DNA of 64,000 nucleotides from Eledone cirrhosa (GCA_964016885.1 OZ024740.1:150908001-150972000), one strand, 5' to 3'. Numbered from the stretch's first letter, positions 1 through 64,000 are shown. A program made the numbers and translations. Notes: a model not told the origin generated them from the letters alone.

Positions 1-1371
1 TCTGGGGCGTCCGGAGCCGGTGACGTTCGGCCGAAATGTGCCTGTAGCTTAGTGCGTCGCACGAATCGCTCGACTTCCGTTCGGGTGCGGAACTCGTCGC
101 TGTGCGGAGTGTGGGGTATGAAGCGAAGGCCTCTACTAAGGAGTGAGCGCTCAGGTGCGGAGAGGGGGAGGTCAGGGGGGATGGTGACAACAAGTGGTGG
201 TGTTTGGGTGTTAGGGGTTGTGAGGTGGAGTGGGGTGATTAGGTGGGTGGGGGGGGAGTGAGTGTAGCTTGCGGGCTTTGGTGGAGCTGAGGAAGGAGAA
301 GAGGTTGTGGTTGAGGTTTTGGATGAAGGAGAGGATGGCTTGGGCGAGGAGGGGGTGGCAGGTGGAGTTAAGGCGGAGGAGGGAGGGGGTCAGTTGGTGG
401 TCAAGTTGGCGGAGGGTGGAACCGTAGGCGCGGATGGAGTTGCGCATCAGGAGGCGTGAGGATCGGCTGAGGATACGTTGCGTGGGTGGGGGGGGGAGCG
501 GCGGGGGCAGGGTGGAAGTGTAGACGGAAGCCGAGGGGGATAAGGTGGAGGCGGAGGCAGTGGCTGAGGAAATGGATGTGGCTGGAGTGCCGGGTTTTGG
601 CGAAGAGAAGGTAGGAGAACTGAAGGGCAGAGGGGAGATAGCAGAGTGGGAGGAGGGGGGGTGAGGAAAAGTTTGAGGCGATTATGTAGTTGGTGGAGAA
701 AGGATCTCAGGCTGGGCATGGTGGGCGTTGGGTGAAAGCAGGGGGATGGATGAGAAGGCAGGGGTGTGAAGCGGGGTGGAGTGAACGAAGGAGTGAGTGC
801 GAAGGATAGGCAGAGACGGGGAAGGGAAAATGAAACAGAAAAACGTAGGGAGGGGGGAGTAAACACAGGAAAATTAAAGACAAAAAATCATAAAGGTAAA
901 AACACAGGCAATCGTGAACAAAAAATCATAGAAATAAAATTGTAAGAACACAGGCAAGGAATCATATACGGAAATAAACAAGTACAGTAACAAAATCAAA
1001 CAGAGGTAATGCGTGGAAGGAAAGACCAAGTGTGGGAAGGTGTGTAAAGTTCGGAGAAAGGTCACGGCGGATTAGATCGGGGTTGAGCCGGTATTTAAGT
1101 TATGTTCCAAGGAATGGAAGCCGTGTGAGCGTGTATTATATATAATGGAAAAATTTGAACAGGAACAAAACAGAGAGGCAGTACAACGAATGTTTATTAA
1201 TTTCACGCTCTGGAGAGTGGGGTGTTGGTGGGGAACGACGTTTCGGGCATAAGCCCTTCCTCAAGTGAGAAGTGCGTGGGAACAGAGTTCAAAGGGTGTG
1301 TAGGGGAGTGGTGGAGAGACATATAGCGAAAGGAAACGGTGCGAATGAAATACAGTTGTTAGGTCCCTTTT

Positions 1372-1372
<1 letters not shown>
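1..1372 (-). mobile_element. 5' end of a Penelope-like element (PLE), running off the left edge of the window
   Basis: The minus-strand frame over ~200-1 reads PLVVTIPPDLPLSAPERSLLSRGLRFIPHTP...EVERFVRRTKLQAHF. This matches the PLE N-terminal LSxGLxFxP...FxRxxRL motif also seen at 12763 and ~32730. It is preceded by frameshifted Pro/Leu-rich ORFs (211-447, 447-866). A hammerhead-like motif lies upstream, and the element is bounded by (TA)n at ~1374. Confidence 0.75.
1235..1266 (-). ncRNA. Degenerate minimal type-I hammerhead ribozyme in a PLE pseudo-LTR
   Basis: The reverse complement reads ac-TTGAGGA-a-GGGC-ttat-GCCC-GAAAC-GTC-gt. Stem II is perfect but stem I is only ~2 bp. AATAAA follows downstream. 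Confidence 0.5.
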
Positions 1373-1437
<65 letters not shown>

Positions 1438-1865
1438 AGAAAACAAAAAATCAGTGATGCATCTGGACTTAGTTTATTTCGTGTTACAAATGTTTCGCCG
1501 GGATGTAGCTCGAGTCATGGTCCTTGTATGGATCTGGCTGATTCTACTTCTGCGGGTTCTTTCAGACACGGGTGTTATGTCCGGATCAAATTTTATCACT
1601 GGGGTGTTATCAAAACAACACCCTCAAAAAACCCTCTTTCCACACCTGTCATGCCATTGGCTGTTTTTACTCCACGTCATCACAAGTTCTGGTCAGTATC
1701 TGCTGCCACACGGTTTATCAACCATTTTCCGTCCGACACATTTCAATGGAGTCATGCTGGGTTCAGTACTTCACACGTCTGCTCACACTTCAGGGTAAGC
1801 ACCCACACATACTAGAATAAACACATAGTAACACACACACATTCAGACACATACCTATCTATGCA

Positions 1866-2272
1866 TTCACACTCGTACGTCTACATGCGCAGACACCCAC
1901 ACCGCCACATACATCGCAGTATATATACTCACACACCCTCTCTCCCTTACTCCCATGGACCCAGTCACAGACACTTGTTAATACATACCGCCACGAGCCT
2001 TCTGACTGTTCTGTATCAATTGGGTAAGCATGTCCTATTCAAATGTACACATATATACATACAGATGTATATATACATATATATGTGTACATTTGAATAG
2101 GACATGCTTACCCAATTGATACAGAACAGTCAGAAGGCTCGTGGCGGCATGTATCAACAAGTGTGTGTGACTGGGTCCATGGGAGTAAGGGAGAGAGGGT
2201 GTGTGAGTATATATATACTGCGATGTATGTGGCGGTGTGGGTATCTGCGCATGTAGACGTACGAGTGTGTAT
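1866..2272. repeat. Long inverted repeat (~190-bp arms, slightly diverged)
   Basis: cacactcgtacgtctacatgcgcag...ctattcaaatgtacacatata (1868-2056) is mirrored by tatatgtgtacatttgaatag...ctgcgcatgtagacgtacgagtgtg (~2080-2269). Confidence 0.9.
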
Positions 2273-2276
2273 GAGC

Positions 2277-2330
<54 letters not shown>

Positions 2331-2433
2331 GCTCATACATACGCATATATACATACACACATACATTCACATACATACATATATACACACCTGCGTATAC
2401 AAACATATATATATACACACTTAGGATTTTTTC

Positions 2434-2486
2434 ATTCGGATGAATGAAAGCAAATATCGTTTGCTTTCAAGAAACCACTGGTAAAC
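2434..2486 (+). ncRNA. Type-I hammerhead motif with a mutated core (CGGATGA)
   Basis: tt-CGGATGA-a-TGAAAGCAAA-tatcg-TTTGCTTTCA-a-GAAACC-act-GGTA-aa, with a 10-bp stem II. Confidence 0.6.
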
Positions 2487-2525
2487 AAAATAATTATCTT
2501 ATTTTGTTCATTAGATAACTATATG

Positions 2526-2561
<36 letters not shown>

Positions 2562-2689
2562 CACACACATACATACATACACCCACATATATACACAAAC
2601 ATAAACTCACACATGTCCGCACACACATACGAACTCATACGTACATAAACATTGCCTACACACGTACCCCCCCCCACACACACACACAT

Positions 2690-2732
<43 letters not shown>

Positions 2733-3444
2733 CATACACATATATACACACAAAAAAGGAAAAAGGACAACTTAACATGCATACGCACATCCACACATAT
2801 ACATACAAATACCCACGCATAGGCCGATATACATACATCTACACATGTGTACGCATGCATGCTGCTGCATGGATACACCTGCATGCATGCACATCTGCCT
2901 ACACACACAGAACTGCCAGCACATATACATGTACATATATAAACACACCTGTAAGTGAACAGTTGAAAATACATTATGCAATAAAAAACAGTATAACATA
3001 AAACTGTATAATAACATAAAGCAGTTATATATGTATATATATGTATATATATATGTATACATATATATATATATATATACATATATAACTGCTTATGTAT
3101 ATATATATATGTATAATTATATATTTATATATATATATATATATATAAAATTATATTAAATTATATTAAATTGTATTAATTTATATTATTTTATATTATA
3201 TATATATGTGTATGGCTTGCATTTATCTGTTGCCTATCTATAAGCTTGTGGAACACCCATGGGCTACGCAATTCAAGTACCTACCAGTATACTTTGTATA
3301 TGTATACCATGGCGAGGATGTTAATTACTGTGGTCTTTCTGGATGAAAAGAACATATTAGTGCTTATATAACTCTAAGTTACGGAGATCCTATTCACTTG
3401 TTTTATAGGGACCAGCGCTTAAATTCCTCTGGCTTTTTTATGTG

Positions 3445-3655
3445 CTTAAAACTCTTTTTTTTTTCTTTTTCTTTTTTCTTTTTTCTTTTATCTTTTTTCT
3501 TTTTTCTTTTTTCTTTTTTCTTTTTTCTTTTTTCTTTTTTCTTTTTTCTTTTTTCTTTTTTCTTTTTTTCTTTTTTCTTTTTTCTTTTTTCTTTTTTCTT
3601 TTTTCTTTTTTCTTTTTTCTTTTTCTTCTTTCTTTTTTCACTTCTTTCCTTTTAA
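3445..3655. repeat. Pyrimidine-rich (T5-6C)n low-complexity tract
   Basis: Visible directly. It produces the spurious poly-Phe and poly-Lys ORFs. Confidence 0.95.
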
Positions 3656-3954
3656 AATATTAAAACAATTTTTTTACCTTTTTATTTACTTGTTATCTCT
3701 TTATATTATCTTCCTTTTACTTTTTTATTATGTTTTAACCATTGTTTGTATTTTTTATTTTGTGTGCCATCAATTGTATCTGCATTTTGTGAGATCTGCC
3801 TGTACCCTAGCATTTAGCTGTGGTGTTTAAAAACCCCAGCATGTACTCTCTCCTTATTCGCCATCTCCGATCTCCATATCTTTACCTCTATTGTATCCCG
3901 ATTGTTCGTGTAACTAAGCTTGGTGGAGTTTATACTCAGCACTGTGTTTATTAA

Positions 3955-3999
3955 GCTCTGATGATTCCTACCCAACGGTATGGATGAAACATTGTAAGC
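3955..3999 (+). ncRNA. Type-I hammerhead ribozyme at the 3' end of a PLE-derived segment
   Basis: gct-CTGATGA-t-TCC-TACC-caac-GGTA-t-GGA-t-GAAAC-att-GTA-agc, followed by AATAAA. A related copy lies at 17516-17560 (-). Confidence 0.8.
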
Positions 4000-4039
4000 A
4001 AATAAAAACAGTTTGAGTATGTAAGCGTTCTTTGGTTTC

Positions 4040-4137
<98 letters not shown>

Positions 4138-4138
4138 G

Positions 4139-4233
4139 ACTTCTACAGGACTAGAACTGTTTCATTCGTATGAAGTCATCAGGACATTTATGATGATTTC
4201 ACACGATTGAAACAGTTCTAGTCCTGTTGAAGT
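4139..4233. repeat. Short fold-back made of two inverted degenerate hammerhead copies
   Basis: Arms are ttctacaggactagaactgtttca and tgaaacagttctagtcctgttgaa. The minus strand reads CTGATGA-c-TTC-atac-GAA-t-GAAACAG-ttctagtc-CTGTA. A related fragment lies at ~28910. Confidence 0.7.
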
Positions 4234-4404
4234 AATTTCTCTATATATATAATAAAGATGCCTACATACTACATACTACATACTACATACTACATACTAC
4301 ATACTACCAATGTATTGAGTAACTTTTTTAACTGTGGTTAACCCCCTCTCCCATACAACTCGGGAATCTACACTTATATGTACATACTGTATATATATAT
4401 GTAT

Positions 4405-4633
4405 AACGAAGGAATTATGGTAAGGAACCAGGTAGACCATAAGGCACCAGAGTACTCAATACTTAGGGTAGTAGAGTGGGTAATAGGAAAAGAGTCAGGA
4501 CCCTGACGGCTGAGCTCCGGCCGTTTCGACAGCTAGATTCGAACTACTTATGATTATATACTACTGGTTTAGTTCGGATCTAGCTATCGAAATGGCCGGA
4601 GCTCAGCCGTCGGGGTCATGACTCTTTTCCTAT
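4405..4633. mobile_element. Non-autonomous (TA)n-bounded hairpin element, copy 1
   Basis: About 64-bp inverted arms (4483-4546 / 4570-4633) plus a unique 5' extension. It is homologous to 34620-34825. Confidence 0.8.
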
Positions 4634-4734
4634 ATATATATATAAACAAAACCTACAGTAACTGGACGTTACAGTCCCTAAACATACATGCATGTACACA
4701 CGCATGTAAATATATATTTATTTATTCAACTATC

Positions 4735-4860
<126 letters not shown>

Positions 4861-5295
4861 GTAGGAGGTGAGTTTTATTGTAGTACAATAAAGCAATGCA
4901 GATATCGGATAATAAGAAGCACTCTACAGTTTGTAGGACTGGAGTATACATAATATATAAGATCAAAAGATGGTTAAAGGAGTTCCATGTATTTTATTAT
5001 GCGCATTTCAAAAACAAACATCATCATGCAATAATATAAACAAGACGCACATGCGTGCCACACATATAACATTTGCACTATATAACCGCTTATCTTCATG
5101 TTGTATTTTAACCTATATCTTTGATTTTTGATTGTACCTATTAATATAAATGTAATCTCGAAGTGTGTACTGCCACTCTAAATTCTGTAATGAATGTTGA
5201 CCCACAATGTTTGAATATGTATCAATGTTTGAATATGTATTGGTATGTCTCTCGGCTGAAAAAGAGGTCATATAACTGTCCATGCATTAATAAAT

Positions 5296-5342
5296 TGCTC
5301 CGAAGAATCCAAACCTCGGTTTGGAGGAAACAGCTGTAAGCA
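5296..5342 (+). ncRNA. Type-I hammerhead with palindromic stem III (core CCGAAGA)
   Basis: tgct-CCGAAGA-a-TCCAAAC-ctcg-GTTTGGA-g-GAAACAGCTGTA-agca. Confidence 0.75.
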
Positions 5343-5545
5343 CAATAATGTTTTGAACAGTTCTTTGATTCTTATATTTCATATAACTGCTCTGTAAATC
5401 ATCTGATGTGTTTACATTGAGCTACTTAACTTACTGGTAATAAGGTAGTAATACAATACTGCCTACCACTATTTAGGGTGTGTGTAAAATACTTACAACT
5501 GCTTAAGGTTTTGTATTTACATAACCATAAATAGTATAACTAATA

Positions 5546-5855
<310 letters not shown>

Positions 5856-6259
5856 TCAATCATATTCTGATTTTCTATCTATCGCCCCTGCCTACTACCT
5901 CAAGACTTTTGCTAATTACTATTTGACATCTTCAGAATTATGTAATATTTTAATAGCGTTCATGATTGATAAGGTTGCGAAGGACAAAGAAGACCGGCTT
6001 AGAATTAAGTCTTATAAGTTGAGGAAAGATATAGACAAGAAAGAATGGATGAATGTAGAAGGTGGTTAATACTCTGGTCTCGATGGGGAAGAGTTGAATG
6101 ACTGTGGGCAACGTTAATGAGATCAAATTATGACAGGTCAAATTATAGCCGAAAGCTGAGAGGTTTCTGACCAGTTTTAACCTGCTCTGTTTCTGTTCTG
6201 ACATCTTTACCACTACATATTAAACATATTTAAGCATGTATGCAGGTTCATATGTATGC

Positions 6260-6327
<68 letters not shown>

Positions 6328-6332
6328 TATAT

Positions 6333-6398
<66 letters not shown>

Positions 6399-6403
6399 TA
6401 TAT

Positions 6404-6473
<70 letters not shown>

Positions 6474-6488
6474 TATATATATACAGAC

Positions 6489-6556
<68 letters not shown>

Positions 6557-6811
6557 TATGCATATATATACATACATACATACACATATATATATATACG
6601 TATATATATTCATGAGTGTGTGTGTGTGTGTGTGTATTTATGCAGGTATGTGTCTATCTATCTATCTATCTGTCTTTCTCTCTCTTTCTTCTCACACTCT
6701 TTCTATTTATATAGATTCACAGAATCTATATATGTATTATACATACATACACACATACATATGTACATACATACATACATGCATACGTACATGCATATGT
6801 ATTCCTGCACA

Positions 6812-6899
<88 letters not shown>

Positions 6900-6904
<5 letters not shown>

Positions 6905-7550
6905 ATATATCTAAATATAGAAATGATCCAGCAGATAGGCAAATCAGAAAGGCCAGTGAAATAGAACTTAGAAGGCCAAGGCTAAACAGATAAAAATGAA
7001 TGGAATAACAACAACACCAAAACAAGCAACACTGACCTAAGAGAAGTATAAATAAATAAATAAATAAATAGATAAATGAATAAATACATACACAAGCAAA
7101 ATAACAACAAACACATATAAACACACACTAGTAAAGATAGAATACATTAACCAATACACAGTCACGCAATCACAAACATACATCAAACAAAACACTATAC
7201 ACACACGCAAACGCACGCGCAAAGAAGACAAAATAAAATAAACAAATAAATAAATATATAAACAGACTAAAGATGGCGTAGAAAATACAATGCAATGGGA
7301 GGAAACAATAGCACCATTGACGATGTTGCAGATGTGCAACGAAAGAACTTTGATAAACTATATATATGTGTTTGTGTCTATAATGTATCCGTATTTTTGA
7401 CCGTTGGTCAGTCAATGGCAACATTGAGGACCGAATAAATTAAATTACCTATATAAAAGATACAGAAGCGAAAAGTGAAAACCAACCATACAGTGAGTGT
7501 GTTCTGTTATTAATTCTAGCAATATTACACAAATATGACCCTCCGCAAGT

Positions 7551-7560
<10 letters not shown>
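6900..7560 (+). mobile_element. PLE pseudo-LTR/3'-end family copy with a hammerhead at 7314-7353
   Basis: cca-TTGACGA-t-GTTGCA-gatg-TGCAAC-GAAAGAACTT-tga. The copy ends ATGACCCTCCGCAAGTACAACAA(TA)n. It is the reverse-complement homolog of 63515-64000. Confidence 0.75.
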
Positions 7561-7622
<62 letters not shown>

Positions 7623-7654
7623 TTATATATATGTATATATATATATTATATATA

Positions 7655-8150
7655 TTGTTATACTTCGGGAGGGTCATGTTGCCAATAAGAAACACACGCA
7701 CCAGTTGCTTTCACTTCAATTTATTATAAATTAAATTTATAAATTTCCGGTTGGTGGTTGCTTGGTTCCACAACCAGACGATTGTTAATATATTGTCAAA
7801 GTTCTTTCGTCACGCATTATGCAACCTCTTCAGTGACTGGGGATTCTTTTCTTTGTTTTTGTGCCTCTCCTTTGTTCTGTCCTACGCCATCTTGTTTTTG
7901 TGTGTGTTGTGTGCTTAGTTTGCGCATGTGTTACACCCGGGTGTCTGTGTGTGTTTATATTTGTTTATTTATTTGTTTATTTACATATTACTTGTTGGTT
8001 GTTTGTTCTATGTGTGTGTGTTTTCATTTTGTCCTTCATTGTAAGTTGTGATGTTGCTATTTCATTCATGCTTTCTATTTAATTTTGGTTGGAGTTCATT
8101 TATGTTTATTGCCTCTGTGATTTGTCTAAACATTGCGTCTTGTCTGTGTG
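7655..8150 (-). mobile_element. Related pseudo-LTR copy, tail-to-tail with the previous one; hammerhead at 7795-7837
   Basis: The reverse complement reads gtca-CTGAAGA-g-GTTGCA-taa-TGCgtGAC-GAAAGAACTT-tgac. It has the same terminal motif (ttgttatacttcgggagggtcat), which also occurs at ~34843 and ~63517. Confidence 0.7.
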
Positions 8151-8530
8151 TAGATTCTATTTTTATTTCTATGTTCTTTAATTTACCCTTATGTTCTATT
8201 TTAGCATGTTGGTAGAGTACAGATGATTCTTTACTACCTTGAAGGTCTCTCTAGTGTCCATTTATCCGTTCTCCTATACTACGAGCTGTCTCACCTATGT
8301 ACAATATATTCTTATCTCTACATTGACCTTCAGTACATCTTATGCTATATACTACATTTCTAGTTTTACAGTTAATATGGGGGCTTAGTTTACAGATTAT
8401 ACATTTCTTATCTATACAGGGAGGTCTTTGAATTATATATATATTATATATATATACATATATATATAATATAATATATATATAATATATATATCACGAT
8501 AAATTAACGGAGGCATAGGCCCTCGCTATT

Positions 8531-8631
<101 letters not shown>

Positions 8632-8662
8632 TATATACACATATATATATATATATATCATT

Positions 8663-8720
8663 GTACCAGTAATGTACTGGGTAATTGCTGGCCTTGTGCC
8701 TAAAGTAGAAACAATTATTA
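8663..8720 (+). mobile_element. 3' fragment of a tRNA-derived SINE
   Basis: Nearly identical to the 3' part (60862-60920) of the SINE at 60724. Confidence 0.7.
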
Positions 8721-8725
8721 TATAT

Positions 8726-8783
<58 letters not shown>

Positions 8784-8797
8784 GTATATATATATAT

Positions 8798-9985
<1,188 letters not shown>

Positions 9986-10157
9986 TATAGATAGGTAAAT
10001 ATACACGGATGTGTATGATTGTGTATAGAAGATTATATTAATAAGAGGAATTCCAACTTTGTCTGATTTACTCGTTTTATTTACAATCCTTTAAAATATA
10101 TATAATATGGTATTATAATGAAATAGTATGATAGAATATTAAATTCTAAGTGTTAAT

Positions 10158-10196
10158 TGAACAAGTACTTTCATGCTTTCGCAATCTTCAGGTTCA
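10158..10196 (-). ncRNA. Minimal type-I hammerhead of the Neptune element
   Basis: tgaac-CTGAAGA-t-TGC-gaaa-GCA-t-GAAAGTACTT-gttca. Stem I is 5 bp and stem III is the palindrome AGTACT. Confidence 0.85.
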
Positions 10197-10576
10197 TAAT
10201 ATGTGGTGACAGTCGACTTTGCAATTTTCAACTGTAATGAGATGGGTAAATTTCCTACCTTTTATACATTTTGTACAGAGAAAAGTGGCGCCAGAATGCT
10301 AAGCCCTGTAAACTGTATTTCGACCAATCAGTGTGTAGTTTCACTGAATTACTAAAGCTGATTGGTTTAAGCGTCACGGCTGGTTGAGCATGCTAACGAC
10401 CAATGATCATATCCAAAGCATCAATTGTTTTGCTATGTTTAGAAATGATGAAAATAGCATTTTCTATTAATCATCACCATCAACATCACTTTTATTATTA
10501 TTAATGTTGTTGTTGTTGTTGTTGTTGCTAGTGGTCGTGGTCATAGTGGTAGTAGAAGTAGTACCCCTAAGCGTTA

Positions 10577-12889
10577 TTATTGTTCATTTAGCTTGGGTTT
10601 GAATTTATCAATAAAATTCTTTTCTTTGATTTTTCTCTTGATTTCACTTGGGCTGTGTAATTTGTAGAATGGGAATATTATAAATATTCCCTGACCACAT
10701 GTTGCCAGGTGGCCGCTTAGGGGTATCTGACGGACATTTGGGTCTCTGATTTGTTGACGGTGTACCCGTGCACGTTCCGATAGTGCATTTCCAGTTTGAC
10801 CGACATATAGTTCTTCACAATTCGGGCATTTAATGCAGTAAATTAGATTTCTGCTTTTGCAGTTCATATTTGCATTTGGGAATATTTTTCCAGTTTTTGT
10901 TTTCATATATTAACCGGCGTGTATGGATTGACATGTGCTGCATCGACTATCATTGCATTTAGATACAGTGAATGATTGGTCTTTGTTGTTAAGGTCAAAC
11001 TTTGCTTTTGTTAGTAATTGCTTCAAATTTTTTGGCTGTCTTTTACTAAGAGTCAAAGATCGATCTGTGATTAAGCCTTTTAATTCATTACTTTGAGCAA
11101 TGATCGGTAGGTTTGCTTTGGCAGTGTTGAAGATATTCTGGTGACATGGGTTGTGTGTCATTATAAATGGTATGACCAGTTCTTGGTTTCTTCTTCCTTG
11201 GGTTGTTCTAAGTTGTTGTATAGGTATTTTTATAGCCCGCTGTATGCCATTTTCTATAAGTAGAGATGGGTATTTTTGTTTGAGCAAAAATTCTCTTAGT
11301 TCTGTTAGGCGTTTGTACCTGGTATTCGTATCTTCTACAATGGTACAAATTCTTCTGGCTAGGCAGTATGGGATGTTGCGTTTTGTATGAGGTGGATGGC
11401 ACGACTTAAAATTCAGATATTGATGGGTGTCTGTGTGTTTATAATATATATCCGTAGTAATCGTGGTGTCGTTTTTGATTATCATTATATCTAGGAATGG
11501 TAATTTGGTCCTACTCATCTCTTTTGTGAATTGGAGAGGTGGGTGTAGGTTATTCAGGAGGATAATGAACTCATCCAGAGTATCTAGAGATTCTGTCCAG
11601 ATGATGAAACAGTCGTCAAGGTATCTCTTCCAAGATTTTTCAATGTACTTTCTAAAGTCAATACTATATTTTTCCTCTATTTCTTGGTAGAGTTGTTGTT
11701 CTAAGTATCCCATTACAGAGTTCGCGTAAACGGGAGCAAACTTCGTTCCCATCGCTGTGCCTCTAATTTGGATGTAATTCTTTCCATTGAAGAAGAAAGT
11801 GTTGTTTTCCAGAATAAGTTTAACTGCGTCTAATATAAATGGCGCTGTGAATCTAATGGGAATCACTTCTCTATGTTTTTCCACCCAGTATTTAACCGCC
11901 TTTATTCCTAAATCATGTGTAATGTTGGTGTAAAGGCTTACCACATCAAAACTGAGTAGAAGTGAATTCGTTTCCGTGGTTTTGGGAAGATGGGACAGGA
12001 AGTCGATATCATCCCGGATGAAACTGGGTATGTGAATACATAGTGGTTTCAAAATAATGTCAACAAAATTGCTTAGACGGTGGGTGGTGCATGTTGGACC
12101 AGCTATAATAGGTCTAAGTTTTAAGTCTTTTGGGTGTAATAATTTAATGTACTCACTGTTTTGTTCTCTTACTGCCAGTTGTATTTCTTTTGACTTGAGA
12201 ACTTTCGGTAGGCCATACAGGTTGCTGGGTTTCGGCTCAAAATTGGTGATGTAGTCTCTTTCCTTATCAGTAAATGAGTTGTGGTATTTTGAAGCCAGGT
12301 TGTTGATCTTCTTCATGATGTTGTGGTCTATATTTGACGGTATTTCATGATAGAATGTTGTGTCTTTCAGTTGTTCCTCAACCAAATCCTTGTAGTATTC
12401 AGTATCCATTATAACAACTGCACCCCTTTTATCTGCTTGTTTAATTATTATTGTTTTATCATTTTGTATACGTTTAAGTGCAGACATTTCTGATTTGTTA
12501 ATGTTTGGCCTAACATTAGCATTATGTCTAAGAGGAAATTTAGACAGGATGTCAATGTATTGGTCGAGATAGATATTTCTTCCTTTTGGCGGAGTGAAAT
12601 TTGATTTATTCTTTACTAGTGATTCATCACTCTCATTATTTTTATCAGCGAAGAATTCTACAAGACGTAATTTTCGACAGAATTCTTGGGTATCCTCCTT
12701 CAGTTCTTGGTGGTTGACTGTTGGAGTCGGTGTGAATTTCAGTCCTTTTGACAGAATTTGCATTTCATCATTGTCAAGATCTCTTTTAGATAAATTAATT
12801 ATTTTAGGATCTACGTGTACAGCTGTTTTGGGTATGTTTCCTCCTAGAGTTTTTCTTTTTCCGGTTTTTGTTGTCCTGACGCTAAAAAA
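10577..12889 (-). pseudogene. PLE RT-GIY-YIG polyprotein, interrupted by one in-frame TAA (10910-10912)
   Basis: ORFs 10910-12763 and 10577-10906 are in the same frame (GGT TAA TAT ATG). The frame stays open upstream of the first ATG to at least ~12889 and includes the conserved KIINLS motif. Confidence 0.9.
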
Positions 12890-13270
12890 TGGATTTTTCT
12901 CTGTTCAGGATTTATATTCCTGTTGGTGTTCGCTTGATGAACTTTTGGTCGTGATATTATATTTGGTTTCGTTATGTATTTTGTCCTATTTTTGGTATTC
13001 TGTATATTATTTTTCTTCCTGTTAGCATTATTTTTAACAATCTGGGAAAATGACCTAGGTTTGCTTTCAGGTATAGATCGTTTTTTCGTCCAGTTACTTG
13101 TGGGCAATCTCTGTTGAGATCTTGAGAGTGATCTGGTTATTCTACGTTTTGTTTCCACATTCCTTGTTGGTAGTCTCTGTTGAGATCTTGAGAATGATCT
13201 CCTGGTTTTACTACTTCTCATGGTCTGGTCAAAGGAATATCTATCGTGTTTGTGCTTTTTGTTCATGTTG
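12844..13270 (-). CDS. Basic, Arg/Ser-rich upstream ORF overlapping the PLE RT frame (5' end lost in the TA tract)
   Basis: MNKKHKHDRYSF...RSFSRSQQRLPT (twice)...KIHFLASGQQKPEKEKL*. It overlaps the RT frame, which is -1 relative to it. Confidence 0.55.
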
Positions 13271-13290
13271 TGTGCGATAGGGTGTGCGAT

Positions 13291-13831
<541 letters not shown>

Positions 13832-13849
13832 TTATATATATTATATATA

Positions 13850-13942
13850 GTAATAATAATAAATTTGAAGACTAACATCCAAAGAGGGCGCTCGGTAAGG
13901 ATAAATATATAGCAAATTTATAAGAACCGTAGACCAATAATA
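13850..13942 (-). mobile_element. Fragment of the 5' UTR of the 39.6-42.9 kb PLE family
   Basis: gaagactaacatccaaagagggcgctcggtaagg...aagaaccgtag matches 42765-42830. Confidence 0.75.
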
Positions 13943-14562
13943 TATATATATAATATATATATATATTCATTCTAAATATTAACAAAAATAGAACTTCTTT
14001 TGATCAAGTATATTTTATTATACATATTTCAGAGGTTCTGAGCTAACTTCAACAGTACGTCCTCATCAGATAAAATAAGATGATGCATGATATAGTCTGA
14101 CATAGTAGATGGTTAAGATCCAGTCATGGTAGTGAGTAAGATATTACAAAACTCAATATTTATATACCTTAAGATTGATACTACATATAATACATGTAAT
14201 ACAGATGGTGCGTATAAAAATCTTAAAAATACATAACAGTAATTTACATAACTGTTAGAGATTCAAATAATTATTGAAGAAAGAGGAAAGAAAAAAAAGA
14301 CAGAGAGAAAACAGATGAGGGGAAAATATAGCTGGAAGAGGTATAGAGAGCAGAAGAGAATTGATCAAGGAAAGGGAGACAAAGAGGAATAATTATAATT
14401 ATATGGGGGGATGAATTATATATATATCAATACATAGCTATACATTTGGGCATAGCTATGCGATAGAGTAAACTCGAATCATTGAATTATTGAATTATCT
14501 AGAAATATTCATCAATCTAAATCCTAAATACAACTGGGTGTAAACAATAAAGGTTAGTTTCT

Positions 14563-15009
14563 AAGTGTAATTGTAGAAATAGACCAGATTGCCCTCTGCA
14601 AAATAACTGTCTTGATAGCAATCTATTATATAAATGCACCGTAAAAGCAAATAACATCACATACAACTATATAGGTGCCACTTCTTCGACATTTAAATCA
14701 AGATTTGCGTATCACAAATGCTCTTTTTCGAATCCTAATAGGAAATCTTCGACTTCTTTATCACAACTCATATGGTCATTAAAAGACAAACACTTAAAAT
14801 ACTCGATTTCTTGGGCGAAGTTATGTAATAGAAGAATTTATTTGAATTCGTCAATATCACCTAACTGAAACCTCTGTACCATAGAGACCCTTTTAATAAT
14901 TACTGATTGTGAAAATATAATTAACAAAAAGAGTGAATTATTCTCAAATTGCCTTCATAAAGCGTTGTCTACATTCCAAGCCTCGCAAAAAGTCAGGACA
15001 AAACACTAA
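14563..15009 (+). pseudogene. GIY-YIG endonuclease C-terminal domain of a Hydra-like PLE (149 codons, one internal TGA)
   Basis: My translation: KCNCRNRPDCPLQNNCLDSNLLYKCTV...YIGATSSTFKSRFAYHKCSF...SLSQLIWSLKD...PN*NLCTIE...INKKSELFSNCLHK. It is homologous to the C-terminus of ORF 40575-42704. Confidence 0.88.
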
Positions 15010-15558
15010 ATAAGCAGGTTCTAATTTTTGACGTCTCTTATAAAACTTTAATAATTCTTATTTTTTATAATTCTTTTATGATATGATTAATGTTAGATTA
15101 AAGGGTCCTGTTTAGGTATATAAACATATTATTGGTTAACATGATCTCTTGAGGAATGTGCATATCTTTTGATTGTTAAGATATATTTAATTTTTGACTG
15201 GGATTCTTGTATATTTTTTTCAATATATGGCTTATATGCTTAACAATTATAATGTACCGTAAATCATTCATGCATTTATGTTTTTGTATATTTATTCATT
15301 TGGAGTATGTTTTACGATTCAGGAAGTTTGATTTATATATTTTATTTATATATATTTACGGTATATACATCACACACCATACTAGTCGACAACTTTTTTC
15401 CACTTAACTTGACGTAAAACTTCAATTATAACATTACTAACAATGATTTTACTAATTATTTATTATATGTATATCGATCACTAATATCTGGAATGCTCTA
15501 TTTATATTTGAACAAATCTGTATATCTAGTATAATAAGATGCTTCTAGTTACATTTAG

Positions 15559-15755
15559 AAGTATTTTAAATACTTTAATAACTTTCTAGTGTTATAATCG
15601 TTAAATATTTTCTAAATATTTTCTAAACTCTCTAAGTTATATAACGATTATTATTGATAAGTACTTTAGATACTTTAATGACTTTCTAGTGTTATAATCG
15701 TTAAATATGTTCTAAATATTTTCTAAATTTTCTAAGTTATATAACGATTATTATT
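15559..15755. repeat. ~100-bp tandem duplication in the PLE 3' region
   Basis: aagta(t/c)ttta(a/g)atactttaat...gttatataacgattattatt occurs twice. Confidence 0.85.
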
Positions 15756-17059
15756 TAATTTAATTTAATTAAATTTGGCTTACCTTCGGGTCAATGAAAT
15801 CCTTAGGCTTTCTCTTTCTCATGTTTACAGACACATTATACCACTATATAAATTTATAAAGAAAATCTAAGATCGCAGACAATTCATTTTTTTATTTTTT
15901 ACTTTGAATCAGATTCTTATCCGTATGATTCAAAAAGTTTGACTTGTATATTTATAGTATATATGTATTACATGACCTTATTATAATAATTGTTCTAAAA
16001 CCTTAATTTTTAACAATATTATCAGTAACTTATTTATTGTATTATATTATGTTATATATAAATGATAGGTATCATCTTAATCTTTAGACAATATAATCTT
16101 TGTTTATATTTAGACAAATGCATATATCTAATTTAATAATAACATTTTTAAAGTTTAATTATAAGGCCTTTTGATGCTTTAAGGCATTCTAATTGTTAAT
16201 CTGAATTTTTTAAAATTATAACTACAATTATTTTATAAATTATTTAATGCGAATTATCTTCAATATAATATAAATAATTAAATATATTATAATAACATTA
16301 TTAAGATTTACCATCGAGAGGATGTAAAATAGCATGTCTTCTCTCTCATGTGTGAAAATAGTTTAAATATGAATTCATAAAATATGATTTTATAAATTAA
16401 ATATGATAGTATACTTTAATATTAATACAGATATTTATAAAACTTTTATAGCCTGAAATATTATACACTTTGATTAATTCATTACTCTGAACTAACTTAA
16501 ATGATTTGAAAGTTAACGGTCAACCGGATACGTTTGGATAGTATATATAACTAATTAACTAAGGAAACTAACCTTTATTGTTTACACCCAGTTGTATTTA
16601 GGATTTAGATTGATGAATATTTCTAGATAATTCAATAATTCAATGATTCTAGTTTACTCTTTCGCATAGCTATGCCCAAATGTATAGCTATGTATTGATA
16701 TATATATAATTCATCCCTCCATATAATTATAATTATTCCTCTTTGTCTCCCTTTCCTTGATCAATTCTCTTCTGCTCTCTATACCTCTTCCAGCTATATT
16801 TTCCCCTCATATGTTTTCTCTCTGTATTTTTTTTCTTTCCTCTTTCTTCAATAATTATTTGAATCTCTAACAGTTATGTAAATTACTGTTATGTATTTTT
16901 AAGCTTTTTACACGCACCCTCTGTATTACATGTACTATATGTAAGTTTTTTCATGTATCAATCTTAAGATATATAAATATTGTGTTTTGTAATATCTTAC
17001 TCACTACCATGACTGGATCTTAACCATCTACTATGTCAGGGTATGTCATGCATCATCTT

Positions 17060-17124
17060 ATTTTATCTGATGAGGACGTACTGTTGGAGTTAGCTCAGTA
17101 CCTCTGAAATATGTATAATAAAAT
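17060..17124 (+). ncRNA. Type-I hammerhead ribozyme
   Basis: attttat-CTGATGA-ggac-GTACTG...CAGTAC-ctct-GAAATATGTATA-ataaaat, with a 7-bp stem I. An inverted copy lies at 14012-14076 and a relative at 39104-39168. Confidence 0.8.
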
Positions 17125-17406
17125 ATACTTGATCACAAGAAGTTCTATTTTTGTTAATATTTTGAATTAATATTAATAACTCTGGAAAACCAAGCTGTTG
17201 AGTGCTTCCAATCTATTGTAAAATTAATTATTTGATTTATTCATTGAACCTTCTTTAACCTTTAAATATAATATATATAATTTTAAGGATATAATTTATG
17301 GTTATGTATATACTAAAACTTTTTATAGTTTTGTTGTATATTTTAAACCCTAAACAGTGAAGGTCAGTAATTTATTGCTACCTTATTACCAGCTTTGATT
17401 CTTGTG

Positions 17407-18588
<1,182 letters not shown>

Positions 18589-18614
18589 TATTATATATAT
18601 ATATATGTTATATA

Positions 18615-18672
<58 letters not shown>

Positions 18673-20128
18673 AAGTTAAATAAAAGTCAAATGATTAAAA
18701 TTTAGCTTCGTTTATTACTGCTATATATATTTCAGTGACAGCCATCTTTGGCTGTGACCTCTTCAGGCAGTTTGAATTAGTATGGTATAGACAAGTACAT
18801 ATGTTGTTTAGGTGTATAATATTGTCAATACTCTGACATGCCCAGTTCCTTGTTGGGTTGTTAATTCACTGAGGAACTGGAGTCATATGAATTCAAACAA
18901 ACGAATTTCAGTGTCAAAGGTCCTCTTCTCCTCTCATTGGTCAGTTATTAGAACATTCCTCATTCTAAGTGTTGTTATTGTTGGAGTTAGCTTAAAAATT
19001 GATAAAATGATAGAAGGGCAATAACAACACCGTAGGAGTGTGAACTCCCCTCAAGCCATAGGGAACAAACCAGGCGGAGCAGACACCATGATAGCCTAGA
19101 TATAGAATCGGACACAGCCATAATAATTTGGCCAACATCTATAACACAAACACTTTTAATTTACTAGATTTCTGATTTTCAAGTTCCAATCTTAAATCTT
19201 GATTTCTCTTTATTAATTTGTTATTTGTTTCTGCCCTCTTCACTGCATCACCTTATATTTATTTTTAAGTTGAGATTGATTATAACACAAACACATTTAG
19301 TTTGAATATCTCATCTTAACATCTTGTCTCATACCAATCTATCCAACATATTCTGACCTTGAGATTGGTTATAGCACACACACACACACTTTATCTTACA
19401 TTATTTCACACTTCTCCATATTCATTTTCATTACTTTTTCACCAATTTTTCATTTATTCTTTATTCTTTATTCTCTATTTATTTATTTATTTTCAAATTA
19501 TACAAATTATATTAATTATTTTATTATATTATTTATTTATTTTCTGTTTTCTTCATTTATTGCCTTATATTTCTTCATATACATGAAAGAACCCCCCACC
19601 CCACCACTACCACTACGATGGTGGCAGGAGGGATGAAGAAAAAACACAAACTGGATACTTCTAAATTGTTAGCAGCAGCAAGATATAAGCTGACCACAAC
19701 ACCAACAACACTACCAAAATAATGGTAGAGGTCAAATGTACTGAACAATAGCAGGCAAAAACACTACAGGGAGCCTCACCCCAGAAAGAATTCTATAGAC
19801 TTCTGACTGAGGAATGCTCTCAGAACTGACCAATGGGAAGTTTGACACTTTTTTTGTTATTTTGTTCCTTTAACACCTTGACCCTTCTACCATTTTATCA
19901 ATTTTTAAGCTAACTCCAACAATAACAACACTTAGAATGAGGAATGTTCTAATAACTGACCAATGAGAGGAGAAGAGGACCTTTGACACTGAAATTCGTT
20001 TGTTTGAATTCACATGACTCCAGTTCCTCAGTGAATTAACAACCCAACAAGGAACTGGGCATATCAGATTATTGACAATATTATACACCTAAACAACATA
20101 TGTACTTGTCTATACCATACTAATTCAA

Positions 20129-20183
20129 ACTGCCTGAAGAGGTCACAGCCAAAGATGGCTGTCACTGAAATATATATAGCAGT
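20129..20183 (+). ncRNA. Type-I hammerhead in pLTR1 (copies at 24261-24315 + and 18717-18771 -)
   Basis: actgc-CTGAAGA-g-GT-c-ACAGCC-aaagat-GGCTGT-c-AC-t-GAAATATATATA-gcagt-aataaa. Confidence 0.9.
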
Positions 20184-20385
20184 AATAAACGAAGCTAAAT
20201 TTTAATCATTTGACTTTTATTTAACTTTATTTTACACTACTCCGGAGTAACCAAACCAACCTGCGCACTTCGTCGAGTGCTCCAGCCTGCATACTGAGGT
20301 GTTGGTATACAACCAACATAAACTCAAAATATATCTAGCTCCCACACGGGTTGAGCGCTTCAAACAGTAGCGGACCTAAGTCACT

Positions 20386-23064
20386 ATGGATAAACTGGCA
20401 ACCTTAGCGTCACTGAAGGACATCCTCCTACCTGATAAACGAGAATACACCAGTGTTCTCATCAAGAGTACGGACTCCCTCATCCGCAGGATGAGATGGA
20501 AGGCGTTCCACTTCGAAAGAGGAACGCAGAAAATTACCAACACACAAAACATGGAGTACCTTTTTCGATCAAGGAGGAATCCCCCCCACAACAGACTAAT
20601 GGAGGAGTTTGAAAACGAGATGATTAACATCATATCCAACCTCAAATTCTCCGGAAACCCAACCAGAAGTCAGGAGTACCTCAGACACCTGAGAAACCGG
20701 ATTACAGTACTTAAAGGGACAACTGGAATACTTGTCCATGCTGACAAACCAAACAACCTCTACAACATGAACACTGAACTGTACAATAAGATAATCCTCA
20801 GGGAACTGAGGAAGTGCTACAAAAAAACACCTGGATTTACCCTGGATGAGATCAATGCCACAGCTTACAGGATTATATCCAGAATCGGCATAGAGGACAG
20901 GACGGCCCGATACCAACCAAGGGAGCCTCGGATTACCCTTAAAGACCACAAGCCAAACTTTGATCCGACCTCCCTGTCAGACTAATAGCCCCCTCCAGAT
21001 CTGACCTAGTAATCGTCAGTAAAAGAATACTGGATAGGATTTTGCCCAAGCTTCGGAAGAAAACCAAATTACAGCAATGGTCATGCACGAGAGAAGTAAT
21101 AGAATGGTTCAAAATACTGCATGAGAAAAGTAGGACCAGCTTTATACAACTGGATATCGCAAGCTACTACTCCTCAATCTCACCCATAGTACTTAATAAG
21201 GCCCTATTTTTAGCGATATCTAATACAGACCTAACCCGAGAGGAAGTGAGCATCATCCACGCCGCAAGTAAGACCTTAATCCGCTTCGATGGAGACCTTT
21301 GAACCAGGAGTGATTGGCCAAATAACTTTGACATCACGATGGGCTCCAGCGACTCAGCGCAGGTAACGGACCTGGTTGGGCTCTACCTGCTGAAGCAGAT
21401 AAAAGATGAAATCCCCTGCCTGGGCGGCGGATTATATCGTGACGATGCTCTATTCACAGTATATGACCACAGCACCAATATGTTGGAGGGTATGAGGAGG
21501 CGTATTCGCCATTTCTTTAAGAACCAGGGGCTCAGCATAGAAATAGACCCAAATAGCAAGGTAGTTAACTTCCTAGACACCACCCTAAACCTGAACATCG
21601 AGCAATACTACCCCTACCACAAGCCCAACGAGAAACTCGTATATGTTAACGCCAAATCAAACCACCCTAGAGATCCATAACCAAGGCAGTGGTGAGGAGT
21701 GTCTCGGACAGATCTCCAGCCTGTCCGCAAGTAAGGAAATATTCAATAACCACGCGGAATATTACAACGCAGCTCTAAAGAAGGCGGCACATGGACAAAA
21801 TATAACACATAGTCAGAAAAGCCGGGAGGTAGATAGCCCAACAGACACCCACAACCGCGTTGCCCGAGGGGGGAGGGCGAACCCTAACAATACAGGCAGA
21901 GCAGAATCAAATAGGCACCATGTACCCGACACCACCACACGGGCGGTGGGGACTAGTGCGCTTGACCACGAGATGGAGCACAATATGAGTAGCAATCCCA
22001 GGCGTGACGCTAACCACCCCAGGACGGACGACCCCAACCGCAGGACACGTGGGGGGAGGGAGGACGAGCGACCACCCCACGATGGATCTCCCGGGGCGGA
22101 CAACGACCACCCCTCAAATTCGGGCCGCGAAGATAACAAAAAGCATAGAGCCCAAAAGGGAAGCAACAGTGCGGAATCCACCAGCAACCCAACAAATCTC
22201 CAACAAATCACGAAGCCCCCGACCCACACATATAGGAGGAGACACCGACAAATCACGTGGTACAACCCACCCTACTCAGCGGCCCTAAAGAAAAGCTTGG
22301 CCCGATTATTCTTTGGAGCACTTGACAAATGCTTCCCGAGGGACCACAGATACCACAGGATCTTCAACAGACACACTGTGAAGCTTTCGTATTCCACCAC
22401 GAGAAATTTGGCCCAACACATAGCTAGCATCAACAGGAGTAGGCTTAAAAACCACACACAACCAGAAGATGGCAATACAAACACTCAGCAGAACCATGTG
22501 AAAGGAGGGAAGGGGGGACCCAGAGCCCACCTAAGAAACCCAAACAGACCCGAGGACCCCCCACCGAGCCTGGGGGAAGACCAACATGTAACACATAACG
22601 GGAACCCTAATCTAGGCACGCAGAGGCCGACCACCCTCTGCAACTGCAGAAACCCCGAATCATGCCCCCTTGGTAATGAATGCCTCAAGAAGAACCTAGT
22701 GTACGGTTGTAAGGTTAAAACCCCCATCTCCGAACACCTCTACATAGTAGCCACATCAACGAACTTTAAGGACCGCTGGTACAACCATCGCCATTAATTC
22801 AAGAAGGAGGCCAAAAGGAAAAGCACAGCTCTCTCCGACCTGATCTGGAAGCTTAAGCTGGACAGGACCCCATACTCTCTGGCCTGGTACATAATCAGGA
22901 AAGTACCACCCGATAAAGGGGGATCTTGCATATGCAAACTATGCCTGAACGAGACCCTCGAGATACTAAGAGGTGGAAGCGGCCTGATAAACCTCAGAAC
23001 CGACTTCTTCAGGACATGCAGACACCTTAGATCCGGGACCTTTCTCAAGATATATGGACAGTAG
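20386..23064 (+). pseudogene. Hydra-like PLE RT + GIY-YIG ORF, disrupted by frameshifts and stops
   Basis: Fragments read IRRMRWKAF, HADKPNNLY, FIQLDIASYYSSI, MGSSDSA, GGLYRDD, VNFLDTTLNL, SNHP, WYNPPY, CNCRNPESCPLGNEC, LVY..LYIVAT..FKDRWYNH and CKLCLNE. Confidence 0.92.
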
Positions 23065-24260
23065 CAACACAAGATGTGAACTCCCCTCAAGCTATGGGGA
23101 CTTCTACAGAACATGAAAACACCTCTCGGCCAGACCTCCCTCAAGCTATATGGGCAATAACAACGCCCTAGGTTGTGAACTCCCCTCAAGCCATAGGGAA
23201 CAACACAGGCGGAGCAGACACCATGATAGCCTAGAGATAGAATCGGACACAGCCATAATAATTTGGCCAACATCTATAACACAAACACTTTTAATTTACT
23301 AGATTTCTGATTTTCAAGTTCCAATCTTAAATCTTGATTTCTCTTTATTAATTTATTTGTTTTCTGCCCTCTTCACTGTATCACCTTATATTTATTTTTA
23401 AGTTGAGATTGATTATAACACAAACACATTTAGTTTGAATATCTCATCTTAACATCTTGTCTCATACCAATCTATCCAACATATTCTGACCTTGAGATTG
23501 GTTATAGCACACACACACACTTTATCTTACATTATTTCACACTTCTCCATATTCATTTTCATTACTTTTTCACCAATTTTTCATTTATTCTTTATTCTTT
23601 ATTCTCTATTTATTTATTTATTTTCAAATTATACAAATTATATTAATTATTTTATTATATTATTTATTTATTTTCTGTTTTCTTCATTTATTGCCTTATA
23701 TTTCTTCATATAGATGGAAGAACCCCCCCCCACCACCACCACCACTACGATGGTGGCAGGAGGGATGAAGAAAAACACAAACTGGATACTTCTAAATTGT
23801 TAGCAGCAGCAAGATATAAGCTGACCACAACACCAACACCACTACCAAAATAATGGTAGAGGTCAAATGTTTCTGAACAATAGCAGGCAAAATCACTACA
23901 GGGAGCCCCACCCCAGAAAGAATTCTATAGATTTCTGACTGAGGTATGCTCTCAGAACTGACCAATGGGAAGTTTGACACTTTTTTTGTTATTTTGTTCC
24001 TTTAACACCTTGACCCTTCTACCATTTTATCAATTTTTAAGCTAACTCCAACAATAACAACACTTAGAATGAGGAATGTTCTAATAACTGACCAATGAGA
24101 GGAGAAGAGGACCTTTGACACTGAAATTCGTTTGTTTGAATTCACATGACTCCAGTTCCTCAGTGAATTAACAACCCAACAAGGAACTGGGCATATCAGA
24201 GTATTGACAATATTATACACCTAAACAACATATGTACTTGTCTATACCACACTAATTCGG

Positions 24261-24315
24261 ACTGCCTGAAGAGGTCACAGCCAAAGATGGCTGTCACTGA
24301 AATATATATAGCAGT
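24261..24315 (+). ncRNA. Type-I hammerhead in pLTR2
   Basis: Same sequence as 20129-20183. Confidence 0.9.
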
Positions 24316-24459
24316 AATAAACGAAGCTAAATTTTAATCATTTGACTTTTATTTAACTTTATTTTACACTACTCCGGAGTAACCAAACCAACCTGCGCAC
24401 TTCGTCGAGTGCTCCAGCCTGCATACTGAGGTGTTGGTATACAACCAACATAAACTCAA

Positions 24460-24564
<105 letters not shown>

Positions 24565-24704
24565 TATAATATATATATATATACATACATATATATATAT
24601 ATATATCACCGTTAATAGTGAAAGCGGCGATTCTTTGCTTAAACTTTAATATGTTATTTTAATAAATAAATAAATATATATATATATATATTATATATAC
24701 ATAT

Positions 24705-24740
<36 letters not shown>

Positions 24741-24801
24741 TACACATCATATATATATAATATATATATGTGTGTATGTGTTTGTGTGTGTGTTTGTGTG
24801 C

Positions 24802-24911
<110 letters not shown>

Positions 24912-25629
24912 CATATATGTATGCACATAATGTGCAGAAACAGCAGCATCAACAGCGCATAGTGACATATTACAGCCTGGAGACTTTCTAATTACAATAA
25001 AACACATTTCTCTACTATGTCATGCAATATATTGTTACCTCTTGCGATATTTCAACTTCACAAACGTGGCAAGCCTGCTAAATGTTTTTGAAACTTCACA
25101 ATATTTGCTGAACTTAATTCTTTTGTATTTACACTGTTTGATTTTAAAAAGCAATTTTAATCTGCTGCACTCGTTGAGTATCATTTCTGTTGTGGTTTGC
25201 ACTGTCAAAGGCATGGTTGATCTGTCTATCATCAGTGAAATTATTCTCGGTGGTGAACATAGCTTGGTCAAAGTATTATGTAAGTTTCCAGGCTTACTCC
25301 CCACTGCATGGAATCTTAGGTGTCATTTATCATAGGCCCGGATCGATCCTTTCCTTGTAGGTGAAATTCAGTAGAAGAATGAAACTGTTGCGAAGCTTGT
25401 GTGATAGAGCGTACCTGTAAATCAAACGGCTTGGCTTGACACATACAATGTCACGCTGAATAACTCAGAGAATTATTTAAGGGGTTGCGTGTTTGTGGAA
25501 TGCTCAGACTTACACGTTAAGTACATGAGTAGATAACGGACGACAAAATTTCCGCCGCTGATTTCAACAGCGGCTGCCTGCAAGACAGTACTACTGGCTG
25601 ACCACCAACTTCCCCACTGTCACCGCAGC

Positions 25630-26400
25630 CACTACGGACCTATGAAGTTGCTTGGAATCTGGATCAGACCAGACCTCCAAGTAGTTAAGAAATAGGACGA
25701 GGCAACGAGCAGTGTGGCCATTCTCACCCAGAAATAGGCCGGGAGAAAGCTATCCCAGACATTTCGGGTGGAGTTTTGCCCCGTCATGCACCTAAACAAA
25801 TTGGAGCGCCTGCTCTTCAATTTCTTGTGAAAGGGATCAGATTCTATTGGTAAGGTGGTGCATCTGCTTGCAGCATCCTATACACGGAAGACTAGACATA
25901 CCGTGGCTAATAATGTGCAAAGATGCGCTATGGCTACGGCATCTTCAGATATTCTTAAACGGTGAACAGGTTTGGTCGTCGTATTTGACCCAGCTGCCGT
26001 CCTGGGACAAAAGCAGACTGAGACTGGGCGCCTGGTATCTGGAATGTGGCCAGGTGCTCAATTCCCCCTACCAGACGGACAATGTGTTCAGCGGAAATTC
26101 CACTCTCGAGCTCTATAGAAGATTATTGGTGGACAAGTGCTACGACACTCTGGGAGATGTTCTGGTCGTCGACGAAATCGAACTGATAAGTCTGTTCCGG
26201 AGGACTTCACTTCCAGAAATCCTTCGCTTGGTGGTGCTACTGTGGGAGCACTGACTGTTCGAGATAAACTCTACAGATATGGAAGTGCGGTGAGATGGAC
26301 CTATCTAAGATGCGCGCAGAGCTGCGAAACCCTTCTGCATGCACTCGTCCAGTGTCTGTGCATTAATGACTTGTAGAGTTAAGTCGTTATAAAGGTTTTA
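25630..26400 (+). pseudogene. Degraded L1/Tx1-type non-LTR retrotransposon ORF2, C-terminal half
   Basis: GPMKLLGIWIRPDLQ..K*...K*AGRKLS; LFNFL*KG; VRWCICLQHPIHGRLDIP (GGLGxP-like); and the C-terminal LTVRDKL...RCAQSCETLLHALVQC (zf-RVT-like). Confidence 0.7.
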
Positions 26401-27021
26401 GAGGTGTACATCATCGAATGTTGCCGGTTTCGGATAATCTCTTCGGACGGATTGCTACAAGCCAGTACTGTTTTTATTCTTTCGGTGTTCAATCAATACC
26501 GTTTCATTAAAGACTAACCCTGGAATTAATGAAATAATCCAGGTACAATTGGACAACAGAAGCAACAACAATCGCAATATAATCATAATATCGCCAACAG
26601 ATACATTGAAAGGAATATCTATCATTCTTATATAATATAGATGGCAAATGTATGTGTTAATGTATTTTCAGGAACAACACACCGCATTGAACCACGATGT
26701 TCTAAACTTTCTCCTATTAAATGTTTTCATGGAAAGTGTTTAGATGATATATTTCATCTAACGAAAAATATTCAGAAATATCTAGAATATTCTTTCATCT
26801 AAACACAAATTATTTCTGATTTCCACAATGATGAAAACCACATTTATATTTTGCTAGCGCTGATGATGTAGGTGGAAATTGTTATTGTTTGTAGTTGTTG
26901 TGTACCGTTGTTTATTTGATTTGCATATTTGATCTAAACTAGATCACTATCAAGAAGGTTCTTCGTTCAGAATGTTATGGTGCAACATGTGAAGAGTGGA
27001 GACCTTATCTAGCTAGTTTAA

Positions 27022-27081
<60 letters not shown>

Positions 27082-28560
27082 TGAGAGGAAGGAGTGCGGC
27101 TGAAGGAATGCGTGTAAGTGTAAGTGTAGTGTGAACGAGTGAAAGAGTGAGGAAAAGGTGAATTGCATCAAGGAGTGACATTCATCTGGAATTCATTATC
27201 TTTAGATTTCATATTCGTTGTTGGAGATTTATGGAGGATTATGACATACAAACGTGGCGAAACATGTGTGAATGTACAACACACAGACACACCCATGCAC
27301 ACGCAACACACACACACACGCACACACACACACACATATATATATATGAGTTGAAGTGAGTCTAGGTATATGATTATATACCTAGTAGAACTAAGATAAT
27401 TGGTGGGTATATGGAGGCATATAGGATCTGTTTATTTACAATAAACAGAGTGCCGCTATGAATGTTTTAAGCTGGGATCCTGTCACAGATATCTCAGTAC
27501 GGCAAGTATTCCAGATCGGTGTTTATGGCTTTTTAACAAAGCTTTTAGCGCATTCTTGTCTAGGTACGGAGTAGGTAAATGTCAACGATGACTGGTAGAA
27601 TTCAAATACAAAGTTAAAGTCATTGTATACGTAACCACAGTGTGTTGGATCGCCGTCAGCTCCGACGACGTGTGTTCCAGTCGCCCGAACAGAACTACAT
27701 ACTTGTGAAATTAACGTGCAAATAGATGAGCATACCAAACACATTTGTTTCCTTAACGTAATTTTCAGGATGATTCAACGTGACTCGGTGTGTGGCAAGG
27801 CTGCCCATTTGAGTTTCAATTACAATACACTATTGCCAGCTATGTGAAATAAAGTGTCTCTCCCCAAAACAACCATCTGTCGAGAATGTAACTCAAGTTC
27901 TAATGGCAGTGCAGCAAACACCCTAAACGCTAAGCCATGCAGCTTCACACGAAAGCACAGAAGAAAAAAAAATAACATAACAAAATCATTTATCAGCTGT
28001 ATGTCTATCTTGTTCATATTCCAATACCACCGTACCTACCCAGACCAAAATAAAAGAAACGCAACTTTAATTTCCAAATTTATTAAGGACTTGAAAACAT
28101 AAAACAAAACAATATAATCATTTGCTAAATCATGCAAGTAAAAATATTGAGTGCAGAGCTAAGAGATTTGAAGATCTATTTGCCAAAACATTTCTACTTA
28201 GCCTACTCTTAGAAACTATGTTTTCCTGTCCACACAGATTATTTAAACCTGATCGACATTTTAAATCCCATATATAACCCATTATGTAAAGCCACAGAGT
28301 ATATAGTCAGACAAATCGTTTAAACAACAATACCATTTAAACCTGCGCAAATACTTAAACATAATAACCGACTATTTCAATTGCATCCGTAATAGTAAAC
28401 ACGTTAACAGTTTGTGTCTCCTTGAATTTCTCTCGCTCTCTCCAACACTCTCGCTATGTACACACACACACATACAAACACACACATACAAATACACACA
28501 TACAACCCCCCTCCCATATATATATATATATATATATACATATATAATATATAATACACA

Positions 28561-28592
<32 letters not shown>

Positions 28593-28848
28593 CGTATATA
28601 TATATATATATAAACTGAACAGCAAAACCATACAGGAAGAAAACATTTTCTGGGTGCTCGTGTTAAGCTCTACTTGACTCATCATGTATACACATATACA
28701 CTTGCATTGCATTTTAAACACCATTGAGAGTACTTATACAGTGTTTATATATGCACTTCCTTCTGTGTATACATACCTTCCTAATGTGTCCCCATATGTA
28801 TGCAGTACGTTTATGTATGCACTTTCATGTGTTAGAGTTTCTGCATGT

Positions 28849-28907
<59 letters not shown>

Positions 28908-29023
28908 AGCTTCTACAGGACTAGAATTATTTCATTCGTGTTCTTCTATATTAAATATTTTATACTCTGCTATGTATTGAGTACCTTACTTACTGTGGTT
29001 ACCTCCGACTCAACCTGGAATAA

Positions 29024-29078
<55 letters not shown>

Positions 29079-30699
29079 GTGAGGTTTTTTTTACAAAATG
29101 AAAAATAACCGAGGTGTCCTACACGAGTGAAAGCATAAAGGAAAAAAGATGAAATCGAAAATGCAACTGGAGTCTTATTTTTTTTTAAATATATATATTT
29201 ATTTGGTTCTTTTACCGGTTTCGCAGTTCTTCTGCTTTTCAAAAGTAGAGTTGAGATGGAGGGTCTGTGTTTTTCTCACATCTGGTTGGTCTTTGAATGT
29301 TACTTGTTTTATATGGAAAAAGTGGCTCGAAACGCCAGGTTTTTAGAGAAGTAATTCGATTGGTTGGTCAATAAGTATAATAAATTTCGCGCCAGTTCGC
29401 GTTACAAAGTTCTTCAAACAGGGGGGGGGGGGTTCATGTTGTTTTATCATATATGAGTGTTTGAATTTCTTTTTACTTAAAAACGAAGGCTTTTTTTTAT
29501 AAATGTAATTTGATCGGTTATAAATGAAGTTATGGCTGTCACGTGAACAAGTTCATTAAATTTCGCGCCCGTATTTGGGAATTTATTTTGTAGCCTTTTA
29601 GAGAATTTTATGACAAACAAAAGATAATGGTCAAGAGAAATGGGATGGGAGAATTGTTCTGGTTCAGTGAATATAACAGGTTGTTTTTTCATATATGAGT
29701 GAAGTTTGGTTGGTTGATGTAGTCCCGTGAATAAGTATGTCAGCTTTCGCGTAAGTTTGTTTGAATTTCTTTTTACTTTAAAATAAGTGGCTCACGAAGG
29801 CTTTTTTTAAATAAATATAATTTGATTGGTTATAAATGAAATTATGACTGTCACGTGAACAAGTTCATTAAATTTGCGCCCGTATTTGGGAATTTATTTT
29901 GTAGCTTTTTAGAGAATTTTATGACAAGCAAGAGAAATGGGATGGGAGAATTGTTCTGGTTCAGTGAATATGGTTGGTTCGCTGGGGTATCAGAATTCAG
30001 ATTTTCTATTGAAATAAAGAAAGTAAAGATATGTATGTTTATTTGTGTGTGTGTGTGTGTGTATAGGAAGATGATTCTATTAGTAGAAATGGGGGAGGGA
30101 GTTGTATGTGTGTGTGTATATATGGGTGTTATGTGTGTGTGTGTGGGGGGGGGGGGTATGTTAAGATGGAGAGAATATATATATTTTGTGTGTGTATATG
30201 TGTGTAGGAAAGTGATTCTATTAGTAGAAATGGTGGAGGGAGAGGTGTGTGTGTGTGTGTGTGTGGGGGGGGGGGGGTTATGTGTGTGTATGGGTGTTAT
30301 GTGTGTGTGGGAGTCTAGTTAGCATGTTAAGAGGAAGAGAATATATATATTGTGTGTGTGTGTAGGAAAATGATTCCGTTAGTAGGAATATTTTTGAATG
30401 AACATATTTTCCTTACTTATTCGTATTTGCTCTGTTGTATTGTCAGCGCAAACGTATGTTAAGGTTTATTTAGTTCGGGTTTTTATTTTCTAAAGTAGAA
30501 GGTGTTATGTGTGCGTGTATGTGTCTGTTTGGATGGTTAGCATGTTATGGTGTTGACATAATGTATATTAAACCATATTTAATGCTGGTCTATATTTTTG
30601 GTCTATTTATTCGTATTTGTTATGTTGTATTGTCAGCGCAAAGATAAAATGGGAAGACTTGGAATTTGGATGTCTTATTACTTGCGTATATGTCTAGAT

Positions 30700-32842
30700 G
30701 TGCGCTTAGTGGTATCTGTCTCGTGGTTGGATCTCGTAATTGTTGGCGATGAACTCTCATTCTGTTTCTGAGTGTGAGTTTAGTTTGTCCTATATAATCT
30801 TCATCGCTTCATGGCATAAATCAGATTTTTTGATGAGCAAGTGAAGTGATTTTTTACAGCAAAATTTTGTCCTGATTTAAATGTATACGTGTTACCTTCA
30901 ATGAGGTGGGTGCAGGTTCCACAATTAGAGCGACCACATTTTTTGTCAGTTGGTTGTGGGTTTGTAGTAGGTAATTTGGCATTGGTGAGTAATGTTTTCA
31001 GTGATTTCGGTTGCCTTTTGCTTTTGATTATTTTGTGTGTTTCAAGGGCTTTTTTCATTCTTGGATCTTGTTTCAGTAGTGGGATGTTCTTGTGAATAGT
31101 GTTGTAAGCTTCCGTATTTCTTGGGTTGTGTGTTGAGATATATGATAGAATATTGGACGTACCTTGAATTTGTTTCTATTTTCGTAATTCATCAATGCCT
31201 ATTGCTTTAGCCCTTCCTATTCCATTATTTATTAGTAATGGTGGGTACTGTCTTTCGAGTAGAATTTCCTATAATTCTTGAAGTCTTTTATTTCGCGTTT
31301 CATAATTGGAGATAATTGTGCAAATTCTTCTTGCTAGGTTAAAAGGAATGTTCGTCTTCGTATGCTTTGGATGATTGGAGGTGAATAGCAGGTATTGTTT
31401 GGAATCTGTTGGTTTGTAGTGTATGGCAGTTTTAATATTTGTGCCTTTTTTAAAGATTAAGATGTCCAGAAATGGGAGTTGATCTTGGCTGTATTCCATT
31501 GTGAATTGGATGTGGTTATTGATGCCGTTTATTAAGTTTTTGAAATCATTCAGTTGGTCGACTGTGTGGGACCAAAGAATGAGACAATCATCCAAGTAGC
31601 GTTTCCAATTCTCTGATAAATATTTGTGGAAGTTCAATCCGTATTTTGATTTGGACTGTTCATGTATCTGGACTTCTAAGTATGCCATGACTAAGTTGGC
31701 ATAAGTTGGAGCGGCTTTTGTATCCATCGCAGTCCCCGATATTTGCTTGTAAGTACTGCCATCGAAAAAAAAAAGTTGTTCTGTAAGATGAATTTTAATC
31801 CCTCGGTGATGAAGCTTTTTTCTATTCTGCCAGATATCTCTTTGGGATATTTCTCTAGCCAGAATCCTATTGCTTCTAGTCCGTATTGGTGTGGGATCGT
31901 TGTTTAGAGATTCACTACATCGAAAGACACAATAATAGTGTCGTTGTTGACATGTTTGGGGAGGTGGTTTAAGAGGTCCAGATCGTCTCTTACAAGGCTT
32001 GGTATGTGTTTGAGAATTGGTTTTAGTAGTATGTCTATAAAGTTGCTCAGTCTGTGTGTTTCACATTGTGGGCCCGCTACAATTGGTCTTAATTTAAGAT
32101 CTGTTTGGTATTGTGTGTTCACGCGGGCTGAGGTGGATTGTTTACAGGCATCATTAATTATTTTACCCTTGTGGATATTCGGAAGTCCGTAAAGGTTGCT
32201 GGTTTTGTATTCAAAATGTGTTAAATAATCGCGTTTTTTTTTTAGTTAAGTCTTCCTGGTATCGACAAATCAGTGTGTTTAATATGGTCATTGTTTTTGA
32301 TTGCTGGTAGTTTTTTACTCTTTCATAGTAATTACTATTTTGTAAGAGATAGAACATATAAGTTTTATATTTTTCAGCATCCATAATGACAACAGTACTT
32401 CCATTGTCCGCTTCCTTAATTATAATGTCCGTATTGTTTTTTAGTTCATGGATAATCTCCCATTCCCTTCGACTCGTGTTGGGTCTAGGTTACGGTAGTT
32501 CATGATATGGGAAAGTAGCTATGTGGTCACAAAATTTGTCCAGAACTCTGCTTCTACATTTTGTTGGGTTGTAGCTGCTTTTATTCCCTACAATTGATTC
32601 GTCGTTATTCTCCTTGTCAAAGAATTCCTCTGTGAGACGAAATTTTTTACAGAATTGTGAGATATCGTCATTTATCTCATTGAGGTTAGAGTATTGTGGT
32701 GTTGGTGTGAATTTCAGTCCTTGGAGAGAATTTTTATTTGTTGGGCTGAGAGGTTTGTATTTGAAAGGTTGATTATTTTCGGTTTTTCAAAATCGGTTTG
32801 TGCCACCGGGTGTCGTGGATCCTGTAGCCTTGGACTAAAAAA
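30700..32842 (-). pseudogene. Neptune-type RT-GIY-YIG ORF with many frameshifts
   Basis: ORF pieces 31904-32122, 31269-31727 and 30801-31058 are colinear with the 10.6-12.9 kb protein. Confidence 0.9.
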
Positions 32843-33147
32843 TGATTTTTCTGGAATGTTTTTTCAATGGTATTATTATATCTAATATATCTATTATTAT
32901 TATATCTATTATTATAATAACTTTTAAGTAAAAAGAAATTCAAACACTCATATATGAAAAAACAACCTGCCCCCCCCCCCTTGTTTGAAGAACTTTGTAA
33001 CGCGAAATTTATTATACTTATTCACCAACCAATCAAATTACTTCTATAAAAACATGGCTTTTAGAGCCACTTTTTTCCATATAAAACAAGTAACATTCAA
33101 AGACAACCAGATGTGAGAAAAACCACAGACCCTCCATCTCAACTCTA

Positions 33148-33183
33148 CTTTTGAAAAGCAGAAGAACTGCGAAACCGGTAAAG
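33148..33183 (+). ncRNA. Type-I hammerhead with U3-A8 covariant core
   Basis: ctt-TTGAAAA-GCAG-aagaa-CTGC-GAAACCGGTA-aag. Copies lie at 29210-29245 (-) and ~42963-43008 (-). Confidence 0.75.
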
Positions 33184-33239
33184 GAACCAAATAAATATAT
33201 ATATTTAAAAAAAATAAAACCCCAGTTGCATTTTCGATT

Positions 33240-33441
<202 letters not shown>

Positions 33442-34073
33442 AGAATACTTTCAAAACAGTGAGCTAGTTTGAAATTAGAAATATAAGCTATCGCCGTATT
33501 TTGCCTAAAGAAATTAAAGAAATTATTTAGCCTGATAGTGGGGTTGGTTAAGAACCCATGTACGTCAATACTCATCTTTTTCCATTTCACCGAGGGTTCA
33601 TGGATCAACTAAGCACTCTTGCTATATTAACACATTTTGATCTGCTTATCTTCAAGAACTATGCTTGTAAATAACATTATTTTTTCTTTCACATTGATTT
33701 ATTATGCCCCACATTACGCCCCTTTTTCCTTTTTTTTCTTTTTTCTTTTTTCTTTTCACTTCATAAACTTTGTTTGTAAATAACATTATTCTTTCTGCAC
33801 CATTACTTTAACATGGCCAACACCAATACATATTATTATCATTTGATAATAATATAAAAATGCTGAAACCGGTAATAGACAATTATTAAATATATAAATA
33901 AATAAATAAATGCCATTGTTAATAAATAAATAAATAAACTAATATCTTAACACTTCACACAAAGTAAAATATTTCGTTTTAATCATTTTCTAACCTAGAA
34001 AAAAGAGAGAAAGAAATAAAAAGGGTAAACAATATATTTTTCTTCCTAATAATCGTCTTTTTATCCCTGTTTT

Positions 34074-34134
<61 letters not shown>

Positions 34135-34256
34135 AAAATTAAGATAAATCAAAATGAATTTAATCTAAATCAAAATTATAGGTGTCATGCCAGAAAGGCA
34201 TGCGCCATATCACCCGTAAAATAAGCCTCACGATTATAATGAATAGGTTCAAGCAT

Positions 34257-34600
34257 TTTATAACAACTAGAAATTGATTAACATATAAATAAACATATGA
34301 AACAATCACAGGGATAATTTTTACAAGTGTGCAAGCACACATAGCTAGGTAGGTAACTAAATGCGGTTAACTAGAACAACAAAAATAGATGCCTTATAAT
34401 ATGATTAATCTTCCCTGTATATATTCCATTAAAGAAATATATTTCACCAATTAATCGAATGGTAAACGACGGTTTTTGAAGTTCTAGTTAACTTTATTTA
34501 GTTACCTACCTAGCTATGTGTGCTTGCACACTTGTAAAAGTTATCCCCTGTGATTGTTTCATATGTTTATATATATGTTAATCAATTTCTAGTTGTTATA
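34257..34600. repeat. Inverted repeat with ~110-bp arms and a ~130-bp spacer
   Basis: tataacaactagaaattgattaac...ctaggtaggtaactaaat is mirrored by atttagttacctacctag...gttaatcaatttctagttgttata. Confidence 0.85.
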
Positions 34601-34619
34601 TATATATATATATATATAT

Positions 34620-34825
34620 AACGAAGGAAATGTGGTAAGGAACCAGGTGGACCATAACGCACCAAAGTACTCAATACTTAGGGTAGTAGAGTGGGTAATA
34701 GGAACAAGTAGGACCCCGACGGATGAGCTCAAGCCGTTTCGACGGCTAATTCCGGACTGAATTTAGTCCAGAATTAGCCATCGAAACGGCTTGAGCTCAT
34801 CCGTCGGGGTCCTACTCGTTCCTAT
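34620..34825. mobile_element. Non-autonomous (TA)n-bounded hairpin element, copy 2
   Basis: Homologous to 4405-4633. Arms are ataggaacaagtaggaccccgacgg...ccggact and agtccag...ccgtcggggtcctactcgttcctat. Confidence 0.8.
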
Positions 34826-34903
34826 ATATATATATATATATATTGTTATACTTTGGGAGGGTCATGTTGCCAATAAGAATCTTGCTAAACAAATTCAGAA
34901 ACG

Positions 34904-34971
<68 letters not shown>

Positions 34972-34976
<5 letters not shown>

Positions 34977-35600
34977 AAAGAATAGAGGTGTAAGACACAA
35001 GTTATTATATATTGGTAAACGGAATAGAAAATGCTGACAAATTGTTCACAGTTGAAAAATGGTTTAATTAGGAATAAAAGAGTATTAGTGATTGTATGGG
35101 TTAGTATTCAGTTGTGCTTTTAAGCTTTTAAGTTTTTACCAGTTGCGCATTTCTAAATGCTTTTCAAAAATAATTTTGAGATAGAGTGTCCGTGTTGTTT
35201 GCTCTGATTTGATTAGTTTTGGGAATTCTACCTGTTTTTATGTTAAAAAAGTGGCTCCAGCGTTACTTTGTTGTTGCAAAAATTCTTGTGGTCAAAACAA
35301 TTTTGATTGGTTGGTAGAGGTCATGTGAATGTAAAAAATTGATTTTTCGCCAAGACTGTTTTTATGTTAAAAAAGTGGCTCCAGCGCTACTTGGTGTTTG
35401 CAAAAATTCTTGTGGTCAAAACAATTTTGATTGGTCGGTAGAGGTCATGTGAAATAAAAATTGGTTTTGCGCTAAGATTGAGAAATGACTCTTTCACAAC
35501 AAATATGCGTGTGTGTGTGTGTGTGTAGTAGTAGTAGTAGTAAGGTGTTCGATGTTGTGATAATGGTTAGCAGGGATGTGTGTCAAATGGCTATTAAGAT

Positions 35601-35687
<87 letters not shown>

Positions 35688-35879
35688 GCAGAGTAATTCG
35701 TGGTAGCAGGGATGGTCAGTAAGAATGTGTCTGAAAGCAATGGAGGTAAAATTGTGTACATTATTCGATTAATGTACACCATTTTGCCAGGAGGAAAAAA
35801 TACTGGTCCACACACACACACACATATATATATACACACACACAAACACACGCGTACATTAACATACAAAGAGACTTAT

Positions 35880-35971
<92 letters not shown>

Positions 35972-36606
35972 ATCTTAATAGCCATTTGACACACATGCCT
36001 GCTAACCATTATCACAACATCGAACACCTTACTACTACTACTACACACACACGCACACACACACGCATATCTGTTGTGAAAGAGTCATTTCTCAATCTTA
36101 GCGCAAAATCAATTTTTATTTCACATGACCTCTACCGACCAATCAAAATTGTTTTGACCACAAGAATTTTTGCAAACACCAAGTAGCGCTGGAGCCACTT
36201 TTTTAACATAAAACAGTCTTGGCGCAAAATCAATTTTTTACATTCACATGACCTCTACCGACCAATCAAAATTGTTTTGACCACAAGAATTTTTGCAACA
36301 CCAAAGTAACGCTGGAGCCACTTTTTTAACATAAAAACAGGTAGAATTCCCAAAACTAATCAGATCAGAGCAAACAACACGGACACTCTAACTCAAAATT
36401 ATTTTTGAAAAGCATTTAGAAATGCGCAACCGGTAAAAACTTAAAAACTTAAAACCACAACTGAATACTAACCCATACAATCACTAATACTCTTTTATTC
36501 CTAATTATAAACGATTTTTCAACTGTGAACAATTTGTCAGCATTTTCTATTTTTTCTATTCCGTTTACCAATATATAATAACTTGTGTGTTACACCTCTA
36601 TTCTTT

Positions 36607-36611
<5 letters not shown>
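34972..36611. mobile_element. ~1.64-kb non-coding fold-back element (~720-bp arms) built from a Neptune-like pLTR
   Basis: It begins tagttaaaagaatagaggtgtaa and ends ttacacctctattcttttaacta. Each arm has an internal ~120-bp tandem duplication and a hammerhead-like motif (35132-35170 -, 36402-36438 +). Both ends abut (TA)n. Confidence 0.88.
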
Positions 36612-36672
<61 letters not shown>

Positions 36673-37294
36673 CATATATACATATATACATATATATAGG
36701 TGAAGAAGCAGACTGTGTGATTACTGAAAACGAAGTGTTAGAAGGTAAACAAGAGAAGACAAGTATCCTTTCATCAGCTGTTTACTACAGATCATATATG
36801 TTTCGGCGCTTAAAAGAGAACATCGATCAGTAGCGCATTCGTGGCCTTTTATCCATCTAAAGGCCATGAGGGAAAGATGTGATAATGAAGAGAGGGGAAG
36901 AAGAAAAAAAAAGGAAAAGAGGAAAAAACGAAGTAAACATACCGATAGAAGTTGGGACACAGAACAATAGCACATGTATGTAAGTAATCGAAGAGAAAGT
37001 GGAATAAGTTATAATAAGCCGATGAGTATAAGCCCGTTGGCAGCGATAACTGCGGAGCAAGGTTTTTCCGTGACGATCTCAGTAAAGTGAGGTTAGAGAG
37101 AGAGAAAGACGGAGAAACAGCAAATGAGAGGGGGTGAACAAGCGGGACAGAGAGAGAGAGAGAGAGGAGGGGAAGGGAAAGAGAGTTAATCCAAAAGGGT
37201 TTTACGACACGTGTGACCAAGCCGAAAACAACCAAATGGATATATATATAATCTTGTATATATATATATTTATATAGATATATATATTAAAAAA

Positions 37295-39225
37295 AATATT
37301 GTATATAAATGTAGCAATAAGGCAAATGGTAATGTCTATAATTACATAGGTGCCACTTCATCTAAATTTAAGGACCGTTGGGATAATCACAAGCATACTT
37401 TTAATAGACCGGATAAAAAATTCTCAATTTCACTCTCACAATTAGTATGGTCATTAAAAGACAATAACATTAAATACTCCATCTCTTGAAGAAAATTAAG
37501 ATTTGCTATCCCTACCGAAACTCTGCCATCTTTGCAACGAGGAAATCCTTCACATAATCACAAACTATGACAATTTAATCAATAAAAAGAATGAATTATT
37601 TAGTAGTTGTGATCATAAAATTAGTAAGACTTTCCCCCAAAATACGGACAAATAACACCTTAAATATATGTAAATTTTTGCCTCATTGAAGTAAAAATTA
37701 TAGATATTTATATGTAATAGCATAACCTCATTAAGAGGTTTTTTTTTATCCTACGAATTGATTAGGATAGTTTACTATTTAATTATACATCAATTAAGAT
37801 ATATACATTAGATATGTTGAGGATCTTAAAAAATCGTTGGATGAGAGAGAAGATATTCCCTCTAAGTTAAAAAATCTTATTTACATTGTAAAAGAGTTAT
37901 CTTCCTTTTGTTTACATTGTCCGTAAATTATATTAGCTTGCAAAAAAATATATATAAAATATAGATTAATAAATAATAATTAATAGTTTAATAATACATA
38001 AACTATCAATCATTAAACTTAAACTGTATACATTAGAATAATTAAGTATTGAAGTAAATATAAACATAACCCTTCATTAAGTGAAATACAGTTTATGGAG
38101 AATAAATATAACCACATATAGATTTTTCAAAATATATGAAAATAAAAAAATAACGAAGTTTCACTTAAAGTGGAATTTTGAATTAATTTAGATGATAAAT
38201 GAACAAAATATATCATATATTGATGTGGATATATGCATTTTTAATACATTTTAATACATATTTAATAGATATTTAATAAACATTAAAGATAAATTCTTTA
38301 ATGTTGCATTATAATGCTAAATAGAATATCTTACCTTATAATAAAACACTGTCATAATCTAGAATGAATTAAATTAAATTAAATTAATTTAAGCATATAA
38401 ATTTGTAATGAACTTATATATTCGATTGCCGTATAAATTAATCTATGCCTAATAATCTAGATATATTATACCTAATAATCTAGATATATTATAAACTTAT
38501 AATTATCTAAAGCGTAATCCAATAAAGCGGCATTCCCTGATAAATAATATGAATAAATTTTGAATTTTTGTCAAGGATTTGAATACAACGGGTTTTTTTA
38601 TTCTTTCCTTTTATTCTTTCCCTTTCCTTTTCTTCTTTTCTTTATTTCCCCTCTTTTCTCTCCGCATCTTCCTCTTTCTTCTTTTCTTTATTTCCTTTCT
38701 TTGCTCTCCGCATCTTCCCCTTTCTTCTTTTCTTTATTTCTGCATCTTCCCCTTTCTTCTTTTCTTTATTTCCCGTCTTTGCTCTCTGCATCTACCCCTT
38801 TCTTCTTTTCTTTATTTCCCTTCTTTTCTCTCCGCATCTTCCCTTTTCTTCTTTTCTTTATTTCCCTTCTTTTCTCTCCGCATCTTCCCTTTTCTTCTTT
38901 TCTTTATTTCCCTTTCTTTCTCTCCACATCTTCCCTTTCAACTCCCCTTCTATATTTCTTCGTTGCTTTACGTCCTCTTCTTCTCTAAGTTTATCATATT
39001 ATTTGTGGTATATAAATGTTGAGGGTTGGTGAAATAACTTATTTCCACTACAGGAATTGAAGATTCAAGACCTTAGCGGTATATCGTATATCCAATCTCT
39101 TATATATTTTATCTGATGAAAACGTACTGAAACACCATTGTACCTTTGAAATATGTATAATAAAATATATACTTTGGTTATGATAATATTTCTCATTTAT
39201 TAATATTTTAAACAATATTATATAT
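37295..39225 (+). mobile_element. 5'-truncated Hydra-like PLE: degraded GIY-YIG (37298-37655), long 3' region, hammerhead 39104-39168
   Basis: IVYKCS...YNYIGATSSKFKDRWDNHKHTF...SLSQLVWSLKD...(frameshift)CHLCNEE...INKKNELFSSCDHK. The hammerhead reads atattttat-CTGATGA-aaac-GTAC...GTAC-cttt-GAAATATGTATA-ataaaatat. Confidence 0.8.
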
Positions 39226-39334
39226 ATATATAGGAACGATCAACTTTCGTCAAATAGTACCGAGGGAACGATGTTTCCATTGGTCTTTCCGACTGCTAAT
39301 ACTATCTATCGGTCGTAACACTAGGTAGAAGGAG

Positions 39335-39433
39335 CACCGTGAAATAGAGTGTCTTGCTCAAGGACATAACACATCGCCCGGTCCGGGAACCAAACTCACA
39401 ACTTCACGATTGCGAATCCAATTCTCTAACCAC
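39335..39433 (-). mobile_element. tRNA-derived SINE head fragment
   Basis: The reverse complement begins GTGGTTAGAG (A-box-like), then GAGTTTGGTTCCC (decayed B-box), then GTGTTATGTCCTTGAGCAAGACACT, a typical invertebrate SINE core. Confidence 0.65.
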
Positions 39434-39442
39434 ATACATACA

Positions 39443-39571
<129 letters not shown>

Positions 39572-39587
39572 TAAAATAACAGATTAA

Positions 39588-39638
39588 AGTTTAAGCAAAG
39601 AATCGCTGCTTTCACCCTTAACGGGATCTTCTGAAACT
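39588..39638 (-). ncRNA. Type-I hammerhead with a CAGAAGA core and extended stem III
   Basis: agttt-CAGAAGA-t-CCC-gttaa-GGG-t-GAAAGCA-gcgattctt-TGCTT-aaact. A truncated relative lies at 24606-24665. Confidence 0.7.
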
Positions 39639-40574
39639 AACAAAGTCAATCTGTAAACGCAGAACTGGATATTTCAAAAAACGTTGCAACCGGAGGAAGA
39701 CAGGAAGACGATACTTTGGTTCGTGGGAACGTTCGCTGGCTAAGAACGGGAAAAAACGAATATAATACGTCATTAATAGGAGCGATGAAAAACAATTACA
39801 CGCAAAGACAGAACCACGTTTATGGTATAATAGAGGTCGTAGACTAAAGTTCTCTTAGGTGGTGCATAGAGACGTTCTCTGGCGATGAACAAAAAAAAAC
39901 GAAGATAATACGTCATATGTGGAGCGTGGAGAACAATAGCACGCAAAGACAAAACCACGTAAAAGGTAAAGCAGAAGTTGTAGACTAAAATTCTAACTAG
40001 GAGACCAAATGCATCTCCGCTACAGAGTTAAGAACAAAGTAAATAAATACAATACAGAAGTAATAGAAACAAATAAATACATACACGCAAACAGATACGT
40101 ACATACACAAGCATACGCAAAACCTTACCATAGGTATACAAAACCACGCACATATAAATATGTGCGTGTGTTTATGCTTGTGTACAAATAAATAAATAAA
40201 TAATTATATAAACGTATATAAGTAAATAACTACGTATATAACAAGCTCACACACATACCTACAAACAAATACACGAGTGTTCGGAGACGTAAGTCAATTA
40301 AAACACGAAGTACACATATACACACACCCACCATACGTACGAACCTGCATACTCACGCAGGCGCAAAACTCCCGTATACACATAGCCAAACCCTAAATAC
40401 CAGAATATGTAAAAATTATACGCCATAACAGTCAAATATACGTACGAGAAGGTATACGTACCTTCACAAAACATACGGGTAATATATACTTACCTATGCA
40501 AATAATTAAAGGAATAAACAAAACATATACTTAGCTCCCACATCAAGACGTAAAATATCCACGTATAGATCGTG

Positions 40575-42704
40575 CTATCCGTTAGGGTATAACGTGGGGC
40601 TGTAATACAGGAAAGTTTTGTGCAATTTATGTTTACAAGCCGAAATTGCCACAGATTTTTTGTTTAAGATGTGGTCCGTGGCGTAGAGTATTTCCAGGGC
40701 CTCAGCGGCGCAGAGGTCACATGGTCTTTTATTTCCGTTATACGATCTAGCCCTAGCTAGGATCTCCCAGTGTAACTTATATTGGGTGTGGTTGTCTTTT
40801 AGACTCCAGATATAAGCTGAAAGTGACGTTATATTCCTTCTTAGAGGGTAACGAAAAGAATGGGTATGCATGTAAAGACGCTGCTTGAAACTATTGGCGG
40901 TTAACCCTATGTAGGCCCTATGGGACGTGGGTGTTACAACCTTACATTTGTAGACAATGTTACTAGAGAGGCATTTCCCGGATAGGGGGCAATCAGCCCG
41001 ATTCCTACAGTTACAGTTAGTACTAACTACAGGGTTGCACGTGTTCCTACGGCTAGGTAGTTTAGCTAAATTTGAAGCTGTGATGTTATGTGCAAGGTTA
41101 GGAGTCGTAGAGTATGAAATTTTAATAGTATTTCTATTAAAAATGTTACTATATTTATGTGTAGGGGGAAAATGCTTCGTAATAAGGGAAAGAAAGATCT
41201 TAGCTAATGGTGTGGCCACCTCCATATTATATGGTGGGTTAAACCAACAAATGCGACGGGATCTATTTCTTCTAGGTCTATTTTCGTACTCTGTATATGC
41301 TACCTTATCAACAAATCCACTTCGAGCAAGAGCTTCATTATAGTAAGTGGAATGGTCGTTGAAAATGCGCTCGTTGGTGGAAAGACGGGAAAGCCTCAAC
41401 GACACGTTTTTTACCAGGTTCTTGGTTATGCTGGCAGGATGGTTGGAATGCTTACTTATGTAATTAAGCGTATCATTCGGCTTTCTATACGGGTAATACA
41501 ACCCATTCAATAAATTAAGGGTAACGTCGAGGTAATTAACGACCGAGAGATTGGCCTTAACCTGTATAGAGAGGTTGAAGCCTTTAAAGAAGGCTGTGAG
41601 TTCTTTTCTGAACCTGTCGCAAGCACGAGGTCCGCACTTAGTCATGGTCAAAAGACCATCGTCACGGTACAAACCACCGCCCGCGTTGGGGAATTCGTCC
41701 TTGATAGAGAAAAGAAGGAAAAGGCCAATAAGATCAGTAACCTCCGCAGAGTCACTGGCGCCCATACTCACGTCGAATGAGGTACTATTGGATTTTTTAA
41801 TCCAAATAGAGTCGTCGAAATTAATCACCGACTTTCGGGCATTAAGGATGACATCAACTTCGAAATCCTTAACCACTGTGAGTGTTTTAGCGAAATCGAT
41901 AGCTCTAAGGAGAAGTGGTAAAGTGATGGAGGAGTAGTAATTGTTAATGTCGAATTGGATAAAACGGCAATGTTCCTTGTTACATATGCCGTTGAACCAA
42001 TAAATCACCGCGAAAGAATTGTTCCACAGTGCGAGAGGGGCCAAACTTCTAATTTCAGGTATAATTCTATCAAGAATCGTTTTACTAAGTCTACCTAAGT
42101 CGGACTTCATAGGGTTAATAAGCCGAATAGAGGGGTTGTTCGGAAAATTGGATTTGTGATCCTTCAGGGTAAAGTGGGGAGAGATAGGGTCCAGAGGTTC
42201 GGTCCGGTCCAGGATGTTGAGATCAGATGTGATTTTAAACCCAGCATCGTTGATTTCATTGATGACGCACCGATTAGTTTTACGGTAATCCTTAGTTACA
42301 GCATTATGTAGTAGTTGATGGTAAGTACTGCGCTCCACTTGATATAGGTTGCCAGTTTTGTCGGAATGGACGTGCACGGCGTTAGAATCCTTAATAGAAC
42401 GAATTCTATTCTTCAGGTCTTGCTGGAAGGAATTTCTCCTATTCCGAAATTTGATAGTCCGAATGAGTTCCAAGACATCATTTTCAAAGGGTAGCAATGC
42501 TGGGTTCCACGGAGGGTTATTATAGGTTTTAAATTCAAATTTATCCTGTTTGTTGTCTGCTTTTCGCGGATTATCGAAATAAAAGGCACGCCAACGCAAC
42601 CTTTTAATGAACGCGTCTGTTTTCTGTATCAGGAGTTTTAGGTATGTTTTCCTGCTTGGTACGGGTATGTTCTTTGTAGAAATATTCAGATGTTGTTTTT
42701 GCAT
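40575..42704 (-). CDS. PLE reverse transcriptase + GIY-YIG endonuclease (Hydra-clade-like), 709 aa, intact
   Basis: HSDKTGNLY (DKT instead of DKG), IRLINP, FIQFDINNYYSSI, SMGASDSAE, GGLYRDDGL, NYLDVTLNL, SNHP, WFNPPY, CNCRNRADCPLSGKC, IVY...YIGLT..FKQR..H and CDLCAAE. Confidence 0.95.
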   Translation of the reverse strand: MQKQHLNISTKNIPVPSRKTYLKLLIQKTDAFIKRLRWRAFYFDNPRKADNKQDKFEFKTYNNPPWNPALLPFENDVLELIRTIKFRNRRNSFQQDLKNRIRSIKDSNAVHVHSDKTGNLYQVERSTYHQLLHNAVTKDYRKTNRCVINEINDAGFKITSDLNILDRTEPLDPISPHFTLKDHKSNFPNNPSIRLINPMKSDLGRLSKTILDRIIPEIRSLAPLALWNNSFAVIYWFNGICNKEHCRFIQFDINNYYSSITLPLLLRAIDFAKTLTVVKDFEVDVILNARKSVINFDDSIWIKKSNSTSFDVSMGASDSAEVTDLIGLFLLFSIKDEFPNAGGGLYRDDGLLTMTKCGPRACDRFRKELTAFFKGFNLSIQVKANLSVVNYLDVTLNLLNGLYYPYRKPNDTLNYISKHSNHPASITKNLVKNVSLRLSRLSTNERIFNDHSTYYNEALARSGFVDKVAYTEYENRPRRNRSRRICWFNPPYNMEVATPLAKIFLSLITKHFPPTHKYSNIFNRNTIKISYSTTPNLAHNITASNLAKLPSRRNTCNPVVSTNCNCRNRADCPLSGKCLSSNIVYKCKVVTPTSHRAYIGLTANSFKQRLYMHTHSFRYPLRRNITSLSAYIWSLKDNHTQYKLHWEILARARSYNGNKRPCDLCAAEALEILYATDHILNKKSVAISACKHKLHKTFLYYSPTLYPNG

Positions 42705-42892
42705 GATGAATATAAGTCAGTAGAGTGCTCAACCGAAGGAGCCAAATAGTAATAATAATAAAATTGAAGACTAAAATCCAAAGAGGGCTCGATAAGGAAA
42801 ATATATATCAAATATATAAGAACCGTAGAGCAAATATTTATTAAAATATTTATTAAAATATTTATTAAAATAACTATATATATATATATAAA

Positions 42893-43150
42893 GAAAAAAA
42901 CATGAAATCGAAATTGCAACTGGAGTCTTATTTTAGAAAAAATATATATATTTATTTGGTTCCTTTACCGGTTTCGCAGTTCTTCGCAGTTCTTCTGCTT
43001 TTCAAAAGTAGAATTGAGATGGAGGGTCTGTGGTTTGAGACAAATAAGACTCGAGTTGCATTTTCGATTCCATCTTTTTTTCTTTATACTTTCACTCGTG
43101 TAGGACATCTCGATTATTTTTCATTTTTTTAAAAACCCTCAATTTCTAAT
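42893..43150. mobile_element. Mini fold-back derived from the 29-33 kb Neptune pLTR end
   Basis: 42893-43033 matches 29143-29272 and includes the hammerhead with a 10-bp internal duplication. 43042-43150 is the reverse complement of 29072-29182. Confidence 0.85.
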
Positions 43151-43187
43151 ATATATATATTTATATATATATACATATATATATATA

Positions 43188-43238
<51 letters not shown>

Positions 43239-43335
43239 TATACATATATATATATACATTCCTGAATGGATTCGGGAAATATACATAGTTAAATAATGTG
43301 CTCAATAATGTAGTAGAGAATAAGCATACTTATTT

Positions 43336-43394
<59 letters not shown>

Positions 43395-43804
43395 GCAAGA
43401 AAGTGTTGGTAAAAACCAGTACTTCAGTATGCGATAAGGTGCACTCAACGAAGATATAAGTTCCGGAGTTATATTAGAGACGAAACATAAGTCAATTGCA
43501 TGAACTCATAATCTTTTATTTACTGCTATATATATTTCGATGAATATATATCTGACCAGGAATGCTTTTTGTGAAAATCAGTCATATCGAACTATTGTCA
43601 TCTTGCCTGACGGTTTGAAATTTACAACACCACCGACCTCTTTGAGGTCAAATACCAATCCTACTAGCATATACAAACTGATCAATGAGAATTAAGATTA
43701 TTCCTGCTGACAACATTAAATTATTCCTAACAAGCTCATATGTCCCAAGGCTCTGAAACCATCAACACCAAAAACACAGAGCTGGCATATCTAAGAACTG
43801 ACTA

Positions 43805-43860
43805 ACTGCCTGATGAGGTCATAGCCATTGTATGGCTATCATCGAAATATATATAGCAGT
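43805..43860 (+). ncRNA. Type-I hammerhead (second copy at 47977-48033)
   Basis: actgc-CTGATGA-ggtc-ATAGCCAT-tgt-ATGGCTAT-catc-GAAATATATATA-gcagt. Confidence 0.9.
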
Positions 43861-44045
43861 AAATAAAAGTTTATGAGTTCATGCAATTGACTTATGTTTC
43901 GTCACTATTATAACTTCGGAACTTATATCTTCGTTGAGTGCTCCCTATCCGCATACTGAAGTACTTGATTTTACCAACACTTTCTTGCTTACTTCATGCT
44001 CCACACCCTGTTGAGTGCTTCATACAGTAGCAGACCGCAGCCAAT

Positions 44046-46679
44046 ATGAATGAACTCACCACTCTGGCATCACTGAAGGACATCCCATTACCGGGTAAAC
44101 GAGAGTACACCAGGAATCTCACTAAGAGTACTGACTCCCTAATACGCAGGATGCGGTGGAGGGCTTTGATATGAAAACCCCAACACCAATAACAAAAAAC
44201 CATGGAGTACCTCTTCAGATCAAGAAGGATCCCCCCACACACACAACATACTATTGGAGGAGTTCGAGAACGAAATGATTGGCATCATTTCCAACATCAA
44301 ATTTTCCGACCAACCATACCGGGGTCAAGAGTACCTAAGACGACTGGAAAATGGAATTACTGAGCTTAAGGAATCTACAGGAATACTCGTCTATGCCGAC
44401 AAAACCAACAACCTTTACAGCATGGACGTTCAACTTTACCATGAGCTAATCCTCAGGGAATTGAGAAAAAGCTACAAAAAACGGCCGAGGCTACCCTGGA
44501 GGATATCAACATCAAGGCTTATGAGATCCTATCTGGTCTTGGCATAGATGATAGGACGGCCCCATACTAACCGGGGAGCCTAGGATAACCATTAAGGACC
44601 ACAAACCAAACTTTGAGTCTAACCTGTCAGTTAGACTGATAGCCCCCTCTCGGTCAGACATGGGGGTAATTAGCAAAAGCATTTTAGATAGGATCCTGCC
44701 AACACTTAGGAGTAAAATAAGGTTACAACTCTGGTCCTGCACCAGCCAAGTGCTGGACTGGTTTACGTTTTTACCTGACAAACATACTAGCTTCATACAA
44801 CTAGACATCAACAATTACTACTCCTCTATCTCGCCCATAGTCCTGAACAAGGCACTTATATTCGCGATTGATAGGACAGACCTAACGCGCGACGAGGTCC
44901 AAATAATACACGCCGCCAGAAAGACCCTGATGCTATTCGGTGGGGACATATGGACCCGGAGTGACTGGCCAAATAATTTTGACATTACAATGGGCTCCAT
45001 TGACTCCACCCAGCTAACGGACCTGGTTGGGATATACATACTCTACGAGATCAGGAACGAAATACCCAACATGGGTGGCGGACTGTACAGAGATGATGCA
45101 CTCTTCATCGTCGTGAACCACAGCACCACAATAAACGAAAATATGAAGAGAAGACTTAGACACTTTTTTAGCAAGATAGGACTTAAAGTAGAGATGGAAC
45201 CAAATAGAATAATAGTGAATTTCCTGGACACCACCCTCAACCTCAACACCAAGCTACACCACCCATATCATAAACCCAATGAGAAGCTTGTGCATATCAA
45301 CGCTGGGTCCAATCACCCTAGATCTATAGTTAAGGCCCTAGTTAAGAGTGTCTCTGATAGGATCTCTAACTTGTCTGCCAATAAAGAGATCTTCAATAGT
45401 AATGCTGATTATTATAACTCAGCGCTAGCTAAGGCGTCCCACAGCCATAGAATCAGCTATAACCCTAAGGGGCATGCATGATTGAGATGACCCAAGGGTG
45501 CCCCGGGCCACTACCCTCAGGGGCATGAGTCGCCCACCTAATACCACGGTGACTAGTAGTAATACTCCCAGACCCCTAACCGCCACCACCCCGGTAGAAG
45601 GTCCCGAGTACCCCACCGGTCTAATACCTACAACACTGAGGACCACTGTAGTGCGGAGCATAGGCACCCCTCACCGGCCCCACCACCCACCGAACCCTCA
45701 TTGAGCAGGGAGGTCGCACCGCGCAGGTTTATAACCACACGGTGGGCCCATATAACCCTCATGATAGTGACCGCTCTGCACACCTGAGTAACACCAACCG
45801 AGCTCGACCTGACCTCTGCACAACCCCGCGATGGACCACGGCGGTCACCTAACAACCCCGCAAGAATAGGACCAGGAAGGTCACATGGTATAACCCCCGT
45901 ACTTGGTGGGTCTACGTACCAGCCTGGCTAGAACATTCTTTAGAGTACTGGATAATTGTTTCCCTAGGGCCCACAGGTACCATAAAATATTCAACAGGCA
46001 AACGGTGAAACTTTCCCACTCAACCACACGCTCCGTAGACAAGCACATAGCCGGCATAAATAGGAATAGGCTCACTGCCTCTAATACCACCGTAAACCCC
46101 GGAGCCACCCTACGGAACCAGCACGCGGGACGCACCAGGCCCCGGACAGGCCCAACTAGCACAGCGGAACCAAACGACCCTGTGCTGAATGCGGCGGCTA
46201 CGCAGCCAACCCCGCGTGATGGTAACCCCGCGGTACATGTGAAGGGGCTTAAAAAGTCATGCAATTGCAGAGACCCATCACTATGCCCCCTTAGTAATGA
46301 ATGCATGACGAAAAACGAAGTCTACAGGTGCAAGGTCACAACCCTTAACTCGGAGCACCTGTGCATAGGATCCACGGCGACGAGCTTCAAAGATAGGTGG
46401 TATAACCATCGCCACTCCTTTACCAGAATAGAAAAGAGGCAATGTACGGCCCTTTCTGAATTGATCTGGAAGCTCAAACTTGAAAAGACCCCGCACTCTT
46501 TGGTCTGGTCCGTGGTTAGAAAGGTTCCCCCAGTCAGAGGTGGGTCTGGTATTTGCAGCCTCTGTCTTAGTGAGACACTCGAGATACTTCTTGGCGGAAC
46601 CAAGCTATTAAACAGAAGGGCCGACTTATTCGGCGCCTGCAGAAACCTAAGGACGGGAACTTTCCTCAGGCTATATTGA
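44046..46679 (+). pseudogene. Hydra-like PLE RT + GIY-YIG ORF (disrupted), relative of 20386-23064
   Basis: YADKTNNLY, FIQLDINNYYSSI, ITMGSIDS, GGLYRDD, NFLDTTLNL, CNCRDPSLCPLSNEC, VYRC..CIGST..FKDRWYNH and CSLCLSE. Confidence 0.92.
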
Positions 46680-48073
46680 TAAACCCCGGCTGTGGCCTCC
46701 CACAACACCTCCCCCCCCTGTAGTTCCCCTACACTCCGTACCAATGACCAATTGGCAACAACACCCACCCATAATTTGGGTCCCCAGGATGGATTGTCCA
46801 CCAGATTCTCTACTGGTTAGAAGTCAGCAAAACCACGTTTTTTTAACCTGATGACACGGGAGTGGCCCACACAGGAAGAGCGATTATCCTAAGGTACTAA
46901 CCCTATACGCATGAATGAGTGCCCGCAACCGTGCGTTGTGTGTGTATACTGCGATTACGTGAATGTACACACTCATGTGAACGCAACAAAATACTAATAC
47001 CCCGGGTTGCATTTGAAAAATGTTCGAGTGTATGCTTAAGAGTATATTTGTATATCCTCTCTTGCATGAATGCACATGTGTATATAGACCTACACACGCA
47101 TCCAGATTACACAAGTGTGGGCGGGTGCGTGTACCTGTATATGTCTGTACTGAGGGATTCGCCTAAGCTCCAAAGCCCCTAAGCTATTGCTGTGAAGATA
47201 TATATCACACTCTACTTTTGTCTAGTCTAAACAATAACTTTACCAAACACCCACTTTACCTTTCTTTAAAAATAACACCCACTTCGTTTTATGTCTGCCA
47301 TATACTTGGATTTGGGGGCCTCTTTTGTATATATATACGCACCTGTGTGTACACACATATATATACACATCTGTATGGATTTGTAGATGTGTGTGTCTGT
47401 GGGGGTGGGTGTGAGTGTATGTGCAAGTCAACCAACATAAGTCTTTTTATATGTAAACTTTTAAATTATTTGACTCGAACCATAATTTTCAGTATTACCA
47501 CTCCACATAAATTCCCCAATTTGTATGTGTGGATGTGTGTGTGTGTCTGTGGGTGTGGGTGTTGGTGTATGTGCAAGTCAACCAACATAAGTCTTTTTAT
47601 ATGCAAACCTTCTAAGTATTTGACTCTAACCATAATTTTCAGTAGCACCACCCCACATACATTCCTCAATTTGAGAATGACCTGTAGTATCGAATTTCAT
47701 ACTATAAACCTCAATTGAATATATATCTGACCAGGAATGCTTTTTGAGAAAATCAGTCATATCGAACTATTGTCATCTTGCCTGACGGTTTGAACTTTAC
47801 AACACCACCGACCTCTTTCAGGTCAAATACCAATCCTACTAGCATCTACAAACTGACCAATGAGAATTAAGATTATTCCTGCTAACATTAAATTATTCCT
47901 AACAAGCTCATATGTCCCAAGGCTCTGAAACCATCAACACCAAAAACACAGAGCTGGCATATCTAAGAACTGACTAACTGCCTGATGAGGTCATAGCCAA
48001 TTCAATGGCTATCATCGAAATATATATAGCAGTAAATAAATATTATGAGTTCATGGAATTGACTTATGTTTCG

Positions 48074-48676
<603 letters not shown>

Positions 48677-48685
48677 ATATATATG

Positions 48686-48716
<31 letters not shown>

Positions 48717-48868
48717 AGGCATCCCTACATCTACATATTAAGCATCTTTAAGCTTGTATGTAGAACTTTCTAGCGATTTTCTTTTAGCATCAATAAATAT
48801 TCAGAGAGGGGTAAAGCAAGCCAGGAAAGAAACAGACTAAAGACACTAAAGAGACAAGAGAGGGAGAG

Positions 48869-48915
<47 letters not shown>

Positions 48916-48916
48916 T

Positions 48917-48973
<57 letters not shown>

Positions 48974-49533
48974 GAGGATGACCACGCCTCAAAAGAGCTG
49001 AGGTCATAAGAATGTATACCTATGTTCTGAGAGAAGTAGTAAACAAGTACCACCACCCACACAAATATCTGGTGTCTGCTTTCGCAGTTGAGAAGGTTTG
49101 TTGAATTTTTGTGACAACAATGGTATTCCATACATTGTTAAAAAAAACAGCGCTAGTGTGTCTAAAAGAAAAAGTCAAATTATCACAGAAGATACCTTAC
49201 CTTTGGTACAGAACCAACACCTGGAAGCTGGAGGAACTCCACTGGAAGCCGGGGCTCCCCTTTTGGAATCTACGGCACATTGACTTTCATAGGGGGCCCC
49301 ATTTTCATTGGCGTGCCCAGGAGCAATTGCTCCTGCCACCCTACTTTATATCCCATCTGGCACACACGTATGCATACACACACACACACGCACACGCACA
49401 CACACATATACATCACACAGACACGCGTATGTCTATGAACGTATGAATGTATGTATGCATCAATTTATGTAAGTATTTATGTATTTATGTATTTATGTAT
49501 GTATGTATGTATGTATGTATGTATGTATGTATG

Positions 49534-50345
49534 TTATCTCTTTCTCTTAATTTCGAGTATATTTTTTTTGACCGGCCACCTTCCTGGTGGCAAGGTTGTA
49601 AAAGAAAAGAAATTGTCATCCCTTGAATCGCAAGAATGTTTTGCAAATTTTGAAGGTGCCAGCTATCGCAGCCATTTGTAGACTATGAATTAGGGAGCTG
49701 CGCTCTTTGTCCGCAAATCCAAGTTCAGTCATACTTTGGTCCAAGCGGGTTGGTATATAACCCGTAGCTCCAATACTGATGGGTATGAAGCTAAAGGTAT
49801 ATCTTGGATACTGGATATGTAAACTCCTCATCAATGGTCCGTAGATGTCCTCCTTCTCCTGTATTTTTCTGACAACGTTTACATCAAGTGGGCAGCTGAT
49901 CTCCACAACAGAACACATTTTCAATGTGTGGTCCCAAACAACAATATCAGGCCGGTTGTGCTTTAATTTGGTGGCAATTTTTATTTTCAGGTTCCACCAG
50001 TATTTCTTAGTGCCATCTGTCTCAATATATTCTTCCTCGTTTGTTGTTAATTTTGTTTTCCGAAGTGCGTTCCAGATGGTTCTAGCTATCCCATCGTGTC
50101 TCATGGGGAGGTAGTAGCGAGATGACATTCTTTCGCAGCTGGCAACAATGTGGCTTACATCCTCGATCTTTGTTTTACATAGCCTACATTTATTGTCAGC
50201 TGATGGCCCTCCTCTTTTGTGCAGCAGATATTTGGTAGGGAGTTCTTGTTCCTGTATTGCATAGAGATATCCCTCAAGGTGTGATGTCATAAACTTGTCG
50301 GAACTCCATGCCAGGCGTTTTGGGTGGTTTATCTCTCTATGGTCT
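49534..50345 (-). mobile_element. 5'-truncated RLE-type non-LTR retrotransposon (R4/Dong-like)
   Basis: ORF 49616-50290 contains AIQEQELPT, the CCHC knuckle CRLC..EDVSHIVASC, RHD, and the PD-(D/E)xK nuclease RPDIVVWD..VEISCP..KEDIY. It is flanked by (ATGT)n on both sides. Confidence 0.85.
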
Positions 50346-50348
50346 GTG

Positions 50349-50380
<32 letters not shown>

Positions 50381-50414
50381 TGTATGTATGTATGTATGTA
50401 TGTATGTATGTATG

Positions 50415-51037
50415 TCAGGTCACCAGTTGGTGCTACTGGTAACATGTATCCCAGTACAACCTGTCTCATGGTCGGGTCGTTGGCGACTAAACTGGCAACC
50501 CCACCAAGGTTTCTTGGTGAGGAGGGTGACTTTGGACATCTTGCAGAACTAAAAGCAAAACCTGTCAAAGGGCAAAGGAGCTCTTAAGAGTCAATGACCA
50601 TCCAAAATCACCGGGAGAGATGACTCCTTAGCCTTTGTCAAGGCAGAATTCTAGGAGAAGGAAAACTGATATAACACCTGCAACTCTGATGGTATCCAAT
50701 GATGTTGACTCGTTCTTCTTTTTGGTAAATATCATCTTGGTTAAGAGAGTGGGACTACCTTTGTGCAGTGCCTTTGCTCACTATAAAAGCTTCACAGCAC
50801 AGGCATCGCTTTATATCTGGAGATCTCTCTGCACTTGTCGTCACATGGTACCATGGGCCCAGCACTATGTGTCAATAATTGTCACAAGTGTAGTGTTTGT
50901 ACCAGAGTTTTCAAGTTTCTGGCTGGACTAAAAAGTCACACTCGTTCAGCGCATCGGTAGGGATTCTCCTACATGGGTATAAAGTAGTGGCCGTACTCGA
51001 AAACGAGTTGGCAGCCACCATGTATGTATGTATGTGT
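50415..51037 (+). mobile_element. Non-autonomous RTE-related element with an (ATGT)n tail
   Basis: 50625-51022 is repeated at 56418-56818. It contains an RTE-5'UTR-like ggagaaggaaaactg motif and ends ggccgtactcgaaaacgagttggcagccacc(atgt)n. A related short 3' end lies at 56289-56345. Confidence 0.6.
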
Positions 51038-51539
51038 AAATGTTCATTTCAATTCATTCTGAAGCTTTTGTTGCTGTAAACATTAGTGCCGGTGTTGTTG
51101 TTGTAGATTTTGGGTTGAAATCTGGTAGTTTAACTGGGTGATGTATATACACACATATACACACATATATATATATACACACACATTCAACACAGAGTAG
51201 AGAGTTTGACAACAGGTCGGTGACTTTAGTCTAGATAGGGTAATGACATGTGTAAATGGTAAATGTGATGGTGGGGAGAGAGTGTAGATGTTATTGTGGT
51301 GGCGAGGCCAATGAGATGTATCTAGTTCATTTGTCCGTTTCTTCTCTTTGCAAAATTTGAATTTTAGCCATGTTATATTGAGATGTAAGTAAATGTAAAA
51401 TGTAATATATAAATAAGGATTGCTTTGGTAAAATATACGAAAATATGTGTAACTTCCACAAACTTCTGTCGTGACATTCCCGAGTACAGTGACCACAAAA
51501 TTGTTGTATTTTGATGTTTCAGAATACAAAAATTAATTA

Positions 51540-52787
51540 AAAGGCAGCATATTTAACATCAGGCGCTTTGCTGCAAAGACAAAGGTATTTACATCAATCA
51601 TAAGAGACCTCTTGTATGCAGATGATTGCGATCTTGTAGCGCACACAGATAGTGATATGCAGCACATTTTGAATGCATTTTCTGACGCTTGCACTGCTCT
51701 AGGATTGACTGTCAGTCTCAAGAAAACCGTCGTCATGTACCAACCTGCCCCTAGTAAGCAGTAAAGTGAACCAAATATCTATGCGTATGGTAAACGACTT
51801 GGAGTGGTTGATCAGTTTGTCTACCTGGGAAGCACTGTCAACCGGTACAGCAACATTGATAGTGAAATCTCACTTAGGATTAGGAAAGCAAGTGATGCTT
51901 TCGGAAAGCTAGAAAGGCGACTCTGGGGTCGGCGAGACATATGTAGGAGGACAAAAGTAAAGGTGTACAGGGCATGTGTGCTCTCTTGTCTTCTTTATGC
52001 CTGCGAGACCTGGGTCACATATCGACACCACCTTAAGCAATTGGAGCGTTTCCATCAGATGTGTCTCAGACGGATCCATGGCGTTCACTGGAGGGACCAC
52101 ATCAGTGATGTCGAGATTTTGGAAAGCTCTATGTGTGACAGTATAGAAGCTCTTGTGCTTAAGCAACGACTCCGTTGGAGTGGTCACCTTGCCAGGATGA
52201 AGGATTCTAGAATACCAAAACAACTCTTTTATGGAGAGTTAGTTAAAGGAAAACGACAGCCACATAAACCAAAAAAGAGGTATAAGGATTCCTTGAAATC
52301 CTCTTTGAAAGACGCTAACATCTCTGCTGGTACATGGGAAAATATTGCTGCTGATCGTAATAAATGGAGAAAGACTGTATATGAGGGAAAAGTTGCCTTT
52401 GGGGCATCTCGAATCGCATACGAGAAAGTAAAGCGGGATGTGAGGAAGGGCATTGCTGTTGCACTTCCAGACGGCGAGGGTCCTCCTATGGTGCTGACAT
52501 GCAGCGTCTGTGCGAGACTCTGCCTAAGCAAAGCTGGACTCGAAAGTCATCTTCGCAGTCATAAAGTAAGACCAGTGGTTGACTACCAGGCTGCTGTTGG
52601 AGATGCTACTCATCATGCTTGCCAAGCATGTGATAGAGAATGTAAATCAGCAGGAGGGCTCAAACGACATGGAAAAGTACATGAACTCCAGCCACAGCCG
52701 GCTATTCCCAGTGAATGTTTTGGTTGCCGACTCTGTGCAAGACATTTTAGATCATTGGCTGGGCTAAAAAGCCACATTCGATCGTAG
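51540..52787 (+). pseudogene. 5'-truncated RTE-clade LINE ORF (RT C-half plus three C2H2 zinc fingers)
   Basis: IFNIRRFAAKTK...LLYADD...GLTVSLKKT, one TAA, then FVYLGS, LLYACETW, LRWSGHLARM..RIPKQLFYGEL. The C-terminus has CSVC..HLRSH, CQAC..HGKVH and CRLC..HIRS. Confidence 0.9.
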
Positions 52788-52931
52788 CGCTGTTAGTTGC
52801 AATCGTGTGTGTGTGTGTGTAGATATGTTTATGTGTGTGCGTATATATATATATGTATGTATATTGTTGTTGTCGTTATTATTATTGTTGTTATTATTAT
52901 TATTATTGTTATTAATATATATATGTGTGTG

Positions 52932-52973
<42 letters not shown>

Positions 52974-52975
52974 TA

Positions 52976-53090
52976 TAAGTTGAAATAAATGAAAACGAAA
53001 TTTCATTTCTCACTCTTAGTATGGCACTTACTTAAATGTAAGTATGTATGTATACGTACATACATATATGTATACAGACGTACAGTAGCA

Positions 53091-53154
<64 letters not shown>

Positions 53155-53870
53155 TATACATATATATACACATATGCATACAGGTACACATACATATATG
53201 CACGCATCAGTTTAGCCGACGTTTATTATAACGCCTGCTTTGTTCTTTTGTTTGTCAACAAATCGAACAGCCTGAATTTATGCCATACGGTGTTAAGGCA
53301 ACCACGTCACCTTTTTGTTCAACACTGACACAGGAACGATGTACTAGTTTCAAGCTTGTTAGCTATCATCAGCACCGTTTACCCATCTGCCAGATAGTTG
53401 AATGTTCGAAAGTATATACTTTCCTTATGAAAATTAACGGCTGAGCAGCCTAATTTGCATATTGAGTGAGTTAAATCGGTCAGGCATACCGAAAACGATA
53501 AGTTGAAAAAAATGAAAACGAAATTTCATTTCTCACTCTTAGTATGGCACTTACTTAAATGTAAGACGGATTTAACTCACTCAATATGCAAATTAGGCTG
53601 CTCAGCCGTTAATTTTCATAAGGAAAGTATATACTTTCGAACGTTCAACTATCTGGCAGATGGGTAAACGGTGCTGATGATAGCTAACAAGCTTGAAACT
53701 AGTACATCGTTCCTATGTCAGTGTTGAACAAAAAGGTGACGTGGTTGCCTTAACACCGTATGGCATAAATTCAGGCTGTTCGATTTGTTGACAAACAAAC
53801 GAACAAAGCAGGCGTTATAATAAACGTCGGCTAAACTGATGCGTGCATATATGTATGTGTACCTGTATGC

Positions 53871-53943
<73 letters not shown>

Positions 53944-54392
53944 TGCTACTGTACGTCTGTATACATATATGTATGTACGTATACATACATACTTACATTT
54001 AAGTAAGTGCCATACTAAGAGTGAGAAATGAAATTTCGTTTTCATTTTTTTCAACTTATCGTTTTCGGTATGCCTGACCGATTTAACTCACTCAATATGC
54101 AAATTAGGCTGCTCAGCCGTTAATTTTCATAAGGAAAGTATATACTTTCGAACGTTCAACTATCTGGCAGATGGGTAAACGGTGCTGATGATAGCTAACA
54201 CGCTTGAAACTAGTACATCGTTCCTGTGTCAGTGTTGAACAAAAAGGTGACGTGGTTGCCTTAACACCGTATGGCATAAATTCAGGCTGTTCGATTTGTT
54301 GACAAACAAACGAACAAAGCAGGCGTTATAATAAACGTCGGCTAAACTGATGCGTGCATATATGTATATGTACCTGTATGCATATGTGTATA

Positions 54393-54425
<33 letters not shown>

Positions 54426-54478
54426 GCATGCTACTGTACGTCTGTATACATATATGTATGTACGTATACATACATACT

Positions 54479-54480
<2 letters not shown>
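52976..54480. ncRNA. Retrozyme-like array: ~511-bp non-coding unit with one hammerhead per unit, one inverted copy plus a ~1.8-unit tandem
   Basis: The hammerhead aacggtg-CTGATGA-t-AGC-taacaa-GCT-t-GAAACTAGTA-catcgtt occurs at 53667-53711 (+), 54178-54222 (+) and 53335-53379 (-). Confidence 0.85.
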
Positions 54481-54523
<43 letters not shown>

Positions 54524-54614
54524 ACTATATATGTATACTATATATAGAGTTATAAACTCAAACAGTCTTTTACAATTAAATAGCTCAAAGAAAGAGATAT
54601 TTCTGAGCCGTGAA

Positions 54615-55170
54615 ATATAAATTAATATATGATAAACACTAATACAATTATATAAGTGTTTGTATTGCAAATGACCAAGTTAGCTAGAGTGATAAATACT
54701 AATTAAATTAATACAGTTTGCCTGTCTCGATTTAAAACAATAAATCGATAAAAACAAACCCATATTAGCAATAGCCGTGATACCTGGACAAATTTGAATT
54801 TCAAAACTCAAATCCGTTTCGCAACAATAAGTGAAAATTCCATTTCTGTGCTCATCTCCAGGTATCCAGAAATCCTCCTAAGTATTTTCAGGTGAAACAC
54901 ACCAATTTCTGGATAACTGCAGATGAGCACAGAAATGGAATTTTCATTTATTGTTACGAAACGGATTTGAGTTTTGAAATTCAAATTTGTCCAGGTATCA
55001 CGGCTATTGCCAATATGGGTTTGTTTTTATTGATTTATTGTTTTAAATCGAGACAGGCAAACTGTATTAATTTAATTAGTATTTTTCAATCTAGCTAACC
55101 TGGTCATTTGCAATACAAACACTTGTATAATTGTATTAGTGTTTATCATATATTAATTTATATTAATTTG
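54615..55170. mobile_element. Fold-back (~255-bp arms) with inverted hammerheads having a long stem III
   Basis: 54917-54994 (+) reads ctg-CAGATGA-[stem II]-GAAACGGATTTGA-gttttgaaat-TCAAATTTGTC-cag. The inverse copy is 54783-54862. Confidence 0.75.
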
Positions 55171-55260
<90 letters not shown>

Positions 55261-55477
55261 TATATACATACATATATATATATATATACACACACACACA
55301 TATATATATTAATAACAATAATAATAATAATAAAAACAATAATAATAACGACAACAACAACAATAACAATATACATACATATATATATACGCACACACAT
55401 AAACATATCTACACACACACACGATAGCAACTAAGATCACTGATGAAGAACTAACTTTATTCATATATATATATTTA

Positions 55478-56256
55478 TATATATAAAGAATTAATATATC
55501 TAGTAACATATATATACACAGATGCATACTTATGCTAGCAATTGTATAGGTTTTGTCTTAGTAACTTTGTGGTTCAATGCATGGGGATGCAGAACAATAA
55601 TATGAGACACGTAAAATAAGAAAATTATAAAATTAACTTACTTACTAAAATTTTACTCCAACTAATTAGTTTCTGAAAGGGAATAAACATAGTTTCCGAA
55701 GAAACGTACGGAGAAGCCTTTCGTCATCTATTCTCAGCTAAGTTTCCAGGCAATACGTGGACACAGGGAACTTATACAAAAATAATTCAGTGGATGGAAA
55801 AAAGCAAAGCGTGGACTAAATTCCAAGCCATTGAAAAAATCACTGCCTACTGCGTCGGTGGCAAATTCAAAAGTATCAGTCACGTGACATCGAGGTCAAT
55901 CAGTGAAGAGTGGTTTGTTAAGAAGACAGCAGCCGGACCGTTACTATGAACTATAGTAGCAGTTTTGGCCAATTTTTGCTCGACAAAATAATTTGGAGAT
56001 AATTATAAAGAATTAATATATCTTGTAACATATATATATACACAGATGCATACTTATGCTAGCAATTATATAGGTTTTGTCTTAGTAACTTTGTGGTTCA
56101 ATGCATGGGGATGTAGAACAATAATATGAGAGACGTAGAATAAGAAAATTATACAATTAACTTACTTACTAAAATTTAAATTATCTCCAAATTATTTTGT
56201 CGGGCAAAAATTGGCCAAAACTGCTACTATAGTAACGGTCCGGCTGCTGTCCTCTT
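55478..56256. repeat. Partial tandem (~525-bp period) with a terminal inversion
   Basis: 55482-55653 is repeated at 56005-56177, and 56178-56256 is the inverse of 55920-56004. Confidence 0.85.
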
Positions 56257-57849
56257 ATATATATATATATTTTTTTTTTTCTTGTGCAATGGCCATACTC
56301 GATAGCGAGGGGGCAGCCATCATGTATGTATGTATGTATGTATGTATTTATGTAAGTATGTACGTATGTATGCATGTATTACTAAAGTACATACATGCAT
56401 ACATACGTAGATATGATCCCTTAGCCTTTGTCAAGGCAGAATTCTAGGAGAAGGAAAACTCTGATATAATACCTGAAACCCTGATGGTATCCAATGATGT
56501 TGACTTGTTCTTCTTTTTGGTAAATATCATCTTGGTTAAGAGAGTGGGACTGGCTTTGTGCAGTGCCTTTGCTCACTATAAAAGCTTCACGGCACAGGCA
56601 TTGCTTTATATCTGCAGATCTCTCTGCACTTGTCATCACATGGTACCATGGGCCCAGCACTATGTGTCAATAATTGTCACAGGTGTAGTGTTTGTACCAG
56701 AATTTTCAAGTTGCTGGCTGGATTAAAAAGTCACACCCGTTCAGCGCATCGGTAGGGGTTTTCCTACATGGATATAAAGTAGTGGCCGTACTCGAAAATG
56801 AGTTGGCAGCCACCATGTACTAAAGTATTTATACATTCGAAATACGCGTACTTTTTCTTTTTCTTTCTTCATATTAGTTGAAAGTCTCTTGAGACGCTAC
56901 ACCTATTCCCAAACTATATCAAGAAATAATTACTCACTTTTCTTTCTTAAATTTCAATATTTACCATAAACTAACCCCTGGGGCCATCATTGATGCGTAA
57001 GCACTAAATGTCAAAATGATATCAGTGTATTTTCGTAGATAACATTGAACCTGATTTCAGAAGATAACTTTAGTACTGGGATCGGCTCGTTAAAGACTTA
57101 TGATTGGCTATAGTTATTTCTTCAGATCTTCTCAAATAATCTGGAGGATGTTTTAAAGCCCCTCCCAATATCTTCACTGATTGGTTGATTGTCTTTCAAT
57201 TATAAATACATGGCTGATGTTTGCTGATGGTGGGTTCTTCGTCGGTCTAGGCGATTAGCAATCAGTTAATCGATAAAAAATATGATCACTCCATTCATTG
57301 CATTATAGTGCATATGGCTAGGAAGTTCGTGGGCACGTGTACATTTAATGTAATTTCCAAGCTGAATCAATGTGTCACTCTATATGACAAGGTCAGCTGA
57401 ATGAGGAGGTATAGAACATCAACATCATCCTCACTGTCACTATCGGCAAACGACTTCACAGCTACCGACACCACTAAGATAGTAACAGGGAGTAGCACCC
57501 CAAACATTCTTGAAACATCTCCAACACCACACCCACCATTAATGATACAATCGTCATCAACACACGTAGTCGCTTTTCCTGCTTGAAATATCAGCCAAAT
57601 TCATTCCAATCATCATCTACTCTTAAACATTGCAAGATTTTGAGTTATGTAGCCTTAGATATAAAAAAAAAAAAATAATCATAGCTGGAAAGCCTACTAA
57701 ACAACAACAATAGTTGTAACAACAACATAACTAACAATAACACTTCCGACACTATAGCAAGCAGACAGCACCAGAATCTGTGGGCACCCTCAAAGAAGCT
57801 GGAACATGAGAAGAAGATTCAATTTATTCAGACTGACTCATTGCATCTC

Positions 57850-59341
57850 AAACGATTCATTATGACTATAGGTCTTTACCTTGAGGCAAGTTTGGTAGAA
57901 CTGGGACTCCTTAGACATACGTGGGATAGGGAAGGTCTAGATAAACAAAACATGACCTTAGCAGCCTCTGTCTCACCAGGAAATGGAGAGGCAGAACACC
58001 AACCATTATCTCAATGGCTAAAAAGGCCACCATAGAAAGATGGATAGAGTAGACCAGAGCCATACGGACTCTCGAAAACTATGACCAAGTAAGAAAAATG
58101 ATTGTAAACGTGGTAGGGGTCAGTATGAGATTAGAAAATATGTGCCTAAGAAGATACGGTGGCTATTAATGACAGCATTGCTGGTAATGGGGCTACCCAC
58201 CTTATGGTATGGTGGGACAGGTGACTTAAGCAACGCCTAGAAGTGAACTATATAGCCCTGACTATATACTTCCACCAAGAGAGCTAAGTCGATATAGTAG
58301 CTAAAACACTCCACAAGAGAAGAGTCAGGAATTAAAAATGAACATAGTTACCTCTATCCTCCAAAGTATTAAAGTTACCGTATATTACACAACCAAACAG
58401 CCTAACCATAGACTACCTGTACTAGAAACAGAACTCTTATTAGACGCTATTGATAATAAAGTACAGACCCAAGTTTCTGCTTCACCGGAGCACATCCGTT
58501 TCGCATAATGTAAAAATTAACATACTGATTGCGGACATGGAGTGATGAAATGTGTGTTCCGCAAGTGCGATCATAAAGAATTAGAGAGTCACACACAACA
58601 CTTCGCATGCATTTCTCTGATTACAATGAAAGAGACATGATCAAAGTGTACAAAGGAACCAGGGCTAAATGGTTGAATATCATAGACAATTATCCGAATG
58701 GGGCTTGTCCCATGTATAGGGACAAATTTTTGAATATGTTACAGAGAGTTAAGAAGAAGATAGATAATGTGAATTCATGGTATGAAAGCAACAAATACGA
58801 GAGTGTAACGGCCGTTAATGCTAACCATACAAGTGAAATAGCATGCAGATTTAGAAGAGCTTTAAATAAGTTAAAATTAAATATTAAGATAGAGGAAAAA
58901 ACCAAGTATTACGATGAAAGCACTGATCGACAGAACGTATACTTTTCAGAAAACCCTCTGTACTGATATAAAATGGATATTAAGCCCACAGATTAACATT
59001 AAAACTAGGGACGTAGTTTATAGGATAGGAGATAATGTAATAATAGGAAGACAACATATATAGGTGAGATGGCTCGTAGCATAGGAAAAGGAAAGAAAGA
59101 ACACTGGCGAGAACTCCAGGACGAGGAAAACTCATCAGCGCTCTACCAATATGCCAGACTAGAACATAAGAGCTCACTAGAGAAGATCGAAATAAAAATT
59201 ATATCTACACACAGAACAGATACATTGCTCCGACAGATTACAGAAGAAACAAATATAAATGAACATCGACCAGAATTAAAAAGAAAGCATGAATGGAACA
59301 GTAACAACCTCACAACACAATGGCTAAGGAAGACGCACTAG
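57850..59341 (+). pseudogene. Highly degraded PLE ORF of another lineage (RT remnants plus GIY-YIG tail)
   Basis: Fragments MVWWD, LPVLETEL and the C-terminal SALYQY..EH...LLRQITEE.NI...LKRKHEW resemble a PLE GIY-YIG C-terminus. Confidence 0.55.
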
Positions 59342-60145
59342 AACAAATCTAATAAGATGCATAGACAGACACCCTGCCACACGAACACACATATATATAT
59401 ATAATACAAAACTCCGGATAATAATAAAATAACTAGTGACAGTAGGAAAGAGAAACAGACACACACACATACACAAAAATTAGAGTCATAAAGTCTTACT
59501 CAGACAAACGTATACAGTTTAAACACAAAAGCCTGTAAAAGCAGGAACACACAGAAACACAGACGGAAATGCATGAAGACAAGATGGTGTAAAACAGGTA
59601 GAAGAATGCAGATACTCTCACAGCGACATAAAAGCATGCGCAGTCGAGGTGCTTTCGTGTAGCAAGCCTTGTCTAGATTATACTGAGGTGTGAAGTATCT
59701 TTCTCGAATATTTGAACGAAGGGATTCATAACTTTGAGAAAGCTTTTATATCTCAGTATAATTGTGGGGAGCCTTGCTACATTCAAGCCGAAATCACTGG
59801 GCGTCTCGATCGGGATATTACCTTCATTTATAGGCACTCTGCTTCTTCCCCTGCATAGAGTGCTACACCGCAAACTTTCGACACCCACACAGACGCATAT
59901 ATATGTGTAAGTTGGGAGTGGTGGTATCTTTGTGTCTATCCAGTGATGAATTTAGGGTGTTGGAATTAGAGATCACAATGTCCTGGATTTCATTACCGAA
60001 CAACAACGTCCGTTGTGCTTCAGTCATTATACGGCAGGCATGCTCAGGCACCGGCTTCGAAGGTTTTAGTCAACCATATCGACCCTGTTCATAGACTTTC
60101 AAGTTTGATTCATATTTTGTTGATCACTATATGTTAAGAAGGGTA

Positions 60146-60560
60146 GTAAGCGTAAAAGCCAAATGCGCTGTCTTCAATTCTGTTTTCGTGCCAACCCTTA
60201 CCTATGGTCATGAATAGTGGGTTGTGACCGAAAGAATACGATCTCCAATACAAGCAGCCGAAATGGGATTCCTCCAAAGGGTCTTTGGAGTAACGTTACT
60301 CGATAAAGTGCGTAGCTCGGAGATCAGAAACTCATTCCAGGTAGAGCCGCTACTTCTCCGAATTGAGAGATCACAACACCGATACTATGGCATGTGGTTA
60401 GAATGTCTCAGTAAAGAATCACTGGACAGATTTTATGGGCAAAACCAACAAGTAGGAGATCCAGGAGTTGACCCTGAGCAAGATGGTTGGATAACCTCTA
60501 TGAGCTTGGCTGGTCACGCTCGGGGATCCAGCTGGATCAGTTTGAGACAGTTGCTTATGT
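60146..60560 (+). pseudogene. RTE (Expander/Rex3-like) LINE 3' fragment
   Basis: KAKCAVFNSVFVPTLTYGHE*WVVTERIRSPIQAAEMGFLQRVFGVTLLDKVRSSEIR..VEPLLLRIERSQ. Confidence 0.85.
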
Positions 60561-60723
60561 GTACATAACTATATAAAGATAGATAGATAGATAGCAGCAG
60601 CAGCTATTTGTTAATCCGCTAATCCCACAAAATAAATGAGCAGCAAAGTTAAAAGCAGACATGGAGACATAGAATCACATACACACAAAGGCATAAAAAG
60701 ACATTTATTATTATGGGTTTGTA

Positions 60724-60920
60724 TAGGGCGGTGGATTGGCAGTATCAGTAGAGGGTCGGGCGCCATGCTTTGCAACATAGAGTTACGGCCCTTTACAGTC
60801 TATGTTCAAATTCCCCGAGGTTATTTTTGCCTTTCATCCTTACGGGGGTCGATAACATAAAGTACCAGTAATGCACTGGGTTATTGCTGGCCTTGTGCCA
60901 AAAGTAGAAACAATTATTAT
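60724..60920 (+). mobile_element. tRNA-derived SINE (octopus-type)
   Basis: TGGCAGTATCAGTAG (A-box-like), GTTCAAATTCC (B-box), the body ttgcctttcatccttacgggggtcgataa..aagtaccagt, and an (ATT) tail. Confidence 0.75.
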
Positions 60921-61413
60921 AGGTGTGTATAGATCAGCCTCTATACAGCGTTTCACTCACGTGGCATGGGTGAAACCTAAGCTATATATCGAGGACTGAA
61001 CCTGAAACTACGTGGTTTCTATCTAAATGTTATATTATCAGAATTTCTGTTTACAATACCATAATGTATCAGATATATTCAAACGTTAACTGAATGAGCA
61101 CACAATTCGTCAACATAGAGTGAAAATGTTATTATCTGAGTAGAAAAATTGTAGTGACTTCGAAGTTTCATTTCAGTCTTTTCATATTTAAGATAATATA
61201 TACACTATGCATGTGTAATATACATATTATATGTTCATGCATCAACACATACACGCGCGCGCGAGTAGCTATTCATATATGTATGTAATATATGTACGTA
61301 TGTAAGAATTTATGCATGTATAACATACGAATACATACATATAAAAAGTTATACATAAACACACCCACACGCATATATCATATTATTTATATATATGTTT
61401 ATATATATATATA

Positions 61414-61558
61414 TATTGAATATGTAGAGATATTATATATGTTATACACGAACACACATACATACATACCCCCACCCCATATATATATATATATATGGGG
61501 GGGCTATGTATGTGTGTTCGTGTATAATATATATATAATATCTCTACATATTCAATAT
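61414..61558. repeat. Imperfect palindrome centred on (TA)n
   Basis: tattgaatatgtagagatattat...cccc-(TA)n-gggg...ataatatctctacatattcaata. Confidence 0.85.
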
Positions 61559-61564
61559 CAATAA

Positions 61565-61604
<40 letters not shown>

Positions 61605-61686
61605 GTGTGTGTGTGTGTATAAACATGCACACATGCTAGCGTGCACGCACACACACACGCACACATGCACACACATGCACACACAC

Positions 61687-61760
<74 letters not shown>

Positions 61761-61761
61761 G

Positions 61762-61843
<82 letters not shown>

Positions 61844-62010
61844 TATGCGAATGCGTGATAGAAACAACACAAATATTATTTACTGAAAAAATTTTAAATG
61901 AAAGAATAACATTCAATGCCAACAACAATAGCAACAACATCAATGATAATAATAATTTTAATAATTTTAAAAATAATAATAACAACAACAACAATAGCAA
62001 AAACAATACC

Positions 62011-62049
<39 letters not shown>

Positions 62050-62297
62050 TATAATGCTTTCTTTATTTTGATAATAATAATAATAATAATGAACAATGAC
62101 AGCATAAAAGTAAGTCATATTTGTTGCAAAGCTGTAACGCCACCTACCGGTGAGGAAGCAAGTAACAACTGCATAAACGTGTAGTGTGTGAATGTGATTG
62201 CTATCACAAAGATCAAAGGGAATTTTATAAAAGGTGTTATAAAAGGTGGTAGGAGGCTGTCGGTGTTGGAAGCTGGTGGAGTAACTTGATCAGTGAC

Positions 62298-62660
62298 GGA
62301 TGGTGGTGGTGGTGGTGGTGGTGGTGGTAGTAGGATAATGACGGTGGTAGTACAGGTGGTATTGTTGGTAGTGTTAGTGGTGGTGATGGCCTTCGTAGGA
62401 GAGGTGGTATATTTAGTATGGGTGAAAGATGACCTGGTGGTAATGATGGTGTTGGTGGCGGTGGTGCTGGGGGAACATGGTAATGGTGATGGAAGTAGTA
62501 GAGGTGGTGGCGGTGGTGGTATTGGTGGTGGTGGTGGTGGTGGTGGTGATGGTGATGGTAGTGGTGGTGGTGGTATTGGTGGTGGTGGTGGTGGTATTGG
62601 TGGTGGTTGGTAATGGTGGTGGTGGTGGTGTTATTGGTGGTGATGGTAGTGGTAATGCTA
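62298..62660. repeat. (GGT)n-rich low-complexity tract
   Basis: Visible directly. It produces the spurious poly-Gly, poly-Val and poly-Thr ORFs. Confidence 0.9.
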
Positions 62661-62984
62661 GTATTATAAGCTTTATTGATGACACCTGTGATGATCGTTA
62701 AGAGGCTGTTGGCGGTGATAACAGGTATGAATATGAGAGCAATAATAACGGTTTTAACAGTTATGTTGGTGGGATGGTGATGTTGGTAGTTGTTGTGGGC
62801 GTCGTGGTCTACATTGTTCGTTGACGCATTGTTGGCTCTGATTGACGAGGGTGATCTTGATGCTGGTATTGGATGGGCTGATGTTTATTATAAAAGGATA
62901 AAGATTCCATAACCTCCTTGTGGAGTCGTAGAGGCGGAGCCCGACCATCTCCAAGTCTGAACACAACCGATTTTTCTACATAGG

Positions 62985-63150
62985 AAGTATCGACCCCAGT
63001 ACTGGACTGGTAGGGATTTTTTAACAACCTCGAAAGTATGAAAGGCAAAATTGATCACGGCGGTATTTGAACTCAGAACGCACAATGAGGTGGGACGAAT
63101 ACTGTAAAGCATTCTCTCCGACGTCCAAACGACTCTGCCATTCGCTGCCT
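62985..63150 (-). mobile_element. tRNA-derived SINE, same family as 60724
   Basis: The reverse complement reads ggcagcgaatggcagagtcgtttgg...gagttcaaatacc...ttgcctttcatac...taccagtccagtactggggtcgata. Confidence 0.75.
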
Positions 63151-63514
63151 ATGATTATTGTTATGTCACAGATGTTAGTAGATGTGGTAATTATTTAAAA
63201 TTGTTCGTAGAGATGGTACACTGCTAGTAGTAATGGTTATAGTAGAGCGTATTGCTTTGATGTATTGATAGTAATGTAAAAGCATAATAGGCAATACCGA
63301 TATATAGACAAGTAACTGTGTACATATATACGAACACAGAAACACACACACCCTCACAAACACCCACCCACACACGCATATATAATACATATACACATAC
63401 TACACACACACACACACATGTATATATATTTATATATCCATGTATATATATATATATATATATATGTATAGAGTTTTGCGAGGTTTTTTATATGAAATCG
63501 TGTGTCGAAACAGA

Positions 63515-64000
63515 TATTGTTATATTTGGGGAGGGTCATATTTGCGTAATATTGCCAGAATTAATAACAGAACACACTCACTGTTTGGTTGGTTTTCGCT
63601 TCTCGCTGTCTTTTATATATATATATCTGCGATCTAACTTACTCGGTCCTCAATGTTGCCATTGACTGACCGGCGGTAAAAAATAATACAAATACAATAT
63701 AGACACAAACACATATATATATAGTTTACATAATTTACATAAATCTTTCGTTGCACAGCTGCAACATCGTCAGTGGTGTTATATTCATTGTTCCTCCTGT
63801 TGTGTTGTATGTCTACGCCATTTTTTTTGTTCAGTCTGTCTATATATTTATTTATTTATTTGCTTGTTTGTTTATCTTATTTTATTTTGTCTTCTTTGCG
63901 CATGCGTTTGCGTGTGTGCATAGTGTTATGTGTGATGTGTGACTAGTGTGTATAGTGACTAGTGTGTATAGTGTGTATAGTGTTGAAAAAATCCTCAACG
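63515..64000 (-). mobile_element. PLE pseudo-LTR family copy (homolog of 6900-7560) with a hammerhead at ~63737-63776
   Basis: The reverse complement reads cca-CTGACGA-t-GTTGCA-gctg-TGCAAC-GAAAG, with the same terminal ATGACCCTCC..ATAACAA motif. Confidence 0.75.

Follow-up and report, generated by a model that had tools for sequence, protein, structure and literature searches.

Endonuclease-bearing Penelope-like elements (EN+ PLEs) are described with one ORF in the accessible text of PMC8557442, and two ORFs are ascribed to EN-less elements in the accessible part of PMC6431247. An ORF1 that a frameshift with a pseudoknot can set apart is mentioned in two figure legends (Craig et al. 2021, PMC8557442, Fig. 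1 legend; bioRxiv 10.1101/2021.04.23.441226, legend). Going by the legend text alone, those two-ORF PLEs resemble the elements described here in having an upstream coiled-coil or helical ORF1 split from the reverse transcriptase (RT) by a frameshift, which is putative here. The elements described here differ from them by a C-terminal GIY-YIG domain and by the lack of a pseudoknot in four families of the host genome. Thus, as far as the legends go, the general idea of an ORF1 frameshift in PLEs is already in print, and the departure is that EN+ PLEs are described as single-ORF. In the text that was searched, no description of programmed frameshifting in EN+ PLEs was found (figures, Repbase and subscription papers were outside its scope, and absence from print is not established).

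Members of the Neptune clade share with the elements described here an RT, a CX2-5CxxC linker, a C-terminal GIY-YIG domain, (TA)n sites, tandem or inverted copies, and a terminal repeat with a hammerhead-like core, which is a candidate by pattern here, but they have one ORF, whereas two overlapping ORFs are present here. A T6A frameshift in Athena is reportedly described in the Terminon paper of Arkhipova et al. 2017. The CX2-5CxxC motif is common to Neptune and Nematis according to the available text of PMC8557442, and a killifish Neptune with two ORFs appears in a portion of PMC12602865 that mentions no frameshift. Poseidon_Ac, a single-ORF PLE, also has an extended helical region before the RT, and its N-terminal helix is predicted to dimerise in the accessible sections of PMC11167929. 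In Poseidon_Ac the helical region is in frame with the RT, while homology to ORF1 is tentative here. Outside the PLEs, HIV-1 gag-pol (U UUU UUA plus a stem-loop, as given in the available part of PMC4373837) has the same heptamer in the same phase and also places a structural ORF upstream of an enzyme ORF. Unlike HIV-1, the elements described here have no downstream stem-loop, encode no protease or capsid, and are not viruses. In these elements ORF1 and the RT-endonuclease (RT-EN) frame overlap at −1 over a conserved U UUU UUA, and the RT is very probably made by programmed −1 frameshifting as an ORF1-RT-EN fusion.

Two Neptune-type elements in the window

The window is a stretch of 64,000 nucleotides from Eledone cirrhosa (GCA_964016885.1 OZ024740.1:150908001-150972000), the host genome in what follows. 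It contains one copy of each of two PLE families, with these features:

9973..13285, minus strand: element 1, whole (family 1; the 9973 end is approximate), which differs by about 1.0% from an intact copy of family 1
12811..13285, minus strand: 3' remnant of ORF1, encoding the basic and low-complexity tail of its 449-aa product
12883..12889, minus strand: slippery heptamer T TTT TTA (U UUU UUA) of family 1, read F-L in the ORF1 frame and F-F in the −1 frame
12882, minus strand: private A-to-G change that creates an apparent AG acceptor, found in the window copy only among the family matches listed
10577..12904, minus strand: RT, CX4CxxC linker and GIY-YIG frame, −1 relative to ORF1
10177..10191, minus strand: candidate hammerhead-like core (CTGAAGA..GAAA), matched by pattern within the 3' repeat of element 1
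29758..32886, minus strand: element 2 (the 29758 end is approximate), a decayed family-2 copy, 5.1% diverged and with several indels
32836..32842, minus strand: slippery heptamer T TTT TTA of family 2, in the same phase relative to KIINLS as in element 1

In element 1, minus-strand positions 12891-12880 read CAT TTT TTA GCG (HFLA). The preliminary description was right that the RT frame is −1 to the upstream ORF and that it is open from the heptamer through the conserved KIINLS motif (12805-12788) with no earlier ATG; the earliest in-frame ATG is at 12763, past this motif. The RT frame is open over 12904-10910, and a private TAA at 10912-10910 lies ahead of the endonuclease. The family stop of ORF1 (TAG, 12813-12811) is 23 codons past the heptamer, and an early TAG at 12846-12844 is private to this copy. 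The upstream ORF had been called basic, which holds for the tail; the tail is merely the last third of the 449-aa ORF1, whose front half is predicted to be helical. At its 5' end, element 1 is cut at 13285 and runs into a (TA)n tract. A perfect palindrome at 13444-13521 is centred in this tract, just upstream of the truncated end, and its flanks are TA-rich. Rfam detected neither a hammerhead nor a frameshift element, and its output consisted only of TA-repeat matches to miRNA models, all under their cut-offs.

The same site, in the same phase and again without an ATG, had been reported in the divergent element at 29-33 kb, and we found it there as stated (heptamer 32842-32836). KIINLS of element 2 begins at 32779 with no ATG between it and the heptamer, and the ORF1 stop (TAA, 32775-32773) is 20 codons past the heptamer. 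CATTTTTTAG is at 32844-32835 on the minus strand in element 2, and the minus strand of the window has CATTTTTTAG at the two elements only. Element 2 is truncated 44 bases above its heptamer, and the hammerhead pattern CTGAAGA..GAAA gave no match in it. Both window copies are dead and 5'-truncated.

Intact copies of family 1 encode an ORF1 of 449 aa and an RT-EN frame of 775 codons, whose earliest Met is codon 48. Both families are young, and family 1 has many copies in which the 775-codon frame is fully open. Intact family-2 copies encode an ORF1 of 400 aa and also have a 775-codon RT-EN frame; its first Met is codon 163, beyond the conserved KIINLS/GLKF block, and the frame is without a usable start. 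Identity between the two families is 27% in ORF1 and 49% in RT-EN. In both of them, Pfam found RVT_1 at E 1e-6, just below the gathering score, and GIY-YIG over the cut-off. The linker reads CNDNRCGTC in family 1 and CGRSNCGTC in family 2, and both agree with CX2-5CxxC. Both families thus have an RT followed by a C-terminal GIY-YIG endonuclease, as EN+ PLEs do, but they depart from the canonical single ORF, as nearly all copies place ORF1 and RT-EN in separate frames. By these sequence features, both are Neptune-type (endonuclease-bearing) PLEs.

The window also contains a different type of PLE, an open frame of 713 codons at 40575-42716 on the minus strand that seems to be single-ORF. It has a CNC..CP..C linker ahead of a GIY-like motif, both noticed by eye, and no Pfam match at E 0.1. 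Decayed relatives of it are at about 20380-22797 and at 44170-46679, both on the plus strand.

The frame break in four families of the host genome

Family-1 copies were counted by an anchored pattern with a gap up to the normal length, which gave 322 matches, and the following figures come from the 100 listed. T6A was kept in 94 of these 100, while five had a substitution and one had five Ts. AG followed the heptamer in one of the 100 listed, namely the window copy. The family reading at the site is TTTTTTAAC in 29 of 30 family-1 loci, and public contigs from three runs show the family base at 12882, not that of the window, at all depth. Family 2 gave 264 matches up to normal length, and 95 of the 100 listed were of normal length. 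Copies with seven Ts or longer gaps were counted in both families by separate longer-gap patterns. Only 4 of 326 family-1 copies were fused by one extra base; family 2 had 11 longer copies, nine of them by one base (9 of 275 fused), and eight plain T7 among the 275. Fourteen longer-gap copies were fetched, and 12 of them were 1.8-6.3% diverged from the intact copy. L204 of family 2 is a young fused copy (0.5% diverged), and L210 has two extra bases and is 0.8% diverged. When loci were picked by protein similarity alone, T6A was present in 51 of 52 family-1 contexts (from 80 loci, three of which lacked a junction) and in 33 of 36 family-2 contexts (from 50 loci, nine of which lacked one). Judged by the copy counts and the public contigs, the frame break belongs to the family, in contrast to the AG at 12882.

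An ORF1 query of the host genome retrieved two further families. Family 3 reads CCT TTT TTA GGG in the same phase, with a tail of 19 codons, and its ATG at RT codon 20 is just ahead of KIINLS; its GGG is also the codon after the heptamer in HIV-1. Family 4 reads CAT TTT TTA GAC, again in the same phase, with a tail of 10 codons. The first in-frame RT ATG is codon 48, 163, 20, and 70 in families 1 to 4, which is past KIINLS in three of the four. Over the four host ORF1s, 14 of the 40 Phe codons are TTT and 14 of the 129 Leu codons are TTA, and the site is always TTT TTA. Outside RT N-termini used as queries of the host genome returned family 1 again and nothing else, and neither the L135 ORF1 query nor a short junction pattern had a match in it.

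It could be argued that a homopolymer indel or an assembly error accounts for the break and that active elements have one continuous ORF. The single-ORF Neptune-like relatives L111, L112, and L184 would agree with this, as would the single ORF of canonical EN+ PLEs in the available text of PMC8557442. The preliminary description had named one continuous frame in most copies as the outcome that would speak against it, and the opposite was found. Copies fused at the site are at most 4 of 326 and at most 9 of 275, and the break is common to four families and many other genomes. The copy counts refute an error of this kind, and we give it practically no weight.

Alternatively, a base might be added at T6 during transcription, and polymerase slippage would then yield a minority of fused mRNAs. 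Seven-T genomic copies do occur (the 4 of 326 and the eight plain T7 in 275 given above, and L204 at 0.5% divergence). However, relatives carry T TTA AAC and G GGT TTT, which are not homopolymers, and unrelated C-runs with varied alleles give rise to fused copies as well. A run of six is also short for polymerase slippage. This explanation is thus very improbable.

The C-runs were seen in six fused copies of families 3 and 4 that were fetched; their frames are joined through C-runs that had expanded to different lengths, away from the heptamer. Young copies with ORF1 and RT in one frame, up to 1,183 codons, were L252-L261 in family 3, L267 in family 4, and L204 in family 2. Such always-fused young copies arise via homopolymer expansions, and as far as we have seen they have not spread as a subfamily.

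Junctions in relatives from other genomes

An RT alignment search yielded 99 loci, 80 from metagenomes and 19 from genome bins. Viral contigs gave one weak locus without a junction. The metagenome and genome-bin loci are presumably animal DNA within those collections. The nineteen PLE loci within bacterial genome bins (L179-L197) are likely to be contamination from animal hosts. From the 99 loci, 42 were dropped for lack of an N-terminal match, four because they were at a contig edge, and three as duplicates. The 50 left and one intact copy per window family made 52 scorable loci, which were classed by rule: 17 have an upstream ORF of at least 95 codons, 19 are single-ORF, and 16 are unclear.

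The upstream ORF is at −1 in all 17 two-ORF loci and at +1 in none. A canonical in-phase heptamer is in the overlap of 14 of the 17, compared with 2.5 expected from the ORF1 background (44 matches in 6122 positions); because the loci are related (L146 and L150 are nearly identical), the nominal P of 3e-11 overstates the significance. The A6C matches in L146 and L150 may be chance in A-rich DNA. Conservation of heptamer and phase over many copies, which the preliminary description had asked about, is therefore seen both among the listed family-1 matches and among the two-ORF loci. The three two-ORF loci without a canonical heptamer are L122, L128, and L179 (T TTT TTG in L179), and they count against the frameshift reading. 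Other classic heptamers are T TTA AAC in L121, L127, and L139 and G GGT TTT in L135 and L141; thus, the class of signal is kept while its letters are not. The heptamer fills overlaps as short as 10-16 nt (L102, L125, L139, L141). In the ORF1 tail, F-L is the sole kept motif, present in 11 of 12 aligned proteins (17-44% identity), and the twelfth continues in the −1 frame. On these comparisons, the heptamer is conserved at the RNA level beyond what the protein needs.

We also made a quick tree of 35 RTs, without named Neptune or Nematis references and leaving out L104 as too short. The window families are in a group of eight rows with support 92, all T6A or T6G, and seven of the eight have the linker motif. 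The sister group holds single-ORF linker-bearing elements and other heptamer types. This layout implies repeated gain or loss of the frameshift arrangement.

The preliminary description had left it open whether the site is a frameshift signal or a splice acceptor, in which case the T-run and AG would be the 3' splice site of an intron that the element has kept and an upstream exon would be joined to the RT frame. PLEs are known to keep introns (accessible text of PMC8557442), and a kept AG acceptor would give a G after U6A such as is found in 9 of 11 T6A junctions (L105 included). A GTCAG|G with matching codon phase lies six bases downstream in family 1. Some Mytilus gene models link ORF1 and RT, but these are predictions, and one of them (P0015) keeps HFL in the ORF1 frame. 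On the other hand, the youngest family, family 1, reads TTTTTTAAC with the AG private to the window copy, and no AG directly follows the heptamer in 7 of 16 junctions. Inside ORF1 of the four host families, no phase-2 donor scored at least 5/7. Contigs of four runs of unspecified kind had no joints, which does not bear on splicing either way. Moreover, an acceptor gives no reason for exactly six Ts, for an ORF1 that is open through the run, or for the −1 overlap in all 17 loci. The acceptor half of the alternative is thus improbable. The half that stood is −1 frameshifting, to which heptamer, phase, overlap, heptamer swaps, and the rarity of fused copies all point. The G after U6A may then be accounted for without splicing, since the next codon modulates slippage in HIV-1, and an Arg codon of the RT frame is another possible cause of this bias.

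Among named sequences, the nearest ORF1 relative comes from Mytilus. In five proteins (P0015, P0068, P0069, P0039, P0095), ORF1 is joined to the RT and part of the junction is skipped; P0015 and P0069 are among the Mytilus gene models. These joins are likely to be annotation artefacts of a frameshift.

L122 is a two-ORF linker-bearing PLE without the heptamer, in which an ATG of the RT frame shares bases with the stop of ORF1 (ATGA, L122:1833-1860). This suggests stop-start coupling in place of frameshifting at that locus. It bears on a further possibility, namely that the RT frame is translated alone, by leaky scanning, internal initiation, re-initiation past the ORF1 stop, or a non-AUG start, and that the heptamer is incidental. 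Re-initiation coupling may exist in some relatives such as L122, and the family-3 ATG at RT codon 20, which also counts against the frameshift reading, would permit an independent start. In family 2, however, the first ATG lies past KIINLS/GLKF, and independent translation leaves the kept in-phase heptamer unexplained. We therefore consider it about as improbable as splicing.

ORF1 protein and expression of the RT

The front domain of ORF1 is predicted to fold (pLDDT 88) with helices at 16-36, 38-70, 90-136, and 139-177. The N-terminal domain of single-ORF relatives has predicted helices at 9-17, 19-50, 67-109, and 112-150, and both helical domains match the same three-helix templates across corresponding ranges. 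No Pfam family was over the cut-off for ORF1, and a specific fold match was not found (best Foldseek E 0.12; best VIA Z 9.2, to generic helical bundles); Atlas gave a lead at 0.76. ORF1 is predicted to be a helical bundle with a basic tail, and it would probably bind RNA and oligomerise. Profile comparison of the L135/L141 ORF1 with the single-ORF N-terminal domain gave a convincing HH probability of 85.5. For the ORF1 of the window families, the same comparison was not significant with small alignments; with deeper alignments P was 0.021, with ILPRKY over LIPKYL, and a reversed control gave 0.64. These values hint at homology of the window-family ORF1 to the single-ORF N-terminal domain.

The reading that we favour, programmed −1 frameshifting, would resemble that of gag-pol, and the heptamer would be a real, conserved recoding signal. 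Most ribosomes would read to the stop 20-23 codons past the heptamer and release the 400-449-aa ORF1 protein. A few percent would slip as tRNA-Phe and tRNA-Leu re-pair in tandem, and these would make a fusion of about 1,150-1,200 aa. The outcome would be a gag-pol-like surplus of structural protein over ORF1-RT-EN. The frameshift would thus split off an excess of the helical domain, and the fusion would keep that domain on the RT. As the helix layout of ORF1 is that of the single-ORF N-terminal domain, the fusion would restore a protein of the ancestral type.

A stimulatory structure downstream of the heptamer, which the preliminary description had suggested looking for, was sought by folding the 80 nt past the heptamer against shuffles and by a simple pseudoknot scan. 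In the four host families, no fold exceeded shuffles (z +0.4, −0.8, −0.2, −0.9) and no pseudoknot was above shuffles, so the usual hairpin or pseudoknot 5-9 nt downstream was not detected in them. Most known −1 sites have a downstream structure. Among the 13 other junctions, hairpins were found in L099 (z −3.5) and L102 (z −3.2), and L116 has a pseudoknot candidate (0 of 40 shuffles). By eye, TCCTGA and TCAGGA on either side of the family-1 heptamer could form a 6-bp pairing, which was rejected because the site lies within it and the other families have nothing equivalent. Since no hairpin or pseudoknot is detectable in the families of the host genome, the slip probably depends on how slippery U6A itself is, and the codon after it or a queue of ribosomes at the close-by stop may contribute. 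U6A alone gives 4-6% −1 frameshifting in reticulocyte lysate (available text of PMC3458567), and in HIV-1 the codon after the heptamer modulates slippage (accessible part of PMC4373837).

The distance from heptamer to stop over 16 junctions is 0-1 codons in six, 10 in four, and then 12, 17, 19, 19, 20, and 23. Among the distances above one codon, 7 of 10 are at 9-11 or 19-21 codons compared with 1.7 expected (P 0.0004, with bins set after seeing the data and lineages that are related). Family 1, at 23 codons, is outside these bins, as are P0002, P0162, and P0156 at 23-24. This clustering is a lead only. A spacing of a single ribosome length was rejected, as it fits neither window family (60 and 69 nt). 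Thirteen of the 16 stops, at 0-1 (six), 10 (four), and 19-20 (three) codons, correspond to about zero, one, and two ribosome lengths. A rather speculative extension, which we hold to be unlikely, is that in Neptune-type elements the −1 slip is timed by termination and free of structure, with the ribosome paused at the ORF1 stop, or one or two queued behind it, as the roadblock at which a following ribosome would slip on U UUU UUA. Across the clade, the same N-terminal helical domain would then be switched among fusion in frame, frameshifting, and stop-start coupling.

If frameshifting is the route, a large share of EN+ PLEs, usually called single-ORF, would express their RT in the manner of gag-pol, and the real enzyme would be the ORF1-RT-EN fusion. 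Consensus libraries, gene models, and attempts at purifying active Neptune protein would then have the wrong N-terminus, and the Mytilus models would span the frame break by invented introns. The many natural, divergent −1 sites seemingly without an RNA stimulator would also make a test set for bare U6A, the next codon, and ribosome queuing in animal cells.

Esterases are reported in Neptune-like PLEs in the accessible text of PMC5408684. In L116, L121, L125, L127, and L139, the C-terminus of ORF1 is SGNH-esterase-like (GDSN and DG.HY motifs, by eye) and lies directly before the heptamer. Four of these five have T TTA AAC with a stop immediately after it.
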